Positions 1 through 64,000 of a stretch of DNA of 64,000 nucleotides are shown here, in pieces; the stretch's first letter is position 1; each line of letters opens with the position of its first letter. Position numbers and translations under genes: made by a program. Under the pieces are notes generated by a model that saw nothing but the letters and a program-made list of their open reading frames with translations, was not told the DNA's origin and ran no database searches. The DNA comes from Acidimicrobiia bacterium (GTDB taxonomy: Bacteria > Actinomycetota > Acidimicrobiia > Spongiisociales > ZC4RG35), in contig CBDBCY010000004.1 in NCBI GenBank assembly GCA_965203555.1, forward strand, positions 608,001 through 672,000. The letters run 5' to 3'.

Positions 1-288
1 GGTGACCGGGCCTGTCTCACCGTCACAGAACCCGATGTCCACCCCGCCCGCTCCCACATCGTGATTGAGGGCGATCTGTCGGACCAACCGCAGCGCGCTC
101 GCCTCCGACCCGTCAGACAGCACCAACTCGCGGGCAGCTTCCGCCGCCGCGATCCTGGCGAACACGATCCGCTCCAAAAGGGGCGCGAAGGATAGCGCCA
201 GCAGAGCCAGGGGAATCAGTATCACCCCTATACCCAGCACCAACTCGATCGGCGCCGAGCCCCGCTGAGCTTTCGGTCCCTCTCTCAT
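1..288 (-). CDS. TadE/TadG-like pseudopilin (runs off the window start)
   Basis: Not in the ORF track. Translated by hand from ATG 288 (ATGA overlap with upstream gene): MREGPKAQRG|SAPIELVLGIGVILIPLALLAL...AAAEAAR, a prepilin G|xxxxE motif plus hydrophobic helix. Confidence 0.8.
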   Translation of the reverse strand, partial: MREGPKAQRGSAPIELVLGIGVILIPLALLALSFAPLLERIVFARIAAAEAARELVLSDGSEASALRLVRQIALNHDVGAGGVDIGFCDGETGPVT

Positions 289-704
289 TCCCGCTCCGAG
301 GCGGCGACGGCGGCCATCTCGAACCGGAAATCGGGAACCCCCGGCAACCAGGCGGGAAACGTCACCACCGCGCCGGCCATGGTTCGGCCGGCGCCGGTGA
401 CGCATCGATAGGACACTCCCGAACCCATCCGGCCTCCCAGCAATCCGGTCAGAACCTCGCCTACGCGGGCCTCGCACCGGGCTGCGTCGACACCGAAGCG
501 AGCCCCGTGACGGGCGCCCTCATCCAAGGCCATCCGGACCACGCCCCGGCCGTACTGGACCACCAACAGGTTGGCCAACAGGACGAAGAACAACATGGAG
601 AACCCCGCGGCCACCACAAAGTTCATGGTGGCGAATCCCCGGGAGTCCCCCATCCGCCGCCCCACGCCGCCGGGAAGCGGTTTCGAGTGCATGCGCCGGC
701 TCAC
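285..704 (-). CDS. TadE-like pseudopilin
   Basis: DSRG|FATMNF followed by a hydrophobic helix and ALDEGARHGA; lies in the tad operon; true start may be downstream of 704. Confidence 0.75.
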   Translation of the reverse strand: MSRRMHSKPLPGGVGRRMGDSRGFATMNFVVAAGFSMLFFVLLANLLVVQYGRGVVRMALDEGARHGARFGVDAARCEARVGEVLTGLLGGRMGSGVSYRCVTGAGRTMAGAVVTFPAWLPGVPDFRFEMAAVAASERE

Positions 705-722
705 CGACCGAAACCTTCTGAG

Positions 723-929
723 TTACTTGAGCCCGGAGGACAGTTGCGCGCGAATCCACCCCACGATGTCGGTGCCCAACGTTTGCAACACGGCCCAGAT
801 GGCCAGAAGCGCCACCACCGCCAGGGCGGCGTTCCCCAACAACTCAGCGGTGCTGAGACCTTCTTCCCGACGCCAGAACATCGAGACCCTTTCTCTGATG
901 AAATGATGTGCTGTGACCAGCATGTGCAT
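723..929 (-). CDS. flp: Flp family type IVb pilin
   Basis: 68 aa; EEG|LSTAE prepilin motif plus hydrophobic helix; GAAAGGAG immediately upstream of ATG 929. Confidence 0.8.
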   Translation of the reverse strand: MHMLVTAHHFIRERVSMFWRREEGLSTAELLGNAALAVVALLAIWAVLQTLGTDIVGWIRAQLSSGLK

Positions 930-952
930 TATCTCCTTTCTTGTCGTTTTCT

Positions 953-1903
953 CTATTTCCAACCGAGAATCAACTGGGGAAGCGGCGCCGCCACAAACAG
1001 CAGCATCACCGGCGCCAAGATGGCGATGGTGGGAATCAGCATGGCCGAACGTCTCTTGGTGGCGGACCGCCTGAGCGTCTCCCGGCGCGCCTGGCGGGCG
1101 TCATCAGCCAGTGCCCTGAGACCCGAGGCCAAGTCCACCCCCATCTCCTCCGACGAGGCGAGCAACTTGTAGGTCCGCGCGCAATGGGGTTCGGGGGTTA
1201 TTTCAGCCAGTCTTCGAAATGCCGCCGGGGCGCTCATCCCTGACTTGTGCATCCGAAGAGCTGTCCTCAACTCCCCGATCACCTCCCCCCTGCCGCGTTC
1301 GGTGAGTTCCCCCACCGCGTGCATGATCCCGCTTCCCGATCTCACCCGGATGGCGAGCAATTGATTGATGGTGGAAATCTCGATCTTCATGGCCGACCGG
1401 CGCTGCTCCAGGGCTCTGTCCAACCGGCCGCGTACTCGCAGAGCGCCTACCAGTCCGAGCGCGAAGGAGGAGACCAGCACCACCAGAGTGGATTGGCGAA
1501 GAACCACACTGATCCCCGCTCCCGCCCCGAGAAACATCACCGCCGCCCCCAGCAGGGCCAGACGGTAGGAGGCGACCCGGTCCCGGTCGTCGAGGCCGGG
1601 ATAGAGCCGAGCCTGGCGAAGCCGGAGCGTCAACTGGTCCTCTCCCATCCGTTCGGCAAGCCTCCCCATGGCGTGGGCCGCCGCCATGACCATGGGGCCG
1701 AACAGACGCACCGGGGCGGAGCGTGATGTCCCCACCGATGGAACGCCGGCGCCCGAACCGGCGCCCAACCTGCCACCGGCGCCGGTGTAGGGACGAACCC
1801 TCCCGCTCAGACGCTTGGGCGGCGGGAACAACCAGATCAGCACTCCCACCACCGTTATGGAAGTGAGGAACGCGGCTATCAGGTGGGCGGACGGTTCTAC
1901 CAT
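953..1903 (-). CDS. tadC: TadC-like T2SS F family membrane protein
   Basis: TM segments, T2SSF-like region, C-terminal MLIPTIAILAP; second of two T2SSF genes after tadA. Confidence 0.85.
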   Translation of the reverse strand: MVEPSAHLIAAFLTSITVVGVLIWLFPPPKRLSGRVRPYTGAGGRLGAGSGAGVPSVGTSRSAPVRLFGPMVMAAAHAMGRLAERMGEDQLTLRLRQARLYPGLDDRDRVASYRLALLGAAVMFLGAGAGISVVLRQSTLVVLVSSFALGLVGALRVRGRLDRALEQRRSAMKIEISTINQLLAIRVRSGSGIMHAVGELTERGRGEVIGELRTALRMHKSGMSAPAAFRRLAEITPEPHCARTYKLLASSEEMGVDLASGLRALADDARQARRETLRRSATKRRSAMLIPTIAILAPVMLLFVAAPLPQLILGWK

Positions 1904-2784
1904 TCGGCGTTCCTTCCACCAGCCTTGGTCAGGACCCGCGGTTCATCCTGGGGACGAGCCAGCCGAGAGATAATTGCTATTCCCAACAGTGACAGGCCGG
2001 CGCCGATCGCCACCACCAGGATCCCCGCCGGGGAGGAGTAGAAGGAACGGAAAGGGCCGGGGCGGAAGGTCAGGGCCACCAACACCAGCCAGGGCAGCAT
2101 GAACACCACCCGGGCATTGATACGCTGCTCCAGGGCCTCGGTCTGCTCCTCTTCGGTGGCGGCCAGGTCCATGGAAGTGGAGTCGGCCAGATCGCGAAGT
2201 ATCTCGGGGATCAGCGCCCCACCCCGTTCATGGGCAATCATCAACACCTCGATTACCCGGTCGCTGGTGGGGTCGGCCAGGTCCTCCTTGATTGATTCCA
2301 GGGCTGGAACCACTCCCAGAGTGCGAGCCAGCACCGGAAACCGACCGAACGCCTCCTTCAACGGCGCGGGACCCGAAAGGGCCAGATTTTCGAGCGCTCG
2401 CTGCACCGACATGCCGGAGGAAACCGCTCCGATAACGTCGCGGATCCCGTCCGGCCAAGCTTTTCTGACCTCCGAAAGCCTCCTGGTCCGCACCCGTGAG
2501 AAATAGAAACGGGGAAGCAGAGAGATCAACACCGAGGGGGGCAGCGCCACCGCCCACACTCCCGACAGCCCGAGGAGAATCACCAGCGCCGCCAGACCCA
2601 CACCTGCCGAACCCATGGTGAACTGAAACGGGGTTATGTTCAGACCGGCCTGCGCCAGCCACAGTTCCCGCCCTCCTCCGTTCCCGGCGGGCCTGGCGAA
2701 CCGCAACCGCGGACGAACCCCCATCAACGCTGCGGCGGCCAAGGACACGAAAGTCCCGCTGGCCACGGCCGCAGCCCACCTCAC
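1897..2784 (-). CDS. tadB: TadB-like T2SS F family membrane protein
   Basis: WPDGIRDVIGAVSSGMSV...LADPTSDRVIEVL...ERGG; GTG 2784 overlaps the tadA stop (GTGA), so the ORF-track start at 3171 is too far upstream. Confidence 0.85.
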   Translation of the reverse strand: MRWAAAVASGTFVSLAAAALMGVRPRLRFARPAGNGGGRELWLAQAGLNITPFQFTMGSAGVGLAALVILLGLSGVWAVALPPSVLISLLPRFYFSRVRTRRLSEVRKAWPDGIRDVIGAVSSGMSVQRALENLALSGPAPLKEAFGRFPVLARTLGVVPALESIKEDLADPTSDRVIEVLMIAHERGGALIPEILRDLADSTSMDLAATEEEQTEALEQRINARVVFMLPWLVLVALTFRPGPFRSFYSSPAGILVVAIGAGLSLLGIAIISRLARPQDEPRVLTKAGGRNAEW

Positions 2785-4070
2785 CGCGCCCCTCCCCGGG
2801 AACCCAGGATCCCCTCCATAGGCATCCCCGCCGCCCGTTCGATGCGGACGCGCAGCGCTTCGGGCAGCGAATCCCCGCTCCACGTCATGGGTTCTCCCAG
2901 CCGCGGCCGGGAGAACAGAACATGGACGGAGAAGGATCCCTCGCTGCCGGGAGTAACCGAAATGATCTCTCGCACCTGCCGCATGGGACTTTCGCCCCGG
3001 CCCTCTCCCGCGGCTTCGCGGTCCACGTGGATGATCAGGTCGATGGCAGAAACAAACACTCTCCGAACAACCGACTCGCTGACATTCTCGCCGGCCATCA
3101 ATGCGGCGCTCACCAGGGCAGCCAGCGCGTCGGCCGCCGAATTGGCGTGCACCGTGCAGGCAAACCCGCATCCGGCGTTGGCAGCGCGGGTCAACTCGAA
3201 AGCCTCGGCGCCCCTGACCTCTCCTACCACGATCAGATCGGGACGCATGGCAAGGATCGCCTTCACCAGCACTCGCAGGCTGATTTCTCCCGTACCGTCC
3301 AGTCCTGGGGGTCGCGCTTCATAAAAGGATCCGTGGACCAGCGGGATGTGCAACTCCCGGACCTCCTCGCAGCAGCGAATACAGCGGGTGGGAGGACAAG
3401 CGTCCAACAGAGCGCTCAACATGGATGTCTTCCCCGCCCCGGGCGGGCCGGAAACGACCACCCCACACTCGGTCTGCATGGCGGCGGCCAGGAAACGGGC
3501 GGCTTCCGGGGTCATGGACCCCAGTCGGACCAACGACTCCAGGTCCTGGCGGCGGAGGGCGTATCGCCGAAGGGTCACTGACAGGCGATCGGCTATGGGC
3601 GGGATGACCGCCGTGAGCCGGGCCGAATCATCCAAGACCCTGGCCTGAACGATGGGCTGGGAGGCATCCAACCGGCGATCGCTTCCCGCCAGCAAGCGAT
3701 CCACCACCTGCTGGTTCTCTTCCAGGGTGGTCGGTTCCTTGAGGCCCTGCAACCTCCCTGCACCGTCGATGAAAGTCACCCGGGGACCCTCGATGAATAC
3801 CTCCTCCACGTCGGAGCGGGCGAGTATCGAGGTGAGAGGCCCGTAGTCGGCGATGGACAGAAGGACCCGCTCGGTCATGTCGTCCGGATCCCGGAGGGCC
3901 CGGCCCAGTCCCACCTGAGTTCGACGGCAATACTCCTTTACCGCCTGCTCCACCTGCCTCCGCGCCCCCGGCCGATCCGTCTCCGGATCAATGCTCCGTT
4001 CCTCCATGAACTCCAGGGCGGTCCGGCGGATCTCCGCGTACGCCTGCCGGACGCCTTTGCGGTCATTCAC
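2781..4070 (-). CDS. tadA: TadA/CpaF secretion ATPase
   Basis: Walker A GPPGAGKT, EE Asp box, MRPDLIVVGEVRG, TVHANS. Confidence 0.93.
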   Translation of the reverse strand: MNDRKGVRQAYAEIRRTALEFMEERSIDPETDRPGARRQVEQAVKEYCRRTQVGLGRALRDPDDMTERVLLSIADYGPLTSILARSDVEEVFIEGPRVTFIDGAGRLQGLKEPTTLEENQQVVDRLLAGSDRRLDASQPIVQARVLDDSARLTAVIPPIADRLSVTLRRYALRRQDLESLVRLGSMTPEAARFLAAAMQTECGVVVSGPPGAGKTSMLSALLDACPPTRCIRCCEEVRELHIPLVHGSFYEARPPGLDGTGEISLRVLVKAILAMRPDLIVVGEVRGAEAFELTRAANAGCGFACTVHANSAADALAALVSAALMAGENVSESVVRRVFVSAIDLIIHVDREAAGEGRGESPMRQVREIISVTPGSEGSFSVHVLFSRPRLGEPMTWSGDSLPEALRVRIERAAGMPMEGILGSRGGAR

Positions 4071-5265
4071 CCCTGATCACCTCCTCCAATACCCGATCCG
4101 CCAACCGGTCACACCCTCGGCGGAACCTTCCTCTCTGCACCAAACTCCCGTTCCATGCCGCCTCCGCCACCCTGGCGTCCTCGGGGAGGAAGGCGATCCG
4201 AGCGCGGCCCACCGCCGAACCCAACTCTTCGAACAGCGCCCGCCTCACGGAGATGGAACCGGGGGTCCGGTTGACCACCACGTGGATCGAGATACCCGGG
4301 TGCCGGGACCGAATCTGGCCGATCCATTCGATCATCCTGACCATTCCCACCGGGTTGGGCAGGGCCACGCCTACCACCGCGCCGGCTGCTTCCATCACCA
4401 TATCCGACACGCTCCCGGTCACGTCCCACACGGGCTGATCGTTGGAAGCGGTGTGCCAATGTCCGAAATTGGCCACTGTCGCATCGGTGATCCTGGCGCT
4501 CTCCAGCAACACCTCCGCCACTTCTCCCCGGCGCAGACGGGTCCGATCAACGAGGTTGGGAACTCCCGGTAGGACTCGCAAAGAGCTTCCCCTCAATGTA
4601 TGCCAACAGGACTCGAGGCTGTCACTGTGGTGGTGAACCGCGTCGATGGCGGTCAGCAAATTGGGATGCAGACCCAAGCCCAGTCGCTGCGCCACAGATG
4701 GCGCCCGCTGGTCGAGATCGAGCAGTCCCACCCTTTCGAATTGCTCGGCCAATCTTGCGGCCAGGGCAATCGCCACCTCGGTGGCGCCGCATCCCCCCGG
4801 GGGAGCGCCGACCGCCACCAGGGGACGGGGGTGCTGCGCCATGTCATCCGCCGAGACGGGACTCTTTGCCTTTCCCACCCGATCCCCGTCGGTCTCCCTG
4901 CTGATCCCCAACTGCTCTACCAGCGCCAGGAATTCTTCCGGATCGGCATCGGCTTCTATCACCTCGGTAACTTCGCAGGCCAGCAGCCGGTCTTTTCCGT
5001 CGGGAAACTCAGCCGGGTTGTAGACGCCTACCACGCGGCGTCCTGCCCGGTTCAGTTTCTTCACCAGGTGTGGCGACAAGAAGGAGCAGATGTCATCAAT
5101 GAGCAGGACGTCGAAATTCTCCGAGAAAGCGTCCTCCGGCTGCATCACATACAGCCGGACTCTTGCCCCGCCATGGTCGACCAGGAATCGATGCAGATAC
5201 TCAGACCATTGCCGGGTGGAGACAGCCAACGCGATCTCTATGTCCCTCACAGCGACGTCCCTCAT
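4063..5265 (-). CDS. TadZ/CpaE-like MinD/ParA ATPase with atypical receiver domain
   Basis: N-terminal receiver-like DVLLIDD; deviant Walker A PPGGCGAT; LLDLD; lies between cpaB and tadA. Confidence 0.8.
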   Translation of the reverse strand: MRDVAVRDIEIALAVSTRQWSEYLHRFLVDHGGARVRLYVMQPEDAFSENFDVLLIDDICSFLSPHLVKKLNRAGRRVVGVYNPAEFPDGKDRLLACEVTEVIEADADPEEFLALVEQLGISRETDGDRVGKAKSPVSADDMAQHPRPLVAVGAPPGGCGATEVAIALAARLAEQFERVGLLDLDQRAPSVAQRLGLGLHPNLLTAIDAVHHHSDSLESCWHTLRGSSLRVLPGVPNLVDRTRLRRGEVAEVLLESARITDATVANFGHWHTASNDQPVWDVTGSVSDMVMEAAGAVVGVALPNPVGMVRMIEWIGQIRSRHPGISIHVVVNRTPGSISVRRALFEELGSAVGRARIAFLPEDARVAEAAWNGSLVQRGRFRRGCDRLADRVLEEVIRGE

Positions 5266-6065
5266 GGCAGCAGTCCTCCTTCGATCGGCGGGGAAACTCC
5301 CGAAGCCGGGACGCCCGGCAGGACCGGGTCATCCGCCGACAACGGTGCCGGGAGCTCACCCGAAAGAGTGCCCTCCTCCAGCAAGACTCGCACCGTCGGG
5401 GAAGAGGCGCCGGTGGACCTGAGTACCTCGACCTCGGCATTGGCCAGCGCCAGCGCCAGGATGAGGGCGGTGCGGTCGTCCACTTCCAGAACCAGAAAGA
5501 AGCTGTCGGACAGACCGAGGGCACCCTCGGACTGTCCCGGAACGTCCAGGACCGGCACTCCGGTCGCCACAAAGGACGCCTTCTCCTCATCCACCCTGAT
5601 CACATCCACCAGGTCGCCGGGGACCAGATCCCCGCCGGTGGCGTGCTCGACGTCGACGGGAAAGCTCATAGCCCGGAATCCCGATGTGGTGAGGGGTGCC
5701 CGCAGGTCTGCCTTGCTCAGCAGCGATCCTGAAGCCGTCCTGGTGGTCACTATCCATCCTCGATATTCGGCCAACTCGTTCTCCGAGATCAAACCGGAGG
5801 CGACCGGTTCCGGCACATCCATCGACACCAGTTCAATGTCGTCTGCCCGGAGGTTGCGCCCCGGCGGCAGGTCGGCCCGGCTCACCGCCATCCTGGTAAG
5901 CGGGGTCTCACCGCCGCGCAGCAGAGCCAGGTTGGCAATCAACGCCAGAACACCTGCGGCGATGATCAGCAGGTGGATGCCGGAGATGGACGGGAAACGC
6001 TTTCGGCGTCGGGTGGAGTGCCCGGTCCGACCGTGGGTTGGATTGGATGATGTCGAAGTTGTCAA
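5262..6065 (-). CDS. cpaB: CpaB/RcpC SAF-domain pilus assembly protein
   Basis: TM helix, SAF-like VSRADLPPGRNLRADD, GGDLVPGDLVDVI. Confidence 0.8.
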   Translation of the reverse strand: MTTSTSSNPTHGRTGHSTRRRKRFPSISGIHLLIIAAGVLALIANLALLRGGETPLTRMAVSRADLPPGRNLRADDIELVSMDVPEPVASGLISENELAEYRGWIVTTRTASGSLLSKADLRAPLTTSGFRAMSFPVDVEHATGGDLVPGDLVDVIRVDEEKASFVATGVPVLDVPGQSEGALGLSDSFFLVLEVDDRTALILALALANAEVEVLRSTGASSPTVRVLLEEGTLSGELPAPLSADDPVLPGVPASGVSPPIEGGLLP

Positions 6066-6116
6066 CGTCCCTCCCTTTGCCGACCGCCCCCGATCGGCGC
6101 TGTAGAAGAAGTAGGA

Positions 6117-6127
6117 TCGGTAACCGA
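6117..6127. promoter_or_regulatory. Palindrome TCGGT-A-ACCGA in the divergent tad promoter region (candidate operator)
   Basis: Seen directly, next to an AT-rich TATATATT stretch. Confidence 0.3.
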
Positions 6128-6182
6128 CTATATATTTGGAGGACTCAGGGAACGGTTATCCAGGGAGGAGTAATTTCTCAAC

Positions 6183-6782
6183 ATGACGGTTTTTTCCACT
6201 AATTCGCCCGAAAGCGAGCGTCCTGGGGATGAGCCCCTGGCAAATCTTGCCCGCTTCCTGCGCCAGGGCGTAGGCCAGGAATGGCGAGCGGAACTTGAAG
6301 CGACCGAGTTCGAGACTCACCAGCAGCGTCTTCGCTCCCGCACACTGCAGAACGTGACAAGGATGCTTCTCCACCGGGGGGACCGGCTGACAGTACAAAC
6401 CGGGAAGCTGCAAGTGAGCGGAGAGGTAGTGGGGTGCGGTGCAGATTATCTGACGCTGGGAACGGAAGGCACGCGCGTGGACGCCCGTCTGGATCGCGTC
6501 GCCATGGTGGTGACCAAACAGGTGGCGGGAGGCATGGAAACCGGGGGAGGTGCGCCTACCTGGCGAGCCCGATTCCAAGAGTTGGAACTGACCGGAGAAC
6601 CAGTGGAACTGTACGGACCCTCACTGGGCGGCTCCCGGCAGGGCAGAATCAGAGTGGTGTCCACCGACCACATCTGGCTGGTGGATCGGGCGGGTTCAGA
6701 CGTCTACCTCCCCTTCGAGGAGATAGTGGTGGTTATCACCCTCGGTCACGCCAGCCGATCATCCGCCGCGATTGTCGGCTAG
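6183..6782 (+). CDS. Hypothetical protein with two Sm/Hfq-like repeats
   Basis: AGGGAGG RBS; two similar beta-rich repeats (GDRLTV..GEVVGCGADYLTL and GEPVEL..GRIRVVSTDHIWL). Confidence 0.7.
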   Translation: MTVFSTNSPESERPGDEPLANLARFLRQGVGQEWRAELEATEFETHQQRLRSRTLQNVTRMLLHRGDRLTVQTGKLQVSGEVVGCGADYLTLGTEGTRVDARLDRVAMVVTKQVAGGMETGGGAPTWRARFQELELTGEPVELYGPSLGGSRQGRIRVVSTDHIWLVDRAGSDVYLPFEEIVVVITLGHASRSSAAIVG

Positions 6783-7015
6783 GAAGTACCACTCCGGGTT
6801 CCCTCGGGGACCACCGGATGAGCCCTTATGTAGTCGATGATCTCCGAATAGATGAAACGGTACACCCGCGATCCCGGCAACTGGTAGGCCGGCAGGCGAC
6901 CCTCCCGGGCGTATTTTCGCACCATCTGCACATTCATTTGCAACAGTTCCGCCACTTGCGCCGTGTCGATCACCGATGGATACTCGCCTTGTGTATGTTT
7001 ATGGTTTTCTACCAT
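6779..7015 (-). CDS. Excisionase/BldC-like HTH_17 DNA-binding protein
   Basis: IDTAQVAELLQMNVQMVRKYAREGRLPAYQLPGSRVYRF. Confidence 0.85.
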   Translation of the reverse strand: MVENHKHTQGEYPSVIDTAQVAELLQMNVQMVRKYAREGRLPAYQLPGSRVYRFIYSEIIDYIRAHPVVPEGTRSGTS

Positions 7016-7183
7016 TTTGTACCTCTTGTGTAGCTGTCCGAATTATCTGCAAAATGATCGGTGAACTTCAATGAGGGGCCACCGGTTTTTTTCGCGCACC
7101 ACCACACACCTTTCGAAAGTAAGAACCCTGGGCAATGCTTGCCCTTGGAGGCCCGACTCATGCGTTGCGGTCACAGGCAGGGG

Positions 7184-7256
7184 CAGCCCCGACCGGATTC
7201 GAACCGGCGTTACCGGCTTGAGAGGCCGGCGTCCTAGGCCACTAGACGACGGGGCC
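7184..7256 (-). tRNA. tRNA-Glu (CTC)
   Basis: Acceptor GGCCCCG/CGGGGCT, anticodon arm CCGGC-CTCTCAA-GCCGG, GGTTCGAATCC; CCA not encoded. Confidence 0.97.
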
Positions 7257-7281
7257 AACAAGGCCGAAGAATACTCGACCC

Positions 7282-7356
7282 TGGCTCGGGGGGAAGGACT
7301 CGAACCCTCAATAACAGGGCCAGAACCTGTCGTGTTACCAATTACACCACCCCCGA
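7282..7356 (-). tRNA. tRNA-Gln (CTG)
   Basis: TCGGGGG...ACAGG-TTCTGGC-CCTGT...GGTTCGAGTCC...CCCCCGAGCCA, CCA encoded. Confidence 0.97.
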
Positions 7357-7404
7357 GGGCGTCTCTGAGGATAGCAGCACGGCGGCAGACTCGCTCCGAG
7401 CGTT

Positions 7405-8748
7405 TCATCGGCTGCAGGCCTCCCCATCGTTGTTCCCGTCCAGCCTGTCACGGTCCGCTCCCACCACGGTCAGAGGACGATATCGGGAGGGGATATCTGC
7501 ACAGTTCACGTCGTTTTGGGTGTTGGCCAGTCCGGGTACGGCTTCGCAGGGGTCCCCGGCCGCCGATGTGTAGGGACAGGATCCGGCGGCGTTCATTGGA
7601 GCGGAGGTGGTCGCAGCGGCATCCGACGGGATAGAGACCGGGACCGTGGTGATCGTGACCGAAGAGTCGCAATAACCCAGCATCTCCTCCAAGCTTCGTA
7701 TCTCCGCCCGATCGGCGGTGAGGTTCCATGTCACTTTGACCGTTATCCAATCTGTGGCGTACCTGCACCACGCCGACCCGTTCGACGGCCTCCACTCAGC
7801 GGGGTCACGCGACCCTTTGGACCGGTTGGAGGAGGCGCTCACTGCGGTGAGCGCCTGCGGATGCTCGATGTCATTTGCGTAGCGACGCTTTTGAGACGAA
7901 CTCCACTGCCATCCACCTGAGGAATGCGCTTCGGCCAGGGGCACCATATGGTCGATGTCCAGATCGGACGGATCTGAGATCAACCTGCCGTCGTACCAGG
8001 AAAGCCAGGTTCCATCGGAGCGCCGCTCCTCATCCAGCACCGCGCATCGGGTGTTGCATCCCGAGCGGACCGTCGTCCACGATCCGTACAGATCCCGGTC
8101 GTAGGCCACTCCTCCATCACTTTCCTCCGCCCAGGCCAGCACCACCGACACTGTTTCGATCCCCTCCGTCAACTCCTCGGTCGCCGTCGACATGGTGATG
8201 GATCCAGGGGCGCCGGAGGATGCGACGCCCGACTCTTCGGGGGTGACAGCCTCCACGATCATGGTGGTGGTTGAAGGGGCGTCGGCGAGGTCGCCTTCCG
8301 ATAAGACAGCGGTAGTGCTCGTCGACGGAGACTCGCCCGCCTCGGTCGAATCCGTCGCAGTTGTCAAAGTAGTGGTGGAATCTACGTCCGGGACAGGTTC
8401 GGAGGAGGAGGTCGGACCGTCCGCCGTCGACTGTTGTCGACTCGTATCCCGAGCCTCGCCGGTCCCCGCCATGGGATCGATGACCAAAAGGTTCAACCAC
8501 AACAGTTGAAAGACAGCCGCCAGGGCCGACAGCAACAACATGGACAGACGTCTACCTCCCCTCGGAAGAGGCCGGCGGGACTTCCTCCAACACCACACCG
8601 CCGCCATGCCCGGATAGAGCAACAGAGTCATAAACCCGAAGAGGAACCAGACCAGTGCCCTGAACCACTTGTGGCGAAAGGTGGATATCCGCGCCTTTAT
8701 CCGCCTGAAAAAGGTTCCTGGGGTGAGACCCGGCTCAGAGTTCGCCAT
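7405..8748 (-). CDS. Membrane-anchored HNH (DUF1524-like) nuclease with S/T-rich linker and C-terminal Excalibur-like Ca-binding motif
   Basis: Two N-terminal TMs; DIDHMVPLAEA...NRSKGSRDPAEWRP; C-terminal NCADIP...RLDGNNDGEAC. Confidence 0.85.
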   Translation of the reverse strand: MANSEPGLTPGTFFRRIKARISTFRHKWFRALVWFLFGFMTLLLYPGMAAVWCWRKSRRPLPRGGRRLSMLLLSALAAVFQLLWLNLLVIDPMAGTGEARDTSRQQSTADGPTSSSEPVPDVDSTTTLTTATDSTEAGESPSTSTTAVLSEGDLADAPSTTTMIVEAVTPEESGVASSGAPGSITMSTATEELTEGIETVSVVLAWAEESDGGVAYDRDLYGSWTTVRSGCNTRCAVLDEERRSDGTWLSWYDGRLISDPSDLDIDHMVPLAEAHSSGGWQWSSSQKRRYANDIEHPQALTAVSASSNRSKGSRDPAEWRPSNGSAWCRYATDWITVKVTWNLTADRAEIRSLEEMLGYCDSSVTITTVPVSIPSDAAATTSAPMNAAGSCPYTSAAGDPCEAVPGLANTQNDVNCADIPSRYRPLTVVGADRDRLDGNNDGEACSR

Positions 8749-8866
8749 GGTGAAATATCAACATAGCAGGGTACAGTAATCACATCAAAGTCACTGATAG
8801 ATGGAGTGCAATATCATTTACGGTTATCAAAGGTCAACTGTTCCGCAGGCTCATAGGGTTTGCCCC

Positions 8867-9307
8867 ATGCGCGGTATATCGGTATCAATCGCGATATCCG
8901 CTCCTGTGGAAGTAGTCTGGGAACGGCTCTCCGACCTTGCCTCCCACTCGGAGTGGATGACCGATGCGGCCTCGATCCTGTTCCTAACCGATCAACGCCG
9001 CGGAGTGGGGGTGGGTATGAGAGTACCTACCCGAGTGGGGCCCCTGCGGGTTGTCGACCTCATGGAAGTGGACGAGTGGACCGAATTGCAGCGAATCGGT
9101 GTTCGACACGTCGGCCGGATCGGCGGCTGGGGACGGTTCGAATTGGCCGGTGACGGGAATGGGAGCCTCCTTACCAGAAGAGAGCAACTTCACTTTCCCT
9201 GGTACATGGGCGGAGTCTTCACCGAATGGTTTGCCCGCCCCATTCTCCGCCGAATATTTCGGGCCAATCTGGCCGGCTTCGGGCAGTGGGTGGAAAGGGA
9301 GCCTTGA
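8867..9307 (+). CDS. SRPBCC (polyketide cyclase-like) family protein
   Basis: ISAPVEVVWERLSDLASHSEWM...ANLAGF. Confidence 0.85.
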   Translation: MRGISVSIAISAPVEVVWERLSDLASHSEWMTDAASILFLTDQRRGVGVGMRVPTRVGPLRVVDLMEVDEWTELQRIGVRHVGRIGGWGRFELAGDGNGSLLTRREQLHFPWYMGGVFTEWFARPILRRIFRANLAGFGQWVEREP

Positions 9308-9316
9308 GCCCGAGGC

Positions 9317-10087
9317 TTAACTTCCTCCGAAGGTAGCCCGACGTTTCTCGAGGAAAGCGGCTACCCCCTCCCGAGCGTCGTCGGTCCAAAAACTGTCGAC
9401 AAAAGCCTGTCGCTCAACCTCCATTGCATCCCGCAGGTGGAGCCCCAGGCCTCCGATCAGCGCCCGCTTGGCGGCTCCCAGCGCCACGGTCGGGCCCCTG
9501 GCGAATTGTTGTGCGTCTTCCATGGCGCGGTCCAGCAGTTCCTTGGCGGGGAACACCTTGTCGGCCAGACCCAGTTCCCGGGCTTCGGCGGCCGACACGA
9601 ACCTGCCGGAAAAGACGATGTCCTTGGCCTTCTGGAATCCGACGATGCGGGCCAGCCGCTGGGTTCCCCCGGCCCCGGGGATGATTCCCAGCTTGATCTC
9701 GGGTTGTCCCACCTGGGCGTCATCGGCCAGGTAACGAAAATCACAACCCATGGACAGTTCCAATCCACCGCCCAACGCGTATCCGAAAACCGCGGCGATG
9801 GTGGGCTTGGCGAGGGACTCCAAACGCCAGATGGCGTCCACCAACTCAGAGGCGAGGTCTTCGGTCATCTTGCCGGAGTCGTAGGCGGCCTGGAAACCTT
9901 TTATGTCCGCACCGGCGGCAAAGTGGGGCTGCCCGGTCACAATCACTGCCCGCACGGCGGGATCCTCGGCTCTCCCGAACGCTTCATTCAAGTCAGTGGA
10001 CAATTGCAGCGAGAGGGCATTGACCGGCGGGCGGTTGAGACGCACCACCGCCACCGAACCCTCCCTCGAGTATTCCACCAATGACAT
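9317..10087 (-). CDS. Enoyl-CoA hydratase/isomerase
   Basis: LNRPPVNAL, FAAGADIK, ALGGGLEL, PEIKLGIIPGAGGTQRL. Confidence 0.95.
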   Translation of the reverse strand: MSLVEYSREGSVAVVRLNRPPVNALSLQLSTDLNEAFGRAEDPAVRAVIVTGQPHFAAGADIKGFQAAYDSGKMTEDLASELVDAIWRLESLAKPTIAAVFGYALGGGLELSMGCDFRYLADDAQVGQPEIKLGIIPGAGGTQRLARIVGFQKAKDIVFSGRFVSAAEARELGLADKVFPAKELLDRAMEDAQQFARGPTVALGAAKRALIGGLGLHLRDAMEVERQAFVDSFWTDDAREGVAAFLEKRRATFGGS

Positions 10088-10400
10088 CAGAGCCTCCACT
10101 TTCCTTCGCCGGCCGCCGGGACTCCACCGAGATTACACATGAAGCAAGGCGGACAACTTCCTTCCCATCCCCCTGCCGTTCCCGACCCCGGATCAAAACC
10201 ACCCCCCACAACGCGAAAACTTTCACCGGCAAAGGGTTGACTTCTGTCCCACCCCTTTTGCAAATTGAATGAAACCAGAAACCGACGAGGGTTTGATCAG
10301 ACGTCATCAGGCCCGCCGGAGGATCATATTGGATACAGCTCCCAGGAGGAGCCTGGCGCAGCGCGCCATCAACGGCACGGCGGAGGTGGGGGAGGGACCC

Positions 10401-10460
10401 ATTAACTGGGGGTTTCGCGCATTAACCCGGGGTTTCGCGCATTAGAGGCGAGATTTCGCG
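10401..10460. repeat. Tandem 20-bp repeat: two near-identical copies and one degenerate copy
   Basis: ATTAACTGGGGGTTTCGCGC / ATTAACCCGGGGTTTCGCGC / ATTAGAGGCGAGATTTCGCG. Confidence 0.85.
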
Positions 10461-10676
10461 AGTGCACGGCCACCGTTGCGGTGCTTTCTCGGCGACGCTT
10501 CCTTGTCTGTTCACCCACAGTTCGCGAGCAGGTTGGTCCCACAACCTTGGCTGCGCAGGTGAGCCAATCCCATGTCAAGCAGCCGCACCGGCCAGTGTTC
10601 CTAGAATGGGGCAAGCTGTTAAAACCGCTTTCGGATGGTCATCAGTAGGGCAAGCGGCGGGGAGAGCGCGGACACC

Positions 10677-11903
10677 GTGAGAAAATCTGTGAGGGTTTGG
10701 GTTGTGGCGGGTCTGTTGGCGTTGTCGTACGCTGCAGGAATGTGGTCGCAGGTTGTGACCCCTTTGGATTGGCCCGGTGAGGCGGTTCCCGCCAAGGTGC
10801 TGATGATCGGTCTGAAGGACGGTCGCTTCCTGGGATACGCGGTGGCCGACCTCTCCGAACGCAAACTCGAGGTCTACTACGGGAGACACATCCACTCCCC
10901 TGTCGGTTCGGGCGGCGGTTTCATCACCTCTCGTGGCGACATTCTCATCGAAGGAAGAAGAGGGGGGTATTTGGTGCCGGGTGGAGACTTCGCGGAGCCT
11001 TCATTACCCGTGAGACCTTCCAGACATGTTCCCGAAAGGGATGGTGTCGCGCCCTCGATGGGGTTTGTGACAGACCCCACCGGTTCCCTGGTGTGGATCT
11101 ACCAGAACATCGACATGCCCGGGCTCTGGCCGGATCCGAGGGGAGGAGCGATGAGTCGCATCAAGGAGACGTGGGTGGATCTCTTCAATGTCGATACCGG
11201 CGAGATTGTTCTGACGGCCGACATCCACGGGGACTGGGGAGTGGCGGGGGCCCTACAGGAGGGCCTGTTGCTGCGCGAGAGACACAACCGTATCTTCAAG
11301 GTCAACCGTCACACCATCGACAGCACGGTACTCGAGGAGCCGGGGCGGATTCTGATTCTCAGACCGGACGGACGTCGAGAGTATGTGACGCCGGACCTGG
11401 ATGGGACACCGAATCTTGAGGCACCGGCAGAGGGATGGAGACAGGGATTCGGGATCTGGGGTACCTACGGGAGCCGTTTTGCCCTTATGACGAGGGACGA
11501 AGGGGAGATGTTTGTAGTGGAAGCCGACACGGGCGTTACCCACCCGGTACCGAAACCGCGCGCCGGTGTCTGGAGATGGACGGGCCTCCCCGAGATCAAC
11601 ATCGAATCCTCGTCGTCACAGAACTCGGACGTGTTCCTTACATTATTTCAGACCACAGTTTCCGGCCAGCTCACCAACGACTGGTCCCTGCACGAAGTCA
11701 GGCTCTCTGATCAGTCGGTTCGCAAACTCCACGAGTCGCGGCTTCGTGCCAAGAGCGTTGCCAACGGTACGGCTGCGCTGGCGTTTACGGGATGGCCGGT
11801 ATCACCGGACAACGACGCGGTGATCAATCTGATCGGTCCGAACGGGGATTTGATCCCGGTGGCAGCAGCACCCGATGACTTCTTTTTCCTCGACGCCTCC
11901 TGA
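10677..11903 (+). CDS. Hypothetical secreted beta-rich protein
   Basis: Long ORF, signal-peptide-like N-terminus (VRKSVRVWVVAGLLALSYAAG); no recognised family. Confidence 0.7.
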   Translation: MRKSVRVWVVAGLLALSYAAGMWSQVVTPLDWPGEAVPAKVLMIGLKDGRFLGYAVADLSERKLEVYYGRHIHSPVGSGGGFITSRGDILIEGRRGGYLVPGGDFAEPSLPVRPSRHVPERDGVAPSMGFVTDPTGSLVWIYQNIDMPGLWPDPRGGAMSRIKETWVDLFNVDTGEIVLTADIHGDWGVAGALQEGLLLRERHNRIFKVNRHTIDSTVLEEPGRILILRPDGRREYVTPDLDGTPNLEAPAEGWRQGFGIWGTYGSRFALMTRDEGEMFVVEADTGVTHPVPKPRAGVWRWTGLPEINIESSSSQNSDVFLTLFQTTVSGQLTNDWSLHEVRLSDQSVRKLHESRLRAKSVANGTAALAFTGWPVSPDNDAVINLIGPNGDLIPVAAAPDDFFFLDAS

Positions 11904-11918
11904 GAAACCAACCGCTTC

Positions 11919-13970
11919 CTAGCGTTCCGGGTACTCCAAGAAGACGCCCCGTTCCCAGTTGTCTATCCGGTGAACGCCGATTCCGAAGGAGGTCACCGAA
12001 TACAGCCGGTCATCAATGACTATCACCCGCTGGGGGACGGCTCCCCATGCCCGGTTCCAGGCCCTCTCGTCTTCGCGGACCGGCCCGTCCTCGAGAGGAC
12101 GCAGGAGCGCCTCCAGGATCAGTTCGCCGGATCGCACCTCCACCGCCGCCACGCCCGCGTCCAGGACGTAGTAGTCCTCTTCGTCCTCCCACCAGTAGGC
12201 GTGGTAGGGAACGTACGCCAGGTCCTCGAAATAGAGGAAGGCTCGATGGTCACTCTGCACCGGGGACCAGCTGTACATGTCGTGGTCATAGTCTTCGGGG
12301 AGAAGGAGTTGAGCCACCCGGATGGGATCGGTCGGATCGGAGACGTCGAACAGCGAGACCTGCAAGCCTTCGACCCGTCCCTCCAGGGAGGCGTCCTGGC
12401 CCACTCCCAGCAACAGGTCCTCGCCCACCGGGTGCAGGTACGAGGAGAAGCCAGGGATCTTGAGTTCTCCCAGCACCTCGGGGCTGGTGGGGTCGGAGAG
12501 ATCCAATGCGTAAAGCGGATCAATCTCACGGAAGGTGACCACGTAGGCGTCAGATCCCATGAACCTCACCGAGAAAATGCGTTCTCCCTCCCCCAGCCCC
12601 CAGACCGATCCGATCTCCTCGAGTAAATCGCCCTCGGGTCGGAGCACCGTCACGTGACTCTCGGAATCTTCCGACCACCACCAAGGCGGTGAGGATGTGG
12701 CGGCCACTCGAAGGTCTCCGTCGTATTCGTCCATCGAGAATTGATTCAATAAGAACCCCTCCACTTCTCCGCTGGCCTCATAGACAGGACTTCCGGAGCG
12801 GGAGGTGTCGAATTTGTGGATCAGCGTCGTGTATCCAAGGGATTCCGACCGCACGACGTCGTCGGAAAGGGCCCGCCAGTCGACCCACCGGGAAGTGGCC
12901 ACGTAGACGCTTTCGGGGGTGGCGTAGATCGTGTCCCCCTCGGCCACCACACTGGCCGTGGTCCAGTCAGCGATCCCCTCCGAAAGATCGAACATGACTA
13001 TGGAGAGTGTGTTCAAACCAGAGAACACGCCCGGCGCCAGGACGTTGGAGCAGTCGACCATCTGTCCCCACTCCGGATCTCCACCGTCGGGGTCAGCCAG
13101 CACATAGGCCGGCAGCCAATTGCCCAGGGTGGAGTTGCGCACCAACTCCCGGTTGGCCTCTATCGCATCCTGCTCGGCCCGCAGGCCGCTCCCGCGGGGA
13201 CGTTCCCACTCGATCCCCACCGGGCTGGAGGTGATCACCACCCTGGCTATTCCGTCGGAGAGCCGGGACCCGTTGTAAATGCCGTCCATGCTCAGGTCAG
13301 CAACCACCTCGGGCGATCCCCTGTCGGAGATGTCGACCTGAACGATGCGGGTGACGGTGCCCACCCGGTACTCGGAGGCCACCAGCAAGAGCGTGTTCTC
13401 GTAAAGCAGCATCTCCCGGGGCTCGAAGCCGACGTCGAGCGTGGACTGAAGGTTCATCGCGCCGTCATCTACTTCGACGATGCGAAGACGGCGCAGGTCA
13501 TCCAGTGAATAGATGTGGAAGCCGTCGGTCTTCACCAGGTCGGCCTCGTCCACTCCGGCCACCTGCACATTCGTGCCGGTGAAAGAGGGCGTCGACTGCG
13601 AAGAGGCGGCGGGCTCGGCCTCAGCCGCCATTTCCTCCTCATCCGCCATCGCCTCGTCACCTCTCCAGATCGAGGAGCCTCCGTCCAGCCCGTAGGGTCC
13701 CACCAACTCCAGGGCGTTCTCGATGTAATAGTTCAGGATCGCGTCGCAACTCGCGAACGTGCGCAGCCCGACCGTGACCAGCGTCGGCCCTGCATCTGCA
13801 CCGGTCGTGGAAGTGCCCGCCTTGGACGTGGATGTGGGTTGCTCCTCAACCGTCGTATCAATAGGTGCAGCGGTGGTAGAGGTCTCCGAAGGGATCTGGA
13901 CCTCCACGTCGGCGCGGCAGGCCGAAACCAGCATTATCCCCACCACTGTCAAAGTCAAAAGGCGTTTCAT
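11919..13970 (-). CDS. Beta-propeller domain lipoprotein (Beta_propel-like)
   Basis: Lipobox VSAC; TNVQVAGVDEADLVKTDG; LLNQFSMDEY; VVTFREIDPL; GELKIPGFSSYLHP. Confidence 0.9.
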   Translation of the reverse strand: MKRLLTLTVVGIMLVSACRADVEVQIPSETSTTAAPIDTTVEEQPTSTSKAGTSTTGADAGPTLVTVGLRTFASCDAILNYYIENALELVGPYGLDGGSSIWRGDEAMADEEEMAAEAEPAASSQSTPSFTGTNVQVAGVDEADLVKTDGFHIYSLDDLRRLRIVEVDDGAMNLQSTLDVGFEPREMLLYENTLLLVASEYRVGTVTRIVQVDISDRGSPEVVADLSMDGIYNGSRLSDGIARVVITSSPVGIEWERPRGSGLRAEQDAIEANRELVRNSTLGNWLPAYVLADPDGGDPEWGQMVDCSNVLAPGVFSGLNTLSIVMFDLSEGIADWTTASVVAEGDTIYATPESVYVATSRWVDWRALSDDVVRSESLGYTTLIHKFDTSRSGSPVYEASGEVEGFLLNQFSMDEYDGDLRVAATSSPPWWWSEDSESHVTVLRPEGDLLEEIGSVWGLGEGERIFSVRFMGSDAYVVTFREIDPLYALDLSDPTSPEVLGELKIPGFSSYLHPVGEDLLLGVGQDASLEGRVEGLQVSLFDVSDPTDPIRVAQLLLPEDYDHDMYSWSPVQSDHRAFLYFEDLAYVPYHAYWWEDEEDYYVLDAGVAAVEVRSGELILEALLRPLEDGPVREDERAWNRAWGAVPQRVIVIDDRLYSVTSFGIGVHRIDNWERGVFLEYPER

Positions 13971-14102
13971 GTTTTGCCCCCTTGTTCCGGAGTCCCTCCT
14001 TGTTGATCTCACATTAGGTCCCGCAAAGGTCGTATGTCCGGGGATTGTTCTCCCCGATCATCTTTCAAGACGCAGCCGGCGCCGAATAGTTTCCTTGCGC
14101 AA

Positions 14103-14950
14103 TCACCAGCGCGCGGCGGAGGCCATCTCCCGCACCGCCGTCGCCAGGCTCCGTGCGGCATCATCGGCGCCGGACGACTCCAGCACCCGTCGCACCAGAG
14201 CGGTTCCCACGATGAAGCCGTCGGCCAGCCGGGCGGCGATCGCCGCCTGGTCGGAATTGGAGATACCCACCCCCAGTACCACCGGAATGTCGGTGACTTC
14301 CCGGATACGGTCCACCATCTCCTCCACCCTGCCGCTCCACTCGCTTCTCTCGCCCGTCACCCCCAGGTTGGCGACCAGATAGATAAATGTCGGCGCCGCT
14401 TCGGCCACCGCCTTGATCCGGTCATAGGTGGAAGTGAGCGCCACGAACAACACCATGCCCAGACCGTGGCGCCGGGCTGCTTCACTGAGTGGCCCGGCCT
14501 CGTCGAAAGGCAGGTCGGGGACGATCATTCCGGCCGCTCCGGCCTCTGCCAAGCGATCGCAGAACCATTCGGTCCCCCGGCGGAACACCGGGTTGGCGTA
14601 GGTCATGGCCAGCGACGGGAGCCCGGTGGTCTCCTGGACCTCCCCCAGTATGGAAAGGCTTCTGTCCAAAGTGGCCCCCGCTTCGATCGCCTGCTCGCTG
14701 CCCCGGCATATAACCGGCCCGTCCATCAAAGGATCCGAATAAGGAATTCCCACTTCGAAGCCGTCGGCGCCCGCCTCCGCCATCGCCTCGAACAATTCGG
14801 GCGAGGAAACCGGATCCGGAAGGCCGGCCGTGAGGTATGGAAGGAATACCGACCGTTCCTCCCGGCGAGCGGTCACGAACAGGTCGCAGATCCGCTCGGC
14901 GCCCGACCGCATCCTCGCAGCTGCGGCGGAAGGCCGCCGACCCGGTCCCG

Positions 14951-14954
<4 letters not shown>
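14103..14954 (-). CDS. trpA: Tryptophan synthase alpha chain
   Basis: [37 protein letters not shown]. Confidence 0.96.
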
Positions 14955-16116
<1,162 letters not shown>

Positions 16117-16120
<4 letters not shown>

Positions 16121-16722
16121 AAGTTCTTGGCCTCTTTCACAAAGGAACGGATCAGGGCGGGATCTTTGACTCCCAGGGTGGACTCTAGATGAGAGGAAGC
16201 GTCCACGCCCCATGGTTGCAGCTTTTTCACCGCCCCGGCCACATTATGTGGACCCAGTCCCCCCGCCAAAACCCATTCACGGTCGATCTTCGGCACTCTG
16301 TCATAGTCGAACGAGCGGCCGGTCCCTCCGTGACGGCGGGAGTCGGCGGTGTCGAGAATGGGGATCTGAGAAGACGGCACGCCGTCCAGGGACACCTGCC
16401 GTCTGCCCACCTTGATCGGTCTCAGGACCATCAGCCCGTGACGCGCCGCGGCTGCGGCCGCCTCCGTTCCATGTTTTCCGTGCGGCTGCACTCCCCCGGC
16501 CCCGACTCGTTCCGCCAGTTCGATCAGATCCTCGGCCGTTTGGTCCACGGTCACCAGGACGCCGGGTATCGGGGAGGACTCCGCCAGGAATTGTGCGTTG
16601 TCAACCGTGATACAGCGCGGTGTTCCCGCCGCCAGCACCATTCCGAAAGCATCGGCGCCCGCTTCCGAAGCCGCCTCAAGATCCGACAACTTGGACAGCC
16701 CGCACACCTTCACCCAGACCAT
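16117..16722 (-). CDS. trpF: Phosphoribosylanthranilate isomerase
   Basis: [29 protein letters not shown]. Confidence 0.95.
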
Positions 16723-17483
16723 CAGGCGCGAACACCTCTCATGCGGGAAACCAGATCTGCGGGATCGGACGCTCGAACCAGCGCTTCTCCCACCAGGATG
16801 GCGTCGTAGCCCGCGTCGGCCATCTGCGCGGCCTGCGCCGGGGTGTGTATGCCGCTTTCTGCGATCCGAACCTCCGCCTCCGTCAGCAGGGGCGCCAACC
16901 GCACGGAGGTTTCCAGGTCGACGTTGAAGCTGCGAAGATCCCGGTTGTTGACTCCCACGATTCGGGCGCCGACCGCTTTCGCCCTGCGGGCCTCCTTGTC
17001 ATCGTGCACCTCGACTAGCGCCGCCAAACCGGCCCGGGCAGCCACCTCCAACAGCTGCGAGAGCCGGCGGTCATCCAGGATCGCCACGATCAGAAGCACC
17101 GCATCGGCCCCGATCCGCGCTGCTTCCCAAATCTGGTCGGGGTCCAGGGTGAAGTCCTTGCGCAGCACCGGTATGTCCACCGCTTCGGCGACCATGGTCA
17201 GATCCTGGTTGGACCCACCGAAGTGATACGGTTCGGTCAACACCGAGACCGCCGCCGCCCCGGCCTGCTGGTATATCCGGGCCTGCTGCACCGCATCCAA
17301 TCCGGAGGCCAGCACCCCCCGCGAGGGCGAACGCCTCTTGACCTCCCCTATCACGCCCAGTCCCGATCGGCCCACCGCCGTGCCGAACCCCCGGGCCGCC
17401 CGCGGAGTCTGCCGGTCCTTTCCCGCCCGTTCCTTGAGTTCTGCGATCCGCCGACGGGTCGAGGCGATTATCTCATCCAGCAT
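16722..17483 (-). CDS. trpC: Indole-3-glycerol-phosphate synthase
   Basis: EVKRRSPSRG, SVLTEP, LRKDF, GVNNRDL, AESGI; start at MLDEII (ATG 17483). Confidence 0.96.
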   Translation of the reverse strand: MLDEIIASTRRRIAELKERAGKDRQTPRAARGFGTAVGRSGLGVIGEVKRRSPSRGVLASGLDAVQQARIYQQAGAAAVSVLTEPYHFGGSNQDLTMVAEAVDIPVLRKDFTLDPDQIWEAARIGADAVLLIVAILDDRRLSQLLEVAARAGLAALVEVHDDKEARRAKAVGARIVGVNNRDLRSFNVDLETSVRLAPLLTEAEVRIAESGIHTPAQAAQMADAGYDAILVGEALVRASDPADLVSRMRGVRA

Positions 17484-17574
17484 CGTCCTGACGATTCTAC
17501 GCAAACCCGACCTGGACGTCGGCCCGCCGTAACCACCTGTCGCAGGAGCGGCCGAACCGGCCGGGAGGCGATGG

Positions 17575-18360
17575 TTAGAAGCCGAAGATCTCCCGGCAGG
17601 CCTGGGCCGCCCGGTCGCTGTCTCCGCCGTGGGGATCCAATTCGAAGGAAACCAACCCGTCATAGCCCTGTGACCGGAGGACCCGGCGCAGATACGGGTA
17701 ATTGATCTCGCCGGTCCCCGGCTGTCCTCTCCCGGGAACGTCGGCCACATCGAACCTGCACATCCAGGGCAGGGCCGCAAGCAGGTTGTCGGTGAGCCGG
17801 CCACCCGAGAGCTGTTGGTGGTAGCAGTCGAATGCCAGCCGGACCTGAGGATGGCTGACGGCCCGGCAGATCGCCAGGGTAATCCCCACCTCGTCCCAGA
17901 AGTAACCGGGTACGTACACGTTGTTGACGGCCTCCACCGCCAGGGTGATCCCGGTTCCCTCCACCAGCTTCACAGCTTCCCGTAACCCGTCCACACAAGA
18001 CTGATAGCGAGCCTCCCGAGTGAGCGGCGGAGGCTTGACGATCACCCCGCCCGGCCCGATCCCGTCGCTGAAGGTGTGCAATTGGGTAGCCCCCACCCGC
18101 TCGGCCACCTCCACCGAGGCGGCCAACTCCTCCAGTACCCGCCCGCGTTGGGAAGGGTCGGCCAGACCTCCCCGGCGATGCCCGAAGAACCCGCCCAGGG
18201 CAACACCCTCCAAGCGACAGGTCTCGCCCAACTCGTCGATGCCCACATCTCTGTAGTCCCACAAGTCCACCTGATCGAAGCCCCAAGATGCCGCTTTGCG
18301 GACCCGGTCGGGAAAGGAGAGCTCGGTCCACATGAATTGCAGACTGACCCCGTATCTCAT
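17575..18360 (-). CDS. Hydroxypyruvate isomerase-like (Hyi/AP-endonuclease-2 TIM barrel) protein
   Basis: FMWTELSFPDRVRKAA, VEAVN, FDCYHQQ, ADVPGRGQPGTGEINY. Confidence 0.88.
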   Translation of the reverse strand: MRYGVSLQFMWTELSFPDRVRKAASWGFDQVDLWDYRDVGIDELGETCRLEGVALGGFFGHRRGGLADPSQRGRVLEELAASVEVAERVGATQLHTFSDGIGPGGVIVKPPPLTREARYQSCVDGLREAVKLVEGTGITLAVEAVNNVYVPGYFWDEVGITLAICRAVSHPQVRLAFDCYHQQLSGGRLTDNLLAALPWMCRFDVADVPGRGQPGTGEINYPYLRRVLRSQGYDGLVSFELDPHGGDSDRAAQACREIFGF

Positions 18361-19136
18361 CACACCCCTCCGACCGTGGCGCCCCCGTTGACGAACAGGG
18401 TCTGTCCGGTGATCATCCGCGCCTGCGGGGAAGCCAGGAACACCACCGCGTCGGCGATGTCGGGAGGAAAGATGGCCTCGGTGAGCATCTGACCTTCCGC
18501 CACCAGCCGCAGATACCTCTCGGGGATCTCGGCGGTGGTGATCTCGGTGGTGACCAGCCCCGGCCCCACCGCGTTGACCGCGATGTCGAACGGACCCATC
18601 TCCCGGGCCAGGCTGCGGGTCATGACCGACACCGCCCCCTTGGAAGCCACGTAGTGCATCAGATTCGACATCCCGAAGGTAATCACGTTCGAGGAGAGGT
18701 TGACCACCCGCCCCCCTCCGGTCGCCTTCATCGGTTCCAGGACCTCCCGGCAGAGCAGGAAGATGGAATCCACGTTCACCTCCATCACCCGGCGCCACTC
18801 GGCCAACTCGATCTCCCAAAAGGGCCTGCGCGGTATCCCGGCGAACAAACCGGCGTTGTTGATCAGGATGTCCAACCGACCATTGCGGTCCACAACCTGC
18901 GCGACCGCCGCCTTCACCCCTTCCTCATCAGTTACGTCCACCAACTGGAACTCAGCCCGACCATTCGCGGCCGCAATGGCATCCACCGTCTCCGCAGCCG
19001 GGGCCAGATCGAAGATCTCCACTGTGGCGCCCCGAGACGCCAGAGCCTCGGATATCTGACGTCCGATGGCTCGGGCGCCCCCAGTGACGATCGCCACTTG
19101 CCCCGTCAGACTCTCCTGGTTTTTTCCTGTTTGCAT
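18360..19136 (-). CDS. Classical SDR oxidoreductase
   Basis: TGGARAIG, NNAG, NLSS, YVASK, VNAVGPG. Confidence 0.93.
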   Translation of the reverse strand: MQTGKNQESLTGQVAIVTGGARAIGRQISEALASRGATVEIFDLAPAAETVDAIAAANGRAEFQLVDVTDEEGVKAAVAQVVDRNGRLDILINNAGLFAGIPRRPFWEIELAEWRRVMEVNVDSIFLLCREVLEPMKATGGGRVVNLSSNVITFGMSNLMHYVASKGAVSVMTRSLAREMGPFDIAVNAVGPGLVTTEITTAEIPERYLRLVAEGQMLTEAIFPPDIADAVVFLASPQARMITGQTLFVNGGATVGGV

Positions 19137-19153
19137 TCCTTTCTCCTTCCCAA

Positions 19154-19387
19154 CTATTCCACAATCGCCAGTGCCGTACCGACATCCACCGTCTCGTCCA
19201 CTTCGACCAGAATCTTGGTCACGGTTCCAGCCACCGGCGATTCCAGGTCCACCTCCACTTTCTCGGTTTCCACCACCCCGATGACATCCCCCACCTCTAT
19301 GCGGTCCCCTACCTCGATCTCCCAGGCAACGATGGTGCCCTCCTCCATGGTCAGGCCCCACTTGGGCATCAGTATGTTCTCAGCCAT
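19154..19387 (-). CDS. Stand-alone lipoyl carrier domain protein
   Basis: 77 aa; MPKWGLTMEEGTI...VETEKV (lipoyl Lys); stop right after the domain. Confidence 0.9.
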   Translation of the reverse strand: MAENILMPKWGLTMEEGTIVAWEIEVGDRIEVGDVIGVVETEKVEVDLESPVAGTVTKILVEVDETVDVGTALAIVE

Positions 19388-19447
19388 TGGTTATCTGCCT
19401 TTCCGGCATTGTGCAGTCCCTTACGGTCGGACAGGCGGAGGCCGGTC

Positions 19448-20428
19448 CTACTGCCTCTTGACGGTAGCCCGGATACCGTCTGCGATCCGGGCGGCGTCCG
19501 GTATGACAAATCCCTCCAACTCCGGAGCGTAGGGCATAGGGGTGTTCGTACCGCACACCCGGCCCACCGGCGCCTTCAGCAAATCCCACATCTCCCCCGC
19601 CGCGATGGCGGCTATCTCGGCGCCCACGCCTCCCCGACCCGGGGCTTCATGAGCCACCAGCAGTCTCCCGGTCTTGCGAAGGGAAGTGGCCAGCAATCGG
19701 CGATCGAAGGGGACAAGGGAGCGGGGATCCAGTACCTCCACCGAAATCCCCTCCCCTTCCAGGGTCTCCGCGGCTTCCAGGGCGGCATGGAGAGTGTGGA
19801 GATAGGAGACCACCGTCACGTCATCTCCCTCCCGAGCCGTTCGCCCAACTCCCAACGGCAGGGGACCCACTTCATCGGGGACCGGATCGGACCGGCCGTA
19901 CAGCAACTTGTGTTCGAACACCATCACCGGGTCGGGATCGCGGATGGCGGCCTTCACCAAACCCTTGGCGTCGGCGGCGGTGGACGGCGCCACCACCTTC
20001 AAGCCGGGAGTGTGAACGAACCACGCCTCCAGGCTCTGGGAGTGCTGTCCGGCGGTGGCGCCCGCCGTCCCGGTCACCATCCGCACGGTCACCGGAACCC
20101 CGATCCGCCCTCCGGTCATGTAAGAAGTCTTGGCGGCCTGGTTGACCAGCATGTCCATGGCCAGGGTCACGAAGTCCCCGAACATCACCTCCACCACCGG
20201 ACGGGCCCCCACCAGCGCCGCCCCCACTGCCGCCCCGACTATGGCTTCCTCGGAGATGGGAGTGTCGAACACCCGGTCGGGACCGAATCTGCCATAAAGA
20301 CCCCTGGTGACCCCGAACACCCCGCCGGCCTCCCCGATGTCCTCCCCGATGAGAAACACCTCGGGGTCTCTCTCCATCTCTTCCGCCAGCGCCTCGCTGA
20401 TCGCCGCCCCGTACCGCAGTTTCCTCAT
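19448..20428 (-). CDS. ThDP-dependent dehydrogenase E1 beta subunit (AcoB/PdhB-like)
   Basis: GEDIG, DTPISE, QHSQSLE, FEHKLLY. Confidence 0.93.
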   Translation of the reverse strand: MRKLRYGAAISEALAEEMERDPEVFLIGEDIGEAGGVFGVTRGLYGRFGPDRVFDTPISEEAIVGAAVGAALVGARPVVEVMFGDFVTLAMDMLVNQAAKTSYMTGGRIGVPVTVRMVTGTAGATAGQHSQSLEAWFVHTPGLKVVAPSTAADAKGLVKAAIRDPDPVMVFEHKLLYGRSDPVPDEVGPLPLGVGRTAREGDDVTVVSYLHTLHAALEAAETLEGEGISVEVLDPRSLVPFDRRLLATSLRKTGRLLVAHEAPGRGGVGAEIAAIAAGEMWDLLKAPVGRVCGTNTPMPYAPELEGFVIPDAARIADGIRATVKRQ

Positions 20429-21426
20429 CGCAGCGCCATTCCCTGGTGGGTTTCCACGTACACGTCCTCCAACGCTTCGTCCGGTCGGGGATGGGGACTC
20501 TGCTCGGCAAACCGGGCCGCCTCGTCCAGCCGGGCCTCGACCGCCCGACGCACTCTCTCCAGTTCGGAGTCGTCGATCCCCGCGTCCCGCAAATGCTCCT
20601 CGAACACCCGCAACGGATCGCGGGCCATCCACTCCTCCAATTCGCCGCGTGGCCGGTAGCGGGCCATGTCCCCTTCGTAGTGACCCCTGTGACGGTAGGT
20701 CCGGGCCTCGATCAGGGTGGGACCATTTCCCTCCCGGGCCCGGCTGACTGCCGCTCGAGCCGCCTCGCGCATCTCCAGGACGTAGTTTCCCTCCACAACC
20801 ACCCCCTCCATGGCGTAGGAATCGGCCCGCCGGGCGATCTCGGTAATGGGCTGGTGCTTGTGCTGGGGAGTGAACTCGCCGTAGAAGTTGTTCTCGCACA
20901 CGTACACGACCGGCAGGGACCACAATGAAGCAAGATTCAACGACTCGTGGAAGCTGCCCTCGTTGGTGGCCCCGTCCCCGAAGAAGGAAACCGCCACCCT
21001 GCCCCTGCCTTCTCGTTTCTTCTGAAGGCCGGCGCCGGTGGCCAGCGGGATTCCTCCTCCCACTATGCCGTTGGCGCCCAGGAACCCCAGTTCCACGTCG
21101 ATCATGTGAAGCGACCCTCCCTTGGCCCGGTTGTAACCGTCCCGGCGGGCATACAACTCCGCGTACATTCGGGCAGGGTCGGCGCCGCGGGCCAGCATGT
21201 GACCGTGACCGCGATGGGTGCTGGTGATCACGTCCCCCTCCTCCAGGGCGGCGCACACTCCCACCGCCACCGCCTCCTGGCCCACGTAGGGATGCAGGAA
21301 CCCGGGGATGAATCCCTGCTGGCGGAGATGAGCGGCCCGTTCCTCGAAACGGCGAATCAGATACATGTCCCGGTACAGGTCGATCTTTTGCTCAACACTC
21401 GGTTCCTGACCGGTCATCCCGTCCAT
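20425..21426 (-). CDS. ThDP-dependent dehydrogenase E1 alpha subunit (AcoA/PdhA-like)
   Basis: GQEA, THRGHGH, GGSLH, GDGA...ENN ThDP motif, TYRHRGH. Confidence 0.93.
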   Translation of the reverse strand: MDGMTGQEPSVEQKIDLYRDMYLIRRFEERAAHLRQQGFIPGFLHPYVGQEAVAVGVCAALEEGDVITSTHRGHGHMLARGADPARMYAELYARRDGYNRAKGGSLHMIDVELGFLGANGIVGGGIPLATGAGLQKKREGRGRVAVSFFGDGATNEGSFHESLNLASLWSLPVVYVCENNFYGEFTPQHKHQPITEIARRADSYAMEGVVVEGNYVLEMREAARAAVSRAREGNGPTLIEARTYRHRGHYEGDMARYRPRGELEEWMARDPLRVFEEHLRDAGIDDSELERVRRAVEARLDEAARFAEQSPHPRPDEALEDVYVETHQGMALR

Positions 21427-21499
21427 GGTAGAAGCACCGGCACAGTGCGTGGCCGAGGAAAAACTCTCCCCTATCAGCCGACCATCCGGCGCCGGCCTC

Positions 21500-21883
21500 C
21501 TAACGCGGCAGGACGGTAATGGAACATCTCACTCCGGGGGCCCGGGCCAGACGGACGTCGGTGATCAACAGAGGGCAATCGAGGGCTTCCGCCAAGGCTA
21601 CGTAGGTTGCGTCGTATGCAGTCAGGTTGGCCCGCAACTCCCAGATGCGATCGAGGAGACCCACCGCGCCGTAGCGTCGCAGCCCCATTCCAACCCAACG
21701 CTCCAAGGCCGGATCGGCCTGTGAAAGGCCGATGGCGCCTCGTCTCACCAAGCGACGCAAAGCGTGACAGAGCTCCGAATCCACCAAGTGAGGCACGGCC
21801 ATGCGTTGACGAGCCGGCCTACTCCTGATCGGTGGGGACAAAAGCAGGACATGCAGCACCACCGAGGCGTCGACCACGATCAG
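21500..21883 (-). CDS. vapC: VapC PIN toxin (apparent CTG start)
   Basis: IVVDAS...DSE...LTAYDATYVALAE...LITD. Confidence 0.8.
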   Translation of the reverse strand: MIVVDASVVLHVLLLSPPIRSRPARQRMAVPHLVDSELCHALRRLVRRGAIGLSQADPALERWVGMGLRRYGAVGLLDRIWELRANLTAYDATYVALAEALDCPLLITDVRLARAPGVRCSITVLPR

Positions 21884-22101
21884 CGACCGGCGCGTCCTTC
21901 GTCCAAAGCCGCCAGTATCTGTGCTGTGGGGACATCCAGATCGGGAAGACCATCCAGCAACGCCGGATGGTCGGCCCGGCGTGAAGCGATCGCGAGCTCC
22001 CTCACCGCCGAGGCCGAAACCGAGATACCTTCCCAATCGGCCAGGACCTTCAGCCGGCGCGCCACCTCATCGGGAACGTTCCTTGGATACAACGTCTTCA
22101 T
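21880..22101 (-). CDS. vapB: VapB/FitA-like RHH antitoxin
   Basis: MKTLYPRNVPDEVARRLK..., 73 aa, overlaps the PIN gene. Confidence 0.8.
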   Translation of the reverse strand: MKTLYPRNVPDEVARRLKVLADWEGISVSASAVRELAIASRRADHPALLDGLPDLDVPTAQILAALDEGRAGR

Positions 22102-22166
22102 GATTCGCACAACTAGAAACACACATGCGAAAGCGACTTCGGATACTCCTCCACCGGTGGGGACTG

Positions 22167-23129
22167 TCAGACTCGGGGCGGGGGATCGCCCACCATCGGA
22201 AGAGCGCGCACCAGAGCCGGCGCCTCCCCTCCCTCCCAGCGGACGGTCACCCGGTCGCCGGGGTCGGTTCCCCGTCTGATGAGCGACAGGCCCACCGGCG
22301 CCCGTACCTCCAAGGATTCGGCGACCGACGTGATCCTTCCCACCGTCTTCCCCCCCCTTCGAATCTCCGAACCCTCGGGAGGAAGAAGGTTGGTTCTCAC
22401 CTCCAGACCCCGGAGGGTGCGGTTCACCCGGCCGCGGCTGTCGATGCGGGCGGCCAACTCCTGGCCCAAAAAGCAACCCTTGTCGAACGAGATGGCGGCC
22501 TCGGCCAGTTGACCGGTTTCCTGGGGGATGGTCCGCCGATCCAGATCCCTGCCCGGCGAGGGCTCGCCGCACTCCACCCGGACCGCCCGCCAGGCCAGCT
22601 CTCCCACCGGCCGTGCACCGGCGGGAGCATCACCGGTGAAGAAGACTCGGGGAAGACCCGCCAACCCTGCCGCGGCGCGGAAAGTCTCTCCGTCCCTCTC
22701 CCAACTCCCTTCTCCCGCCGCATCCCACCAGGCACAGCCGGGGCCGACCAGGGCGGAGACCCCCCGGGAGTCGACCCGGATCCCGGCCTTGACGCGAATC
22801 CGGTAGTAGTCGAGCGTCTCGGCCAATTCCTCTCCCTCCCCCTTCTCGCAGATCAAACCCAGCCCCCGGTCGTCTTTCAGCACCCAGAGCACGAAACGCA
22901 CCATTCCTCGAGGGGTCAGGAAAAATGACCGGCACACTCTCCCCACCGGCAGTGACTCCACGTCGGCGCTGACCAATCCCTGCATGAAGGAGACCGCGTC
23001 GGGGCCTTCCGCCCAAACCACCTCCCAACGGTCGGGAACCCGACCGCACCCCCGCCGCAGGGCCAGGTATTCGCCGGTCACATTGCCGAAGCTGTCCGGA
23101 GGCGCATCGGATCCCACCGCAAAATCCAA
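22167..23129 (-). CDS. ygfZ: YgfZ-type folate-binding protein (GcvT fold)
   Basis: GPDAVSFMQG; signature KGCFLGQE. Confidence 0.88.
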   Translation of the reverse strand: MDFAVGSDAPPDSFGNVTGEYLALRRGCGRVPDRWEVVWAEGPDAVSFMQGLVSADVESLPVGRVCRSFFLTPRGMVRFVLWVLKDDRGLGLICEKGEGEELAETLDYYRIRVKAGIRVDSRGVSALVGPGCAWWDAAGEGSWERDGETFRAAAGLAGLPRVFFTGDAPAGARPVGELAWRAVRVECGEPSPGRDLDRRTIPQETGQLAEAAISFDKGCFLGQELAARIDSRGRVNRTLRGLEVRTNLLPPEGSEIRRGGKTVGRITSVAESLEVRAPVGLSLIRRGTDPGDRVTVRWEGGEAPALVRALPMVGDPPPRV

Positions 23130-23144
23130 ACCGGGCCTGTGCCG

Positions 23145-24623
23145 TCAGCCCTGAGAGGCCATGGCTATGGCAACCAGCGGCGCCGCCGCCTTGTTCATGG
23201 TCTCCTCGTACTCGAAGCCGGGCCGGCTGTCGGCCACCACTCCACCACCGGCCTGGACCCAGGCCGTACCGTCGGCCACGATCACGGTTCGCAGGCAGAT
23301 GGCGGTGTCCATGGCGCCGGAGAAGTCGATGTATCCCACCGCCCCCGCGTAGGGACCTCGGGCCACCGGTTCCAGTTCGTCGATGATCTCCATCGCCCGC
23401 ACCTTGGGAGCGCCCGACACCGTCCCGTGCGGGAAGGTGGCTCGCAGCACGTCCACCGGACCCACCTCGGGTCGCAGCGTCCCCGAAACGGCCGAGACGA
23501 TGTGCATCACATGGCTGTAGCGCTCGATCACCATCAGATCGTCCACCTGCACCGTCCCGAATTCGCACACCCTCCCCACATCGTTTCGAGCCAGGTCGAT
23601 CAGCATGACATGCTCCGCCCGCTCCTTGGGATCGGCCAGCAACTCTTCCGCAAGGGCGGCATCCTCATCGGGAGTGGCGCCCCGGGGGCGGGTGCCGGCG
23701 ATTGGCCTCGAGTACACCTTGCCGTCCCGCACCCGGGTCATCAACTCCGGAGACGACCCCACCACCTCCACCTCCGCGGAGCGTACGTAGAACAGGTAGG
23801 GCGAGGGATTGATGAGCCGAAGCGCCCGATAGATATCGAAGCTGTCTCCGCAGAAGGGCACGGTCAGCCGCTGGCTGGGAAGCACCTGGAAGACATCGCC
23901 GGCCCACACATAGTCGCGGGCCTTCAGCACGGCCGCTTCGTATTCGGGACGGGTGAAAGTGGAGACGAACGGGGGCGAGGGAGGCAAGTCGGGCGCCGCG
24001 GGTTGGAGTTCGTATGCCAGCGGCGCAGCCAGGCGCTCCATGTCGTCGGACAGCCGGGCCACCGCCTCTCGATAGTCAGACTCGGGATCCCGGCCCACAT
24101 AGATATTTCTCATCAGAGTGATGGTCTGGGTGAAACGGTCGATAGCCGCCAGTCCGCCCAAAAAATGCCACAACATCTCCGGGAGATCCCGGTCGTCGGG
24201 GGGCCGGGAGGGCAGGTGCTCCACATAACGGACGCAGTCGTATCCCAGATACCCCACCATTCCCGAGTGGAGCGGCGGGAAGCCGGGCATCTGGGGAATC
24301 GAGAACTGACGGTGCAGTTCTTCCACCACCTCCAACGGATTGCCCGCCGGAAGTTCCAGGTCGGCGCCGGTTACCTCGCACCTGCCGTTTCGAGAGGTGA
24401 GGATGAAAGCGGGATCCCATCCCACGAACGACCAGCGCGCCCATCGCTCTCCGCCTTCGACCGACTCCAGAAGAAACCCGGGCTCGTTTCCGGCCAACTT
24501 CTGGAAGACCGTGAGAGGAGTCTCCCGGTCTCCCACCAGATTCACCGCCACCGGAACCACCCGGCACCGGGCGGCTATCTCCAGGTATTGATCCAGGCCG
24601 GGCGTGACTTCAAGGTCGTTCAT
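23145..24623 (-). CDS. trpE: Anthranilate synthase component I
   Basis: LLESVEGGERWARWS, NPSPY, PIAGT, KERAEH.MLIDLARND, GTVSGAPK. Confidence 0.95.
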   Translation of the reverse strand: MNDLEVTPGLDQYLEIAARCRVVPVAVNLVGDRETPLTVFQKLAGNEPGFLLESVEGGERWARWSFVGWDPAFILTSRNGRCEVTGADLELPAGNPLEVVEELHRQFSIPQMPGFPPLHSGMVGYLGYDCVRYVEHLPSRPPDDRDLPEMLWHFLGGLAAIDRFTQTITLMRNIYVGRDPESDYREAVARLSDDMERLAAPLAYELQPAAPDLPPSPPFVSTFTRPEYEAAVLKARDYVWAGDVFQVLPSQRLTVPFCGDSFDIYRALRLINPSPYLFYVRSAEVEVVGSSPELMTRVRDGKVYSRPIAGTRPRGATPDEDAALAEELLADPKERAEHVMLIDLARNDVGRVCEFGTVQVDDLMVIERYSHVMHIVSAVSGTLRPEVGPVDVLRATFPHGTVSGAPKVRAMEIIDELEPVARGPYAGAVGYIDFSGAMDTAICLRTVIVADGTAWVQAGGGVVADSRPGFEYEETMNKAAAPLVAIAMASQG

Positions 24624-24672
24624 GGCGAGTGGGGCGGATGGTGGGGTATGGGACTCAGAATCTTGGCGTTGA

Positions 24673-25446
24673 TCAGATTTCTGTCAGGTTACTGAGCAGG
24701 GGGATCGCCGCGAACAAGTTGGAGATCACCCTCGACAGCCAACTGAGCCCGTTGAACATCATCAAAACACCGAAGGCGGTCATCAAGACGCCCGCCACGA
24801 TGATGAGGGGACGGCTGATCTTTCTCACCACCGCCAGGGCGCTGAACGCCTTGGAAAGTCCGATCCCCGACAGGACGAACGGCACACCGATGCCCAGCGA
24901 GAAGACAAACAACAAAAACATCCCCGCCAGGACGGTGTCCTGGGAGGCGGCGATGGCCAGCACCCCGCCCAGGATCGTGCCGATGCAGGGAGACCATCCG
25001 AAACCGAACGCCGCTCCCAGCACCACCGGAGACAGGAACCCGAAACGGGAGGTGGCCACATGAAAGCGGCGCTCCCGGGCAAAGAAAGCGAAAATACCCC
25101 GGGTGGAGAAGGACATTCCCACCATCACCACTCCGAATATGGCTATCACCGCCCCGGCGATCCTGGTCACCACCAGTTGATTCTGGAGCAGGAACTGGGA
25201 GATGGAGGTGGCCCCGGCGCCCTGCGCCACGAAGATGATGGTGAATCCCGCCACGAACAGCAAGGTGGCTCGCAGCATCTTGGAGGTGGAGGCCGCTCCG
25301 GTCTGCAGATCGGCCACCGAATACCCCGACACCATGGCCAGGTATCCGGGCAGAAGCGGCAACACGCAGGGAGATATGAAGGCCAGGAGTCCCCCTCCGA
25401 ACGCCACCGCCAACTGCAGTGCCAGAGCCATGTCCAAGAAATTCAT
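24673..25446 (-). CDS. ccdA: Cytochrome c biogenesis protein CcdA
   Basis: FISPCVLPL and GWSPCIG motifs, multiple TMs. Confidence 0.92.
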   Translation of the reverse strand: MNFLDMALALQLAVAFGGGLLAFISPCVLPLLPGYLAMVSGYSVADLQTGAASTSKMLRATLLFVAGFTIIFVAQGAGATSISQFLLQNQLVVTRIAGAVIAIFGVVMVGMSFSTRGIFAFFARERRFHVATSRFGFLSPVVLGAAFGFGWSPCIGTILGGVLAIAASQDTVLAGMFLLFVFSLGIGVPFVLSGIGLSKAFSALAVVRKISRPLIIVAGVLMTAFGVLMMFNGLSWLSRVISNLFAAIPLLSNLTEI

Positions 25447-25694
25447 CGAAGGGCCTTCCCAGCGTTGAGTTCCGTGCGCAAGTCAAATGCCATCAACCGG
25501 GATTTTACCGTTCGTGCCTGCTTACGGCGCTGACCATAAGGGCAGTTGGAAGAGGCTCGGATGAAGTATGGGCTTTCCGGTGTGGGGGTGGTTCATCCGC
25601 GGCAGGTGCAGGCGCCGCGGGTCGAAGTAACCTGGGTCGCGGTCAGCAACCGGGTGGTCTATCTCTTGGAGCCGTCTGATCGGCCGGCACCGAC

Positions 25695-26261
25695 GTGAAC
25701 CGCATCCACGATTGGTACTGCAAGTCGGAGCGGTGGAAGCGATTGATGGTCGATCGAGTGCTGCCCGATGTCCTCGACGGGGTCGACCTGGAAGGCCGGG
25801 TGTTGGAGATCGGACCGGGCCCGGGGCTTGTCACCGCGGCGCTGCTCGAGTACGGAGTCGCGGACCTGACGACGGTGGAGATCGACCCGAGGGCCGCCGA
25901 GCGGCTCCGCGGCCGGTTCGGATCCAGCGTCTCCGTCCACACCGGATCGGCCTCCGACCTGCCGCTCGCCGACGAGTCGGTCGACGTCGTGGTGTGCTGC
26001 ACGATGCTCCATCACGTTCCGACGGTGGCAGAGCAGGATCGCATCCTGGGTGAGTGCCGGCGCGTTCTGGCGCCCGGCGGGGTAATGGTCGGATCCGACT
26101 CGAAGACCAGCCTCCGCTTCCGGATGTTCCATCTGTGGGACACCCACAACCCGGTCGACCCGGCAGGTCTCCACGCCCGCCTCGCCGGTGCGGGGTTCGA
26201 GCAGGTGCTGGTCACCGAGTTCGACAAGCGGTTCCTGTTCAGGGCATCGGTGGCTGCATGA
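25695..26261 (+). CDS. Class I SAM-dependent methyltransferase
   Basis: VLEIGPGPG, LPLADESVD, LHHVP, RVLAPGG. Confidence 0.9.
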   Translation: MNRIHDWYCKSERWKRLMVDRVLPDVLDGVDLEGRVLEIGPGPGLVTAALLEYGVADLTTVEIDPRAAERLRGRFGSSVSVHTGSASDLPLADESVDVVVCCTMLHHVPTVAEQDRILGECRRVLAPGGVMVGSDSKTSLRFRMFHLWDTHNPVDPAGLHARLAGAGFEQVLVTEFDKRFLFRASVAA

Positions 26262-26854
26262 GCGATCGGTCCCGGGCGACGGTGCGCCGGCTGCCGGGGT
26301 TGCTCCTCGGTCTGACGTTGTTCGGAATCGGCATGGGCCTCTTGGTGGAGGCCAACCTCGGCCTGTCGCCCTGGGAGGCCCTCCACCAGGGGATCTCCAT
26401 CCACACCCCGCTCACCATCGGGATCGCCGGGATCCTCACCGGGTTCATCGTGCTGCTCGCATGGATCCCTCTCCGGCAGCGGCCCGGACTCGGCACAGTC
26501 CTCAACATAGTCGTCGTCGGATTGGTGATCGACGGGACGCTGCTCCTGATTGACGGTCCGGCGGCATTCGTGGCGCGCCTGGCCCTCATGCTGGGCGGGA
26601 TCGTGATCGTGGCGCTCGGATCAGGCATCTACATCGGAATGCGGCTCGGACCGGGCCCGCGGGACGGGCTGATGACGGGACTGGCCGGGCGCGGCCTCTC
26701 GATTCGGCTGGCACGGTTTCTCATAGAGGGCTCGGTGTTGGTGGTCGGCTGGCTGCTCGGCGGAACGATCGGGTTGGGCACGGTGGCCTTCGCCGTGCTG
26801 ATCGGTCCGCTGGTCCAGTTCTTCCTCGAACGTATCGACGTAGCCAGACCGTGA
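26258..26854 (+). CDS. YczE/YitT family membrane protein
   Basis: LGLSPWEALHQG, GPGPRDGLMTG, GGTIGLGT; ATG overlaps the upstream stop. Confidence 0.9.
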   Translation: MSDRSRATVRRLPGLLLGLTLFGIGMGLLVEANLGLSPWEALHQGISIHTPLTIGIAGILTGFIVLLAWIPLRQRPGLGTVLNIVVVGLVIDGTLLLIDGPAAFVARLALMLGGIVIVALGSGIYIGMRLGPGPRDGLMTGLAGRGLSIRLARFLIEGSVLVVGWLLGGTIGLGTVAFAVLIGPLVQFFLERIDVARP

Positions 26855-26937
26855 CCGATCCGGCAGTCGGGGGTTGAAGTAGATCCCGTGCTGACGCCCG
26901 CCCCATCGGCACTGCGCGCCCATGCCGGGTTGACCAC

Positions 26938-28263
26938 TCACCGCCTTCCGTCTCTTATCCACCGCCCCAATCCGTGCCGTCCTCCCCAGAGGAACACGCA
27001 GAACCGGGCAACGATCATGGCAATGATCGCCCACCACACCCCCGACAGACCCCCTCCCGCCGCGTCCGAGACCCACAGCACCGCCGCCGCCGCCGCCAGT
27101 CCCACCCCGGTGGAAGCGGCCAGCAGCCTAACCGCCAGCACCGCCATGAATATTCCGTCCGCCACGAACACCAGGGCAGCCAACGGCTGCATGAGGGCGG
27201 CCAGGGGCGCCACTCCCCTCACCGCCTCCGCCACCGCCCGATCGTCGGTGAACACCCCGCCCAGCCAGGGGGCGGACGCCGCCAGCAATGCGGCGATCAC
27301 CAGGCCCATCAACACTCCCCATCCCAGAAGACGCCTGGTGACCTGGTGGGCGCCGTCCACGTCCTCGCGTCCGGTCTGCTCCCCCACCAGGGCCTGGCCT
27401 GCGATGGCCAGCGAATCGAGGGTGAACGAACAGAGCGCCCATACCCCGACCATGATCTGGTGGGCGGCCACCTGCACCGTCCCCACCCGGGCCGCGGCCG
27501 CCACGCTCAGGGTGAGGGTTAGCACCAGGAACAGGGTGCGGAGCGCCAGGACCGCTCCCATCCCCCAGAAGCGGAGCAGATCGCCCCACCTCGTCCCCCG
27601 GGCCGACCATCCCTCCACGGACGCACGCCGGGAGAGGAGAAGGAAGAAGCAGCCGGCGCCCAGCCACTGGGCGGTGACCGTCGCCCACCCCGCCCCGGCG
27701 AGGCCCCATCCCAGGCCGAAGATCAACACCGGATCCAGCGCCGCGTTGAAGGCGTTCACCCCCACCGACACCCACATCGGGGTGCGGGTGTCCTGGTATC
27801 CCCGGTAAATCCCGTGGGAGGCCAGGTTCAGGAGAGCTGCGGGGAAGGCCATGGCTCGGATACGGAGATACTCGACCGCCGGACCGGTCACTTCCGCAGA
27901 CGCCTGCATCAGGCCCACCAGCGCCCCCGACGCTGTCCAGAACACCGCCACTCCCACCACCCCCAGGCCGATGGCGGTCACGATCGCCTGGTTGACCACC
28001 CGGGTCGCTCCAGCCCTGTCCCCCCGGCCGAGGCTCTGGGAGACCATGGGAGTGGTCACGAAGGCCAAGAAGTTGCAGACCGCAAACGCCATGGTGAAGA
28101 GGGCCGTGTCCACCCCGAGCGCCGCCAACTCCACCCTTCCCAGGCGCCCCACGAAGGCGGTGTCCACCAGAGAAAGCAACGGATCGGCCACCAATGCGGC
28201 CAAAGCGGGCACCGCCAGGGCCAGGATGCGGCGGTCCCAACCTCTCCCGGAACTTCGGGTCAC
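26938..28263 (-). CDS. MATE (DinF-like) efflux transporter
   Basis: LAVPALAALVADPLLSLVDTAFVGRLG, DTRTPM, AAHQI. Confidence 0.93.
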   Translation of the reverse strand: MTRSSGRGWDRRILALAVPALAALVADPLLSLVDTAFVGRLGRVELAALGVDTALFTMAFAVCNFLAFVTTPMVSQSLGRGDRAGATRVVNQAIVTAIGLGVVGVAVFWTASGALVGLMQASAEVTGPAVEYLRIRAMAFPAALLNLASHGIYRGYQDTRTPMWVSVGVNAFNAALDPVLIFGLGWGLAGAGWATVTAQWLGAGCFFLLLSRRASVEGWSARGTRWGDLLRFWGMGAVLALRTLFLVLTLTLSVAAAARVGTVQVAAHQIMVGVWALCSFTLDSLAIAGQALVGEQTGREDVDGAHQVTRRLLGWGVLMGLVIAALLAASAPWLGGVFTDDRAVAEAVRGVAPLAALMQPLAALVFVADGIFMAVLAVRLLAASTGVGLAAAAAVLWVSDAAGGGLSGVWWAIIAMIVARFCVFLWGGRHGLGRWIRDGRR

Positions 28264-28305
28264 GGACGGAGCATTCCTTTCACCTGCAAGGGCACCGGGA
28301 CCCGC

Positions 28306-28983
28306 TCAGGAGCGGTCCGGCCAGTCGCACAGGCCGTCAAACATCATCTCGCATTCGGTGCAGCGAGGCGCCCGTGCGTCGCAGATGTCCCGTCCGAATT
28401 GGATGAACCTCATGGAGATTCCGCCCCATGCCTTGGTCGGGTAGAGGGCCTTGAGATCTTTCTCGATCTTTTGGGGATCGGTCTGGACGGTTAGGCCGAT
28501 CCTTCCCGTGACCCGCCGGACATGGGTATCGACCGCGATGGCGGGAACGCCGAAAGCCTCGGCCAACACCACGCTGGCCGTCTTTCTCCCCACCCCTCGA
28601 AGGGTGATCAGTTCCTCGAGTTCGGCAGGCACCACCCCTCCGAACCTTTCCGTGACATCACGGGACAGTTCTACGATTGCCCGAGCCTTCTGGCGGTAGA
28701 AACCGGTGGAGAAAACCACCTGTTCCACTTCCTCCGGATTCGCCTCGCCCAGATCGGCGGCGGTGGGCCATCGGCGGAAGAGCCCCGGTGTGACCCGGTT
28801 GACATTCTCGTCGGTGGTCTGAGCGGACAGGACGGTCGACACCAGCAACTCCCAGGGGTTGCGGTAGTCCAATGCTGTCCGGGCGGCCGGATAGCGGCGA
28901 ACCAGCCGATTGAGCACCGCCCGCGCCTTTCCCCGCTGTGCGGGGGTGGGCGCGCTACCGTCCGATAGGAACTTGGATGCCAC
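28306..28983 (-). CDS. nth: Endonuclease III
   Basis: LSAQTTD, HhH LRGVGRKTA, AVDTHV, C-terminal 4Fe-4S Cys motif. Confidence 0.95.
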   Translation of the reverse strand: MASKFLSDGSAPTPAQRGKARAVLNRLVRRYPAARTALDYRNPWELLVSTVLSAQTTDENVNRVTPGLFRRWPTAADLGEANPEEVEQVVFSTGFYRQKARAIVELSRDVTERFGGVVPAELEELITLRGVGRKTASVVLAEAFGVPAIAVDTHVRRVTGRIGLTVQTDPQKIEKDLKALYPTKAWGGISMRFIQFGRDICDARAPRCTECEMMFDGLCDWPDRS

Positions 28984-29076
28984 TCGAACAGTGATGCTAG
29001 TTGCGCCCACCCCGGCAGGTCGGCGCCGAAGCATTGGACCAGTAGCCGCCCATCACATCACCCACCCTCCACAGCC

Positions 29077-29556
29077 ATGGAAAACTCTCAGAATCTCGCA
29101 ACCACCAGCCTGATCACGCAAGTCCGGGACTATTACGGTGAGGGGTGCTTCGCCTGCGGCCAGGCCAATCCGCATGGACTCCGCATGGACGGGTTCCGGA
29201 TCGACGACGGCTGTGCGGTCGCCGAATTCCACCCCCGAGCAGAACACCGGGGAACTGAGGGAACGCTGCACGGCGGGGTCATAACCACCACCCTGGACGA
29301 GATCTCGGTGTGGGCTGCGATCCTCACCTTCCACACCATGGTGGTGACCGGTCGGATCGAGGTCAGATTCCACCGTCCCTCCATGGTGGACGACCCCGGT
29401 CTGTGGGCCCGGGGCCGGGTGAAAGAACGACGCGGCAAACGCCTGATCATCTCGGCCGAGTTGCTGTCGGGCGCCCGTGTCTGCGCGTCATCGAACGGCC
29501 TGTTCGTAGCCACTCAAACCCTGGAGGAGATGGGAATCCTGATCCCGGGCAAATAG
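29077..29556 (+). CDS. PaaI-like hotdog thioesterase
   Basis: CFACGQANPHGL, LHGGVITTTLDE. Confidence 0.9.
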   Translation: MENSQNLATTSLITQVRDYYGEGCFACGQANPHGLRMDGFRIDDGCAVAEFHPRAEHRGTEGTLHGGVITTTLDEISVWAAILTFHTMVVTGRIEVRFHRPSMVDDPGLWARGRVKERRGKRLIISAELLSGARVCASSNGLFVATQTLEEMGILIPGK

Positions 29557-29570
29557 GGAGGACGACGCCG

Positions 29571-29662
29571 ATAATCGAGGGAGTTGTTCGGCTGCGGAGC
29601 GTTTCGATCACCGCAGAGGTCTTCGTTTCTCGACCTACGCGGTTCCGAAAGCCTGGCGATAG
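29571..29662 (+). pseudogene. Fragment of a sigma-70 family sigma factor (region 2)
   Basis: IIEGVVR, a frameshift, then AAERFDHRRGLRFSTYAVP-stop; matches region 2.2-2.3. Confidence 0.6.
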
Positions 29663-29884
29663 AGGCCCTCCGAGAACTGCGATTGCTTTGCACGCAATCA
29701 ACACGCCCATGCATGCGGGGTCGCGATGTTTTCTTTGTAAGAATCGTGATGAAATGCTTGTCTTTGTCTCAGGTGGGTTGCATATTGATGTAGACAAACA
29801 TGTATGTGCGGTCCGGATCGCCTTCATCAGATGGTTCCAGTCCTTGGTGGATAAGCATTGGTACACAGCGCCCCGCCGATTACA

Positions 29885-30075
29885 GGAACCAACTAGCCAA
29901 CGACTGAACTGTTTCGGTTCCGGACAGGCCTGCGCCTGTCCGCGGTCTTTGCCGGTCAGGAGGCGGCGGGTCGGGAGGGAAACCCATTAGGGGGGCCGAC
30001 GCATGCTAAGGTGGCAAAACCAGGTGGGGGTTCGTTGGTTCCGGGTTGTGGGAGTCGTTGGTTGAGGGCCGGTCG
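29885..30075 (-). ncRNA. Candidate structured RNA or element end downstream of the DUF222-HNH gene
   Basis: Two 9-bp long-range complementarities (29885-29893 with 30034-30042; 29897-29905 with 30053-30061) and an 8-bp hairpin at 29922-29941. Confidence 0.3.
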
Positions 30076-30077
30076 GG

Positions 30078-31301
30078 CTATTTTCGTTGTTTGACAGAGT
30101 AACTGCGGGTGCGTCCCCGGCGGTGGCGATTGGGGCGGCGAGGCTTTCCGTTGAAGCTGTTGGGCGGGCGGCGGAGCGAGTACCTTCCCGCCGGTGACTT
30201 GTGCACCGTCCAGTCCTGGTCATGTACCTTATGGTGACATCGGCTGCACAACAGACACATGTTGTCCAGGTCGGTGGGGCCCCCGTCCGCCCAGTGTTTT
30301 ATGTGATGCGATTGGCACCACGAGGCTTTGGCGCCGCATCCCACACAGTGTTTGTCCCGGGCGACAAGAGCAGCTCGCTGGGCCGGGCTGGCCTTGCGTC
30401 GGGCCCGACCCAGGTCCAACGGCACCGAAGACCCCGCGAAGACAGCGGGCAGGATCTGGGCGTCACAGGCCAGGCGCCGAAGAGTCTTTGCAGGCAGGGG
30501 GGTTCCGTCCGTTAGACGGGCGTCTTTGAGTTGTTGATTAATCGTGTCGTAGTCGGCAATCAGCAACAGCTTCACATCCTGGGAGGGACCGTCTTCCTCT
30601 CCCCGCGGGCGGGTTACAAGCTTTGCCAGGGCATCAGCCATCCGCTGACCCGCGGTGGCCCGGTTCCGGGGGTCTTCTTTGTGCCACAGTTGGTTCATCA
30701 TCTGCGACACGGCCGTCTCCACCCGGGCGCCCGTCACCGGGTCGAAACGCCCGTACAACACGGTCATCCCATCCTCGATGTCGGTTTTGATCCTGGCGAA
30801 CCGCCGCGACCGCTGATGCTCCAACTTCGACACACCATCATCTTGGGACCGCTGCTGTTCGTGCTCGCGGACCGTACGAGCGAACTTGTCGGGGGACTGA
30901 GTCCGGGCATCGTCGAACAGGTCGTCCTCGTCGATTTCTCCCCGCTGGTTAGCGCCGGCCATGATCCGAGCGTTGTCATGGGAGATCTCCCCGGTGCGCA
31001 ACCCTTCTCGTGTCTTTGGCAAGCGTTCCAATTCCTTGGCAGTCTCGATCTCTGACCGCGCCCGACGGCGGCCCAACAGACCGTCCTTTTGCAAAACCGT
31101 TTCCACTATCTCGGTTCCCTTACGTCGGCGCAACTCGGACAGAACCTCGGCGCGGATCGCCGCGGCCTGGTTCTGAACGCGGACAGTGGATCTCAACCGT
31201 CGGCGCAATTGCTCAGAAGTGGCCTCACCAACCGGCAGGGTGGGCGCCAACAGGCGCACCCGATTGACCACTGCTGTTCCGTTCACGTCTTCTTTGTTCA
31301 T
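30078..31301 (-). CDS. DUF222/13E12-type protein with C-terminal HNH endonuclease
   Basis: QRMADAL, RRLACDA, PLDLGR, RDKHCVGC...HHIKHWADGGPTDLDNMCLLCSRCHHKVH. Confidence 0.93.
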   Translation of the reverse strand: MNKEDVNGTAVVNRVRLLAPTLPVGEATSEQLRRRLRSTVRVQNQAAAIRAEVLSELRRRKGTEIVETVLQKDGLLGRRRARSEIETAKELERLPKTREGLRTGEISHDNARIMAGANQRGEIDEDDLFDDARTQSPDKFARTVREHEQQRSQDDGVSKLEHQRSRRFARIKTDIEDGMTVLYGRFDPVTGARVETAVSQMMNQLWHKEDPRNRATAGQRMADALAKLVTRPRGEEDGPSQDVKLLLIADYDTINQQLKDARLTDGTPLPAKTLRRLACDAQILPAVFAGSSVPLDLGRARRKASPAQRAALVARDKHCVGCGAKASWCQSHHIKHWADGGPTDLDNMCLLCSRCHHKVHDQDWTVHKSPAGRYSLRRPPNSFNGKPRRPNRHRRGRTRSYSVKQRK

Positions 31302-31331
31302 GCATACCAGTATGCACCAGGGATGTGACAA
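31302..31331 (-). promoter_or_regulatory. Leaderless promoter resembling the RecA-NDp/PafBC motif
   Basis: TTGTCAC-N10-CATACT-N7-ATG compared with consensus TGTCGG-N10-TANNNT. Confidence 0.5.
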
Positions 31332-31346
31332 ACATTGCTATATATT

Positions 31347-31381
31347 ACTAACCTGCTAAAACAAACACTAACAAGCTAAAA
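31347..31381. repeat. Direct repeat ACTAACnnGCTAAAA x2, 20-bp period
   Basis: Copies at 31347-31361 and 31367-31381; weaker third copy at 31328-31340. Confidence 0.7.
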
Positions 31382-31473
31382 ATGGACCAGAAACAACTTT
31401 CGATCCCAATATCCCCACACTCACGTAAAGAACCCCACACCCTTTATGTTCTCGGCAGCAGCCTGCTGGACAG

Positions 31474-31755
31474 CTACCGGGGAGAAGAGCCGCCCTCTTC
31501 GCGCTCTGCCCAACGCAGTCCTCGACGAGCGAGGCGGATACCCACCGCCACCCCGCCTATTCCCAGTCCCACCAACCCGGTCAACCGGACCACGGGCAGA
31601 TAGGGCGCGGCGCACAGCCACACCCCGTCGGGACAGATTCCAAATCCGCTCCCGCCTCGGGCAAGGTCCAAAGCGGCCAACAGGGGAATCACCGCCAAAG
31701 CGATCCCGATCACCACCAAGGCGCCGATCAGCGTCCGAAAAAAACCTGGGGTCAT
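31474..31755 (-). CDS. Small hypothetical membrane protein
   Basis: Two hydrophobic helices separated by GICPDGVWLC. Confidence 0.6.
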   Translation of the reverse strand: MTPGFFRTLIGALVVIGIALAVIPLLAALDLARGGSGFGICPDGVWLCAAPYLPVVRLTGLVGLGIGGVAVGIRLARRGLRWAEREEGGSSPR

Positions 31756-31804
31756 ATCGGATACGGTACCTCATCGGCTGACTTCCATATCATTATTAGC
31801 TCCC

Positions 31805-33436
31805 ATGGCCTATTACCACGAGTCTTTCACCGATCAGGAACGGGCGGTGCTGGGTGGCTTCTTCACCAATCTGGACGGGCCGGTGTTCGCTCTGATCAAC
31901 CTTCCCGAGGTGGTGAAAGGCGCGCTCTTCGCCCGCTACAGCCGTACCCACAAATCCCTCCGCCGGTTGTTCCTTGACGAGTTCGTCGCCGATCCGTCGG
32001 TCGGCATCGAGGCCATCGCCACCGAGATGGACCGCGATGACCCCCTAATCAAGCTCAAGCGGGCCGAGGATCTTTACAAACGGGTCTTCTACGAGTACGG
32101 AGACGACTCGGTGGCACAACTGGGAGGAGTCCATCTTGCCTGCGAGCAGGCCTCGAATCTCCTCACCAAGGTGCTGGAATGGGGGCGCCTGGCCGCCTAT
32201 CTCGAGCAGTCCACCCGCTACATCGCCTACGACCAACCCCTGGGCGACAGCTACCGGTTCTTCCTTCCGCCCGAGATCGGGGATTCACCCCTGCGGGACG
32301 GCTACGTGGCCATGATGAACCACCTGTTCGAGACCTACCGGGAGATGCGCCCGGTGATGATCGACTACTTCACCAAGCGCCATCCCCGCAGGAAAGGGGA
32401 CCCGGCCTGGATACACCGGGCCGCCATCCGCGCCAAGGCCTTTGACTCCATCCGGGGGCTTCTCCCCGCCTCGACACTCTCCAACGTGGGAATCTACGCG
32501 ACCGGCCAGGCGTATGAGATGGCTCTGATTCGGATGCAGTCTCACCCTCTACGAGAGGTTCGGGATTACGGAGCGATGATGCTCACCGAACTGCGCAAGG
32601 TGATCCCCTCCTTCCTAACCCGGGTGGACCTCCCCGATCGGGGAATGCTCTGGAGCCATTATCTCGCCCAAACCAATTCCCGCCTCGAGGAGATAGCCGA
32701 TCGCCTGGGTGGCCGCCCGGTTCCCGCCCCCGAGGTGACCCTCACCGACTGGGATCCGGACGCCGAGCGCAAACTGGCCGCCGCCGCCCTGTACAGCGTC
32801 TCGGAACTCCCCGATGCCCAACTCCGCGAGAACGTGGACCGGATGTCATCCACCCAGATCACCGGGTTGATCACCTCCCTGGTGGGAGACCGCCGCAACC
32901 GCCGTCACAAGCCGGGCAGGGCGCTCGAGCGAAGCTACTACCGATTCGACGTGGTGTGCGACTTCGGAGCATTCCGGGATCTCCAGCGCCACCGGATGAT
33001 GACCATCGAGTGGCAGCCGCTCACCACCCGCCTCGGCCACGAACGGCCCGAGGAGCTATCGGACGCCGGCTTGGATCGCCTCTGGGACCGGACGCTGGAA
33101 GACGCCGGGGAGTTCTATGAGCGGGCGCGGGACTCCCTGGGCCGCCATGTCGCCCAGTACGCTGCGCCCTTCGCCTATCACATCAGGTTCATGATGGAAA
33201 TGAACGCCCGCCAGGCCCTGCATCTGATCGAACTGCGCACCCAGCCGGCCGGACACCCCAATTACCGGCGGGTGTGCATAGAGATGCACCGCCAGATCGC
33301 CGAGGTGGCCGGCCACACCCGCATCGCCGACGCCTTCACGTTTCTGAATACCGAAGGAGTTGATCTGGAGAGACTGGATTCAGAACGTCGCGCCGCCCAA
33401 CGCACCCAAGGTCGCCAGTTGCAAATGGAGATATAG
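31805..33436 (+). CDS. thyX: FAD-dependent thymidylate synthase, long two-domain form
   Basis: ARYSR, YGDDSVA, LEQSTRY, RDLQRHR. Confidence 0.92.
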   Translation: MAYYHESFTDQERAVLGGFFTNLDGPVFALINLPEVVKGALFARYSRTHKSLRRLFLDEFVADPSVGIEAIATEMDRDDPLIKLKRAEDLYKRVFYEYGDDSVAQLGGVHLACEQASNLLTKVLEWGRLAAYLEQSTRYIAYDQPLGDSYRFFLPPEIGDSPLRDGYVAMMNHLFETYREMRPVMIDYFTKRHPRRKGDPAWIHRAAIRAKAFDSIRGLLPASTLSNVGIYATGQAYEMALIRMQSHPLREVRDYGAMMLTELRKVIPSFLTRVDLPDRGMLWSHYLAQTNSRLEEIADRLGGRPVPAPEVTLTDWDPDAERKLAAAALYSVSELPDAQLRENVDRMSSTQITGLITSLVGDRRNRRHKPGRALERSYYRFDVVCDFGAFRDLQRHRMMTIEWQPLTTRLGHERPEELSDAGLDRLWDRTLEDAGEFYERARDSLGRHVAQYAAPFAYHIRFMMEMNARQALHLIELRTQPAGHPNYRRVCIEMHRQIAEVAGHTRIADAFTFLNTEGVDLERLDSERRAAQRTQGRQLQMEI

Positions 33437-33536
33437 ACCCCGTCCGGCAACATGTGTGAGCGGATGAACTGACAAGCGCTGGCAACTGAATACCAGTTAA
33501 CCTGTACACCGAGGGGAGCATGCGGGAAAGGCCACT

Positions 33537-34937
33537 ATGGACGGCATCGACAGCATAACGGTGCGTGACTACCGGTGTTTTGCCAACTCGCAGACCTCCC
33601 GCCTGGCGCCCCTGACGTTGCTCGTCGGAGACAACAATACCGGCAAGACCTCTCTGATGGCGATGCTCCGGGCCATGTCCCACATCGCCTGCGCCGACCG
33701 CGTGCCGGATTTCAAAGAGCCGCCCTATGACTTGGGGACCTTCGATGAGATCGTGCATCGCAGCGGCGCGCGGGGTGGCCCACCTGACAGGTTTGGCGCA
33801 ACCTTGGAGATTGCAGCCCAGACGAAAGATGGAAACACGGGCGCGGTGGTAATCGATGTCGACTTCGCCGATTATCAGTCGGCACCCGTGCCTGTACGGC
33901 GACATGTTTCACAAGGTGAGTGTTGGATCGAGCAGCGAATCAGGGATACGACAGGCACTCACACCAGCTACGGCACTCCACGCGGCGCTTGGGAGCATGT
34001 CCAAGCAGACAGTTACCGGTCTTCCTTCGTTGGGCACACCAACACGTTGCCGCCGATCGAAGTGGTGCTGTGGCTGCTGCGTCATGTGAAAATCGGACAC
34101 GAGGCGGAGTCGTCGCCAGAGCAGACCTTCGAACCTATCGGAGGCTCGCCGCCCATCTCATCCGACGACCTGGCACAGATCAAAGAAAACCTGGAGTATG
34201 CGCGCATGGGCGCCCAAAGAACAGACGGCGCGGGGATCAGGGGAGTGTTCGCAAGCGCTCCCGTGCGATCGCAGCCAAGGCGGACCTACGACCCGGCTCG
34301 GGCGACGTTGGAACCCGAGGGTGACTATGTACCGATGTATCTCGCCCAACTGGCATTACGCCAACCAGAAAGATGGGATTGGCTCAAGGGCCGACTTCAG
34401 GAGTTCGGAAACCAGGCCGGCCTCTTCACCGAGATCGAAGTGCATCGGCTCGGCAAGATCGAGAGCGCTCCCTTCCAGATTCGAATCCGAAAGTCCGGCA
34501 AGCGGCGCAAGGGACCCTTCCGCAACCTGGTCGACATGGGTTGCGGTTTGAGTCAGGCGCTTCCGATCATCACCGAACTGCTGCGCCACGACGGGCCACG
34601 GCTGATGCTGTTGCAGCAACCCGAGGCGCATTTGCATCCAGGCGCCGCGGCCGCGCTGGCCAGCCTCTTCTGCGAAACCGTAGCGAACTCCGAACATGGT
34701 CGGCAGATCGTCGTGGAGACTCACAGCGATTTCATCATCGACCGGGTAAGGACGTCCGTCAGAGACCGCGCCGCGGGCATTCAACCGGAGGACGTCTCGA
34801 TCCTGTACTTCGAGCGAAACGAGCAGGCCGTGAACATCCATTCCATCAGTGTGGATCGCCTCGGGAACATCGACGGCGCGCCCGTCGGCTATCGCCGGTT
34901 CTTCATGGATGAGTTGCGGCGTTCCATGTCAGCGTGA
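33537..34937 (+). CDS. ABC-type AAA_15/AAA_21 ATPase (DUF3696-like tail), defence-associated family
   Basis: Walker A GDNNTGKT, DMGCGLSQALP, LLQQPEAHLHP, VETHS. Confidence 0.88.
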   Translation: MDGIDSITVRDYRCFANSQTSRLAPLTLLVGDNNTGKTSLMAMLRAMSHIACADRVPDFKEPPYDLGTFDEIVHRSGARGGPPDRFGATLEIAAQTKDGNTGAVVIDVDFADYQSAPVPVRRHVSQGECWIEQRIRDTTGTHTSYGTPRGAWEHVQADSYRSSFVGHTNTLPPIEVVLWLLRHVKIGHEAESSPEQTFEPIGGSPPISSDDLAQIKENLEYARMGAQRTDGAGIRGVFASAPVRSQPRRTYDPARATLEPEGDYVPMYLAQLALRQPERWDWLKGRLQEFGNQAGLFTEIEVHRLGKIESAPFQIRIRKSGKRRKGPFRNLVDMGCGLSQALPIITELLRHDGPRLMLLQQPEAHLHPGAAAALASLFCETVANSEHGRQIVVETHSDFIIDRVRTSVRDRAAGIQPEDVSILYFERNEQAVNIHSISVDRLGNIDGAPVGYRRFFMDELRRSMSA

Positions 34938-35012
34938 GTGCGGCGCGCTCCAGAGAATCCCTGACCGACCGAAACAGTAGCCTCTTTGCGCCAAAGGCTT
35001 TGCCCTCGCTGA

Positions 35013-35234
35013 CTAACCCCCTCCGCCCAGGGGGATTCGCAGGACCAGATGGCCTTCCTCCACGGACCACTTGGCGGCGCCCACCAGCGAGTAGTCCAGG
35101 TAATCCTCCTCCGCCTGCTTGATGAACCGCCGCCGTTCCTCTCCGGCCACCGGCGGGAGCGAACGGTTACGAACCGCCTCGGCCCGCGCCTGGTACCGGG
35201 CGATCATCGCGTCAACATCGAGTTGGTCGGCCAC
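35013..35234 (-). CDS. Small hypothetical protein
   Basis: MADQLDVDAMIARYQARAEAVRNRSLPPVAGEERRRFI..., protein-like composition. Confidence 0.7.
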   Translation of the reverse strand: MADQLDVDAMIARYQARAEAVRNRSLPPVAGEERRRFIKQAEEDYLDYSLVGAAKWSVEEGHLVLRIPLGGGG

Positions 35235-35391
35235 AGTATCGTCAAGATTACCCCCGGCCGCATCACGGTTCGGCGGTGGAGAGGTACTGTCCTCCCCCGA
35301 AAGGCACCAAGACCGGGATAGCCCGCCGCGCCATTTGCGAACGCGAAACCCTTCCCAGGGGGCACTCACCATTCGGAAGCGCCAATCGAAT

Positions 35392-35813
35392 CGCATCTTG
35401 CTCGGCGCTCAAACCGGCGGTTGCAGGCCCCTTGTGGACAAATTGTTCGGGTTGGGGCTTCGCGACCGAGGCGGGAAGCGGTTGGGTGGACGGCGGTAGC
35501 CCCACCACCGGCTTCCTCCAATTCGAGACACGCGGTCCTCTCCAGGATTTCTTTCAAGGGACGGCCGGAAGCGCCTTCGCGGATCGGATGTTCATGGTAG
35601 GTCCGCTTGGCATCGAGGTTCGCATCGCCTCGGTTACCGGTGCCTACTGCTCGTCATGATGTGGCTGGCGGCCCTGTGGCCGGAACACAACCCGTTCCCC
35701 GATGACCATCTTGATCTACGCCTTCGTATTGACCGGGGTCTACGCAATTGACGCCGGGCAGTGCCTCGGTTCGGCAGGAACTGGTCGGGGTCGTCCCTCA
35801 TGAGCAAAACACC
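35392..35813 (+). pseudogene. DoxX family membrane protein pseudogene
   Basis: Pieces in different frames: LVDKLFGLG / FATEAGSGWVDGGSPTTGFL...FMVG / LLLVMMWLAALWPEHNPFPDDHL. Confidence 0.75.
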
Positions 35814-35905
35814 GGTTCCTCGCATAGCCAAACCCCCTCAGGACGGCCTATCCCACCGGGTTCGGGAAGTGACGACACTCTCTGGACAGTCCACGGCGAC
35901 AGTGC

Positions 35906-35941
35906 TTGCAAAATAGCAGCACTAGCTGTACAATGCCTGCA
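35906..35941 (+). promoter_or_regulatory. Sigma-A-type leaderless promoter of vapBC
   Basis: TTGCAA-N17-TACAAT-N7-ATG. Confidence 0.7.
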
Positions 35942-36178
35942 ATGCCTGTATCCATCACGATCAGAAACGTTCCCAACGAGACTCGAGACGAACTCGCGGC
36001 CAGAGCGGCGCGGAGCGGACGTTCTCTACAGGAGTACCTCCGGCGGGAGCTGATCGCACTGGCGGACAAACCTGACATCGAGTCCTGGCTGGCTCGGGTT
36101 GAGAAGCGCGTTCAAACACACGGGTCGAAGCTTTCGGCAAGCGAAATCCTGGCTGACATTCATCACGGCCGGCGGTGA
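35942..36178 (+). CDS. vapB: FitA-like RHH antitoxin
   Basis: ITIRNVPNETRDELAARAARSGRSLQEYLR. Confidence 0.9.
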   Translation: MPVSITIRNVPNETRDELAARAARSGRSLQEYLRRELIALADKPDIESWLARVEKRVQTHGSKLSASEILADIHHGRR

Positions 36179-36585
36179 GCGTCGTTCTTGATGCCTCTGT
36201 TCTGGTCTCCGCTCTGACCGATTCGGACCCCATGGGATCTTGGGCGAGGCAACATCTGCGTACACACCCGTTAGCAGCTCCTCACTTCATAACTGTGGAA
36301 GCCGCCAACGCCCTCCGACGGGCTCAGATGAGGGGTCGGATATCCCAGGATGTTGCCGCATCGGCTTATGCCGATCTGCTCCAAACTCCCTTGGAACTGT
36401 ATCCGTTCCGTCCTTTCGCCGATCGCGTCTGGGAGTTGCGTGAGACCGTCACCGCGTATGACGCCTGGTATGTGGCTCTGGCCGAAGCCCTCGGAACGCC
36501 CCTCGCTACGCTGGACAAGCGGCTCGCCAACGCGCCCGGCCCCACCTGCCGCTTCGAGACGCCGCCTTTCAGCCACTCGGCTTAA
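36175..36585 (+). CDS. vapC: VapC PIN toxin
   Basis: VVLDASV...VEAANALR...TAYDAWYVALAE...TLD; GTGA overlap. Confidence 0.92.
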   Translation: MSVVLDASVLVSALTDSDPMGSWARQHLRTHPLAAPHFITVEAANALRRAQMRGRISQDVAASAYADLLQTPLELYPFRPFADRVWELRETVTAYDAWYVALAEALGTPLATLDKRLANAPGPTCRFETPPFSHSA

Positions 36586-36875
36586 ACGCTCTCCGCTCGG
36601 CCGTGCCGCTGTTGTCGCCGAGGGGTAGCCGCCGAGAGACGCAGGAGGAACGCGGCCCGGTCGACGAAGCGCTCCGGGTCTCCTTGACGATTCCTCAAAG
36701 GCCCGGCAAGGTGGTGCTCTCCGGTCCACTATGGCATAGATGTCGCACAACACCTCCGTGATTGACAATCACAGCCGAATACGCAGATTTGCGCATCATC
36801 AACTCTGCTTGACCACCCAATAGCCAACTGACCCGCACATCGGTTGTCCCCAAAGCTGTGTGTATACTAAAGCAC

Positions 36876-37115
36876 ATGAGAATACACATACACCTGGATG
36901 ACGATCTCGTTGCGGACTTGGACCGCCGGGCAGGGCCTCGAAAACGAAGTGCGTTCATTGCGGCGCTGATACGTCGGGGGCTTGACGACGAGCGGAGATG
37001 GGACGACATCGAAGCCTCGCTCGGCACGATTGCGGACACGGGCCACGAGTGGGACAATGACCCCCGAGCCTGGGTACGGGCGCAGCGACAGAGCGACGAC
37101 CAACGAACCGGCTGA
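36876..37115 (+). CDS. vapB: CopG/RHH antitoxin
   Basis: MRIHIHLDDDLVADLDRRAGPRKRSAFI; TATACT-N7-ATG leaderless start. Confidence 0.85.
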   Translation: MRIHIHLDDDLVADLDRRAGPRKRSAFIAALIRRGLDDERRWDDIEASLGTIADTGHEWDNDPRAWVRAQRQSDDQRTG

Positions 37116-37117
37116 GT

Positions 37118-37510
37118 GTGTCGAGGCTCCTGCTCGATTCCACCGTGTTGATCGACGCTCTGCGCGGACGTCCCGCAGTCGAACGTATCAGAGGACTTCG
37201 CCGGACCGGTGTCGAGCCATGGGTCTGTGCCATCTCGGTCGAGGAAATCTGGCGAGGCCTGCATCCCGAGGAGGAATCCACGGCCCGCCGACTCATTCGG
37301 GCATTACGCCCGGCCCCGCTGGGTTTCGCCGTGGCAGAACGTGCGGGCCGTTGGAGACACTTTTACGCGGAACGTGGAGTAATCCTGCACCAAGCGGATT
37401 GTCTCATCGCTTCGGCGGCTGTCGGAGTGGGTGCGGCCCTGGCCACCGCCAACCTCTCCGATTTCCCTATGCCGGAACTCGACCTTGAGCACTGGCCTGT
37501 CGGCAGGTAA
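37118..37510 (+). CDS. vapC: VapC PIN toxin
   Basis: LLDSTVLID...EE...ADCLIA...TANLSDF. Confidence 0.9.
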   Translation: MSRLLLDSTVLIDALRGRPAVERIRGLRRTGVEPWVCAISVEEIWRGLHPEEESTARRLIRALRPAPLGFAVAERAGRWRHFYAERGVILHQADCLIASAAVGVGAALATANLSDFPMPELDLEHWPVGR

Positions 37511-37593
37511 CCAAATCTCGTCCAACCTACGGCGAATCGGCTACCGACTTGGCGCATCCTCGCTCTATCCCCTCCTTTCCCAGAGCGGTCCGA

Positions 37594-37764
37594 TCAGTCC
37601 GCATCCCGCAGGCAGCGATGTGGATGTGCCGCCCGTGGAGCAGTCAGCAAATCCACCCCACCCCCCGAAGCCAACAACCTCTCCTTGATTCTCGGCCCTT
37701 CCACTTGGCTCATCTCCAACAAGTCGCTGAACCGCGCCTTTGCCTCCTGCGCTTGCCAAGCCAT
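37594..37764 (-). pseudogene. Internally deleted Phd/YefM antitoxin, paralog of 43331-43585, no toxin
   Basis: MAWQAQEAKARFSDLLEMSQVEGP|RIKE...; 28 codons missing relative to the intact copy. Confidence 0.8.
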
Positions 37765-37886
37765 ACCGGTCTCTTCTGAGGGTAGAGACAAGTCCTGACC
37801 GGTCATACAAGCGGGAAGACTTTGTATAACTCTATTTCGCATAAATCAAGTTATGCTAGAGCAGCGGCGAACCGGCAGGGATTGAC

Positions 37887-39386
37887 ATGACCAAAAAACC
37901 TGCGAACGTGTACAACCGCGATGTCGAATGGGCCGATCTGACCGGATTTGCCACTGCGCCGGGACCGCGGTTGCGGCTAGGGATCGTGTATGGTCGGCGT
38001 CGCTTCGGCAAGAGCCACATACTGAGGGGATTGGTGGAGTCGGTCGGCGGAGTGTATCACCTCGCCCTTCAAGAAGAGTCCCGAACGGCGCTGGATCGGT
38101 TCGCGGCAACTCTGAGTCACCACCATCCCGGAACACCGCCCCTTCGCTTCGATGATTGGAGCGCCGCCCTGGGCTACGCGGTGACCATGCTGGGGGAACG
38201 CCGGCGCGGACCCCAGGTTCTGGTGCTGGACGAATACCCCTATCTGCGTCAGACCAGCCCGGAATTGGACTCGACCATCCAGGCGCTCATCGATGAGACC
38301 GCAGCCGGAAACCTGGGGTCGGATTGGCCGTCGCCGGTAGTTGTCATCCTGTGCGGTTCGGCTATGTCGGTGATGACCGCCATCCTCAGCGGGACCTCAC
38401 CCATGCGCGGACGGGCGGCGCTCGACATGCCGCTGGCGTCGTTCGACTACCGCCAAGCCCGGGGCTTCTGGGGCATCGACAACCCGGAGGCGGCCTTCGC
38501 CATCGACTCCATCGTGGGCGGCGCCGCCGGATACAAAGACCTGACCGCCGCCGTCGGCGCCCCTGCCCATCCCGACGAACTGGCTGACTGGCTGGCCTCC
38601 ACGGTCCTCAATCCCTCCCATGCCCTCTTCAGGGAGGACGAATACCTGCTGCGGGAAGACCCCCGGATCACCGCCGAGGCGCCCTACTACTCGCTGATGC
38701 AGGCCATCGCCCCGGGTCCCGTCTCCCAGGGACGGATCGCCGCCGCAGTGGGCCGGGCCCCGGGCGATATAGTCCATCACCTCAAGGTGATGACCACTGC
38801 CGGATTCGTAGTGCGCGACGACGACCTGCTGACCCTTCGGCGGCCCCTGTATCGCATCGCCGACCCCATCGTGCGCTTTCACCATCTAATCACCCGCCGT
38901 CACCGGGTGATGTTGGAGCAACGTCGAGCCGACGAAGTCTGGGCCATCGCGGCCCGGACCTACCGCTCCCAGGTGATCGGCCCGCATTTCGAGTCCCTCT
39001 GCCGCCACTGGGTCAACCGATACGCGAACTCCGCGACCTTGGGCGCCGCCATCGGCCCTGCCCACCGGGTCCGCATTAACGATCCCGGCCGTCGCAGGTC
39101 CTTCGAAATGGATATAGCCGCCCCCTCCGCCGAGGTGGACCAACCGGGACACCTGACGCTCCAAGTCGTGGGAGAGGCCAAGGCGACCCAACTCGAGCTC
39201 TCCGACCTTGCCCGACTGGACCGTCTCGCCCACCTGCTGGCCGAACGAGGTCGAGTATCCCTGTCCCCCACTCTGAAGCGTATGCTCTTCTCGCTGACAG
39301 GATTCGCCCCTCGCCTGATCGAGGCCTCCGATCAGCGCACCGATGTCGAACTGGTGGACCTCCACCGCCTCTACCACGGCGCCTGA
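37887..39386 (+). CDS. Archaeal-type ATPase (ATPase_2) with winged helix and PD-(D/E)XK-like C-terminus
   Basis: YGRRRFGKS, LVLDEYPYL, ILCGS, YRIADP, EMDIAA...GEAK. Confidence 0.88.
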   Translation: MTKKPANVYNRDVEWADLTGFATAPGPRLRLGIVYGRRRFGKSHILRGLVESVGGVYHLALQEESRTALDRFAATLSHHHPGTPPLRFDDWSAALGYAVTMLGERRRGPQVLVLDEYPYLRQTSPELDSTIQALIDETAAGNLGSDWPSPVVVILCGSAMSVMTAILSGTSPMRGRAALDMPLASFDYRQARGFWGIDNPEAAFAIDSIVGGAAGYKDLTAAVGAPAHPDELADWLASTVLNPSHALFREDEYLLREDPRITAEAPYYSLMQAIAPGPVSQGRIAAAVGRAPGDIVHHLKVMTTAGFVVRDDDLLTLRRPLYRIADPIVRFHHLITRRHRVMLEQRRADEVWAIAARTYRSQVIGPHFESLCRHWVNRYANSATLGAAIGPAHRVRINDPGRRRSFEMDIAAPSAEVDQPGHLTLQVVGEAKATQLELSDLARLDRLAHLLAERGRVSLSPTLKRMLFSLTGFAPRLIEASDQRTDVELVDLHRLYHGA

Positions 39387-39478
39387 CACCAACAACCCAC
39401 CCCCACCCCGCGAAGAGTCCCTAACCGGGAAGGCAAGTTTGTGGAAGATGATCGGAATCGTCGGCTTACCATGAGAGC

Positions 39479-39824
39479 GTGATTCCAGAACCGGGTCTGA
39501 TCAGGGTGCGGAAGTGGATAGACGAACGCAACGCCAGGTTGCCTCCCCCGCGCCCAAGGCCTGATCCGTTACGAGATCGACCTCACCGACTGCGCCATCA
39601 CCATCCTCGAATGCCGACCCCCGTGTCGCGATGACATGGAACCCGATTGGACCCGCCACCCGATCTGTCGTTTCCGCTACACCAAGGTCCGGAACGAGTG
39701 GTCGCTCTATTGGAGAGACCGGAACCTGCGGTTCCACGAGTACGACCTGGTCCATCCCACACCGCTGATCGATGATCTGATCGCAGAAGTAGACCGAGAC
39801 CCGACCTGCATCTTCTGGGGCTGA
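39479..39824 (+). CDS. DUF3024 family protein with one frameshift (extra C at 39545-39549)
   Basis: IRYEID...ITILECRPP...PICRFRY...WSLYWRDRNLRFHEY...DPTCIFWG; N-terminus is in another frame. Confidence 0.75.
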
Positions 39825-39916
39825 TCGCCCAAAGCGACAAACGGAGCCGCCGCCAGCCGTCTCAGGGGTGGTTTTCGGTTGCACAGGCACTCACCCTCAA
39901 CGCATTCGATCCAGGG

Positions 39917-40139
39917 CTACTCCTCAAACTCGTGGGATGAAAAACCCAGTTGCGTGGCGTTTTCCCTGACCACCCTCACTATGCGATCATCGAACTTCTC
40001 GGCCTTGGCGTTCACTTCAAGCGAGATGGTGACCTCGCCAACCCGGCGGAGGTGGGTGACCACCTCTTTGAGAATGCCCTCCAGATCGCGAATGGCCCTG
40101 ACCGAATCCAGTTCAATCTCGCCGTAGAAACGGGTGAGT
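39917..40139 (-). pseudogene. C-terminal remnant of a DUF499-type ATPase gene
   Basis: Hand translation: LTRFYGEIELDSVRAIRDLEGILKEVVTHL...VTISLEVNA...RVVRENATQLGFSSHEFEE-stop. Confidence 0.65.
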
Positions 40140-40629
40140 GATTGAGGCGATGGCGTACGGTCTGCCCTGAGGAGGCTTGTATGGGACTAGTGCCGCATAA
40201 GGCGGCGAATGACGCTTCTGAGGTCATGCGGTGGGGATTGTCACCGGCTGCGATCAACAGGGTGGCGGCAGTGTCGGCGCCGACTCCTCGGGCAGCAAGC
40301 AGCGCCGGGTTGGCCTGGGCGCAGAGACGATGGATCTCGTCACGGTGGGTGTCAACCCCACCAAACACAATCCGGGTTTCTTCTGACATTGCCCTGCTCG
40401 CTCCTCTCAGATACAATTTCGTTCCTGTTCCCCTCTGACCCGAAAAAGCGGTAGACAGTCCACTCACGGTGGGCAGAGCAAAGCTCCTATCAGGTCACAT
40501 CCGCCCTGTCGGGGGGAACACCCCCCAGTCCGAAGGCGGGCCGACAGATCACCGAAAAGGCACCAAGCCAGATCCAGGCAGGGTCAGGCCCGCCCCGGAC
40601 CGGGGAACACCCCACCACTATGAGTGGAT
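40140..40629 (-). mobile_element. IS110-family relic: intact left non-coding end, deleted recombinase, right end lost
   Basis: 40140-40389 encodes GGVDTHRD fused directly to GVGADTAATLLIAAGDNP...FAALCGTSPIQASSGQTVRHRLN; ATC at both junctions. Confidence 0.9.
40410..40615 (-). ncRNA. Predicted IS110 bridge RNA (two stem-internal-loop domains)
   Basis: Stems GGTCCGGGGCGGGCC/GGCCCGCCTTCGGACT and CCGACAGGGCGG/CCGCTTTTTCGG; loop segments match the element junctions. Confidence 0.75.
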
Positions 40630-40938
40630 TCAGGGTAAGGGAGTAGCGAGAAACCCCAGGTCAGAGGGCCAGTCAATAGACAGGAATAGTCAGGGAATAG
40701 TGATTCATCGATAGCATGCGGAAGAAAACTTTGCAGCTCCTTTAGGAATCGGTGGTTGATCCAGCCCAGAGAAGCCAGCGTTGGGATCGCTCCGCCGATC
40801 TCATCATCACGCAAATGCGGTTTCCACCTCTTGACTGCAACAGCCCCACGACCTCTACAATCAACCAACGAGCAACACCGTTAGGAGGCTGCTGATTATT
40901 CGGGAGTGATGTGACCTTCCAACCGGTAGGAGGTGGTT

Positions 40939-42492
40939 CTAATCCACTCTCAAATCCCCAGGGTCCGAGGCCGCCATCGCCGCGATCCGTTCCACCACCT
41001 TCCGGCGGGGCTCTGAACGAGTCCTCTCTTCAATCTTTTCGAATACTCCGGGATCTGCGCCCTCGATAATCGGAACCAGCCCCAGCACATCCTCCACTTT
41101 CGGCCATGCGGCGCCCCTCCCGGCGATCAGTCCGACCGCGACCGGCCACGGGTCATCTCCCGGATACGCCCACGGAGCCTCTCCCGCATCCTCGGCCGCC
41201 CATCGTTCTAGCCGCTCCCGGAAGGAGGAGCGGTCGGGCGACCGGTTTCCTCCAGAGTTCGGCTCGCCACTCACACAATTAAGAATCGCCGATCCCACAG
41301 CTTCGGCGAGAGCAGGGGGCACGGCATTGCCTATCTGCTGAAACTGGCGCGAGCGGGACCCGGCAAAACGGAACGAGTCAGGAAAGGTCTGGATGGGGGC
41401 CGCTTCCCGGACGGTCAAAGTCCGGTGCTGTTCCGGATGTATGTACCAGTACCCGTCCTTGGCGATATGCGCCGTGATCGATCGGGAAAGACCCGACCAG
41501 TCAAGGCGATTGTACTTGTCGTCGAAGATATCGTCCCGGTATCGCTTCACCGTCTCCGGCAGATCCGAATACAGTGTGTCGGATGTCAACAACTCGAACG
41601 CCTCGTGGTCATCTTCCCGGACAGCCCGGGTTGTATGGTCATACACCACGTCGAGGTCACCCTCGGTGCAGGAATTGCGTGCATTTCGGGCGAAACCACC
41701 GATGTCGGATTCGACATACGGCATGATCTCCGATCCGATCGGCGTGTCCGGCGCGATGTCGAGCACCGGCAGATCACCGATGGCATCCCGCACCGTTACC
41801 TGCCCCTCAGGATCGGGCCATTCGAACACAGTTCCCGTGCGAACTCCGACCACTATCAGTCGCTGGCGTGCTGTGGTACGCCATGAACCCAACTCTCAAC
41901 AATCCGGGCGTCCACCTCATATCCGGCGTTCTCCAACCGGCCGATCATCGCCCTGAGTACGATCATGTCATCGGCGAGCGCCATGTCGGGCACATTCTCC
42001 ATGAGAACCGCTCGTGGCCGGACGCGCTCCACGACTTCCAGGAAGGCTCGCCAGAGTTCCTTTCGCATATCGACCGAATCGCGAATCCCCAGATTTACAA
42101 GGCTCCTGATCTTCGACCGACCGGCTCTCGAAAAGGGTTGGCACGGCGGCCCGGCAGCAATCAGATCCACTTCGATGCCGTCGAACAGTTCCACCACCTC
42201 GTTACGAGACTCCTCCACCGCCAAGTCGAGGCCGAGGGCGAGAGCCGGGAAATTGTGAGCGTGACTCTCCAACGCCCATTCATCCGAATCCACGGAAAGC
42301 ACAACCCGGAACCCGGCCGCCTCCAGACCGCAACTCAGTCCACCGGCGCCGGAGAAAAGATCAACGGCAATCGGGAGGGTTGGACGACGCAGCCACGAAC
42401 GCCATTCCGCCCGCGACGGAGCATCGGGATGAAGAGCAAGACGCAACGGCTTCGTGGGCCGCGCCTTTAACCCCGAACCTGCGATCACTCAC
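40939..42492 (-). pseudogene. C5 DNA cytosine methyltransferase with degenerate HhH-GPD-like tail; frameshifted
   Basis: DLFSGAGG, GPPCQPFS, MENV, VPQH/RQRL (shift near 41868), LTVREAA..QTFP, QIGNAVPP; probable second shift near 42468. Confidence 0.85.
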
Positions 42493-42923
42493 TCGCGGAC
42501 CTCCCGTCGGGCATAGGACGAATCAAACCTTGGCATCGGCAATATCCGACCGGCAAGTGCTGGATATCGATGTGGAGAAACGTTGAGCATCACCGCATAC
42601 CGGGTTGGGACAGACTCATGTCCTGGGATATTCTACGATCCGCTGCCTCAAGAATGGGAGAACACCCGAACAGCCTGGCATCTGACACCGTGACCGATAG
42701 CAACCCGCAAAGTCCCCCACCGGGGCGAGGAGACAAACGCGACCATCCAGCATTTTCCGGGGAGACGGTACGGAAAAGCTACATTACCGGGAGTCAACTT
42801 CGTTTCGCTCGTGGCGCCCGAGGCGGGCTTTGTTGATGTCTCACGCCGGGCCGTGGGTCACCGATCAGGTAGGCCGTCCGGGGCTGAACGGCCGGTGGGC
42901 GTCACCGTCGTGTAACCCTCCTC

Positions 42924-43328
42924 TCAGGTGATGAACGGGTCCAGCACCTCCACTCCGAGTTGGCGAAAGTCCCGAATGTTGCGGGTGACGACCGTCAGTC
43001 CATGCACCTGGGCGGTGGCGGCGATCATCGCGTCCTCCAAGAGGGACCTCGGCCGGCCATGTTTGATCCGGGCCCAAACCCGGAAAGCCTCCGCATCCAT
43101 TGGCAGGACCCTGTGCGAGGAAAGCACCTGACCGAGCCACCTTTCCAGGTCCTCCGCCTTGGAATGATCCCTCTCCCGGCAGATCTCGATACCTGCCTGG
43201 ATTTCACCAACCGTCACCACCGAGAGATACAACCGATGTCCCGGAGTTGCACCTATCCATCGCAGGACCCCCGGATTCGGTCTGGGCCGGCGCAGTTCGG
43301 AAACGATGTTGGCATCGAGCAGGTACAC
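42924..43328 (-). CDS. vapC: VapC PIN toxin
   Basis: YLLDANIVSE...VTVGEI...DAMIAATA...VTRNIRDF. Confidence 0.92.
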   Translation of the reverse strand: MYLLDANIVSELRRPRPNPGVLRWIGATPGHRLYLSVVTVGEIQAGIEICRERDHSKAEDLERWLGQVLSSHRVLPMDAEAFRVWARIKHGRPRSLLEDAMIAATAQVHGLTVVTRNIRDFRQLGVEVLDPFIT

Positions 43329-43330
43329 GA

Positions 43331-43585
43331 TCAATCCATTTCGGGGAGGGAACGATGGCGATGTCCCGCCCGAGGAGGAGTCAGCGATTCCGTCCTGCCC
43401 TCCGGCGCCAATAACCACTCCTTGATTCCCGGCCTCGCCCGTTGCTGTAGCTCCCACCACTCGCCCATCGCCACCAGGACGGCTGTCTCCACCCCCCGTT
43501 TTGTGACGATCTGCGGCCCTTCCACCTGGCTCTTCTCCAACATCTCACTGAACCGCGCTTTTGCCTCCTGCACCTGCCATGCCAT
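43331..43585 (-). CDS. Phd/YefM family antitoxin
   Basis: WQVQEAKARFSEML...GPQIVTKRGVETAVLV. Confidence 0.92.
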   Translation of the reverse strand: MAWQVQEAKARFSEMLEKSQVEGPQIVTKRGVETAVLVAMGEWWELQQRARPGIKEWLLAPEGRTESLTPPRAGHRHRSLPEMD

Positions 43586-43607
43586 TCTTCGGCCCTCCTA
43601 ATCTCAC

Positions 43608-43628
43608 ACTAGTCATAAGACTAGTCAT
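43608..43628. promoter_or_regulatory. Tandem ACTAGTCAT boxes, likely TA autoregulatory operator
   Basis: 43608-43616 and 43620-43628, each with palindromic ACTAGT; a related TGACCGGTCA lies upstream of the paralog (37796-37805). Confidence 0.6.
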
Positions 43629-43976
43629 CGTACCTGCTGTCGGCTGAACCCAGACCCCTTGTAATAGATGGCGGTGTCCTCTTTGGACTCTGAATGCACT
43701 TAGTGCAAGGATGTGTCCACGTACAGGATCACTTCGTCGGTTCGGTTGGTCACCGACGACCTCCATTCCTGTTCCCGCGCCCTGCTCATCCGGCAGGTAC
43801 TCGATGACGGGCACCATCGGAACGCAATCGAAGCCTCTCACGATCCTGCGGCATGTTCGCTCCCGGCAAACAGGCGAACGGCGCAGACCTGGATCTTTCC
43901 CATCCCTAACTAAAGCGGATCATCTACCATTAACGCGACCACTCGCCAACCACCGCAATCAGTAGCATTTGGAGAA

Positions 43977-44933
43977 ATGGCCCCGGGATTGGAACGGACC
44001 AAGACTTCCAGCTATGTGATCTATGAATTGCTGGAGCTCGTCGAGAACGGGAGCATCCGGATTCCTCGTTTCCAGCGCGGGCAGCGGTGGGGGCCCGGTG
44101 ATGTCGTCAAGCTGTTCGACAACGTTTACAAAGGATACCCGGTGGGCACCCTGCTCCTGTGAAAGCGATCTGCTCCGGAGGCCGACGTGACGCTCGGCGG
44201 GATCCACATCCGGGCGGCGGAGCGCACGGATGTGCTGTGAGTGGTGGACGGCCAGCAACGTATCACCTCACTCGCCACCGTCCTACTGCCGACGGAAGGC
44301 ACGGAGGAAGCCAGACCTGCCCTCTTTTTCGACCTCCGCAGGGAGCGGTTTGGATGGAGACGCCGGGGCGGTCCAGAAGGCGACACCCCATCTACCAGTC
44401 CGGGAGGCGTACAAACTGCCTCGCGTGATGGCTTGGATGCAGGAGCGGAGTCTGGATGAGCATGGAACGGGCGTTCAAGCTGGCCGACCGGCTGCGAAAC
44501 TACCGCATCCCGACGTATGCGGTGGGAAACCGCGGTTGACGGGGATCTGGCCTCCCTGCGAGAGATATTCGATCGGATCAACACTTTCGGCAAACGAATG
44601 ACCCGCGCCGAGGTGTTCCACGCACTGACCGCCTCCGACCCACCGAAGGGACGGGACCTGCATTACCTCGCCGACCGGATTGCATCCAGGGGATGGGGGA
44701 TCACAAAAGACAGCACTCTGATGATATGTGTCCTGTCGATGGACGGCCCCGACGTGCTGCGCAACTTCCGCACCGAATTCGCCGGGGAGGCGGAGCGGCT
44801 GTCCAGCGCCATCGACCGAGCCGACGCCGCCATCGGACGCGCGGTCGACTTCCTGCAAGACGCTGGAGTCCCGCATCTCGATCTGGCGCCCTACCCGTAC
44901 CTCTTGGTGGGGTCGTTCGCCTTGGACAGGTAG
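43977..44933 (+). pseudogene. DUF262 (GmrSD/ParB-like) pseudogene
   Basis: IPRFQRGQRW, GYPVGTLLL-TGA, VL-TGA-VVDGQQRITSL, EIFDRINTFGK; two in-frame stops and several frameshifts. Confidence 0.88.
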
Positions 44934-44955
44934 AGCAGCGCCTCTTGATCGGATG

Positions 44956-45351
44956 TCACAGGATTTTGATGGCATGGCGCCGGACGCTGCGGAAGAACAT
45001 CGTGTCCCAGGATCGCAAATGTTCGGGCGGAGCGGCGTAGAGCGAAATCATGCTCTGGGTCAGGTACTCGTATCTCTCTCTCAACTTCTCCCGCAACTCG
45101 GGCAGGGCTCTCCACCGTCGATTACGGGGACTGTCCTCTTCAGCCAGCAGCATCAACAGGTCCAGGTCAGATTCGGCCTGCCAGTCCCCCCGCGCTCTCG
45201 AACCGTGCATCCAGACTTCCACCAGCCGGTCCCCGTACACCTCCCTGGCGACGCCGGCCACCGCCAATGCCGCCGACAGAGCGTCTTCGGCTGACGGCCA
45301 CGGGTCGGTCCCGTCCGCCAAAGGCTTCTCGGTGACAGCCGGCAGGGACAT
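44956..45351 (-). CDS. Minimal nucleotidyltransferase (MNT/MntA-like)
   Basis: HGSRARGDWQAESDLDLL. Confidence 0.88.
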   Translation of the reverse strand: MSLPAVTEKPLADGTDPWPSAEDALSAALAVAGVAREVYGDRLVEVWMHGSRARGDWQAESDLDLLMLLAEEDSPRNRRWRALPELREKLRERYEYLTQSMISLYAAPPEHLRSWDTMFFRSVRRHAIKIL

Positions 45352-45383
45352 GGGTACTCAGATTACCCGGAGTCCCGGGATGG

Positions 45384-47216
45384 CTACCACCAGCCTTTTT
45401 CTACCAGTAGTTTCTTGAGGTTGCGCTTGCGCCAGTGTTCGGTCCGCACCCACTCCATGAGGTACTTGAAGCGTTCGGGCACTCCGGCAGCCTCGGACAA
45501 TAGATGGATGCGCCCCATGAGATCGACCGCCGATTGGTAGGCGGAGTTCCTTTTCCGGTCTATCAGAGAGCTGACCTCCGCCTGGTATGCAGCCATCGAT
45601 TCAAGAGGGTGGGTGTCCTCGCGCGCCCTCGTCATCGACATCCGCATCTCCGGCCCGCATCCGAAGTCCGCAGCCGCCTCCCACGCCTCTTCCCGGCAGC
45701 CTTCGAGGAACAGTATCTTCACCAGGGCATCGGCATCCTTGGACACCACCGAAGGGTGCCTGGCGTCCGATTCGGGCTCGGGCGATGACAAACGGCCGCG
45801 AAGTTCTTCCACGCCGCGGCGGAACCAGTCCACGTCCGCCTGCGGACCCCTGTCCGATTCTTCCAGCAGACGGCGGTAGGTGGTCAACGACGGATGGGCG
45901 GCAAAGGCGTCCCAGTACAGAGACAACGCTTCCCGGTCCTCACCGCGTTTGCGCAGAGCCGCGGCGAGATAGTCGCGCAAATCGTCCCCGAACGACCATG
46001 GAGGGGGGTGGCCGCGCAGCCCTCGGCGAGCCCATTCGAGAGCCTCATCCTCCCGGCCGGCGTCGTCCAGGACACGACTGATCTCCCAGCAGGCACTTGG
46101 CCCTATCCCGTCGGCCTTATGCGCTTCGATGAGCGTATCGGGATCGTCGGTTGCCCGTGCCCAGCATCTCAGAGCCCGGTGGGACCAGTTGTTGAGGAGT
46201 GCGTCGCCGCGGTCCCGGCGGGAGGTTCGTTGTTCACTCTCCCGCTGACGGTCGATCAGACGCCGGTATTCGGCCAGGCCGGCCTCGCCCAACACCTCCG
46301 CGTAGGTCCACACCGCGCAGCCCAAGAACTCCCATTCCGGGGCTGATCCAAACTCCAGTTCCACCAGCCGGCGCGCCAGTTTGACCGGGTCGGGTTGGCC
46401 GGTGACGCAGGCCCGATAGTGAAGTTCGAGCAACCGCTCCGAGATGTCATCCACCCACCCTCCGATGTAGTTCACGTAACTGCAGGCTGCCGAAGCCAGC
46501 CGGCAGCCATAGTCGGTCAGTTCCATCACGGCCCTGCAATGGCCCTTTTCCAGCAGACTTTCGAGACCGTCCATCACCTGGTGTACGCCTGCCGTCCAGT
46601 CGTCGGCCTCGTGGTCGTGGACGAACGGTCCCCGAGGCGGCGCGAATGCCGAATCCAAACTCCGCCGCCAGGCCGCCGAATCGGGGACCCCTCCGGGTCC
46701 GGCGGCCGCCTCCGCCAGCAGTCGTTGCCGCAGTCCGACATCCGAGGAGGCCTGCTTCACGACGATTGCCACCAAACGGTGGAACGAGAGCCCATGAAGG
46801 TAATCCGACAACTGATCACGTTCGCGAGAACCTGATGCGGAGGACGTCACGGTCCTGGTCGGCTCGGGCCGGAACCGCTTCTCCGGCTCCTGCTCAGCGG
46901 GGTGGAGGGACAACGCCACCGCCACACAGTGTTTGCAAAATGATCCGTCCGCGGAGGCGGGACAGGTGCAGGACCAGCCGGGCCTGCCGCCGTCGACCCA
47001 CAATCTCACCAGGTACGGCACGGTGCCCAACACCACGACTTCAAGATGTCGGTCATCCCCGGCCGGACATCCAATCGCCTCTCGGAGACTGCGGTGGCTG
47101 CCTCGGCGGTATGACGTGGGCGTGGCGAGTTCTTTTATCACGGACGCGCTGAAAACCTGGGCCAGGGTGCGGGTGATCGAGGCTTCGTTACTGCCGGACT
47201 CGTCTTCCGTTTTCAA
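45384..47216 (-). CDS. SWIM zinc-finger protein with helical/TPR-like C-terminus
   Basis: CTCP...FCKHCVAVAL; C-terminal HWRKRNL; start overlaps the dnaE stop. Confidence 0.85.
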   Translation of the reverse strand: MKTEDESGSNEASITRTLAQVFSASVIKELATPTSYRRGSHRSLREAIGCPAGDDRHLEVVVLGTVPYLVRLWVDGGRPGWSCTCPASADGSFCKHCVAVALSLHPAEQEPEKRFRPEPTRTVTSSASGSRERDQLSDYLHGLSFHRLVAIVVKQASSDVGLRQRLLAEAAAGPGGVPDSAAWRRSLDSAFAPPRGPFVHDHEADDWTAGVHQVMDGLESLLEKGHCRAVMELTDYGCRLASAACSYVNYIGGWVDDISERLLELHYRACVTGQPDPVKLARRLVELEFGSAPEWEFLGCAVWTYAEVLGEAGLAEYRRLIDRQRESEQRTSRRDRGDALLNNWSHRALRCWARATDDPDTLIEAHKADGIGPSACWEISRVLDDAGREDEALEWARRGLRGHPPPWSFGDDLRDYLAAALRKRGEDREALSLYWDAFAAHPSLTTYRRLLEESDRGPQADVDWFRRGVEELRGRLSSPEPESDARHPSVVSKDADALVKILFLEGCREEAWEAAADFGCGPEMRMSMTRAREDTHPLESMAAYQAEVSSLIDRKRNSAYQSAVDLMGRIHLLSEAAGVPERFKYLMEWVRTEHWRKRNLKKLLVEKGWW

Positions 47217-50200
47217 GCCACTACCGAGTCGGCGCCCAGCAGTTCCCGGAGTTCGGTGACCATCTGCGCATCTCCGCTGACCTTTGGCTTGGAGGTGTAG
47301 ATGTGTTGGCCGCTCTCCCTGATGTGGAAGACCACCCGCTTGGCGCCCGGATGGCGACGCAGCACCGCGCCGAGTTTGTGAGCGTTGTCCCGTTCTCCTA
47401 TAAAATTCACGCTCAAGCTGATGTCCAGAGAAGGTGGCGCCTTCTTCAGCAACTCGAGGCGGGTGCAGATCAGTTGTACTTCATCTTCTCGCCGGTCCAC
47501 CCGGCCCCCGATCGCCACAATCTTATCCACCGCCAGGATGTCCTCATACCGCTCCACCATCTTTGGAAAGACCACCACCTCCACCTCACCGTCCATGTCC
47601 TCGATGGTCAGCACCATCATCCGGTCACCCTTGCGGGTCCACTTCACCGTCAGAGATGCGATCAGTCCGGCGATCTTCACCTTGGCCCCATCGGGATGGT
47701 TCTCCAATCCCGTGGTCGTCACATCGGCGGCCGCTCGAAGATCACGGGCTCTCTCCGCCAAGGGATGATCGGAGAGGTACAGTCCCAGCATTTCCTTCTC
47801 GAACCCCAGCCGCACCGACTTTTCCCACTGCCGGTCGGGCACGTCGGGAAGGGTGAGATCGGGCGATCCTCCACCGCCGAACAGTGAGAACTGGCCGGCC
47901 TGCTCCCTGCGACGGCGATCCACAACCGAATCGACAATCAGGGGAAGCACTTCCGTCAGGCCCCGGCGGGTATGTCCCAGGCTGTCGAAACCCCCCGCCT
48001 TCACCAGCGATTCCAGCGTGTTGCGTCGCAAGGCGTCCACCGCCACTTTCTCGCAGAAGTCCATAAAGCTTTGGAAGGACCCCTTTTCCCGGCGGGCTTC
48101 GATGATCTTTTGCGCCACCGACTCTCCCAGGTTGCGGATCGCCGAGAGCCCCACTCTGATGCTGCCCGAGTCAACCTGGTAGTCCAATCCGGAACCGTTG
48201 ACGTCCGGTACTTTGACCGACACTCCCATCCGTTTGCATTCCTTCAGATACATGGCGGTGCGGTCGCGGTTGCTCTTGGAAGAGGTGAGCAGGGCCGCCA
48301 TGTACTCGGCCGGATAATTCGCCTTCAGATAAGCGGTCTGGTAGGCGATCAGCCCGTAGCAGGCCGAGTGCGACTTGTTGAATCCGTACCCCGCAAAGTG
48401 GCTGATCAGATCGAACAACTCCCGGCCGGTCGAACGGTCATGTCCCTGAGCCGCGCAGCCTTCGACGAATTTCTCCTCCTCGGCGTCCATCACCGCCTTG
48501 ATCTTCTTGCCCATCGCTTTTCGGAGATTGTCGGCCTCCTCCATGGTGTAGCCCGCCATGGTGCGGGCGACCTCCATCACCTGCTCCTGGTAGACCAGGA
48601 TCTGGTAGGTGGGATCCAACACTTCGTTCAGCATCGGATGGAGCGGCTCCACCCGGGCCCTCCCGGTCTTGCGGTCGGCATAGAGAGTGTGCATGTTGGC
48701 GCCCATCGGACCGGGCCGGTAGAGCGCCACCAGCGCGACCACGTCGTCGAAACGATCGGGACGGAGCCGCTGGATGAGGATTCTCATCTGGTCGCCCTCC
48801 AGCTGGAACACCCCGATGGTCTCCGCAGCCTGCAGCAACTCGAATGTCTTGGGATCGTCGAGCGGAACCCGGTCGATGTCGGGCCGCGGTCTCCCCGACT
48901 CCTCCACCATGTCCAGGGTCCTTTCGATGGTGGACAGGTTTCTCAACCCCAGAAAGTCCATCTTCAGAAGGCCGAGTTCCTCCACCGCCCCCATCTCGTA
49001 CTGGGTGACCACCTCCGCTTCCCTGCCCTTTTGCTGGACAGGGACCAATTCGGTCATCGGAACCGGGGAGATCACCACCCCCGCGGCGTGGATGGAGTCC
49101 TGGCGGCGCAGACCCTCCAAGCCCCGGGCGGCGTCGATCACCTTGCGGGCGTCGGCGTCGCTGTTGTAGGCTTCTCGCAACCCCGCCGCATTGGCGTACC
49201 AGTCCTTCACGATGCCGTCGCTGCCGGCCTCAGGTGGATTCAGGCACTGGATCAGCGAAGCCTCCCTGCCGAGGATGGCCGGGGGCATCTGCTTGGCCAA
49301 CTGGTCTCCCACCCGGTACTCGAATCCGTACACCCGGGCGGCGTCGCGGATCGCCTGCTTTCCCTTGATGGTGGCGAAGGTGACGATCTGCGCCACGTGA
49401 TCGGAGCCGTACCGCTCCCGGACGTAGTCGATGATCTCCGACCTGAACCTCTCGTCGAAGTCCATGTCGATATCGGGCATCGCCGCCCTTCCGGGGTTCA
49501 GGAACCGCTCGAAGATGAGTCCGTACTCCAGCGGATCGATGTGAGTGATCTCCAGGCAGTAGGAGACCATGGAACCCGCCGCCGAGCCCCTGCCGGGCCC
49601 GGTGCGTATCCCTCGCTCCCGGGCCTCCCGTATCAAATCCCAGATGATCAGAAAGTAGGTCTGAAAGCCCATGTCCTCTATGACGCCCAGTTCGTAACGG
49701 ATTCGTTCGGAGACCGGCGCCGGGATGTGACCGTCGTACCTGCTGCGGGCGCCCTCCCGCACCAGGTGCTCCAGGTAGGAACTGTGGGTGTGGCCGGCCG
49801 GGGTGGGAAAGTCGGGAAGGAGCGTCTTTCCCATCTCCATGCGAACGTCCGCCCGTTCAGCGATCAGGAGGGTGTTGTCGCAGGCGCCGGGGTACAGGTC
49901 GGACGGGAACAGTCGTCGCATGGCTGAGGCCGATTTGAGGTAGAACTCCTGTGAACCGAACCGCAACCGGTCTTCGTCTTCGACATTGGAACCGGTGTTG
50001 ACGCACAGCAGCACGTCGTGAGCCTCCGCCTCGTCCGGATTGGTGTAGTGGGAATCGTTGGTGGCCAGCAGCGGCGCTCCCACCCGCTCGGACACTTTCA
50101 CCAATTCAGGCAGCAATCGTTGCTGTTCGGGCAGTCCGTGGTCCATGATCTCGATGAAGAAATTCTCTCGGCCGAATATGTCCTGGTAGTCGGAGGCGGC

Positions 50201-50717
50201 GCGGGCCGCGGCATCCGGGTCGAACACTCCCCGACTCCCGCCCTCTTCGCTGACCAGACCGGACACCAGATGGGAGGCGATCTCTCCGCTCATGCATCCC
50301 GAGGTGGCGATGATTCCCTCCGAGTGTGTCGACAGTAGTTCCCGGTCGGCGCGGGGTTTGTACCAGTAGCCGTCCAGGAAGGCCTTGCTGCTGATCTTGA
50401 TCAGGTTGTGATACCCAACGTCGTTGTAAGCCAGCAGCGTGATGTGATGGCGAACATTTTTTTCCCCGGTGGGACGATCGAACCGTGATCCGGGCGTCAG
50501 GTAGGCCTCCATCCCCAGAATGGGTTTGATTCCCGCCTTCCGCGCCGCCTGGTAGAACTCCACCGCCCCGTACAGAACGCCGTGGTCGGTCATCGCCACC
50601 GCCGGCTGCCGGTTGGCGCTCACTGCCGCCATGATCTCCCCCCACCCGTGAGGCGCCGTCCAACATGGAGTACTCGGTATGCAGATGAAGATGGGCGAAG
50701 CTGCCGTTTCGAGTCAT
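47213..50717 (-). CDS. dnaE: DNA polymerase III alpha subunit (one extra base in the run at 50638-50643)
   Basis: FAHLHLHTEYSMLDGA in one frame, then TDHG, GRGSAAGS, PDIDMDF, KMDFLGL, YGFNKSHS. Confidence 0.95.
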
Positions 50718-51583
50718 CAGCCCAACAAACCTCCACTGGAAAAGATCGCCGCGCCCACCGCCAGTATCCCGACCGCCAGGGCCGAGAGGGTCAGCGCCGT
50801 GCCCCGGTGACCTTGCCGGCGCTGGGCCGACCACAAGAGTCCGATAAGCACCCCGGTGACTATTCCGCCCAGGTGAGCCTGCCAGGCGATATTGGGTATG
50901 AAGAGCGGGAGAGCGAAATTGATCGCCAGCAGTATTCCCAGTTGCGAGAGCACCCTCCTGCCGAAATGGGTGTGCCTCAATCGATAGGCGCCCGCCAACC
51001 ACACTCCGAACAACCCGAAAATGGCGCCTGAAGCTCCGATGGACAGAGAAACGGGATCGGAGAACCAATAGACGAACAGGCTCCCCCCGGCGGCGGAAGA
51101 CAGATACATCCCCAGAAAGGGAAGGGCGCCCGACTCTTTTTCGATCTGGGGACCGAACACGTACAGCGCCCACATGTTGAACAAAATGTGGAACATCGAC
51201 CCGTGGAGCAAAACCGCAGTGACCATCCTCCACCACTGCCCGGCGGCAACTCCCAAACCTATCTCCGGGAATCCTCCCAGCATGGCCAATTCTCTGATCA
51301 GCCGGGACTCCAGTTGGGGAAACAGCCAGGAGAGAAGATAGATCCCCGAAGTCAAAACCAGCAGGGTGGCGGTGGCCGCAGGAATCCCTGCCCGGCGCCT
51401 CACCGTTCGAATATTGCGTTGGGCCTGGCCGATGCAAGCGGGACATTTCTGCCCGACCGCCGCGTCGTATGAACAGGACGTGCAGATGGGACGGTCACAA
51501 CTGCTGCAAGCCAGGCGGGTTGGCCGACCGGGATGCCGGTAGCACGAAGGAACCGATAAGTCGGAGGACAAGACAACACCCAA
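50717..51583 (-). CDS. Rhomboid protease with N-terminal Zn-binding motif
   Basis: CYRHP..C..C, HILFNM, GASG, AHLGG. Confidence 0.93.
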   Translation of the reverse strand: MGVVLSSDLSVPSCYRHPGRPTRLACSSCDRPICTSCSYDAAVGQKCPACIGQAQRNIRTVRRRAGIPAATATLLVLTSGIYLLSWLFPQLESRLIRELAMLGGFPEIGLGVAAGQWWRMVTAVLLHGSMFHILFNMWALYVFGPQIEKESGALPFLGMYLSSAAGGSLFVYWFSDPVSLSIGASGAIFGLFGVWLAGAYRLRHTHFGRRVLSQLGILLAINFALPLFIPNIAWQAHLGGIVTGVLIGLLWSAQRRQGHRGTALTLSALAVGILAVGAAIFSSGGLLG

Positions 51584-51590
51584 AGTAAGG

Positions 51591-52560
51591 CTACCCGCCG
51601 CCCAATCGGCAGTCCATAGCTCGGCGGAGCTCTTCGGGAAGAGGAGAATGGTGATCCATCCGCCGGGAGGAGTCGGCGGGATGCCGGAAGGTCAACTCCG
51701 AGGCGTGCAGCCACATGCGATCCGCCGCCAGAGGATCAGGCCGGCCGCTGTAAAGCCGGTCTCCCACCACGGGGTGGCGGATCGAGGAAAAGTGCACCCT
51801 GATCTGATGGGTTCGACCGGTCTGCAGTTCCACCGCCAGAAAGGACAGGGGTGGATCGTCCCAGTAGTGGATGACCCGATAGCGAGTGAGGGCGTACTGG
51901 CCGCCCGCCAACACTGCTCGCTTACCTCTGCGGCGCGGATCAGGGCCGAGCGGGGCTTCGATCGCACCCCGGGAAGTCTCCATCACCCCGTGCACCAGGG
52001 CGAGGTAGCGGCGTTTGACCTCCCGCCGACGCAACGCGGCGCCCAGTCGGTCGTAGGCCGGCTGCGAAAGGGCGGTGACCAGCAAGCCGGACGTGTCCCG
52101 GTCCAGGCGATGCACAATCCCCCATCTGGCCGGCTGTCCCACTCCTTCGATCTGGGGGGAATCGGTGGAGCAGACCGGCAGCCAGGGTCCCCTGCTGTCC
52201 CGGCGCCACCGAACCGGGATGGGTGATCATCCCCACCGGTTTGACCACCACCGCCACATGCTCGTCCTCATACATCACCTCGAATTCGACCGGTTCAGGG
52301 CGAAGTTTTCGCTCGGGAGGATCGCCCAACCACAGCGAAGATCCCGCCTCCACCCTCTCCGCCGGTTTCAACCGCCCTTTTGCCGAACGGGCCAATCCCC
52401 CGTCGACTAGGCGGCGGGAGACTGAGCGGCTTACCCCCAACAGCGCCGAGACCACCCGATCTGCCCGTTCTCCCCCCAATCCCTCGGGCACCTTCCACTC
52501 CCGGAGCACATCCCTGGCCCGCCCGGGACTCCCAGCTTCAGCGTCAGGATCGGGCGGCAA
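51591..52560 (-). CDS. rluD: RluA/RluD pseudouridine synthase (one extra base in the run at 52154-52159)
   Basis: S4-like N-terminus, KPVGMITHP / GIVHRLDRDTSG, TGRTHQIRVH. Confidence 0.9.
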
Positions 52561-53038
52561 GAGTTTGACGAAAGGCGGACAGCAACACCAGACCCACTCC
52601 CACCGTCAGAGCAGTGTCCGCCATGTTGAACACCGGAAAATTGGGTATCTGAATCCAATCTACAACTTTCCCGTCCAAAAGACCCTCTCCCCTGGTGGCC
52701 CGGTCCACCAGGTTCCCCACCGCGCCTCCCATCACCAGGCCGAGACCGATCACTTCCGATCCGGGACGGGGCTTCCGAAGCGCCCAACCTATCACTCCCA
52801 CCGCTCCGGCGGCGGCAAGACCCAGCCACACCCCGGCGTTTTGAAACATGGAGAATGCCGAACCGGGGTTCTCCACGTAGGTGAACCACAGCACATCCGG
52901 TACTACTTCCAGGCGCTCGGCGTCAAAGCTGTTCTCGGCCCAGCGCTTGCTGATCTGGTCCACCGCCACCACCGTGGCGGCGGCCCCCACCGCCAAACCG
53001 AAGGTGGTGATCAGTTTCGGGCTGCGCACTCTATGCAA
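52544..53038 (-). CDS. lspA: Lipoprotein signal peptidase
   Basis: DQISK, NPGSAFS, GNLVDR, VVDWI, FNMAD. Confidence 0.95.
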   Translation of the reverse strand: MHRVRSPKLITTFGLAVGAAATVVAVDQISKRWAENSFDAERLEVVPDVLWFTYVENPGSAFSMFQNAGVWLGLAAAGAVGVIGWALRKPRPGSEVIGLGLVMGGAVGNLVDRATRGEGLLDGKVVDWIQIPNFPVFNMADTALTVGVGLVLLSAFRQTLAARS

Positions 53039-53382
53039 CTATCGACGTAGGGAAGGTATCGGAGGCGGGCTACGGGAATCGGCCTGCCGCACATGTCGCA
53101 ATCGCCGTAGTCGTTGCGATCCATCTTGGCCAAAGCATAGTTCACCTTTTCCAGCAACAGACTGGCATTGCGCTCCAACGACATCTGGGTCTCGTAGTCG
53201 GTGGCGGCGGCGCCCGCCTCGGCGCTGGCGGGATCGGAACTTCGCTCACCGGCGCCCTCTGACATCCGGGCTTCCTCCATAGCCTGGCTGTAGCCACCTA
53301 TCCGCCCGACGATCCGTACCCGTTCGGCCTCCAGGCGAGCGCGAAGCTGGGAGATCGTCTTCTCATGTAGGACCCGGGCCAT
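53011..53382 (-). CDS. DksA/TraR C4 zinc-finger protein
   Basis: YGDCDMCGRPIPVARL...CIEC. Confidence 0.9.
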   Translation of the reverse strand: MARVLHEKTISQLRARLEAERVRIVGRIGGYSQAMEEARMSEGAGERSSDPASAEAGAAATDYETQMSLERNASLLLEKVNYALAKMDRNDYGDCDMCGRPIPVARLRYLPYVDSCIECAARN

Positions 53383-53413
53383 CAATACTCCTCTCAATGC
53401 CCATTCACCGGCA

Positions 53414-53704
53414 TTAGAGATTATCGTGTCGCGGCGTCAATTCCACCTCTTTTCGACGGGTGGAATGTCCGGCTATCACCCGGGCCGCCATGCCCACCTC
53501 CCGGCTCAACAACCTCTCGACCGCACGGTTGGCCTTTCCCCGTTCGGGTGGAGCATTTACCCGTATCTTCACCGAGTCCCCGTACATCCCACCCACTTCG
53601 GTTCGAGACGCCCGCGGTGACACCCACACCCTCAGCCGGTACCTTCCGTTCACGGAACGGACCGCCGGCGACCAGCTTTCGGGAAAGGTCTGCCGGGTGG
53701 CCAT
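53414..53704 (-). CDS. DUF167 (YggU-like) protein
   Basis: VSPRASR, APPERGKAN, GHSTRRK. Confidence 0.88.
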   Translation of the reverse strand: MATRQTFPESWSPAVRSVNGRYRLRVWVSPRASRTEVGGMYGDSVKIRVNAPPERGKANRAVERLLSREVGMAARVIAGHSTRRKEVELTPRHDNL

Positions 53705-53750
53705 CTCGCAAATGTACCATTCAACTTTTCTACGCCATTTCCACCAGAAC

Positions 53751-56700
53751 ATGTCCACATCCAATTTCACCCGCATTGCCCCAAAAGTGCATTTTCCGGA
53801 ACTGGACGCCGAGGTGTCGGCGGTGTGGGAACGTACCGATGCCTTTGCGGAGTCGATCAGAAGCCGCCCGGCGGACCACGAGTACACCTTCTACGACGGG
53901 CCGCCGTTCACCACCGGTCGCCCTCATTACGGCCACATCCTGGCCGGAGTGATCAAGGACATAGTTCCCAGATACTGGACGATGCGAGGATACCGCATCG
54001 AACGCCGTTTCGGCTGGGACACCCATGGGCTTCCCATCGAGATGGAAGTGCAGGGACAGTTGGGTATCAGCGGTCCCCACCAGATCAACGAGCTGGGAGT
54101 GGACGAATTCAATGAGGCCTGCCGGGCAATGGTGGAGCGCACCACCGAGGAATGGGAAGAGGTCACCGCCCGCATCGGAAGGTGGGTGGACTTTCGCAAC
54201 GACTACAAGACCATGGACCCGGGGTTCATGGAGAGCGTGTGGTGGGTCTTCAGGCAACTTTTGGGACAAGGGGCTGATTTACCGGGACTTCAAGGTATTG
54301 CCCTACTCCTGGGCATGCTCCACGCCTCTTTCCAACTTCGAGTTGAACCTGGGCGGCTACCGGGATGTAGACGACCCTTCCATCACCGTCAAATTGAAAG
54401 TGACAGAAGGGCGCGGCCCCGTGCAGACCGGCGATTACCTACTTGTATGGACCACCACCCCCTGGACGCTGCCGGGGAACCTGGCGGTGGCGGTGGCGCC
54501 GGACCTGCAGTATTCCGCCATCCCCCACAACGGCGAACGTTACTGGGTGGTGGAGGAGTCGGTCGCTTCCCAATGGGATGATCCGCCCGCCCCCGTCGCC
54601 CGGGCCAGCGGCGCAGAGATGGTCGGGAGCCGCTATGAGCCTCCTTTCTCCTATTTTGAGCATCTGGGTTCGGAGGGAGGATTCGCGGTGCTGACATCTG
54701 AGGATGTGACCGCTGAAGAGGGAACCGGCCTGGTCCACATGGCGCCTGCCTACGGTGAGGCTGACTTCGACACATTCGCGGCCAACGGCCTCTCCTTGAT
54801 GGTGGATCCCATCGATGCGGAGGGTCGTTTTACCGAACAGGTGCCGGAGGTGGCGGGACAGAATGTGAAAGACGCCGACCGCATCCTGGTACGCCTCCTG
54901 AAAGAGTCGGGGAAACTGGTGCGCCATGAACGGATAGTGCACTCCTACCCCTTCTGCTACCGCACCGACACTCCACTGATGTACAAGGCCATTCCCACCT
55001 GGTTCGTGCGGGTTGCGCAGCTACGCGAAAGGCTGGTGGAACACAACAAGCTCATCCATTGGGTGCCCGGATACGTGGGAGAGCGGCGATTCGGGAACTG
55101 GTTGGGGGACGCCCGTGACTGGGCTATCAGCAGAAACCGCTACTGGGGATCCTGCATTCCGGTGTGGGAGTGCCAGACCTGCGGGCATCAGCATTGCATA
55201 GGGTCACTGGACGAACTGGAGCAACACTCCGGACAACGGCCCGACGACCTGCATAAACACGTGGTGGATCTGATCACCTTCCCCTGTCCCCACAACGGAT
55301 GCCGGGGCGCAATGCGCCGGGTTCCCGAGGTCCTGGACTGCTGGTTCGAGTCGGGATCCATGCCTTACGGACAGCACCACTATCCCTTTGAGAACCGTGA
55401 GCGATTCGAAAACAATTTCCCGGCCCACTTCATTGCCGAGGGACTCGATCAGACCCGCGGATGGTTCTACACGCTCCATATTCTGGCGGCGGCGCTGTTC
55501 GACCGGCCGGCCTTCTCCAATTGCGTGGTGAACGGGATGATCCTGGCCGCCGACGGACGGAAAATGTCCAAGCGCCTCAAGAACTATCCCGAGCCTCTGG
55601 CGGTACTGGACAAGTTCGGCGCCGATGCCCTGCGCGCCTACCTGATCAACTCCCCGGTGCTCCGAGCCGAGCCTCTTCGGTTCTCGGAAAGGGGCGTCAA
55701 AGAAGTGGTGCGCACCGTACTGCTCCCCCTGTGGAATACCTTTTCCTTCTTCACCACCTACGCCGAGGCGGACGGGATCGGGCTTTCCGACATCGCAGCC
55801 GCACCTCCGCCTGCGCAACGCCCCGCCCTTGACCGTTGGATACTGTCGATGCTCCAGAGCCTGGTCACCGAGGTGCGCCGCCAGATGGACGGTTACTACC
55901 TGTACGAGGTGGTACCCCCCATCCTCGGATTTATCGACCACCTGACCAACTGGTACGTCCGTGGATCGCGACGGCGGTTCTGGAGAAGTCGCGGCGAGGA
56001 CGACGCCGACAAACTGGCCGCTTTCGCCACTCTCTATGAAGTCCTGGTCACCTTCGCAGAGGTCCTGGCGCCGGTGCTGCCGTTCATAACCGAGAAGATC
56101 TACCAGACCCTGGTGGCCTCCTGCGACGATTCGGCAGCATCGAGCATCCATCTTCGCGACTTCCCCGAACCCCGACCCCACCGGATCGACCTCGAGTTGG
56201 AGGAGGGTATGGCCCTGGCCAGAACAGTGGTGAGACTCGCCCACGGGCTGCGCAAACAACACAACCTTCGGGTCCGCCAACCGCTCGGCGCCCTGACCGT
56301 GAATCTGGCCTCGGGGATACGCACCGAACTTCTCAGGATGCTGTCAGAACTGGTCACGAACGAAGTGAACGTCAGAGCCCTGCGGGTGGTAAGTGGAGAG
56401 AAATCGGTCGTGGAGCTTTCCGCCAAGGCAGATTTCCGTCGTCTCGGCCCCCGGTTGGGGTCCCGCACACCGCTGGTGGCCCGCGCCATCCAGGATCTGA
56501 GCAAGGACCAGGTCCAGGGTCTGTTGGACGGCAAGACCATCGAAGTGGCCGGGACCTCAATCACCGGCGACGACGTGGTGATACGTCGGCGGGCGCCGGA
56601 GGGTACCGCCATCGCCGTCGAGGACCACCTCACCGTAACCCTGGACATCAATCTCACCGAGGAATTGAGAACCGAGGGTGTGGCTCGGGAGATCACCGCC

Positions 56701-56943
56701 CGGCTCCAGCAGTTGCGGCGGGAGAGAAAACTGGCGGTGACCGACCGGGTTGCGGTGGCCTGGGAATCGCGCCACCCGGCGGTCATAACCGCCATGCAGG
56801 TTCACGGAAAGATGATCGCGTCGGAAATACTGGCGTCGGAATGGAAGAGGGGGGGCGGCGACACGGACCTGAAGGTGGGAAACTACTTCCTGTCGGTCAG
56901 CATGGCCGTCCTCGCCAAAGGGACCCCTGACGAAGTCGTTTAG
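53751..56943 (+). CDS. ileS: Isoleucyl-tRNA synthetase, type 2 (one extra T in the run at 54259-54262)
   Basis: DGPPF..HYGH, GWDTHGLP / WTTTPWTL, DWAISRNRYWG, EGLDQTRGWF, KMSKR. Confidence 0.96.
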
Positions 56944-56947
56944 TCCT

Positions 56948-57481
56948 CTACAGAAGGCCGCGAATCTGAGAGGCGGCCTTATCCAACTCCTCCATGTGGT
57001 CGTCCATTGCGCCGGGCAGGCCGGTTACGGTCGATTTGACCACTGACATCACTATTCGGTAACGCTCGATCTCAGCCAGCATGAGTTGGGCGGCGCGCTC
57101 CCGTTTCCGGTCCAGTTCCCCCAACGGGATCCGAGGCGCCCCGGGCGTCTGCTCCCTCGGCGAGGACGCCGGGGCAGAGATGCCGGCGGCCTCGTTGCGA
57201 GCCGCGGCCACCAACTGGGATGCACTCTCCTGAGCTTCGTCGATGATCCGCCGCGCCTCGGCTCGGGCCTGCGACAGCGCCCGGGCCGACTCCTGGTTGT
57301 CGGCGGCTGGCGGCTTCCTCTTGATCTCGGCGATGATCCGGTCCCGTTCCGCCAAGAGCTCCTCGTACTCTTTCAGTGAAAGGGCCACTTCATCCAGGAA
57401 TTCATCCACGTCCTCAAGGTGATAGCCTCGCAAAGCAGTACGGAAGAACTTCTCTTGTATGTCGTCGGGAGTGAGGGGCAT
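56948..57481 (-). CDS. divIVA: DivIVA domain protein
   Basis: LTPDDI..F..LRGY...VDEFLD plus coiled coil. Confidence 0.9.
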   Translation of the reverse strand: MPLTPDDIQEKFFRTALRGYHLEDVDEFLDEVALSLKEYEELLAERDRIIAEIKRKPPAADNQESARALSQARAEARRIIDEAQESASQLVAAARNEAAGISAPASSPREQTPGAPRIPLGELDRKRERAAQLMLAEIERYRIVMSVVKSTVTGLPGAMDDHMEELDKAASQIRGLL

Positions 57482-57590
57482 GTTTTTACCGATCTCTAGG
57501 TCAGTGACTCAGGTATGAATTATAAAAGGTCCAACAGTTCGGCCAACGACTTAGCAGACCCATTGCCGCGCCCGATCCTGCCCGAAGGGA

Positions 57591-57845
57591 TCAGCAGATA
57601 ATGCGTTCCAGGAGCATCACTGCTATCAGCAAGGCCACAGGAGAGAGATCAACACCTACCGTTCCTATCCGCACCGGTGGCAAAAAGCTGCGAAACGGCC
57701 TCAACAGCGGGTGCAAAACCCGGTTCAGAATCTCCTTGGCGCTGTGCAGGGGGTGACCTGTCGTGGTAGGGATCCAACTGAGCACCACCCAGATCAATAT
57801 CACCCAGACCACCAAGTCGAGCAACTGGCAGATCAAAAGGGCCAC
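57591..57845 (-). CDS. YggT family membrane protein
   Basis: VLSWIP...PLLRPFR...DLSP. Confidence 0.9.
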   Translation of the reverse strand: MALLICQLLDLVVWVILIWVVLSWIPTTTGHPLHSAKEILNRVLHPLLRPFRSFLPPVRIGTVGVDLSPVALLIAVMLLERIIC

Positions 57846-57871
57846 AATTCAACCCTCCGTTCCCTATTGTC

Positions 57872-58384
57872 TCAAATGCCGGTGGAGGCCGGCCACATTC
57901 CGATCTTGGCCAACCGGGCTTTTTCACTTTGGGAAACGGCTGCGCCGGGAGGCGTCACCAGCACCAATCCGTCACCCACCTGCAATACCTCACCCTGGTT
58001 GTAGCTGGTCAGACCGGCGGCGTAGTAAACCACGCCTTGCGCCATTTCTGTGTCGAGGAACCGAAGATCCAACATCACCGGAACGCCGGCCTTGTACCAA
58101 GAAGTGAGATGCGGACAATCCTGGAAACCATCTACCTGCAGGACCTCCGTCTCCACTTCCAGGGGCGTTGTGGAAAGACGTGGGGGCGACATCCGGGGGC
58201 GATCGGTTCGCAACACCGACGAGACCGTCTGTGTGTCGATGGGTCGATCGGAGATCAGACGCACGTTACCCGAAGTCGGAGCTCGGATCTCGGCTGAAGT
58301 GGAGGTGGGAGGAGGAGTCCAGGCGTCTTCGTCTTCCACCAAACCCAAGAAATCCCAGACCTTTCCCATAATGTTCTTGTTCAT
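57872..58384 (-). CDS. sepF: Cell division protein SepF
   Basis: FLGLVE N-terminus, GVPVMLDL, AAGL, LVTP; conserved dcw position. Confidence 0.85.
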   Translation of the reverse strand: MNKNIMGKVWDFLGLVEDEDAWTPPPTSTSAEIRAPTSGNVRLISDRPIDTQTVSSVLRTDRPRMSPPRLSTTPLEVETEVLQVDGFQDCPHLTSWYKAGVPVMLDLRFLDTEMAQGVVYYAAGLTSYNQGEVLQVGDGLVLVTPPGAAVSQSEKARLAKIGMWPASTGI

Positions 58385-59034
58385 GATCCTTCACCGAATA
58401 TTGCTCGACCCACCCGTACCATGGTAGCCCCCTCCTCGACAGCCACTTGGTAATCTTCCGTCATCCCCATCGACAATTCGGTCATGACGGAATACCGGCT
58501 CCGCAGTCCCTCCGACAATCGACGAAGCCGCCGAAAATAGGGCCGGGCCTCCTCGGGTTTTTCAACCTGGGGCGCCATGGCCATCAGTCCCCGCAAGTCC
58601 ACTCCCTCCTTCAGGAACGTCTCGACCATTTCCTCGACCTGATCGGGCGCCACTCCGTGCTTCTGAGGTTCGCAGCCGATATTCACCTGCGCCAGGGCCG
58701 CAACCGGATCGGGGATGTTTCTGCTCCAATACCTTGCCAATTTCACTCGGTCCATGGAGTGCAGGAGGTGAACCGAGGGGCGGACCAGCCTGACCTTGTT
58801 GGTTTGGAGGGGACCCACGAAGTGCCACCGTATGTCGGCGGGAAGCCGGCCCACTTTCCAGGACAGTTCCTGGGCCCGGTTCTCCCCGAAGTCTCTCACC
58901 CCCTCATCGTAAAGTCTCCTGATTCGTGACACGTCGCGGCCTTTGGTGATGACGATCAGCGTTACTTCCTCGGGCCTTCGGCCTGCCCTGACGGCAGCCT
59001 CGGCCACCTGTTCGGCGACCATGCCGTAGCTCAT
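58381..59034 (-). CDS. yggS: YggS PLP-binding protein
   Basis: VITK, FGENRAQEL, WHFVGPLQTNK, LSMGMTED, VRVGRAIFG. Confidence 0.94.
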   Translation of the reverse strand: MSYGMVAEQVAEAAVRAGRRPEEVTLIVITKGRDVSRIRRLYDEGVRDFGENRAQELSWKVGRLPADIRWHFVGPLQTNKVRLVRPSVHLLHSMDRVKLARYWSRNIPDPVAALAQVNIGCEPQKHGVAPDQVEEMVETFLKEGVDLRGLMAMAPQVEKPEEARPYFRRLRRLSEGLRSRYSVMTELSMGMTEDYQVAVEEGATMVRVGRAIFGEGS

Positions 59035-59654
59035 GGCGCGATCCATCCTATGGCCGCCATTCTCCGGGGAGAAGCATTGCGACGATGCGAGAAACATCCC
59101 GGCTGGTGCAGGGTACAACGGTTCGCCCACCAGGTGGGGAGATCGCCCAATTGTTCGCCCAGCGCCCCTCCCAGGTTGACAGAGGTACGCCCCTGCCGAG
59201 AATGGGAAACCTGCCCGGGAAATCGGGCAGCCACCTCGGGCCCCACTTCGAAGCAGCAGGGTCCGATGAAGGGACCCACTGCCGCCCAGGAGGGGATGAT
59301 TCCCACTGACCGCATCGCCTCCATCAAGGATGTCACCACCCCGTCCACCACCCCCCGCCACCCGGCGTGAGCTGCCCCCACCGCTCCGGGTCCCCCCACC
59401 ACCACGGCCGCGCAGTCGGCCGCCATTACCGCCACAGGCAGACCCACGACCCTGGTGAACAGAGCGTCCGTCTCCGCCGTCACTCCGGCGGCCGTCACCT
59501 CAGCCACCCGGTTCCCATGCACCTGGCGCAGGGTGGCCCACTCCGGGGAGATACCCAACTCAGCGGAGACAACCGCCCTGCTGGATTGCCGGCGCTGGTC
59601 ACCATTGGCCGCCAGCGTGAAGGCTGCTCCGGGCCAGGACGGGGGTTGGATCAC
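59031..59654 (-). CDS. pgeF: PgeF/YfiH laccase-domain protein
   Basis: QVHG, ADC, HAGWRG, GPFIGPCCFEVG, FSHRR. Confidence 0.92.
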   Translation of the reverse strand: MIQPPSWPGAAFTLAANGDQRRQSSRAVVSAELGISPEWATLRQVHGNRVAEVTAAGVTAETDALFTRVVGLPVAVMAADCAAVVVGGPGAVGAAHAGWRGVVDGVVTSLMEAMRSVGIIPSWAAVGPFIGPCCFEVGPEVAARFPGQVSHSRQGRTSVNLGGALGEQLGDLPTWWANRCTLHQPGCFSHRRNASPRRMAAIGWIAP

Positions 59655-60727
59655 TTTCTCCTGGAGGAAGCGCTGGGGATGTCGAATACGATCCCAGAGC
59701 CGGGACTGCTGGAGCTGACGCCTGAAGACCTGGAGTCCGAGAGGGCCGACGCCGCCCTGCGAGCCGCTATGCGATCGAAACCGGCCGCTATCACGGTAAC
59801 TTGCATCTCCTCGCCCAAGGCGTCGTTGATGATGGCCCCAAATATGATGTTGGCTTCGTCGGAGGCCAACTCCGTGATGGTTTCGGCCGCCAGGTACGCC
59901 TCGTGGAGGGTCATTTCCCGTGATCCGGCCACCGACAGCAGTATTCCCGAGGCCCCGTCCATGCTGATCTCCAGCAGGGGACTGGAGATCGCCCGCTTGG
60001 CGGCCTGCAATGCACGGTCCTCGCCCCGCGCTTTCCCCACTCCCAGCACTGCGGAACCGCCGTCGGCCATGACCGTCTTCACATCGGCGAAGTCCACATT
60101 GATCAGACCGGTGGTGTTGATCAGGTTGGTTATTCCGGCCACGCCATCCATCAGCACCTCGTCGGCCAGCCGGAATGTCTCATTGATGGGCGCCGAGGGA
60201 TCGGCGACTTCCAGCAATCGGTCATTGGGAACAACCACCAGGGTGTCCACCTGTTCCCTGAGCTCACTGATCCCCCTCTCGGCAATGGATGACCTTACCC
60301 GACCCTCGAATCCGAACGGCCGGGTGACGATTCCAACCGTCAAAGCCCCCAGATTGCGGGCCACCTCCGCCACCACCGGCGCCGCCCCGGTGCCCGTGCC
60401 CCCGCCTTCACCGCAGGTGACGAACACCATGTCGGCGCCCCGGAGGATGTCCTCCATCTCGTCGCGATGAGCATCAGCCGCTTTGCGACCGACCTCCGGA
60501 TCGGCCCCCGCCCCCAGACCCTTGGTCAACTCTCCTCCGATCTCAAGTTTCACCATTGCGTCGGACGCCATAAGAGACTGGGCATCGGTATTCAATACCA
60601 CAAATTCCACTCCCTGCAAACCCGATTCGATCATGCGGTTAACCGCGTTGACCCCCGCTCCTCCCACCCCGATCACTTTCAAGACTGCCACGTACGCGCT
60701 GGCCGGCTCCCAGATGATGTCCTGCAT
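59651..60727 (-). CDS. ftsZ: Cell division protein FtsZ
   Basis: GVGGAGVNAV, GGGTGTG, PFGFEG, INVDFADV. Confidence 0.97.
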   Translation of the reverse strand: MQDIIWEPASAYVAVLKVIGVGGAGVNAVNRMIESGLQGVEFVVLNTDAQSLMASDAMVKLEIGGELTKGLGAGADPEVGRKAADAHRDEMEDILRGADMVFVTCGEGGGTGTGAAPVVAEVARNLGALTVGIVTRPFGFEGRVRSSIAERGISELREQVDTLVVVPNDRLLEVADPSAPINETFRLADEVLMDGVAGITNLINTTGLINVDFADVKTVMADGGSAVLGVGKARGEDRALQAAKRAISSPLLEISMDGASGILLSVAGSREMTLHEAYLAAETITELASDEANIIFGAIINDALGEEMQVTVIAAGFDRIAARRAASALSDSRSSGVSSSSPGSGIVFDIPSASSRRK

Positions 60728-60761
60728 CAGAATTGCCCCCTTTGGAAGGAATTATTGAGGT

Positions 60762-60828
60762 TCAACTAGAAGGTTGATAGGTAAATCTGGAAAAGTCAAA
60801 TTGGAGAAGTCAATCTCAACTAGAAGGT
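60762..60828. promoter_or_regulatory. Direct repeats in the ftsZ promoter region
   Basis: TCAACTAGAAGGT at 60762-60774 and 60816-60828; AAGTCAA twice between them (TTGACT on the coding strand). Confidence 0.6.
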
Positions 60829-62003
60829 GAGGTTACCGCTATCTCCGTATCGACACCTCGGTAAACCGCGGGCCTGAACGGAGACAGCAAATTGATTACC
60901 GAACCGGGATCAGTGTGATGGTCGATCAGCGCACCCAGCACCTTGGCCTTTTCTTCCAGGTCCGTGGCTCTTCCCAATCTTACGATCCGTCCCGCCACCT
61001 CGGCTGTGACCTGCCCTCCATGCACTTCCAGCGCCGTTGTTATCAGCAAATCTGATCGCAGGTGCTCCAAGAAGCTCAGAGCCGGTTGCAGACCCGGGTC
61101 AGTGAGATCCAACGGCGCGCCCGCCAGGCCGGTGACATGCGGCAGGTGTTCCTCCGAATCGACATCCAGCTCCACCCCGTCCGACGAAACGGCCCTCCAC
61201 CCCCTTCCGTCAAGGGCCCACGCCACCGGATAGCGCTCCTCCAACGCGATCCTTACGGTGCCGGGCCAGGCCTTCTCGATCTCCACGTCCGCTACCCACG
61301 GATCGGCCAGCAAGCCTTCCCGCAAGAGGTCCTCCTCAACCGACAACATCGGAACACCCTCGGCAACTCCCGTGTCCCGGAGAATCTGCATCGCCGATGA
61401 AGACACCTGGCCCGTCACCACCAGGTTTCTCACCGCCAGATACGGTGAGTTGGCCACCCAAAATCCAACTCCCACCGCGGCCATTACTCCCAGCAGCCAA
61501 ACCGCCCGCTTGAATGCCTTGCGCTCTTCTCTCTCTCTAACCCTTCGGGCGCGTTCGGCGATCCGAGGATCCATGTCGGCCCCCGTACCACTTCCTCTCT
61601 TCTTTTTGAACGAGGAGATGGTGGGACGCCTCTTTTTCTGGTCCTCTCCGCCGGTGGAATCGGAACCCGGCGGCGCCCCTGATTTCTTGCCTCTGCGGAA
61701 GAGCCGGCGGGTTTTGGAGCGGGTCCGGCGAGAGGCGGCCTGCTGACGGGTTCCGGATGCACCTGCGGGAAAAACCTCTGAGGGTCCCCCCGGTTCCCGC
61801 CGGGCGCCGCCGACCCCGACCCGGGGCGGGGTCGGCCGATCAAATGTTACGGGATGAAGATCTCCGGGCATCGTACTCCCGCCCTTTACGGGAACCCGAA
61901 CAACCGTCTCCCGGTCGTTGCTCGAAGAACGCGAACCGGCCCGTTTTCTCCATCGCCGATTCGGCTTCTTCGTTCCGGAGGTCTTCGGTTTCTTGTCTCT
62001 CAA
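60816..62003 (-). CDS. ftsQ: Cell division protein FtsQ/DivIB with long basic N-terminal tail
   Basis: MDPRI..R, single TM, POTRA (PWVADVEIEKAWPGTVRI..ERYP); lies between murB and ftsZ; start uncertain. Confidence 0.85.
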   Translation of the reverse strand: MRDKKPKTSGTKKPNRRWRKRAGSRSSSNDRETVVRVPVKGGSTMPGDLHPVTFDRPTPPRVGVGGARREPGGPSEVFPAGASGTRQQAASRRTRSKTRRLFRRGKKSGAPPGSDSTGGEDQKKRRPTISSFKKKRGSGTGADMDPRIAERARRVREREERKAFKRAVWLLGVMAAVGVGFWVANSPYLAVRNLVVTGQVSSSAMQILRDTGVAEGVPMLSVEEDLLREGLLADPWVADVEIEKAWPGTVRIALEERYPVAWALDGRGWRAVSSDGVELDVDSEEHLPHVTGLAGAPLDLTDPGLQPALSFLEHLRSDLLITTALEVHGGQVTAEVAGRIVRLGRATDLEEKAKVLGALIDHHTDPGSVINLLSPFRPAVYRGVDTEIAVTSPSS

Positions 62004-62007
62004 ACTG

Positions 62008-62916
62008 CTACCCCTTCGTTGGAAAACCGACAAATCTAATCTCCGGTTCCAGGTCAATGCCGGTGGCCTCCCGAACACTCCGACGCACCTTGGCGACCAG
62101 GCGGCGGACGTCCTCCGCGGTGGCGCCCCTGTCGGCCACAAAGAAGTTGGCGTGCTTCTCAGAAACCCGCACACGCCCTATCCGGGCGCCTTTGAGGCCC
62201 AGATCGTCAATGATCCGGCCGGCCGCATCGCCCGGGGGATTCTTGAACACGCTACCCGCGTTGAGGGTGCCTCCCGGCTGATGGAGACGCCGCCACCGAG
62301 TGATGTTCCGCATCCGGTCCAACCCCTGGGACTGCTCGCCCGATGTGAAGGCGAACCACGCCCTGGTGACCACCTGGAAAGGCTGAACCGCCGAAGTACG
62401 ATACCCCAGCCGCAACTGGGGAGGAGACACGCTCTGCAATTGCCCCGTGGACAAGTCGAATATCTCCACCTCCTTCAATACATCCACCATTTCCCAACCG
62501 TGACAGCCGGCGTTCTGGCACACGCCTCCACCAACCGTCCCCGGAATCCCCACCATGAATTCCAGTCCCAACCGACCCTCTCCCGCCGCCGAGCGAGCCA
62601 AACGGGGAAGGGGCACTCCTCCCCCCGCCTCGATCCGGTCCGTCTCATGCCTGATAGAGAGGAACTCCCCCACCAATCTGATCACCATCCCCGGGTAACC
62701 CTGGTCGGCAACAATCACATTGCTCCCTTTTCCCAGCACCAACACGCGGTCGTCGTCGCCTCCCACCCCGGCCTTCGCCAGCGCCCGGAGGTCGGCGAGA
62801 CTGCTCGCCTCGGCATACCAGCGGGCGGCGCCGCCCAGCTTGTAGGTGGTCAGCCCGTCAAGAGGAACATCCCTTCGCACCAAACCTCGATACGACAACC
62901 GGGACCAATCACTCAT
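62008..62916 (-). CDS. murB: UDP-N-acetylmuramate dehydrogenase
   Basis: TTYKLGG, GKGSN, GIPGTVGG..NAG, AGSVFKNP, SEKHANF. Confidence 0.96.
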   Translation of the reverse strand: MSDWSRLSYRGLVRRDVPLDGLTTYKLGGAARWYAEASSLADLRALAKAGVGGDDDRVLVLGKGSNVIVADQGYPGMVIRLVGEFLSIRHETDRIEAGGGVPLPRLARSAAGEGRLGLEFMVGIPGTVGGGVCQNAGCHGWEMVDVLKEVEIFDLSTGQLQSVSPPQLRLGYRTSAVQPFQVVTRAWFAFTSGEQSQGLDRMRNITRWRRLHQPGGTLNAGSVFKNPPGDAAGRIIDDLGLKGARIGRVRVSEKHANFFVADRGATAEDVRRLVAKVRRSVREATGIDLEPEIRFVGFPTKG

Positions 62917-64000
62917 CGACTTTGCTCCCGCCCGGCCAGAAGCGCCAAAAGTTCGGTGGGAACCATGGTGACGTCGCCTGCCCCCATGCTCACCACCAGG
63001 TCTCCCTCCTGCAACTGGGGCGCCACTCTTTCCGCCACCTCCGAGCGATGCGGATAGTACTGCACTGCCCTTCCCCCAGCCCGGCGGGCCGCCGCCGCCA
63101 CCAGTTCCCCGCTGATGCCCGGCTGAGGTTCCTCGCGGGCGCCGTAGACATCGGTGACGACCACTCGATCGGCCAGAGCCAACGCAGCACCCAGGCCAGT
63201 GAACATCTGGGCGGTCCGAGAGTAGAGGTGTGGTTGAAAGATGGCCCACAATCGGCGGCTGCCGGTCTCTTTCGCGGCCCGCAGGGTGGCAGCGATCTCG
63301 GACGGGTGATGGGCGTAGTCGTCTATGATGGTCACGCCCCCCACCACCCCGCGATGTTCATAGCGGCGTCGCACTCCCCGATAGCGGGCTACTCCATGAA
63401 CGGCCCGGCCCAGGTCCAACCCCAATTCTCCGCACAAAGCCAACGCTCCGGCCGCATTGCGGGCCATGTGAACTCCGGGAAAGGGAACTACGACCGGCCA
63501 CGACGAACCGTCCCTCGTCAGGCGAAACGAGACCCGACCCTTGCCCTCGGAAAGTTCGATGATCCTCCAGTGAGCCTCTTTAGAGAGGCCGAAACCCACA
63601 AGTTCCGCCCTCCGGGCCACCCGCCGGGCGCCCGGATCGTCGATTCCGGCCACCACCGGACCGTCCACTCCTCGCGCTACCCGGACAAAACTCGACTCCA
63701 GGTTGTCGACCGTCTCGAAGTGTTCCAGATGTTCAGCCTCAACATTGTTGATCACCAGGCCCTTGAGATTGACTACCTCGAAAGTGCGAAACGCCTCGTC
63801 CACCTCCAAGACCATCCACGGGTCCGAGCCCAAACCGGCATTGGTTCCCAATCCGAGGACATGCTCACCCACCACGAAACTGGGATCCTGCCCCGCCGCC
63901 CGGGCAGCCTCGACCAGCATGGCGGTGGAAGAAGTCTTTCCGTGAGTTCCGGTGGGACCTACAGTGGTGATCTCGGCGCTCAAGGCCTCCAGCAACCGGG
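62913..64000 (-). CDS. murC: UDP-N-acetylmuramate-L-alanine ligase (5' part beyond the window)
   Basis: GTHGKTSS, DDYAHHPSEI, FQPHLYSRT, MGAGD. Confidence 0.95.
   Translation of the reverse strand, partial: RLLEALSAEITTVGPTGTHGKTSSTAMLVEAARAAGQDPSFVVGEHVLGLGTNAGLGSDPWMVLEVDEAFRTFEVVNLKGLVINNVEAEHLEHFETVDNLESSFVRVARGVDGPVVAGIDDPGARRVARRAELVGFGLSKEAHWRIIELSEGKGRVSFRLTRDGSSWPVVVPFPGVHMARNAAGALALCGELGLDLGRAVHGVARYRGVRRRYEHRGVVGGVTIIDDYAHHPSEIAATLRAAKETGSRRLWAIFQPHLYSRTAQMFTGLGAALALADRVVVTDVYGAREEPQPGISGELVAAAARRAGGRAVQYYPHRSEVAERVAPQLQEGDLVVSMGAGDVTMVPTELLALLAGREQSR

Follow-up and report, generated by a model that had tools for sequence, protein, structure and literature searches.

A likely dead copy of an IS110-group insertion sequence that has kept its guide RNA gene in an uncultured member of the Acidimicrobiia

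The closest described system to the element considered here is the bridge RNA of IS621 and the IS110 group (Durrant et al., 2024; PMC11208160), with which, as far as that account goes, the present family has many features in common. The recombinase is of the same DEDD plus Transposase_20 type, a long left end is combined with a short right one, and the recombinase gene is preceded, on its own strand, by the sequence coding for the RNA. This RNA has the same two internal loops, the 5' side of which carries the top-strand sense (8-9 nt) and the 3' side its complement (5-6 nt), and according to the IS621 scheme, the 3' sides in the relic's family complement the right target (loop 1) or the left end (loop 2). 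The same split promoter, consisting of a -35 hexamer in the right end and a -10 hexamer in the left end, which forms only in the circle, and the same insertion into repeated sequences have also been described in IS621. A decayed IS110 copy as such is ordinary, and a bridge RNA is part of the expected biology of an IS110 element. The family analyzed here is frequent within a single genus of uncultured Acidimicrobiia, and may already figure in the orthologue tables of Durrant et al. One copy was examined in the window, i.e., the whole stretch of 64,000 nucleotides of DNA that was analyzed. We consider it likely that this element is a dead IS110-group copy which has lost its recombinase and kept its guide RNA gene, and the right boundary of which is that of a deletion.

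The relic and its surviving parts

The IS110 relic announced in a preliminary description of this DNA was borne out by PF02371, NF033542 and tblastn. The relic's protein fragment matches PF02371 (Transposase_20) with E = 6.4e-11 at profile positions 4-57 of 87, and since only a fragment remains, its score of 47.1 bits against NF033542 is below the cut-off of 140 bits defined for the whole protein. The PF01548 domain was not detected in the relic by Pfam; about 16 codons (..GGVDTHR..) remain. In copy C, an intact member of the family present in the relic's own genome, an ORF of 404 aa carries both PF01548 (E = 9.2e-26) and PF02371 and scores 202.6 bits against NF033542, "IS110 family RNA-guided transposase". 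Two deletions of the recombinase gene had been proposed, and the gene does show an internal gap and a 3' truncation; the surviving 3' piece (40140..40342) is fused in frame to the 5' remnant. By its gene content, the relic is a remnant of an IS110-group member and not a working member. All the strings quoted in the preliminary description were found on the minus strand at their coordinates. The features of the locus are listed in Table 1.

Three sister copies carried by a congener genome, G003, are 94% identical to the relic in the left end; the identity between the relic's left end and those of the other family members is 74-81%. The asymmetry of the ends is marked in the family, the 237-nt left end of the relic comparing with a right end that extends 15 nt past the stop codon in copy C. 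Contigs from sequencing run X1 match positions 39800-41000 without any difference, but this run is possibly the source of the window and not an independent one; runs X2 and X6 gave short pieces of relatives in the same interval, and run X23 gave none.

On the left side, the flanking repeat breaks off where its other two copies (C4:2787968-2788009 and C4:2789492-2789543) run on into TATTCG...AAACGGGGGG, and a 635-nt contig of run X6, which is the same as the window at 40635-41000, parts from it at 40634. This left breakpoint lies 8 nt outside the element, which counts against a simple history. No guide-like signature was seen at the internal gap or the left breakpoint when these were looked for by reading the sequence.

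Table 1. Features of the relic, its bridge RNA gene and its flanks (positions in the window)
Feature	Position	Strand	Remarks
Left-flanking DNA	40635..40700	-	copy of a 3-copy genome repeat, broken off after ...CCCTTAC
Left junction as quoted, CCTGAATCCACTCA	40634-40621	-	letters checked
Left target half-site (LT), CCCTGAATC	40627..40635	-	7/9 to LTG; resembles the sisters' flank TTAGCCTGGATC
IS110-group relic	40626-40140	-	237-nt left end + 47 + 203 nt of recombinase gene
Crossover C, common to target and element	40626	-	deduced from the relatives' empty sites
Left non-coding end with bridge RNA gene	40390..40626 (237 nt)	-	93.7% identity to the three full G003 copies
-10-like hexamer, CATAGT	40617..40622	-	read from the relic and intact copies
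Target-binding domain	40522..40606	-	long basal stem, 13+13-nt internal loop, 3-bp apical hairpin; RNAalifold
Left target guide (LTG), GCCTGGATC	40571..40579	-	9/9 to the left flank in all three insertions of the G003 sisters
Loop-1 string, CCTGGATC	40578-40571	-
Right target guide (RTG), TCGGT-G-AT	40548..40555	-	reverse complement AT-C-ACCGA; sisters' right flanks ATC-ACCG(T/A)
Loop-1 string, GGTGATC	40553-40547	-
Donor-binding domain	40426..40520	-	constrained folds
Left donor guide (LDG), ATAGGAGC	40483..40490	-	same as the last bases of the relatives' right ends, ...ATAGGAGC-AT-C; 8/8
Right donor guide (RDG), GTGAGT-G-GA	40459..40467	-	reverse complement TC-C-ACTCAC; 8/8 to the relic's TCCACTCA
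Recombinase gene start, about 16 codons (MSEETRIVFGGVDTHR...)	40343..40389	-	91.5% identity to G003 sister
Recombinase piece, Transposase_20 part	40140..40342	-	about residues 191-281 of the 404-aa protein of copy C; tblastn
Pseudo left-target site, GCCTCAATC	40140..40148	-	in recombinase codons, ends at the deletion junction; 7/9 to LTG (8/9 with wobble)
Right junction as quoted, ATCACTCA	40142-40135	-	letters checked
Right-donor-like ACTCAC	40134..40139	-	directly past the junction; 6/6 to the RDG reverse complement
HEPN_Swt1/DUF499 gene tail, last ~71 codons	39917..40138	-	rest of gene deleted

Guides and fold of the bridge RNA in the family

The guides were compared with the insertion sites in a set of 49 insertions from the genus, belonging to 35 left-guide classes and having empty sites at hand; a regular-expression match, CCCTCATA at G000 C4, which showed no features of an insertion sequence, was dropped before all the counts. 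The LTG agrees with the left flank at 7/9 positions or more in 43 of the 49 insertions, as compared with 61 of 1190 non-cognate guide/flank pairs, and the RTG reaches at least 4/5 in 31 of 40 insertions, as compared with 17 of 650 non-cognate pairs, with 5 bases scored and with the first ATAGGAGC at a distance of 1300 nt or more from the start taken as the right end. Two insertions, L092 and L096, score low because their guide is one base longer than the fixed window used, and close relatives use the LTG in two registers, one base apart. In the G003 sisters, which are flanked by TTAGCCTGGATC on the left and by ...ATAGGAGCATC then ACCG(T/A)T on the right, the element sits in CCTGGATC ... ACCG, as dictated by loop 1. 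The match between loop 1 and the relic's own left flank, counted as 7/8 in the preliminary description, amounts to 7/9 here, a level reached by 61 of the 1190 non-cognate pairs, and to 8/9 once an RNA G opposite a bottom-strand T is counted as a wobble. The match proposed for the right flank (ATCAC) does not exceed chance: 3/5 of the bases after ATC agree, and 11.8% of the 650 non-cognate pairs equal that score. The relic's true right target is lost.

Six kinds of empty site were compared with the occupied sites of the relatives, and the difference was found in every kind to be the element plus one common C. Target and element in these relatives thus demonstrably share one base, located just 3' of the left-hand ATC, and the core is not to be sought within ATC as had been suggested. 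The target proposed near CCTGGATCAC was one C short, and the predicted ideal target is now GCCTGGATC-C-ACCGA. A core consisting of TC, which calls for an extra C that the right junction does not have, was rejected, as was the target pattern CCTGRATCACCG derived from the collapsed core, the 6 exact matches of which are irrelevant.

Loop 2 was said to complement the element's own start, and this is the case: the reverse complement of TGAGTGGA (40466-40459) is TCCACTCA, which is found at 40628-40621, and the RDG fits at 8/8 positions. The right end predicted for the part that was lost, ATAGGAGC beside ATC, was seen at 10 right ends in the relic's own genome as well as in the three 94% sisters, which finish ATAGGAGC-ATC. 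Donor guides match the element ends across the family, including two independent compensatory changes in the RDG, one of which occurs in L092 and L096 (CACACATA with GTGTG) and the other in L099 and L108 (CACTAATA with TTAGTG). Ends and targets that failed to covary with the loops in intact relatives had been named as the observation that would speak against these guides; they do covary, and the code of both loops is established for the family at the level of sequence.

In the family consensus fold, loop 1 is a genuine internal loop, as shown by RNAalifold, and loop 2 is probably one as well, its basal helix being supported by the pair counts. Since unconstrained RNAalifold pairs the donor guides with their neighbours, constrained folds were used along with a hand-written helix structure, which was partly drawn from the same sequences as those it scores. 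With this structure, 92.1% of the 789 cells pair in the 25 left ends and 16 of 32 pairs show compensatory changes; none of 500 shuffles did as well, and slid controls pair in 40-54% of cells. Helix 2 of the target domain is paired in 96% of cells, with compensatory changes in 6 of 13 pairs, and the basal helix of the donor domain (25 sequences) in 89.9%, with compensatory changes in 4 of 11. The fold of the target domain and the base of the donor domain are thus established for the family. The relic's target domain is that of its sister apart from one guide base. The canonical donor fold was the constrained minimum-energy fold in all five intact relatives tested, but not in the relic, where it reaches -27.3 kcal/mol versus -32.2 for a relic-specific alternative (4.9 worse); judging from these computed energies, the relic's donor-loop scaffold is weakened, though the guides stay intact. 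An Rfam 15 scan of 39800-41000 with E values up to 10 yielded only a chance miRNA match.

Target-loop modules have been exchanged between elements of the genus. The site occupied by L038, in a related genome, fits another member's guides at 8/9 and 5/5 positions and its own at only 3/9 and 2/5; its position may also be explained by an exchange of the first 100 nt.

The right boundary

The boundary ATC-ACTCA had been taken to be the right junction of the insertion. The alignments show that it is a deletion boundary: recombinase homology extends to CTCAATC, the ATC at the boundary aligns with the relatives' codons CTC AAY C, and what lies beyond is the tail of a long gene. Synteny with G003 restarts at 40138, in codon ~1037 of a gene coding for 1109 aa, and the identity between the two genomes over window positions 40138-38389 is 90.8%. 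The gene owes its name to the G003 orthologue, a protein of 1109 aa carrying PF18731 and PF04465; with the 74-aa fragment in the right flank, no Pfam family exceeded the cut-off. The missing part of the DUF499 gene (the first ~1030 codons) was searched for in G000 and was absent, only a 54% paralogue being found. The earlier reading, in which ATC-ACTCA is the original right flank, the deletion stopped exactly at the core and the relic still has its original target on both sides, does have ATCAC in its favor, which agrees with loop 1 when the 3' side of the latter is reverse-complemented, and the ORFs in the left and right flanks are in frame when the element is removed. It is nevertheless extremely improbable: in addition to the alignment of the ATC with recombinase codons, the predicted right target is ACCGA, which was seen in three out of three sisters (the relic's ACTCA agrees with it at 3/5, a score equalled by the 11.8% of non-cognate pairs mentioned above), the DNA on the right comes from the middle of a 1109-aa gene and that on the left from an unrelated repeat, and G003 has GCCGCCG before CTCACC, and not CCTGAATC.

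As regards the origin of this boundary, we lean slightly towards a guide-directed deletion, which would have been catalyzed by the element's own recombinase and bridge RNA on half-matching sites. When the relic was scanned with the LTG, the best matches were the pseudo left-target site and the true left flank, and the boundary as a whole, GCCTCAATC followed by ACTCAC, fits the guides for the left target and the right donor. Here, CTCACCCG is part of the stretch homologous to the DUF499 gene. The recombinase and its RNA would have acted on two such sites in the same DNA, a left-target-like GCCTCAAT-C in the recombinase gene and a right-donor-like C-ACTCAC in the neighbouring DUF499 gene; the 3' end of the recombinase gene, the right end of the element and at least 3 kb of host DNA would have been taken out, and a junction of the LT-C-RD type would have been left, exactly as seen. 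Recombination by IS621 is reported to work with half-site matches (preprint 10.64898/2026.08.31.748434), and natural IS110 loci to yield partial circles with one matching boundary only (preprint 10.64898/2026.08.14.744561). Several points count against this reading. The partner sites are only half matches (RT' reads GCGGC as against ACCGA, 2/5, and LD', taken from G003, about 1/10), and the cited in vitro work on half-sites used a full donor as the partner. The ancestral DUF499 site would need to have read CCA CTC ACC, which was not found among G003 (CCG) and three other homologues (T, T and C at the base in question). The scar is one C short of the true left junction, which means that the guide would have acted in a register shifted by one position from its own; such shifted registers do occur in relatives (L066 and L039, for example). 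L095, a second truncated relative, also has a break of the form C then ACTCA, but in this case the guide and the left arm disagree; a nested left end was looked for after the L095 break and was absent.

The boundary was picked out because of its resemblance to the left junction, a circumstance that counts against a guided deletion and in favor of an ordinary, unguided illegitimate one, the likeness then being a coincidence. Other unguided breaks do occur in this region, namely the internal gap, which has no guide-like junction, and the left breakpoint 8 nt outside the element. The LTG-like plus ACTCAC signature occurs, however, at only seven places in the 6,834,522 positions of the genome, two of which are the relic's own ends; against this background of five other places in 6.83 million positions, the chances of a random junction showing it are about 1e-6, which stays small even when selection among thousands of relics is allowed for, and a coincidence is in our opinion unlikely. 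The same junction would also be obtained if a second copy had inserted at the pseudo-target GCCTCAAT-C in the resident recombinase gene and a CTCA-CTCA deletion, running from the new copy's left end to the DUF499 gene, had then removed nearly all of it; the element would in that case have supplied the A at 40139. Insertions of one family member into another do occur, L042 being located within another copy's right end, and half-site insertion at LT-only sites has been reported (10.64898/2026.08.31.748434), but this route requires three elements and three deletions, and the second copy has left no trace beyond 5-6 bases. We take this history to be somewhat less likely still than a coincidence. 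Whatever deletion produced the boundary, the relic itself is possibly, at a little under even chances, a fusion of two family members, having the left end and 16 codons of one and codons ~191-281 of another: the identity to the G003 sister is 93.7% in the left end and 91.5% in the first 47 nt of the gene and only 75% in the 3' piece, which is not more than 82-84% identical to any other sequence compared, and module exchange occurs elsewhere (L038). On the other hand, the sister's own 3' part may be the exchanged one, and an intact copy of either parent was not found in the relic's genome.

Activity in trans and comparison with described systems

In intact copies, a -35 hexamer, TTGACA, is found 14 nt from the right end, and the left end has CATAAT or CATACT, beginning 4 nt into it. 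In the relic, the right end is missing and the TTGACA with it, so that a promoter cannot be rebuilt at the junction; a scan for a sigma-70-like promoter at the left end, on the minus strand, found none. The relic would now be immobile, and useful amounts of its RNA are probably not made. An orphan bridge RNA that is still produced and loaded by the recombinases of copies A, C and D, the three full copies of the relic's genome, and steers their circles to GCCTGGATC-C-ACCG would be a very unlikely state of affairs. The relic's donor guides do fit the ends of these copies (ATAGGAGC and CACTCA), the IS621 bridge RNA is described as acting in trans and its read-through transcripts as functional, a methylase gene lies upstream on the relic's strand, cognate sites are present in the genome and one relative, L038, occupies another member's target. 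All three exact CCTGGATCCACCG sites are empty, however, and every full copy in this genome sits where its own guides fit; the promoter scan was negative, the penalty of 4.9 kcal/mol on the canonical donor loop is peculiar to the relic, identity is only ~78% between the scaffolds and 75-79% between the recombinases, and the exchange of the first 100 nt is an alternative explanation for L038. That related IS110 elements with common donor ends share a pool of guide RNAs, in which the RNA of dead copies would steer the circles of live relatives, seems just as improbable; if it were true, relics would be a reservoir of target specificities. Among the titles and abstracts listed for orphan bridge RNAs and for pseudo-site deletions, we found no trans-acting relic and no natural deletion scar.

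The genus provides a clean natural test set, in which the guide code was confirmed from sequence alone, and it shows departures from IS621: a single common base, two LTG registers and the exchange of target-loop modules. The right boundary may be the fixed scar of a guide-directed half-match recombination event in a wild bacterium. If so, this event killed the element and removed most of the DUF499 gene from a DUF1156/DUF499 gene cluster, and off-target bridge recombination shapes host genomes in nature, a matter of relevance to how faithfully bridge recombinases work as editing tools.

In comparison with IS621 as described in PMC11208160, where an invariant CT dinucleotide is reported, the junctions of this family demonstrably share one base (C), the LDG ends 2 nt short of the crossover, the LTG has two registers, one base apart, among close relatives, and the copy studied here is dead. 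The orphan ssr9 modules of ISPpu9 in Pseudomonas putida (PMC12288879) are likewise IS110-family small-RNA modules without a transposase gene, but Ssr9 is described there as being distinct from the bridge RNA and dispensable for transposition, and its orphan copies retain the boxes at both boundaries and are able to circularise, whereas the relic has one end only. The half-match and partial-circle preprints (10.64898/2026.08.31.748434 and 10.64898/2026.08.14.744561) describe the same use of boundaries with one matching arm, and products shorter than the element or overlapping it. According to their accounts, these are circles and insertions, observed either in E. coli or among reads, and the matches involved are LD-only and RD-only; unlike them, the relic would have a fixed chromosomal scar in a wild genome, known from its letters and joining an LT-like to an RD-like arm, and the event that left it would have destroyed both the element and a host gene.

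The relic and its family

The feature on the minus strand at 40626-40140 is a genuine IS110-group relic carrying a readable bridge RNA gene. On re-reading the sequence, every string quoted in the preliminary description was found in its place on the minus strand, and the identification was upheld: the sole Pfam match of the protein fragment is PF02371 (the Transposase_20 part, E = 6.4e-11), the fragment scores 47 bits against the NCBIfam model "IS110 family RNA-guided transposase", and the guides track the flanks. The reading frame consists of MSEETRIVFGGVDTHRDE, an in-frame jump to ...IHRLCAQANPALL...SSGQTVRHRLN, and then foreign DNA. Identity to the sister copies of a congener genome (G003) is 94% in the left end and 91.5% in the first 47 nt of the gene, as against 75% in the 203-nt 3' piece of the recombinase gene, which reaches at most 82-84% identity with any sequence compared. 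This difference suggests that the relic may have arisen by fusion of two family members, as opposed to being a single element that bears an internal gap.

A scan of one genome per species gave 80 loci of relatives, mostly in assemblies labelled Acidimicrobiia MAGs. When 201 genomes of the family were searched with the DNA of the relic's left end, matches were obtained in 12, every one in the window's genus, where 11 of the 16 other genomes were matched. The window's own genome harbors eight left ends starting with CACTCATA, ten right ends identical to ATAGGAGCATC, and several full-length copies. Copies C and D are identical, the ORF of copy C encoding 404 aa with PF01548 and PF02371; copy A shows 79% identity, copy B is broken near its 3' end by other DNA, and copy E was matched in two frames. 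Copies B, C, and D share one position within a repeated transposase-like gene, putatively ISL3-like. The congener carries three sister copies, which share 93.7% identity with the relic in the left end. All three (L145 and L146 in G003) owe their length of 1790 nt to a tandem duplication of the last 316 nt: a first right end, ATAGGACC-ATC, is succeeded by internal recombinase sequence (GCCTACGTC...), after which comes the true right end, ATAGGAGC-ATC.

Several other loci show rearrangements. At L042, a family member lies inside the right end of another member; its left guide, TTGACAAAC, reads the -35 region in the right end of the family, and next to this insertion there is a truncated left end in inverted orientation. 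In the truncated member L095, the recombinase gene ends ~1220 nt into the element and the sequence then reads C followed by ACTCAACCG; no left end was found in the DNA past the break, and the left arm does not fit the element's own guide.

Coordinates of the relic, its relatives, and the associated sites (C4, contig of the window's genome)
Feature	Location	Description
Relic left end	window 40626 to ATG at 40389, minus strand	starts with CACTCATAGTGG; 237 nt
Copy B	C4:2912883-2916635	
Copy C	C4:1961524-1962985	
Copy D	C4:1150576-1152037	
Recombinase-gene fragment	C4:600020-600135	117 nt, 8 kb outside the window; 84% identical to the relic 3' piece, nearer to it than any full copy in this genome
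Fragmentary copy	C4:1791202-1791213	doubled right-end motif ATAGGAGCATCATAGGAGCATC
Empty site, copies B/C/D	window's genome	two uninterrupted target-gene copies
Empty site, sister type	L050 and C4:2489242	
Empty site, L048 type	L093	
Empty site, copy A	window's genome	
Empty site, copy E		many
Empty site, L066	L074	
Copy E target repeat	e.g., C4:136735, C4:1263567	CATCGTCCA-C-TGGCAAGACGGGG
Other copies of the left-boundary repeat	C4:2787968-2788009, C4:2789492-2789543	direct repeats ~1.5 kb apart
C-5 cytosine DNA methylase gene	window 40939-42488, minus strand	two overlapping ORFs
Methylase ORF	window 41856-42488	N-terminal half of PF00145
Methylase ORF	window 40939-41892	C-terminal half of PF00145

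Guides, crossover base, and fold of the bridge RNA

According to Durrant et al. (2024, PMC11208160), the 3' side of the bridge RNA loops pairs with the top strand. In every left end gathered, the 12 nt that follow G[TC]CTGAC and the 11 nt that precede [CT]TGTCGG were taken as the guides, one spurious regex match having been removed beforehand, which gave 49 distinct insertions in 35 left-guide classes. The left target guide matched the left junction in at least 7/9 positions in 43 of the 49 insertions (31/35 with one per class), as against 61 of 1190 non-cognate pairs. At least 4 of the 5 bases past ATC matched the right target guide in 31 of 40 insertions (21/26 with one per class), as against 17 of 650 non-cognate pairs. 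The donor guides and the element ends are both near-invariant (ATAGGAGC equals the end ...ATAGGAGC-AT, and GAGTG pairs with CACTC), and they change together: CACACATA occurs with GTGTG in L092 and L096, and CACTAATA with TTAGTG in L099 and L108.

The relic's left flank CCCTGAATC matches its left target guide GCCTGGATC at 7/9, one of the two mismatches being a guide G over a top-strand A, i.e., a G-T wobble with the bottom strand, for which we infer a precedent. Both the expectation that the sister flanks would follow the loop-1 guides and the predicted form of the lost right end were borne out: the sisters read TTAGCCTGGATC on the left, CACTCATAATGG ... AAAATAGGAGCATC at the element ends, and ACCGTTTT, ACCGATGG, and ACCGTTTT on the right. 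The relic's lost right end was thus as predicted. The sister flanks match the relic's left target guide at 9/9 and their own at 8/9. An apparent exchange of the first ~100 nt, target loop included, is seen in L038, the first 100 nt of which are 94% identical to L062 and the remainder 64-91%. Its own guides fit its flanks at 3/9 and 2/5, while L048-type guides fit the site at 8/9 and 5/5, a pattern suggesting either that the target-loop module was exchanged or that the RNA of another element guided the insertion.

Empty sites were found for six kinds of target, and in all six an occupied site differs from its empty counterpart by the element and one repeated C. On the left this base is the first C of "CACTCA", and on the right it is the C of "ATC". 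The core previously placed within ATC is therefore refuted in favor of a single common C, and the ideal target of the relic is corrected to GCCTGGATC-C-ACCGA. A TC core was rejected, as it would give one extra C at the right junction compared with that observed. The window's genome contains three exact CCTGGATCCACCG sites, all of them empty, of which two are within a repeat. Copy E targets a sequence that is repeated in this genome, where at least 8 near-identical copies of it are empty.

The target domain predicted by RNAalifold from 25 and from 11 left ends has a long basal stem and a 3-bp apical hairpin, separated by a symmetric 13+13-nt internal loop. The donor domain was folded with the guides constrained to be unpaired, and most of the 25 left ends have this fold as their minimum, as do 5/5 intact relatives on re-test. 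When the 32 pairs of the combined structure, which was partly derived from these same sequences, were scored on the 25-sequence alignment, 92.1% of 789 cells were paired and compensatory changes were present at 16 of the 32 pairs. These values were matched by 0/500 shuffles, and sliding the partner by 1-3 columns brought the pairing down to 40-54%. The relic has a T for C in the conserved CUGUCC, unique among the 25 and the sole G-U at that pair, and its apical donor segment is altered and able to form pairs with the basal strand. With -27.3 kcal/mol, the canonical donor fold of the relic is less stable than the competitor (-32.2); that of the sister, with -33.2 kcal/mol, is its minimum.

The two boundaries and a possible guided deletion

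The 66 nt to the left of CCTGAATC (window 40635-40700) belong to a repeat present in three copies in the genome. Since the other two copies diverge from the window after ...TTAC, and since a contig from another sample (X6), identical to 40635-41000, departs from the window at 40634, there is a breakpoint 8 nt beyond the edge of the element. The CCTGAATC half-site still resembles the sister target TTAGCCTG[G/A]ATC. The other two repeat copies bracket a 481-aa ORF on the opposite strand, and the congener has a like pair ~1.5 kb apart. The split methylase gene beside the relic looks like a frameshifted pseudogene.

On the right, the recombinase homology extends through CGC CTC AAT C, where the relatives go on CGC GGC GGC. 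Beginning at 40138, the window aligns with the congener over 1755 columns at 90.8% identity. This synteny sets in within the last ~71 codons of a gene of 1109 aa, which has HEPN_Swt1 and DUF499 domains and adjoins a DUF1156 gene. Matches to this gene occur in 9 of 61 genomes, several with open frames of 1088-1123 aa; its first ~1030 codons were found nowhere in the window's genome, apart from a 54% paralogue. With recombinase codons up to the boundary, mid-gene synteny beyond it, and ~1030 codons missing, this is a deletion boundary, and not the right junction of the insertion, as the preliminary description had it.

The sequence at this boundary is nonrandom. GCCTCAATC (40148-40140) matches the left target guide at 7/9 (8/9 with wobble), tied with the true left flank as the relic's best match to that guide, and the ACTCAC directly after it is the exact reverse complement of the right donor guide past the crossover base. 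A left-guide match of at least 7/9 followed by (C)ACTCA occurs at 7 places on both strands of the genome, 2 of which are the relic's ends, a rarity to be read in the light of the fact that the boundary was picked out for its likeness to the guides.

Recombination between a target-like site (left and right target half-sites around the C, LT-C-RT) and a donor-like site (LD-C-RD) in the same orientation would leave LT-C-RD on the chromosome. The recombinase gene offers GCCTCAAT-C-GCGG as the candidate target-like site, and the DUF499 gene ...C-ACTCACCCG as the candidate donor-like site; the congener reads CCG CTC ACC at the latter, where CCA would be synonymous, and at that base other homologues carry T, T, and C. 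Two 2026 preprints report that the core plus one-arm matches suffice for recombination in IS621 (10.64898/2026.08.31.748434), and that natural IS110 loci give partial circles with one matching boundary (10.64898/2026.08.14.744561). Given the rare signature, the LT-C-RD logic, and these precedents, we lean slightly toward a deletion that was directed by the guides in a direct event. The weak points of this reading are that both partner sites are half-matches only and that the register is off by one base. The boundary might also have been produced by a nested insertion followed by a small deletion, which we consider improbable. The possible scar of a guide-directed deletion is the single point deserving follow-up.

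The relic RNA in comparison with known systems

Judging by the sequence, the guides and the entire target domain of the relic are intact. The family's -35 (TTGACA) is part of the right end, at 14 nt from its terminus, and joins the left-end -10 only in the circle; the relic has no right end, and a promoter scan of its left end found none. This lack of a promoter and the disfavored canonical donor fold speak against a function of the relic RNA, as do the facts that every cognate site is empty and that all the resident copies occupy sites fitting their own guides. In favor of it, copies A, C, and D have ends that the donor guides fit, and a same-strand gene lies upstream of the relic. In IS621 (PMC11208160), the -35 and -10 are split across the ends so that the promoter exists in the circle only; the bridge RNA acts in trans there and read-through transcripts are functional, which likewise favors a function. 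By analogy only with IS621, the AT (reverse complement of the right target guide) and TC (reverse complement of the right donor guide) before the C would occupy the positions of the handshake dinucleotides. An IS110 system bearing a bridge RNA is of an already known kind.
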